A DNA stretch of 14,714 nucleotides from Candidatus Phoenicimicrobium oleiphilum (GTDB lineage Bacteria; Atribacterota; Phoenicimicrobiia; Phoenicimicrobiales; Phoenicimicrobiaceae): the NCBI GenBank assembly GCA_039638295.1, contig JBDIWJ010000040.1, positions 1 to 14,714 of the forward strand, in the 5' to 3' direction. A program made the position numbers and the translations under genes. How positions within the stretch are numbered: position 1 is the stretch's first letter; every line of letters starts with the position of its first letter. Under the pieces are notes generated by a model. It was not told the DNA's origin and did no database searches. It saw nothing but the letters and a program-made list of their open reading frames with translations. Positions 1 to 14,714 of this stretch are shown in pieces.

Positions 1-93
1 AGAAGGAATAGAAAAAAGATGATATAGTGAAATGTTTTTTGTGGCGGAAAGCCGTACTACACAAGGAATTTCAAATAAAGTGGCGAAGTTGAC

Positions 94-122
94 TTGACAG
101 AAATATTTTTTTATTTTATAAT
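94..122 (+). promoter_or_regulatory. sigma70/sigmaA promoter of the rrf2 cluster
   Basis: TTGACA (94-99), 17-nt spacer, TATAAT (117-122): exact consensus, 47 nt upstream of the ATG at 170. Confidence 0.9.
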
Positions 123-154
123 TACTACTAACATAATAGTAAAAGTAGTAATTA
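119..154. promoter_or_regulatory. Dyad operator, probable Rrf2 autoregulatory site
   Basis: Perfect 11-bp inverted repeat TAATTACTACT (119-129) - N14 - AGTAGTAATTA (144-154) overlapping the -10 element and the expected transcription start; Rrf2 regulators commonly autorepress at AT-rich dyads. Confidence 0.7.
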
Positions 155-169
155 AGTGAGGTGAATTTT

Positions 170-586
170 ATGCGACTCTCTACTAGGGCAAGATATGGTA
201 CCAGGTTGATGTTGGAATTAGCCTTAAATTTTAATAAGGGAACTATCTTTTTAAAGGATATTGCCGAAAAGGAAGAAATTTCCGAAAAATATCTAAGTCA
301 CCTGGTTATCTCCCTTAAGGCAAGCGGTCTGATAAGCTCTTCTCGAGGAGCTCATGGAGGATATCGGTTAGCTAAACATCCTTCTCAGATAACTCTCAAA
401 GAGATTGTGCAAATTCTTGAAGGTGGGATAAGTTTTGTAGAATGTGTAAAAAATCCTGATATTTGTCCACGAGTTTCCAAATGTGCTACTCGCGGTATCT
501 GGGAAAAATTAGATGAAAAAATTTCCGATGAACTTAGCTCTATTACCTTGGAGGATTTAGCAAATTCGCAAAAAGAAATAAACTGA
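170..586 (+). CDS. Rrf2 family transcriptional regulator (IscR-like, three Cys)
   Basis: MRLSTRARYG N-terminus, wHTH with SRGAHGGYRL, C-x6-C-x5-C (CVKNPDICPRVSKC). Start placed at ATG 170 because GAGGTG (158-163) is an SD; the ORF track starts at 161. Confidence 0.93.
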   Translation: MRLSTRARYGTRLMLELALNFNKGTIFLKDIAEKEEISEKYLSHLVISLKASGLISSSRGAHGGYRLAKHPSQITLKEIVQILEGGISFVECVKNPDICPRVSKCATRGIWEKLDEKISDELSSITLEDLANSQKEIN

Positions 587-638
587 TTATTGCTATTTAT
601 TATATTTTATAGGTTTTCAGATGAAAGAGGTGAAATTT

Positions 639-953
639 ATGAAAGTATTGATTATGATTTTTATCATATTATTTATTTTCCCAGTTCTTGCATTTGCTGA
701 TGTAGAAGGCTGTGGATTAACCTGGGGGTGGAATCAAATGATGAATTTTGGATATAGAGGAGGAATCTTTATGATGTTAATGTTTGCAATTGTTATTGGA
801 TTGATAATTTATTTTATCATCACCAACACAAAATCTAATAGATATACAGGGGGATTTAGCGAAACTTCCTTAGATATTATTAAAGAACGATTTGCAAAGG
901 GAGAAATTACCCAAGAAGAATTTAACAAAATTAAGAAAGCATTGAGGAGTTAA
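639..953 (+). CDS. SHOCT domain membrane protein with signal peptide
   Basis: Signal-like N-terminus ending AFA-D, a G/W/M-rich segment (WGWNQMMNFGYRGG), one TM helix, and C-terminal SHOCT (LDIIKERFAKGEITQEEFNKIK). SD GAGGTG (627-632) favours ATG 639. Confidence 0.85.
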   Translation: MKVLIMIFIILFIFPVLAFADVEGCGLTWGWNQMMNFGYRGGIFMMLMFAIVIGLIIYFIITNTKSNRYTGGFSETSLDIIKERFAKGEITQEEFNKIKKALRS

Positions 954-960
954 TCAATTT

Positions 961-993
961 CTTGCTTTATACAGAATGGAAGCAAGTTATAAT
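961..993 (+). promoter_or_regulatory. Candidate internal promoter with dyad upstream of the cysteine synthase and copA genes
   Basis: TTGCTT (962-967), 20-nt spacer, TATAAT (988-993); inverted repeat CTTGCTT (961-967) - N12 - AAGCAAG (980-986). Confidence 0.4.
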
Positions 994-1030
994 ATTAATT
1001 GTGAAATAAACAATTTCTCAGGAGGAAATT

Positions 1031-1939
1031 ATGAATATATTATCAGCTATTGGTAATACACCACTTGTTGGATTAAATAATCTTAATGAGAATTCAAAGA
1101 TAAAAATTTTTGGTAAACTTGAAGGGAGTAATCCCGGCGGTTCAATCAAAGACCGTCCAGCATATTATATGATAAAAAAGGCAGAGGAGTCAGGGGAACT
1201 TACCAAGGGAAAAACAATAGTTGAGCCTACTTCAGGAAATACTGGAATTGCCCTGGCAATGATAGGTGCAGCAAAAGGATATAAAGTTAAACTTTATATG
1301 CCGGAATGTGTTAGCGTGGAAAGGCGTCGGATTATTGAAGCATTTGGAGCAGAAACAGTGCTAACTCCAGCAGAGGAAGGAACAGATGGCGCTATAAAAA
1401 GAGCTTATCAGCTTGTTACTAAGGAACCAGATAAATATTTTATGCCAAATCAATTTGAAAATGAGAATAATGTCCTTGCTCATTATGAGACTACGGGACC
1501 AGAAATATTTTCGCAAACTGAGGGAGAAATAGATTTATTGGTAGCCGGAATAGGAACGAGTGGAACCTTAATGGGAATAGGTAGATATCTCAAAGAGAAG
1601 AAGCCGCAAGTTAAAGTGATAGGGGTTGAGCCTACCATAGGACATAAAATTCAGGGACTTAAAAATATGCAAGAGGCAATTGTACCTAAAATATTCCATG
1701 CTGAGGAATTAGATGATAAGGTTACGATTGAGGATGACCTGGCTTTTGAGACCACCAGATTACTTGCTATCCAAGAAGGTCTTTTTGTAGGTATGTCTAG
1801 CGGAGCAGCTGTTGCTGGAGCTTTGCAGGTAGCTAAAAAAATGCATTCTGGAATAATTGTGGTAATTTTACCTGATAGAGGAGATAGATATTTAAGCACT
1901 ACCTTATTCCGTTCTACCTGTGGCAAGTGTCCTCCTTAG
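1031..1939 (+). CDS. cysM: PLP-dependent cysteine synthase (CysK/CysM family) with C-terminal CxxCPP
   Basis: IGNTPLV, KLEGSNPGGSIKDR (PLP lysine), EPTSGNTG, GIGTSGT, PDRGDRYLST; SD AGGAGG. CysM versus CysK subtype is tentative. Confidence 0.9.
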   Translation: MNILSAIGNTPLVGLNNLNENSKIKIFGKLEGSNPGGSIKDRPAYYMIKKAEESGELTKGKTIVEPTSGNTGIALAMIGAAKGYKVKLYMPECVSVERRRIIEAFGAETVLTPAEEGTDGAIKRAYQLVTKEPDKYFMPNQFENENNVLAHYETTGPEIFSQTEGEIDLLVAGIGTSGTLMGIGRYLKEKKPQVKVIGVEPTIGHKIQGLKNMQEAIVPKIFHAEELDDKVTIEDDLAFETTRLLAIQEGLFVGMSSGAAVAGALQVAKKMHSGIIVVILPDRGDRYLSTTLFRSTCGKCPP

Positions 1940-2018
1940 AATACAAAAAATATTTATGAGATTATTTGAATAGAAAAAAATTGTTTAATCGTGGGAGAAA
2001 TTAGAAAAAGATAAAAAT

Positions 2019-4745
2019 ATGACTTTAAAAAATACTAGAAAAATTGAAATTAATATTTTAGGAATGACCTGTGCAGGGTGTGTTGCTACCCTAGAGAAAG
2101 CCTTAGATTCCTTGAATGGTGTACTGGATGTACGGGTAAATCTAGATAGTGAAAGTGTGCTAATAGAATATGATTTTGCCAGAATTAAATATCTCGATTT
2201 AGAAAAAGCTATAAGGGAAACTGGATATCAGGCTGTTAATGAAAAAGTGATTATAAAAGTGGGAGAAATGACCTGTGCATCTTGTGCCAAAATCATTGAA
2301 GAATCTCTTCTAAAATTGGAAGGAATAACCAAAGCCAATGTGGATTTAGCCGGGGAAAAAGTACAGGTGGTTTATAATCCCGATCTTGTCTCCCCTATAA
2401 TTATGAAAAAGACCATTGAAGATAGTGGCTATAAATTTTTAGGGATAGAAGGGGAAGAAACAGAAGACCTAGCAGAAGTTATTAGAGAGAAAGATTTAAA
2501 AATAAAACGTAAACGAATTATTGTTGGACTAACTACCGGGATTTTTTTAATGCTTCTTATGTATGTCCCCTTAAACCTACCTATTACTTTGGCTTATCTT
2601 ATGTTTATTGTTTCTACCCCTGCCTTCGTTTATATTAGCTATCCTATTTTTGTAGCTGCTTATCATTCATTAAAGAATAAGCATTTAAATATGGATGTAA
2701 TGTATGCGATGGGGATTGGAGTTGCTTTTGGAACAAGCGTCTTAGCTACTTTAAAGATTTTACTTTCTTCTGATTTTTTATTTTACGAAACGGCAGTATT
2801 TTTAGCTACTTTTCTTACTATGGGACGTTATTTGGAAGCGAAGGCAAAAGGGAAAACTTCGGAAGCGATCAAAAAATTAATAGGTTTGCAACCAAAAACC
2901 GCTGCTGTTTTAAAACCTCAAAATATAGATATAGAAATTTTATATTTTAGAGATTGTCCGAACTATAATAAGGCAGCAGAACAAGTAAAAGATACTCTAA
3001 AGAAGTTGAACATTTCTGTTCCAATCAAATTAACAGAAGTAACTAAAGAGAATTTCAAAGATTATTCCTTTTACGGATCGCCAACTATTTTAGTGAACAA
3101 AAGTGATATAGAAGGGAAAATTAATAAATCATTTGGATGTAGAGTTTACACTTATAATAAGAAAATCTTTGGATATCCACATAAGGATATACTGATTAGT
3201 AAATTACTTTCCATTTTTGAAGAGCAGGAAATGCCCGTAAAAAAGGTAACAATAAATAATATATTAATAGTTAAACCAGGCGAAAAAATTCCGGTAGATG
3301 GGGAAGTTATTGAAGGTGAAAGTTATGTAGACGAATCAATGATTACCGGTGAATCTATTCCGGTTTTAAAAAAGAATGGTGATAAAATCATAGGAGGAAC
3401 AATTAATAAAAATGGAGTGATCAGATTTAAAGCAACCAGGGTAGGAAGAGATACGATGTTGGCTCAAATTATTAAACTGGTAAAAGAAGCACAGAGATCA
3501 AAACCCCCTGTACAAAGAATGGTTGATAAAGTAGTAAGTTATTTTATTCCGGTGGTATTACTAATTGCACTATCTTCTTTCTTGATTTGGTATTTTATTC
3601 TGAATAGTAGTTTTTTATTCGCGTTAACTAATTTGATTTCTGTTCTGGTGGTTGCTTGTCCTTGTGCACTTGGTCTGGCTACCCCTACCGCTATTACGGT
3701 AGGGGTAGGCAGAGGAGCAGAACTTGGCATCCTGGTCAAGAATGGAGAAGCCTTGGAAAGATCAGAAAAATTAACCACTATTATATTTGATAAAACCGGA
3801 ACCCTTACCAAAGGCAAACCCGAAGTTACAGATATTATAGGGATAACAATGGACGAAGAAAGGCTTTTAAGCTTAACTGCTAGTGTGGAAAAGAATTCTA
3901 AGCATCCTTTAGCAGAAGCCATAGTAAAAAAATCAGCAGAGAGGGATATAAAGCTTTTTAGTGGTAATAATTTTGATACTTTTGAGGGGAAGGGTGTAGC
4001 AGCTTTGATAGAAGGCAAGGAAATATTGATAGGTAATAGAACTCTTCTAAAAGAGAGAAATATTTCCTGGCCTGAATCGGTAGAAAAAAACATCTTAGAT
4101 TTCGAAAAACAGGGTAAAACAGTAATATTGATTGCTTTAAATCATCAGATAGCTGGTATTATAGCTATTGCTGATACTTTAAAAGAAACCACCAAAGAAG
4201 CCCTAGAAAGATTTAAAGCGATGAACCTCAATATTTATATGCTTACCGGTGATAATATTAGAACTGCTCGAGCCATTGCTGAACAACTTGGAATAGTAAA
4301 TGTATTAGCCCAAGTTTTACCCCAAGAGAAAGTTAAAGAAGTAAAAAGACTGCAAAAAAAGGGAGAAATAGTTGCTTTTGTAGGTGATGGGATTAATGAT
4401 GCCCCAGCTTTGACTCAGGCGGACGTTGGTATTGCCTTAGGTGGTGGTACAGATGTGGCGATAGAAAGTGGAGATATAGTACTTATTAAGGATGATCTTT
4501 TGGATGCAGTTGCAGCCTTACAATTAAGCAGAAAAGTGATGTTAAGAATTAAACAGAATATATTTTGGGCTTTTGCTTATAATACAGCTTTAATTCCAGT
4601 AGCTGCGGGAATATTATACCCCTTTTTAGGAGTTATTTTTAAGCCTGAGTTAGCGGGATTAGCTATGGCTGCTAGCTCAATTACGGTAATCAGTCTTTCA
4701 TTAATGTTGAGGAAATATGTTCCTCCAGTAAAAAATATTATGTGA
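2019..4745 (+). CDS. copA: Cu(I)-translocating P1B-1 ATPase with two HMA domains and an inserted thioredoxin-like domain
   Basis: HMA motifs GMTCAGC and EMTCASC; TGES; CPCALGLATP; DKTGTLT; HP; TGDN; GDGINDAP; transmembrane YN and MAASS motifs typical of Cu+/Ag+ exporters. Confidence 0.95.
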   Translation: MTLKNTRKIEINILGMTCAGCVATLEKALDSLNGVLDVRVNLDSESVLIEYDFARIKYLDLEKAIRETGYQAVNEKVIIKVGEMTCASCAKIIEESLLKLEGITKANVDLAGEKVQVVYNPDLVSPIIMKKTIEDSGYKFLGIEGEETEDLAEVIREKDLKIKRKRIIVGLTTGIFLMLLMYVPLNLPITLAYLMFIVSTPAFVYISYPIFVAAYHSLKNKHLNMDVMYAMGIGVAFGTSVLATLKILLSSDFLFYETAVFLATFLTMGRYLEAKAKGKTSEAIKKLIGLQPKTAAVLKPQNIDIEILYFRDCPNYNKAAEQVKDTLKKLNISVPIKLTEVTKENFKDYSFYGSPTILVNKSDIEGKINKSFGCRVYTYNKKIFGYPHKDILISKLLSIFEEQEMPVKKVTINNILIVKPGEKIPVDGEVIEGESYVDESMITGESIPVLKKNGDKIIGGTINKNGVIRFKATRVGRDTMLAQIIKLVKEAQRSKPPVQRMVDKVVSYFIPVVLLIALSSFLIWYFILNSSFLFALTNLISVLVVACPCALGLATPTAITVGVGRGAELGILVKNGEALERSEKLTTIIFDKTGTLTKGKPEVTDIIGITMDEERLLSLTASVEKNSKHPLAEAIVKKSAERDIKLFSGNNFDTFEGKGVAALIEGKEILIGNRTLLKERNISWPESVEKNILDFEKQGKTVILIALNHQIAGIIAIADTLKETTKEALERFKAMNLNIYMLTGDNIRTARAIAEQLGIVNVLAQVLPQEKVKEVKRLQKKGEIVAFVGDGINDAPALTQADVGIALGGGTDVAIESGDIVLIKDDLLDAVAALQLSRKVMLRIKQNIFWAFAYNTALIPVAAGILYPFLGVIFKPELAGLAMAASSITVISLSLMLRKYVPPVKNIM
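2916..3218 (+). other. In-frame ~101-aa insertion in CopA (thioredoxin/glutaredoxin-like fold)
   Basis: Separates LQPKTAAVLK from EEQEMP..KPGEKIPVDG, which are nearly contiguous in typical CopA; contains ILYFRDCPNY, GSPTILVN and GCRVY. Confidence 0.8.
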
Positions 4746-4761
4746 AGGGGAGGTGAGTAAA

Positions 4762-4944
4762 ATGGCTATTGACCCAGTCTGCAAAATGGAAGTAGATGAA
4801 AAGACTGCAAAGTTTAAGAGTGAGTATCATGGAAAAAACTATTATTTTTGTGCTCCAGGATGCAAGAAAAAATTTGAAGATAATCCAGAAAAATTTATTG
4901 ACAAAGAAGAGAAACGCCAACCACCAACGCATGGATATTGTTAA
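4762..4944 (+). CDS. Stand-alone YHS domain protein (putative copper binder)
   Basis: DPVCKMEVD...YHGKNYYFCAPGCKKKFEDNPEKF with a C-terminal HGYC; SD GGAGGTG (4749-4755) favours ATG 4762. Confidence 0.9.
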   Translation: MAIDPVCKMEVDEKTAKFKSEYHGKNYYFCAPGCKKKFEDNPEKFIDKEEKRQPPTHGYC

Positions 4945-5070
4945 TTTAAGATTAGTATGAACAAAAAATATTTGATTAAGAAAAAATTAATCGTTAATAT
5001 TATATAGTTTCTAACCCTTGATGAATAATGAATTTATATATAAGCTGGGTGTTTTATTTTTATGTTAAAT

Positions 5071-5137
5071 TTCTATTTATTTAATAGAATAAGTAGTATA
5101 ACATAAATATGTATTAAGTTAGATGTTATGACTATTT
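5071..5137. promoter_or_regulatory. Cluster of dyads upstream of the lipoprotein/ABC genes (candidate operator)
   Basis: TTCTATT-N5-AATAGAA (5071-5089); ATAACAT (5098-5104) - N18 - ATGTTAT (5123-5129); overlapping ACATA-AA-TATGT (5101-5112). Very AT-rich, so chance matches are possible. Confidence 0.3.
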
Positions 5138-5156
5138 TGTATAAAAAGGAGAAAAT

Positions 5157-5549
5157 ATGAGAAAATCAAAAAATATTAAACTAATCGGTGTAGCACTAAT
5201 TTTTGTACTTGTTATATTGGGTATTTCAGGTTGCAGTGGTAATAATAACGATAATGGCGAAAGATATGGCGTTAACATTACTGAAAAAGAAGTTGTCAGT
5301 GTAAAAGATATTTATACTAATCCAGATGAATATCTTGGTAAAACCATCAGAGTAGAAGGGGAAATTGTGCGTGAATGTTCTTCAGGATGTTGGTTTTTTT
5401 TAGAAGATGATACAGGGACAATTTTTATAGATATTAATCCTTCCGGCCTTAGCATTCCTCCTAAGGTGGGAGAAAAAGCAATAGTAGAAGGTAAGCCTGA
5501 GAATAAGAATGGAAGAATAATCATTGTCGGAAAGGGAGTTGAGTTTTAA
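5157..5549 (+). CDS. Lipoprotein, probable OB-fold, with CxxxC motif
   Basis: Basic N-terminus, hydrophobic stretch, lipobox ISG-C26; beta-rich GKTIRVEGEIVREC74SSGC78WFFLED...VEGK pattern; SD AAGGAG. Confidence 0.8.
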   Translation: MRKSKNIKLIGVALIFVLVILGISGCSGNNNDNGERYGVNITEKEVVSVKDIYTNPDEYLGKTIRVEGEIVRECSSGCWFFLEDDTGTIFIDINPSGLSIPPKVGEKAIVEGKPENKNGRIIIVGKGVEF

Positions 5550-6733
5550 TGAAATTCTTTATTTTGGCTTATAAGAATTTAAGGCGGAGGAAATTTCGTT
5601 CCTTTTTAACCATTGGTGGAGTAGCAGTAGCAGTAGCAGTTTTAGTCAGTCTTTTAGGTTTTAATGCTGGGTATCAAGAGGCATTAACCTCTGATGTTGA
5701 TAAAATGGGATATCATGTTGTGGTAACTGCCAAGGGATGCCCCTATGAGGCAGCAACTATGATACTTAATGGAGAAGCAGGTCTCAGGTTTATAGATGAG
5801 GATATTTATAAACAAATAACTGGTGACTCTGGTATTGATAAAATCACACCATTTCTTGCCTCTTTAGCCTATGATCCCCAAAAAATGGATGGCAAAGGTG
5901 GTTTTACTAACTTTCTGGGAATTGAAAAAAGTTACCTGCAACTGAAACCAGATGCTGAATTTCTAGCTGGAGAGTGGTTTTCGGGGGACGATGTAAATGA
6001 GGTAATTTTAGGATATGATGCAGCAGAATCAGAACAAAAGTCAGTTGGTGATAAAATATTCATACCCGGAAAAGATATTGCATTTACCATAGTCGGAGTT
6101 TTTAAAAGAACAGCTACCCAGGAAGATGGAGTAATATTTTTACCTTTGAAAACAGCTCAGAAAATATTTGATGCTGAGGGAAAATTAACCGGTATCGGCA
6201 TTAAACTAAAACAAATAGAAAAGATTTCAGAATTTGAAGAGAGACTTTATCCCATTGCCAGTATTCAGGTAATAAGTATGAGCCAGGTTAAAGGGACAAT
6301 TTTGAATTTGGTAAATTCAGCTAAAATATTGATTATGTCTGTTGCCTTTATCGCAATATTTGTAGCTATTATCGGGGTAGTTAATACTATTTTAATGAGT
6401 GTCTTTGAACGAACACAAGAAATAGGCATTATGAAAGCAATAGGAGCTTCAAAGTTTGATATCTTTAGGCTCATTTGGATAGAAACTTTTATTGTTTGTA
6501 CTTTAGGAGGTATCTTGGGGTCAATTATTGCCATTTTGGGTGGAAATTTGGTTGAACTTTTAGTGAGGAAGGTAATGCCTTATGCTCCGGGAGGTAAATT
6601 GCTTTTGATTACACCTGATCTGCTGGCCTACTCTTTCCTGGGAGTAATAATTGTAGGAATAATTTCTGGATTACTTCCGGCTTTAAAGGCAGCTTCAATG
6701 AGGCCAATTGAAGTAATAAGGAGTGGAGAATGA
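5549..6733 (+). CDS. ABC transporter permease, MacB/FtsX/LolE family
   Basis: NLRRRKFRSFLTIGGVAVAV, TM1, large extracytoplasmic domain, SVFERTQEIGIMKAIGA, three more TMs, LPALKAASMRPIEVIR; TAATG overlap with the upstream gene. Confidence 0.93.
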   Translation: MKFFILAYKNLRRRKFRSFLTIGGVAVAVAVLVSLLGFNAGYQEALTSDVDKMGYHVVVTAKGCPYEAATMILNGEAGLRFIDEDIYKQITGDSGIDKITPFLASLAYDPQKMDGKGGFTNFLGIEKSYLQLKPDAEFLAGEWFSGDDVNEVILGYDAAESEQKSVGDKIFIPGKDIAFTIVGVFKRTATQEDGVIFLPLKTAQKIFDAEGKLTGIGIKLKQIEKISEFEERLYPIASIQVISMSQVKGTILNLVNSAKILIMSVAFIAIFVAIIGVVNTILMSVFERTQEIGIMKAIGASKFDIFRLIWIETFIVCTLGGILGSIIAILGGNLVELLVRKVMPYAPGGKLLLITPDLLAYSFLGVIIVGIISGLLPALKAASMRPIEVIRSGE

Positions 6734-7440
6734 TGGAAGAGTTGGTCATCAAGGCGATAAAATTAAAGAAACAATATTCTTCTGTATCCCAGAGAATAAC
6801 AGCTTTAAAGGAAATAGATATAGAAATAAAAAGAGGTGAGTTTGTGGCTTTAATGGGCCCATCTGGAGCAGGGAAGACTACCTTTTTGAATTTAATCGGC
6901 TGCTTGGATAAACCTACTTCAGGAATTTTAAACATCTTGGGTAGTAATACTATAGGATTTAATGAGGAAAAACTCAACCGTATTAGAGCGGAAAAAATTG
7001 GATTCGTGTTTGAAGATTTTTTCTTAATTTCATCCTTGAATTCATTAGAAAATGTACAATTACCCCTGCTTTTTGCGGGAAATTATAAATGTAAAAATAA
7101 GGATAAAGCAAAAGATCTTTTAAAAAAAATGGGATTGAGTCATAGATTGTCTCATTATCCCAATGAGTTAAGCGGTGGAGAATTACAACGAGTAGCAGTA
7201 GCCAGGGCTTTAGTTAATAATCCTGATATCCTTCTTGCGGATGAGCCTACTGGTAATTTGGACACCAGGAATGCACATGGACTTTTTAAACTTTTTCGAA
7301 ATCTTAATCAGGAAGAGGGATTAACCATTGTAGTTGCTACCCACAATGTCAAATTAGCTTATTTAGCGGACAGAGTTATTCATCTGAATGATGGGAAAAT
7401 AGTACAAGACGAAAGGTTGGTAAGGCAAGATGGAAGATAA
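6730..7440 (+). CDS. ABC transporter ATP-binding protein 1 (LolD/MacB-like)
   Basis: Walker A GPSGAGKT, LSGGE, LLADEPTGNLD, ATH; Q-loop reads FVFE; ATGA overlap with the permease. Confidence 0.93.
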   Translation: MMEELVIKAIKLKKQYSSVSQRITALKEIDIEIKRGEFVALMGPSGAGKTTFLNLIGCLDKPTSGILNILGSNTIGFNEEKLNRIRAEKIGFVFEDFFLISSLNSLENVQLPLLFAGNYKCKNKDKAKDLLKKMGLSHRLSHYPNELSGGELQRVAVARALVNNPDILLADEPTGNLDTRNAHGLFKLFRNLNQEEGLTIVVATHNVKLAYLADRVIHLNDGKIVQDERLVRQDGR

Positions 7441-8125
7441 GGTAATTCTGGAAGCGAAAAATTTGAAAAAATACTATAGACGTGGTTCGGAAATTGTCAA
7501 AGCACTCAATGGAGTAGATTTTAAAATCAAAGAGGGTGAGATTGTTTCAATTGTGGGACCCTCCGGTTCAGGAAAGACCACTTTAATGAACCTGATTGGT
7601 TGCCTGGATAGAGCTACCTCAGGGAGCCTAAAAATTGGTAGTATTAATATCACTTCTCTGGATGAGGTTGATCTAGTTAAAATAAGAAGAGGGAATATTG
7701 GATTTGTTTTTCAGAGATTTTACTTAATTCCAACCTTAACTGTTAGAGAAAACTTAGAACTACCTTTAATTTTTGCGAAGAAAAAAATCATAGCGAAAGA
7801 AATATTAGATATTTTAAAAGAAGTAAGACTCGAAGATAAAGCAGAAATTCCAGTGAAATACTTATCCGGTGGAGATAAGCAACGAACAGGTATAGCTCGA
7901 GCTTTGGTTAATAATCCTAAGATACTTATTGCTGATGAACCTACTGGTAGATTAGAGGCAAGAGTGGGAATGCAGATTCTAGAACTTTTCCTGAGATTAA
8001 GCAAAAAAGGTTTGGCAGTATTTATTGCTACCCATGATTTGGAATTAGCCCAGGCTACTCAAAGGATAATTCACCTTCAAGATGGGAGAATCATTACTAA
8101 AGAAAAATCTGATTTATATTATTGA
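7430..8125 (+). CDS. ABC transporter ATP-binding protein 2 (LolD/MacB-like)
   Basis: Walker A GPSGSGKT, FVFQ, LSGGD, LIADEPTGRLE, ATHD; 11-nt overlap with ATPase 1. Confidence 0.93.
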   Translation: MEDKVILEAKNLKKYYRRGSEIVKALNGVDFKIKEGEIVSIVGPSGSGKTTLMNLIGCLDRATSGSLKIGSINITSLDEVDLVKIRRGNIGFVFQRFYLIPTLTVRENLELPLIFAKKKIIAKEILDILKEVRLEDKAEIPVKYLSGGDKQRTGIARALVNNPKILIADEPTGRLEARVGMQILELFLRLSKKGLAVFIATHDLELAQATQRIIHLQDGRIITKEKSDLYY

Positions 8126-8168
8126 TAAAATTTATTTTTAAAAATAAAAAAAGAAAGGAGCAAAAACA

Positions 8169-8627
8169 ATGAATAAAAATATAATAATATTTTTACTTGC
8201 TGTAGCAGTAATTATACTGGGAGGTATTTTAATATTTAGCAATAACCAAAATAGTTCCTCTAATGCTAACTCAAATAAGTCTAAACTTCAGCCAAGGATT
8301 ATAGTTTCGGAAGAAGAATGGGATTTTGGAAAGGTAGTTCAGGGGGAAAAGCCTACCCATACTTTTATGGTAAAAAATGGAGGAGAAGGGGAGTTAATTA
8401 TTGAGCGGATAAAAGAATCTTGTAGTTGTATAGAGGCTTCAATTTCTACTACTCGCCTTCAATCGGGAGATACAGCAGAAGTTACTGTAACCTATGATAC
8501 TACAGATTATTTAGGAAAGGATGAAAAACATATCCATATTTATTCAAATGATCCTGGAGTGCCAGATAAAAGAATTAATTTATATGTTGAAATAGAAAAG
8601 CCAAAAATACCTTATTTAAATGACTAA
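8169..8627 (+). CDS. Membrane-anchored DUF1573-type (Ig-like) protein with CxC motif
   Basis: N-terminal TM, N/S-rich linker, WDFGKV..HTFMVKNGG..LII..ESCSC..IYSNDP pattern; SD AAGGAG. Confidence 0.8.
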   Translation: MNKNIIIFLLAVAVIILGGILIFSNNQNSSSNANSNKSKLQPRIIVSEEEWDFGKVVQGEKPTHTFMVKNGGEGELIIERIKESCSCIEASISTTRLQSGDTAEVTVTYDTTDYLGKDEKHIHIYSNDPGVPDKRINLYVEIEKPKIPYLND

Positions 8628-8689
8628 ATAATAGAGAAAGAGTAATGTTTAATTTCACCATAAATCGAGAGTCATACAGGAGAAAAAAA

Positions 8690-9598
8690 ATGAATAATAT
8701 AGTAGAAAGAATTGCAAAACTTAAAAAAGAAAAGGATGCTATTATCTTGGTCCATAATTACCAGAGACCAGAGATTCAGAATATTGCAGATTTTCTGGGC
8801 GATTCCCTGGGACTTGCCAGGGAAGCTGCAAAAACAAATGCACGGATAATAGTCTTTTGTGGTGTCCGTTTTATGGCGGAGACTGCAAAGATACTTTCTC
8901 CTGAAAAGATGGTTATCATACCCAGGAAAGATGCGGGATGTCCGATGGCAGATATGATAACTGCTAAGGATTTAAGGAGATTGAAAAAGAATTATCCTGA
9001 GGCGAAAGTAGTTTCCTATGTTAACACTAATGCAGAAGTGAAGGCTGAATCTGATATTTGTTGCACTTCTGCTAATACTATAGAAATAGTTAAGAATATT
9101 TCTGCAAAGAGGATAATCTTTACTCCAGATAAAAATCTTGCCGCATACTGTCAGAGATTTATAGATAAAGAGATAATTCCCTGGAATGGTTACTGCTATG
9201 TCCATGAAAGAATAACCGAAAAAGAAGTGCGCCTGGCCAAGGAAAAATTTCCTGATGCTCTTCTACTTGTCCATCCAGAGTGTAATCCGTCAGTTATTGA
9301 ACTCGCTGATGAGGTTTTATCCACCAATGGCATGTTGAACTTTGCGAAAAAATCGGATAAGAAGAGATTTCTCATAGGAACAGAGAAAGGGCTCATCTAT
9401 CGATTAAAAAGGGAAAATCCCGGGAAGGAATTTTACACTGCTGGTACAGCTAAGATATGCCGAAATATGAAACTAACCACCCTAAATGATTTATGCCTCT
9501 CGCTGAAAGAGGAACGCTACGTCATCGAGCTGCCGGAAGAAATCATTAAATCTGCGGGAAAGACATTGAAAGCAATGTTAGAAAACATTCATAGATAA
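8690..9598 (+). CDS. nadA: Quinolinate synthase ([4Fe-4S])
   Basis: HNYQRPE, GDSL, FCGVRFMAETAK, GCPMAD, YVNT, CTSAN, CYVH, HPEC, GTE, CRNMK; SD AGGAG (8678-8682) favours ATG 8690. Confidence 0.95.
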   Translation: MNNIVERIAKLKKEKDAIILVHNYQRPEIQNIADFLGDSLGLAREAAKTNARIIVFCGVRFMAETAKILSPEKMVIIPRKDAGCPMADMITAKDLRRLKKNYPEAKVVSYVNTNAEVKAESDICCTSANTIEIVKNISAKRIIFTPDKNLAAYCQRFIDKEIIPWNGYCYVHERITEKEVRLAKEKFPDALLLVHPECNPSVIELADEVLSTNGMLNFAKKSDKKRFLIGTEKGLIYRLKRENPGKEFYTAGTAKICRNMKLTTLNDLCLSLKEERYVIELPEEIIKSAGKTLKAMLENIHR

Positions 9599-9618
9599 TT
9601 TTGTAATAAAAAATAAAA

Positions 9619-9627
9619 TGTTATAAT
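9619..9627 (+). promoter_or_regulatory. Extended -10 promoter candidate for the permease gene
   Basis: TGTTATAAT (TGn plus consensus -10) in the nadA-permease gap; no well-spaced -35. Confidence 0.4.
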
Positions 9628-9678
9628 TATTGTAATTTACCATAAATTTATTTGAAAGGAAAATTTAGTGTAAAGGCC

Positions 9679-10707
9679 ATGATAATAGAATTTTTTACAA
9701 CATTCAAAGAATATCTGGTTGAAGTATTACCTTTTATGATTATCGGGTTTGCCTTAAGTGGTTTAATCCATGAGTTTATTCCTACACGATTAGTGGAAAG
9801 ACATCTTGGCGGTAAAGGTATAAAACCTATTCTTTATTCTACCCTTGTCGGGACACTTCTTCCTGTCTGCTGTATAGGTTCACTCCCGATAGCATTAAGC
9901 CTACACCAGAAAGGGGCAAGACTTGGACCTGTTTTAGCTTTTTTGGTAGCCACACCCGCCACTTCTATAACTGCCATTTTAGTTTGTTATGGTCTGTTAG
10001 GGTTAAAATTTACACTGTTTATATTTTTTGCCGTAATTTTAATGGGATTAATTATGGGAATCATGGGTAATTTAATTAAACTTGCGCCACCTAAAAATAT
10101 GGCTAATTATGTTTGCTGTCAAGAAAAGGAACTGGCTGTAGATCCTATCTGCGGAATGAATGTGGATATAAACAAAGGATTAAAAACAGAGTATCAAGGG
10201 GAGTATTATTATTTTTGTTCAGCTCATTGTCAGGTCGTTTTTGAAAAAAACTCCGAGAAATTTGTTAATATTAAAGAATATACAGGCGCAAAAAGCATTG
10301 AAGGGAGGTTAAGGTCTGTATTTAAATATGCATTTATTGATATGGTTAAGGAGATCGGACCCGAAATATTTATAGGGTTAGTATTTGCAGCATTAGTGTC
10401 CACAATTACTCTGGTAGGGAAATTTGTAGGGGACCACTTTGGTGGTGGTCTTGGTTATCTATTCAGTCTTGGCTTTGGTTTGATAATGTATATCTGTTCT
10501 ACTGCTAGTGTGCCTTTAGTTCATGCTTTTATTTCCCAGGGTATGAATATTGGAGCTGGTATGGTATTGCTTATAGCAGGACCGGTTACCAGCTGGGGGG
10601 TTCTTTTAGTCCTAAGGAAGTCTTTTGGCGGTAAAACATTAATTTTGTATTTAACCATTATTAGCATTTTAGCTCTCTCTTTGGGTTATACATTTTCTCT
10701 AATTTAA
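9679..10707 (+). CDS. DUF318/ArsP-type permease with internal YHS domain
   Basis: Two homologous hydrophobic halves with LPVCCIGSLP..FLVATP and MYICSTASVP..LIAGP; YHS domain at 10135-10263. Start uncertain (TTG 9652 or ATG 9679). Confidence 0.88.
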   Translation: MIIEFFTTFKEYLVEVLPFMIIGFALSGLIHEFIPTRLVERHLGGKGIKPILYSTLVGTLLPVCCIGSLPIALSLHQKGARLGPVLAFLVATPATSITAILVCYGLLGLKFTLFIFFAVILMGLIMGIMGNLIKLAPPKNMANYVCCQEKELAVDPICGMNVDINKGLKTEYQGEYYYFCSAHCQVVFEKNSEKFVNIKEYTGAKSIEGRLRSVFKYAFIDMVKEIGPEIFIGLVFAALVSTITLVGKFVGDHFGGGLGYLFSLGFGLIMYICSTASVPLVHAFISQGMNIGAGMVLLIAGPVTSWGVLLVLRKSFGGKTLILYLTIISILALSLGYTFSLI

Positions 10708-10785
10708 CTAACAACAAGATATCTTTTTAACCTAAAACAAGTAAAAATAAACATTGAAAATATAATTAGTAAAAAATAGGAAAGG

Positions 10786-11130
10786 ATGAAATATAAGATG
10801 ATGATAACTTTTGAAGATTTTCAGAAAATAGATATCCGGGTTGGTAAGATAATTGAAGTTTTAGATTTTAAAGAAGCCAGGAATCCCTCCTATAAAATAA
10901 AGATTGATTTTGGAGGATTAGGGATAAAAAATTCTTCTGCTCAGATTACCAAATTATACTCTAAAGAAGATTTGCTTAATCGACAGATTATAGCGGTAGT
11001 TAATTTTCCTCCTAAACGGATAGCTGGCTTTAAATCAGAAGTCTTAATTTTGGGAGTAATGAAAGAAGATGGGGAGGTTATTCTGCTTCAACCGGAGCGT
11101 GAAGCTCCCTTAGGCTATCGAATAGGATAG
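10786..11130 (+). CDS. csaA: CsaA/Trbp111 family tRNA-binding chaperone
   Basis: ITFEDFQKIDIRVGKI, SSAQIT, VVNFPPKRIAGFKSEVLILG; the true start may be one of the Met codons at 10798/10801. Confidence 0.9.
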   Translation: MKYKMMITFEDFQKIDIRVGKIIEVLDFKEARNPSYKIKIDFGGLGIKNSSAQITKLYSKEDLLNRQIIAVVNFPPKRIAGFKSEVLILGVMKEDGEVILLQPEREAPLGYRIG

Positions 11131-11132
11131 TT

Positions 11133-11180
11133 AGATAAGGACAAGAATATTTATTGTTTTGTTTTCCTATCTTCTTTTTT
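11133..11180 (+). terminator. Possible weak intrinsic terminator after csaA
   Basis: Imperfect stem AGATAAGGA.../...TCCTATCT followed by TCTTTTTT. Confidence 0.3.
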
Positions 11181-11206
11181 CTATGGTACTTTTCTTTGTT
11201 TTTACC

Positions 11207-11234
11207 CGATACTCGATACTACATACTTGATACA
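11207..11234. repeat. Heptamer tandem repeat, four units
   Basis: CGATACT CGATACT ACATACT TGATACA. Confidence 0.75.
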
Positions 11235-11248
11235 TTCTTTTTTGTCAT

Positions 11249-11279
11249 TTGACCTATACGTGCAAGTATGATATATATT
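11249..11279 (+). promoter_or_regulatory. Promoter of the MerR-family gene, possibly MerR-type long spacer
   Basis: TTGACC (11249-11254), 19-nt spacer, TATATT (11274-11279); short dyad ATAC-N6-GTAT in the spacer. Confidence 0.5.
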
Positions 11280-11334
11280 AAGTAGAATATTTTTTTATTC
11301 TGTATTTATAAAATATTTTAAGGGGAAAATTATT

Positions 11335-11769
11335 ATGGAAGATAAAAAAGAGAAAGAGGAAAGATTTATTCAGATAGGGGAGTTAGCAAAAAAAACAAAG
11401 GTTACTCCTCGAACAATCAAACATTATGAGGAAAAGGGACTCCTGAAACCCTTTAAAAAGACTCAAGGTGGTTTTAGATTATATCAAAATGATAAGGTGA
11501 GATTAGTGGAAAGAATCAGACAGTTAAAAAAAGCTGGATTTTCCTTGAGAGAAGTAAAAGAAATAGAAGAAATAAATGGCGTTGTGGAAGAAGAAAATAT
11601 TTTGGAAAAAGTAGATGTAAATGAATTAGATAAGATGATTAAATTTTTACATTTACAACTAAAAAAAACAGAAGAGAGATTAGAGGAAACAGTTAAAGTA
11701 AAAAGGGGATTAGAAGAGGTAATAGGATTTTTAGAGAAGCGAAGACGGGTTAATAATAGCAAAGCTTAG
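11335..11769 (+). CDS. MerR family transcriptional regulator (no cysteines)
   Basis: IGELAKKTKVTPRTIKHYEEKGLL..TQGGFRLY..GFSLREVK followed by a coiled coil. Confidence 0.92.
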   Translation: MEDKKEKEERFIQIGELAKKTKVTPRTIKHYEEKGLLKPFKKTQGGFRLYQNDKVRLVERIRQLKKAGFSLREVKEIEEINGVVEEENILEKVDVNELDKMIKFLHLQLKKTEERLEETVKVKRGLEEVIGFLEKRRRVNNSKA

Positions 11770-11815
11770 TGGATAATAAAATTAAAAGAATAAACCATAC
11801 TCTTAGAATAAGTTT

Positions 11816-11848
11816 GAGTATTGGAATTTCAAAGAAATTCCGGTACTC
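11816..11848 (+). other. 15-bp RNA hairpin downstream of the MerR gene
   Basis: GAGTATTGGAATTTC-AAA-GAAATTCCGGTACTC; both non-Watson-Crick positions are U-G on the + strand; no U tract follows. Confidence 0.6.
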
Positions 11849-11909
11849 CAGAATGATTCTTATACTAGTTTTCACGGGCACAAGTTTAAAATAAAAGTAA
11901 TGGATTTTA

Positions 11910-12005
11910 ACAAGATTGTCAACAAAAGTTTTTCTAAAACCGAAGAGGAATAAAAAAAGATGGAAGAGGGGTTTCAGAGGGAGTTTACTCCCCTGACAAT
12001 CTTGT
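11910..12005. repeat. 96-bp element bounded by perfect 12-bp inverted repeats (MITE-like or structured RNA)
   Basis: ACAAGATTGTCA (11910-11921) / TGACAATCTTGT (11994-12005); internal GC-rich hairpin TCAGAGGGAG-TTTA-CTCCCCTGA (11974-11996). Confidence 0.55.
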
Positions 12006-12105
12006 AAAAGCAATGAAGATATAAAAATATAAAGGAGATAAAGCCAAAAAGGAAAAAGAAAAGCTAAAAAGAGAATAGGTAAAATGGAAGGAGATGAGAT
12101 AAATA

Positions 12106-12951
12106 ATGGAATGTCCAGAATTTATTGCTATAGGGCACATAACTTATGATATTTATCCCGGAGAAAAATTAATTGGTGGTTCAGCAGCCTATTCTTCTCT
12201 AACTGCTCATAAACTTGGTGTATCTGCTGGAATGATTACCAGTAGAGGATTAGATTTTTCTTGTGATGGCTTATTGAAAGGAATTAATATTGCGGGCTCC
12301 TTATCTCGTAATACTACCACATTTTGCAATTCATATTATCAGGGGAGGAGAAAGCAAATTGTAAGTCAGGTAGCAGATAAGATAAAAAAAGAGCACATCC
12401 CTCCAGGATGGGATAAGGCAAAGATTGTGCATATTTGCCCAGTAGCTGACGAAATAAATCAGGAGATATTTAACCATTTTAAGAATAGTTTGGTAGGGTT
12501 AACCCCACAAGGTTTAATGAGAAGATGGGAAAGTGATGGTAAAGTTTATCCCAGGAAGTGGATTCCGACTTCAGATATAGCATCAAAAGTAGAGGTTATG
12601 ATATTTAGTGATGAAGATATTGCAGTTTTTCCTGAAGTGCTGGAAGAGTATAAGTCCTTAATAAAGATAGTCATTGTTACCCAGGGTAATAGAGGATCGA
12701 TTTTATATTGGAATGGAAAGGAATTTATTTTTCCTGCTTTTAAGACCGAGGAAAAAGATCCAACTGGTGCAGGTGATGTCTTTGCTTCTGCTTTTTTGGT
12801 AAAATATTATCAGACGGGTGATCCTACAGAATCATCGCGTTTTGCTAATTGTGTAGCTTCGTTTGCGGTTGAACAGAAAGGAACTTTAGGAATACCGAAT
12901 TTAGATAAAGTAATTAGAAGAATATCAATGAATAATATTGAAAATGATTAA
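12106..12951 (+). CDS. PfkB/ribokinase family kinase, resembling the myo-inositol 3-kinase subgroup
   Basis: IGHITYD, GGSAAY, TTTFCNSY, PVADE, PQGLMR, VTQG, DPTGAGDVF; SD AAGGAG. Confidence 0.88.
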   Translation: MECPEFIAIGHITYDIYPGEKLIGGSAAYSSLTAHKLGVSAGMITSRGLDFSCDGLLKGINIAGSLSRNTTTFCNSYYQGRRKQIVSQVADKIKKEHIPPGWDKAKIVHICPVADEINQEIFNHFKNSLVGLTPQGLMRRWESDGKVYPRKWIPTSDIASKVEVMIFSDEDIAVFPEVLEEYKSLIKIVIVTQGNRGSILYWNGKEFIFPAFKTEEKDPTGAGDVFASAFLVKYYQTGDPTESSRFANCVASFAVEQKGTLGIPNLDKVIRRISMNNIEND

Positions 12952-13759
12952 AATAAAAGAGATAACTTGTAAAAGTATATTAAATGCTTCTGGAATTCCA
13001 GGGATTGACTATGCCTTAAATCCTTATGTTGGATGTGAACATGGTTGTGTATATTGTTATGCAATTTTTATGAAAAGATTTACCGGACATGATGAACCCT
13101 GGGGAGATTTTGTGGATGTAAAAGTAAATGCTCAAGAAATATTAAAAAAACAACTTGTAAAAATAAAACCGGGTAAAATTTCTATAGGCACAGTGACTGA
13201 TGGTTACCAACCTTTAGAAGGAAAATATAAAATTACCCGCTCTTGTCTTAAGGAATTGATGAAATATAAATATCCTATCTCTATTCTTACAAAATCCTCA
13301 TTAATTTTAAGAGATTTAGACCTTTTAAAGGAATTAAATATTGTGGATGTAGGAATTACCATCACTACTTTAGATGAAGGAGTTAGAAGGATTTTAGAAC
13401 CTAAAAGTAATTCATCAGTTGAAAGATTAGAAACATTGAAAAAGTTGGCGACAGAGGGCATTGATACCTGGGCTTTTTTTGGGCCAGTACTTCCGTATTT
13501 CTCTGATAGTATAGATAAAATTGAGGAGTTATGGATTGCTTTTTCTCAGGTAAAAGTTAGCCAGGTATTGGTAGATACTACAAATCTTTATCCCAAAGTT
13601 TATAGTAATATAAAAAGAATTCTTAGAAGTTTACATCCAGAATTGATAAGTAAATATGAAAATATTTATAGAAATAGATTTAAATATCAAGAAGAATTAA
13701 GATGGAGAGTGGGGACTGTAGCAAGAAAATATAGTATTCCTTATGAAATATGTTTTTAA
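12944..13759 (+). CDS. Radical SAM protein, SPL-like (Rv2578c/PA0069-type) family
   Basis: LNPYVGCEHGCVYCYA (CxxxCxxC), GTVTDGYQPLE, ILTKS, ITITT, LEP; ATG 12944 overlaps the kinase stop (ORF track start is TTG 12938). Confidence 0.88.
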   Translation: MIKIKEITCKSILNASGIPGIDYALNPYVGCEHGCVYCYAIFMKRFTGHDEPWGDFVDVKVNAQEILKKQLVKIKPGKISIGTVTDGYQPLEGKYKITRSCLKELMKYKYPISILTKSSLILRDLDLLKELNIVDVGITITTLDEGVRRILEPKSNSSVERLETLKKLATEGIDTWAFFGPVLPYFSDSIDKIEELWIAFSQVKVSQVLVDTTNLYPKVYSNIKRILRSLHPELISKYENIYRNRFKYQEELRWRVGTVARKYSIPYEICF

Positions 13760-13822
13760 AGATATTTATAAATATATGAAGTAAGAAGTGATAAATACAA
13801 TAATAAGGTTGGGGGTATTTTA

Positions 13823-14623
13823 ATGGCGAAGATAATTGATGAAGACAAAGTCAATCAGGTAGCAGAATTAATTAAAGAATCTAAATATGCCGTTGTTTTA
13901 ACTGGAGCGGGAGTAAGCACTGGATCAGGAATTCCCGATTTTAGAACTCCAGGTAAAGGTATATGGGAGAAGGTAGACCCTTTTAAAGTTACTTCCATAA
14001 CAGCCTTTAAGGAAAATCCTCAACGTTTTTATTATTTTTATCGACCTCGTATTGAAATGTTATCACAAGTTTCTCCCAATCCTGCACATAAAGCTATTGC
14101 CCAGTTAGAAGAGATGGGTTACGTGAAGTGTTTAATCACTCAAAATATCGATAATCTCCACCAGAGGGCAGGTTCAAAGAAGGTGATTGAAGTCCATGGA
14201 ACTTTAAGAGAAGCTATTTGCCAGAGATGTGGAAAGATGGTCTCTTCAGGAATATTAATAAAGAAAATAGACGAAAGCGAAGAAAAAGTCCCTTATTGTG
14301 AGTGTGGAGGGGTGTTTAAACCAAATGTAGTGCTATTTGGAGAGATGCTGCCTAATCTGGACAATGCTGTCTATGAATCTATGCAGGCAGATTTAATAAT
14401 GACTGTTGGTTCGTCTCTTCAGGTTAGTCCAGTTAATATGTTACCCCAATATTGTCTGGATAGGGGAGGCAAATTGATTATTATTAATTTTATGTCTACC
14501 CATTTGGATTATTTAGCGGAAGTAGTAGTCAGAGAAGATGTCTGTAAGTTTTTACCCGCAGTGGTAAAGGCTTTAGGCATAAGGGAAAGAAAAAGGGGGA
14601 TGCCGATAAAAAAAGAGAGATGA
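13823..14623 (+). CDS. cobB: NAD-dependent protein deacylase (sirtuin)
   Basis: TGAGVSTGSGIPDFR, TQNIDNLH, HG, zinc ribbon CQRC...CEC, KPNVVLFGE, GSSLQVSP, IIN. Confidence 0.95.
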   Translation: MAKIIDEDKVNQVAELIKESKYAVVLTGAGVSTGSGIPDFRTPGKGIWEKVDPFKVTSITAFKENPQRFYYFYRPRIEMLSQVSPNPAHKAIAQLEEMGYVKCLITQNIDNLHQRAGSKKVIEVHGTLREAICQRCGKMVSSGILIKKIDESEEKVPYCECGGVFKPNVVLFGEMLPNLDNAVYESMQADLIMTVGSSLQVSPVNMLPQYCLDRGGKLIIINFMSTHLDYLAEVVVREDVCKFLPAVVKALGIRERKRGMPIKKER

Positions 14624-14629
14624 TTAGAG

Positions 14630-14714
14630 ATGAAATGTTTGATTATTGCAGCTGGGGAAGGAAGCAGATTATCCAGCAGGGGCGACTCTAAGCCTCTTAT
14701 TCCCATTTTGGAAT
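14630..14714 (+). CDS. Nucleotidyltransferase (NTP_transf family), truncated at window end; not in the ORF track
   Basis: Manual translation MKCLIIAAGEGSRLSSRGDSKPLIPILE shows the AAGxGxRL...K signature. Confidence 0.8.
   Translation, partial: MKCLIIAAGEGSRLSSRGDSKPLIPILE

Follow-up and report, generated by a model that had tools for sequence, protein, structure and literature searches.

A DF-family domain with a predicted thioredoxin-like fold lies inside the actuator hairpin of a CopA-type copper pump

The stretch of DNA analysed here (the window, 14,714 nucleotides of contig JBDIWJ010000040.1 from Candidatus Phoenicimicrobium oleiphilum) carries a copA gene preceded by three genes on the same strand, in an order common to related loci, and followed directly by the gene for a small YHS-domain protein that is likely a soluble metal chaperone (Table 1). 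A promoter scan revealed no excess of sites over shuffled sequence (15 vs. 22), with one perfect site at 94-122. The gene is also present in contigs from RNA libraries, which is no proof of transcription.

Table 1. Genes, domains and motifs of the copA locus, in window coordinates.
Feature	Position	Strand	Remarks
Rrf2 regulator	161-586	+	upstream of copA
SHOCT membrane protein	621-953	+	upstream of copA
Cysteine synthase	1031-1939	+	upstream of copA
copA	2019-4745	+	908-aa P1B-1 Cu(I)-type ATPase by motifs and profiles; two N-terminal HMA domains, internal DF domain
HMA domain 1	2049-2231	+	MTCAGC
HMA domain 2	2253-2435	+	MTCASC
Actuator strand beta-1, N-terminal flank	2898-2915	+	T294-K299; model residues 10-15
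Inserted DF-family (NF049942 / DUF2703-like) domain	2916-3218	+	residues 300-400 (P300-F400); predicted thioredoxin-like fold
Cys313	2955-2957	+	at first (attacking) Cys position of thioredoxin CxxC
GSPT loop	3075-3086	+	Pro355 at thioredoxin cis-Pro position; 60/60 clusters
C374-R-V-Y motif	3138-3149	+	second conserved Cys; C in 59/60, R and Y in 60/60 clusters
Actuator strand beta-2, C-terminal flank	3219-3236	+	E401-P406; model residues 117-122
TGE motif	3345-3353	+	dephosphorylation motif of actuator; 60/60 clusters
CPC motif	3657-3665	+	transmembrane metal site; residues 547-549
DKTGT motif	3789-3803	+	phosphorylation site
Small YHS-domain protein	4762-4944	+	directly 3' of copA; PF04945, E 5.5e-19

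The copA frame is open throughout, and by its motifs and profile matches the product is a CopA-type Cu(I) pump. It scores 597 bits against TIGR01511 (cut-off 397) and 616 bits against TIGR01525 (cut-off 346), and both of its N-terminal HMA domains contain CxxC. The initial annotation described all catalytic motifs as intact, and they are: TGE, DKTGT, TGDN and GDGxND (here GDGIND) of the P-type cycle are present, as is the P1B-1 signature of CPC in M4, YN in M5 (FAYNT) and MxxSS in M6 (AMAASS). The best sequence match in the PDB is the CopA of A. fulgidus (3j09, 7r0g, 2hc8; E 4e-232), while Thermococcus CopA (WP_062390941.1) has 60% identity in the core, and a small tree places it as the sister group of the fused clade; both share the N-terminal HMA, TGE, CPC, DKTGT, YN and MxxSS with this pump.

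The difference lies in the first hairpin of the actuator, where the turn between strands beta-1 and beta-2 consists of two residues in both of these pumps and of a 101-residue domain in ours. Thermococcus CopA reads ALVLR-DG-EEIEVP at this point and the window's pump AAVLK-[101 aa]-EEQEMP, and in a HMMER alignment A. fulgidus CopA matches residues 161-299 and 403-905, with four of its residues (218-221) opposite 300-402. One MAFFT alignment placed the insertion ahead of beta-1, a placement that was set aside because the HMMER and Thermococcus alignments and the structure model favour the hairpin; in the modelling alignment, empty-site rows had been trimmed to the part from beta-2 onward, which kept them from prejudging the insertion point. 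As aligned, then, the insert takes the place of the two-residue turn, at the site first proposed for it. The model of actuator plus insert (pLDDT 92.6, pTM 0.83) agrees: the two flanks superpose jointly on the A. fulgidus actuator (Z 18.6, rmsd 1.0 Å, 97 residues), and the actuator, with an undistorted core (rmsd 0.4 Å over 76 columns), is predicted to fold normally around the insert. The best 50 Foldseek matches of this two-domain model are all actuators. A full-length fold, built with an alignment of 34 close sequences, was of low quality (pLDDT 54, pTM 0.33), and its Foldseek matches were CopA.

By profile and motif, the insert is a complete DF-family, or DUF2703-like, domain. Scored alone, it reaches 75 bits against NF049942 (cut-off 70; profile positions 1-93 of 96; window positions 2931-3194), although the score is 69.5 when the whole protein is used, and it exceeds the DUF2703 threshold as well (26.9 > 23.6). 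It keeps the conserved DF set of C-P, F-x-GSP, D, C-R-x-Y and P, and the motifs originally described in it (DC313PNY, GSP355TILVN, GC374RVY) are all present in the translation of 2916-3218. PMC12013277 names NF049942 "hypothetical protein DF", a (seleno)protein family for which one genome has a predicted selenocysteine form, and most selenoproteins are thought to be redox-active (PMC13188914). Both conserved cysteine codons here are TGT and the frame contains no TGA, so that this is a Cys-type member and Sec recoding is ruled out. No measured activity for a DF protein was found in the literature searched, and DF is not mentioned in the passages of PMC2398784 that were covered.

Clustered at 50% identity, the DF family falls into more than 2,400 groups; the survey took in 150 of 2,434 representatives. 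Elsewhere, DF domains are free proteins of about 100 residues or terminal fusions to arsenate reductase, MerT-HMA, MerB, CDF or YHS. All 21 non-CopA fusions are terminal, in contrast to the nesting of DF within another domain seen here, and the view that an internal position is unusual is borne out. The kinship with small free proteins of metal-resistance loci that had been suspected is likewise supported by free DF relatives; a word search returned none, which reflects its sensitivity limit, since other searches gave many. In the free DF loci of Nitrospinota whose neighbours were scanned, however, a Pfam metal family lies nearby in just 3 of 12.

The insert is predicted to have a thioredoxin-like fold, as had been proposed. 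Its model contains the beta-alpha-beta-alpha-beta-beta-alpha core, albeit with a short second helix, a cysteine that opens helix 1 and a proline before strand 3, and it matches thioredoxins at Z 8.4 (rmsd 2.7-2.9 Å, 81-82 residues), although matches of Z 7-8.4 carry the tool's warning about common arrangements. Cys313 aligns with the first cysteine of CPHC in the MJ0307 thioredoxin (1fo5, E 0.00038), and Pro355 is inferred to be in the cis state. This is not a canonical thioredoxin, a possibility ruled out because there is no CxxC: the motif is C313-P-N-Y316, with Tyr316 in the position of the second cysteine, and the Thioredoxin_3 profile scores 17.9 bits, below its cut-off of 24.8. The cysteines are nonetheless conserved, each being present in 59 of 60 CopA clusters, with Cys313 in 38/39 and Cys374 (CRxY) in 39/39 non-CopA DF domains, all 39 of which also have GSP. 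Two sequences lack Pro355.

An assembly chimera is excluded by the identical insertion site in 59 other protein clusters, by contigs from other runs that bridge both junctions and by a dN/dS of 0.11-0.31 in the insert. The low GC content of the insert, reported earlier, is real (0.271 vs. 0.41 for 3600-3899), but the argument built on it fails. Region 3600-3899 is among the richest of the gene in GC (whole gene 0.344, genome 0.334), and codon positions 1-2 account for most of the deficit (0.297 vs. 0.383 and 0.413), whereas GC3 across five loci is alike in insert (0.22-0.26) and flanks (0.17-0.30); recent transfer from a low-GC source was therefore rejected, as GC shows no sign of it. Similarly, the altered GD motif noted near the insert does have N for G at position 413, but this is clade-wide (59/60 clusters) and not special to the window; what is particular to the window is the N at 414, which is D in the other 59 of 60 clusters.

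A far relative, P0173, has 50% core identity and an insert at the same site with both cysteines. The insert is absent from at least 19 of the 22 further CopA loci of the phylum. Quick trees with sparse sampling fit either one old insertion followed by losses or two insertions at one site. The literature searched contains no description of a DF domain inside a CopA actuator hairpin.

What the domain does for the pump can be framed by human glutaredoxin-1 (Grx1), a dithiol protein of thioredoxin fold that reduces Atox1 and hands Cu(I) on to the CxxC domains in ATP7B (PMC7057996); it serves as a model for the proposed action, yet it is a separate, glutathione-coupled protein with a CxxC and is not known to be related to DF. 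The reading that we favour, tentatively and at a little under an even chance, is that the insert is a tethered thiol reductase that keeps the copper-binding CxxC pairs of the pump reduced. Cys313, adjoining Pro355, would attack disulfides, mixed ones included, on the HMA CxxC pairs (or on the YHS partner), Cys374 would resolve the resulting mixed disulfide, and the cellular thioredoxin/thioredoxin-reductase system would re-reduce the domain; the same dithiol may hold Cu(I) briefly, as Grx1 does with ATP7B. This is suggested by the fold, the retained cysteine pair, the predicted Sec form, the MerT-HMA fusions and fusions to a thioredoxin-type arsenate-reductase-like domain (one genome of the same family; 4 of the 21 non-CopA fusions), by the thioredoxin and thioredoxin reductase encoded in the host genome, and by the Grx1 precedent in trans. 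Set against it are the missing CxxC, the losses of Pro355, the modest Z scores, the many insert-free CopA loci of the phylum and the scarcity of metal neighbours in Nitrospinota, together with one four-member cluster in which both cysteines are gone while the domain and all pump motifs remain; joint loss is as expected of a working pair, but an intact pump without them means that the cysteines are not needed in every case. In a host lineage that is anaerobic and already has free thioredoxins, the need for a private reductase is weakened.

A rather unlikely alternative is that Cys313 and Cys374 form a third copper site, either as a relay for Cu(I) between YHS chaperone, HMA domains and entry site or as a copper sensor that modulates the actuator. 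The fusion partners of DF include soft-metal transport domains (MerT-HMA and YHS in two cases each, CDF in three, and MerT and MerC), and on a Rubrobacter plasmid a Zn/Cd-type P1B ATPase gene is followed by a free DF gene. The host genome, 91% complete, yielded no free CopZ. Besides Grx1, thioredoxin-like folds with a soft metal or metalloid as cysteine-bound cargo include ArsD (PMC3091736) and Sco (PMC7558416). The ligand sets of ArsD and Sco differ from that of the insert; neither is among its Pfam or NCBIfam hits or its best 50 fold matches, although absence from the fold list does not exclude them. Against a third copper site, no conserved His or Met ligand is seen in the 60-cluster alignment. 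Moreover, the partners of DF cover As, Hg, Cu and Zn/Cd, HMA domains are already part of the pump and some genomes have the YHS protein, and the arsenate-reductase fusions and predicted Sec form better match redox chemistry.

It is distinctly unlikely that the domain is a tolerated passenger, a DF gene lodged in a surface hairpin that tolerates insertion, and retained chiefly for holding the ends of the actuator together. The cysteine-less cluster and the majority of relatives that do without the insert would fit this, as would its faster evolution compared to the rest of the actuator (dN/dS 0.11-0.31 vs. 0.07-0.15; mean identity 0.825 vs. 0.91). Yet the insert is conserved to the same degree as HMA2 (0.825), both cysteines are retained in P0173 although its insert is 30-37% identical, each of the 8 CopA frames with DF that were found in the family has the insert, and no empty-site copy was found at ≥70% identity. 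Least probable, and very unlikely, is an allosteric switch in which a Cys313-Cys374 disulfide stiffens or frees the hairpin to turn the pump up or down: the internal position on a moving domain and the Rrf2 regulator and cysteine synthase ahead of the gene in related loci would suit it, but a motif set shared with free DF proteins suggests retained chemistry, and the actuator core is predicted to be undistorted.

An extension of the tethered-reductase reading, which we consider unlikely, holds that rotation of the actuator moves the DF dithiol towards the HMA CxxC pairs and away again once per cycle, so that the pump itself times reduction or copper hand-over, with DF serving as a thiol-maintenance module in As, Hg and Cu resistance generally; if true, this would be the first function for the DF family. 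In PMC7558416 (section 5.1.1), the accessory domains of P1B pumps are placed at the N- and C-termini. The presence of an entire domain in the actuator hairpin of pumps that are just 50% identical indicates that the site tolerates cargo, and this insert places a dithiol on a moving part of the pump. Behind Thermococcus copA lies the gene of a canonical CPPC thioredoxin, a free-standing protein that is not DF. Thiol redox control of copper loading is known in humans only via a separate protein, Grx1; the fused pump would offer a test case for such control in CopA, with natural controls in the empty-site relatives and the cluster without both cysteines, and a way into an uncharacterised family of metal-resistance loci.

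The window's CopA is an intact pump that bears a conserved domain of the DF family (NCBIfam NF049942, DUF2703-like) in the first hairpin of its actuator. The 908-aa protein passes the copper-ATPase model TIGR01511 with 597 bits against a cut-off of 397, contains two HMA domains and keeps all the CopA motifs (TGE, CPC, DKTGT, TGDN, GDGIND, YN and MxxSS). HMMER pairs its residues 161-299 and 403-905 with residues 83-217 and 222-719 of A. fulgidus CopA, and where the Thermococcus CopA, the best of 11 plasmid matches, reads ALVLR-DG-EEIEVP, the window's protein reads AAVLK-insert-EEQEMP. On these two alignments the insert stands in for the two-residue turn between actuator strands 1 and 2, which is where the initial annotation had placed it. 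That annotation also described the nearby GD motif as altered, which is partly right: the D (position 414) is kept in 59 of 60 homologous clusters and changed in the window only, and the G (position 413) is N in 59 of the 60, a clade-wide change. Some fused pumps (P0055, P0057, P0059 and P0107) have a single HMA domain.

Coordinates of features in the window and in other loci
Feature	Sequence	Coordinates	Strand	Remarks
Perfect TTGACA-17-TATAAT site	window	94-122		upstream of Rrf2 gene
copA, heavy-metal P-type ATPase, 908 aa	window	2019-4745	+	open frame
HMA1 of CopA	window	2049-2231		homologues read MTYAMCA in 5 of 60 clusters
Insert, CopA residues 300-400	window	2916-3218		unmatched when A. 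fulgidus CopA is aligned by HMMER
Lipoprotein, MacB/FtsX-type ABC permease, two ATP-binding subunits, DUF1573 protein	window	5157-8627		downstream of copA
SO_0444/ArsP-type permease, internal YHS domain at residues 163-206	window	9652-10707		profile matches; second nested metal domain in window
DF fused before thioredoxin-type arsenate-reductase-like domain	L030 (genome G003, window's family)	1063-1791	-	
ArsR regulator, Zn/Cd-type P1B ATPase, then free DF gene	L042 (Rubrobacter plasmid)	2220-5324		
Separate CPPC thioredoxin, not DF	L077 (Thermococcus plasmid)	5596-5901		after copA; single case

Upstream of copA lie genes for an Rrf2 regulator, a SHOCT protein and a cysteine synthase, in an order shared with related loci, where the lipoprotein gene follows copA as well. 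The window shares a YHS gene behind copA with two other genomes; in three more, a pattern search detected none. The genome (91% complete) encodes thioredoxins and thioredoxin reductase, and no HMA domain was found in it outside CopA.

Several lines of evidence indicate that the insertion is genuine. A search with residues 285-420 (800 candidates) returned 60 clusters, the window's own counted, at 64–100% identity, the named members being Atribacterota, and all 60 cross both junctions without an alignment break. When contigs of four public sequencing runs were mapped on 1900-5000, one from X5, possibly the same source as the window DNA, covered the whole region; an X11 contig (2792-3257) took in both junctions, X15 contigs bridged each, and an X13 contig bridged the first. 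No joints, indels or differing letters were listed in these contigs over 1900-5000, and the one loose end, at 2943 in X11, is a single contig. An assembly chimera, named in the initial annotation as a refuting condition, is ruled out by the unbroken clusters together with the bridging contigs from other runs. Strong holders of the region are mostly oil-field or crude-oil metagenomes, nine of them possibly the source DNA themselves. The fused copA of L004 (G008:C96) is frameshifted within the insert, through assembly error or as a pseudogene. The low GC that had been noted is real (0.271, against a gene average of 0.344 and 0.334 for the genome), but it gives no sign of recent transfer: the shortfall lies chiefly at codon positions 1-2, and GC3 across five loci is 0.22–0.26 in the insert and 0.17–0.30 in the flanks. 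dN/dS (10 pairs out of five genomes) is 0.11–0.31 for the insert, 0.14–0.19 upstream and 0.07–0.15 downstream, and mean identity among 49 full-length proteins is 0.825 for the insert, the same value as for HMA2, with the remainder of the actuator higher at 0.91.

The insert matches NF049942, the DF family (seleno)protein, with 75 bits (cut-off 70) over profile positions 1-93 of 96, and Pfam DUF2703 with 26.9 bits (cut-off 23.6); the first ESM Atlas match named the DF family too (0.93). In the available text of the deep-Sep study, DF is a hypothetical protein with Sec predicted in one Desulfosediminicola genome, and its homologues include many Cys forms and no further TGA-bearing one (PMC12013277); a 2026 review includes DF, giving in its accessible parts neither motif nor function (PMC13188914). 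DUF2703 has been placed in the thioredoxin clan, and an oxidoreductase function has been predicted for it (PMC3091736). A DUF2703 member of a Rhodococcus ars cluster has been proposed, not demonstrated, as ArsC reductant (PMC6514093). A profile of nine DF domains matches the MJ0307 thioredoxin (1fo5; E 0.00038), aligning Cys313 and Tyr316 with the first and second Cys of CPHC and Pro355 with the Pro of the AVPT loop. The full-length model is poor (pLDDT 54), while residues 285-480 were modelled at pLDDT 92.6 and pTM 0.83 from a mixed 37-row alignment, with predicted strands 294-299 and 401-406 bracketing the insert. In a comparison with 48,161 chains, the two flanks together contribute 97 residues that superpose on the A. 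fulgidus actuator (Z 18.6, rmsd 1.0 Å), and thioredoxins resemble the insert over 81–82 residues (Z 8.4, rmsd 2.7–2.9 Å); rows 24 to 50 are mostly thioredoxin-fold chains. Actuator and insert are both predicted to fold, and since Z 8.4 borders the tool's caution line, the thioredoxin-like fold that had been suspected is a prediction based on the fold and 1fo5 matches together.

Outside this pump clade, DF domains are mostly free-standing proteins or terminal partners. NF049942 matches occur in 9 of 86 genomes of the phylum, all in the window's family. In eight the match falls within a CopA frame, three of these frames being cut or frameshifted; the ninth match, at L030, is fused ahead of an arsenate-reductase-like domain and is the closest to the insert (36%) among 39 non-CopA DF domains compared. 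Empty-site relatives, a search for which the initial annotation had suggested, do exist: when 22 further CopA loci of the phylum (45–53% identity) were compared, the hairpin was empty in 19, and three were not located by pattern. Five empty-site pumps of families f3 and f4 (L055, L057, L063, L066, L068) carry a C-terminal extension of ~230 aa, apparently an internal repeat, behind an extra hydrophobic helix. L009/L072 (G039:C154) holds a csoR-copA-copZ cluster resembling Staphylococcus, which we take to be possibly a contaminant contig. A search for longer DF-bearing proteins (8,000 candidates scored) returned 90, 69 from this clade and 21 other fusions, some of which may be gene-calling artefacts. 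DF is terminal in all 21, with LMW arsenate-reductase-like (4), CDF (3), ABC-2 permease (3), methyltransferase (3), nitroreductase, YHS, MerB, MerC and MerR (1 each) partners, and three without a family. An exhaustive profile search gave 2,434 DF representatives; among the best 150, 13 are at least 200 aa and one, P0173, is a P-type ATPase. It has two HMA domains, and its DF domain, which retains both Cys, sits in the same actuator hairpin, although identity to the clade is only 50% in the core and 30–37% in the insert. Scanning 21 longer representatives revealed two DF-MerT-HMA, one DF-MerT and one YHS-DF. Four plasmid DF loci viewed, of 33, lie in an ars cluster, behind a cation transporter, directly after a Zn/Cd-type P1B ATPase, and without a metal link. 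Nitrospinota have 34 matches in 29 of 120 genomes, all in frames of at most 250 aa, with a MerR or HMA neighbour at 3 of 12 loci (21 chosen ORFs of 79 scanned). At L080, L083 and L085 a free DF gene overlaps a downstream gene that begins with a WCP thioredoxin-like motif and has no Pfam match at 1e-4.

Quick trees unite the fused pumps in a single group (SH-aLRT 99), to which the Thermococcus CopA is sister (97) and not the empty-site pumps of the same phylum. Whether built from pumps or from inserts, the trees have P0057 as the first branch; the P0173 insert groups with those of the clade (89), and its pump is a long branch just outside the Thermococcus branch. The simplest reading, a tentative one on such trees, is one old insertion of DF into CopA.

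The two cysteines are largely conserved: Cys313 and Cys374 are each kept in 59 of 60 CopA clusters, and outside CopA in 38 of 39 (one truncated) and 39 of 39 DF domains, respectively. By a simple pattern, both occur in 131 of 147 locatable DF representatives from the best 150 of 2,434, several misses being pattern failures. The only exception among the pumps is the P0061 cluster (P0061, P0096-P0098), where both are absent in 4 of 4 members and TGE, CPC, DKTGT and both HMA motifs are retained. Both Cys are found in all 48 other members with a locatable site; 10 were not located by pattern, and two full-length ones among them have both Cys, with GSLT in place of GSPT. Losing both cysteines together, as the P0061 cluster did, fits a working pair; by the sequences of that cluster, the pair is also dispensable in at least one lineage.

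Our tentative first choice, held just short of an even bet, is that the insert works as a dithiol reductase tethered to the pump: Cys313 would attack cysteines of the HMA domains (or of YHS) that have become oxidised, and Cys374 would resolve the resulting bond. This reading draws on several points: Cys313 and Pro355 stand where a thioredoxin has its counterparts, a Sec form is predicted, fusions to ArsC recur, and the partners cover a range of metals. Human Grx1, as far as the accessible text relates, reduces Atox1, binds Cu(I) and hands it to ATP7B domains (PMC7057996); it is an in-trans precedent for a DF reductase and also speaks for a Cu(I) relay or sensor, which we judge unlikely without being far-fetched. 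The Thermococcus plasmid copA, preceded divergently by a TRASH-domain gene, differs in being followed by a separate thioredoxin. That the insert is a passenger seems improbable. An allosteric switch is the least probable of these readings, and very doubtful.

Accessory domains are placed at the termini in the consulted part of one review (PMC7558416), and no description of a DF domain in an actuator was found in the literature searched, which comprised non-subscription papers; to that extent, the architecture is as unusual as had been supposed. CopA and DF are known families, and their arrangement appears undescribed. P0173, a far relative sharing the insertion site, and the P0061 cluster, with both cysteines lost, provide natural controls.
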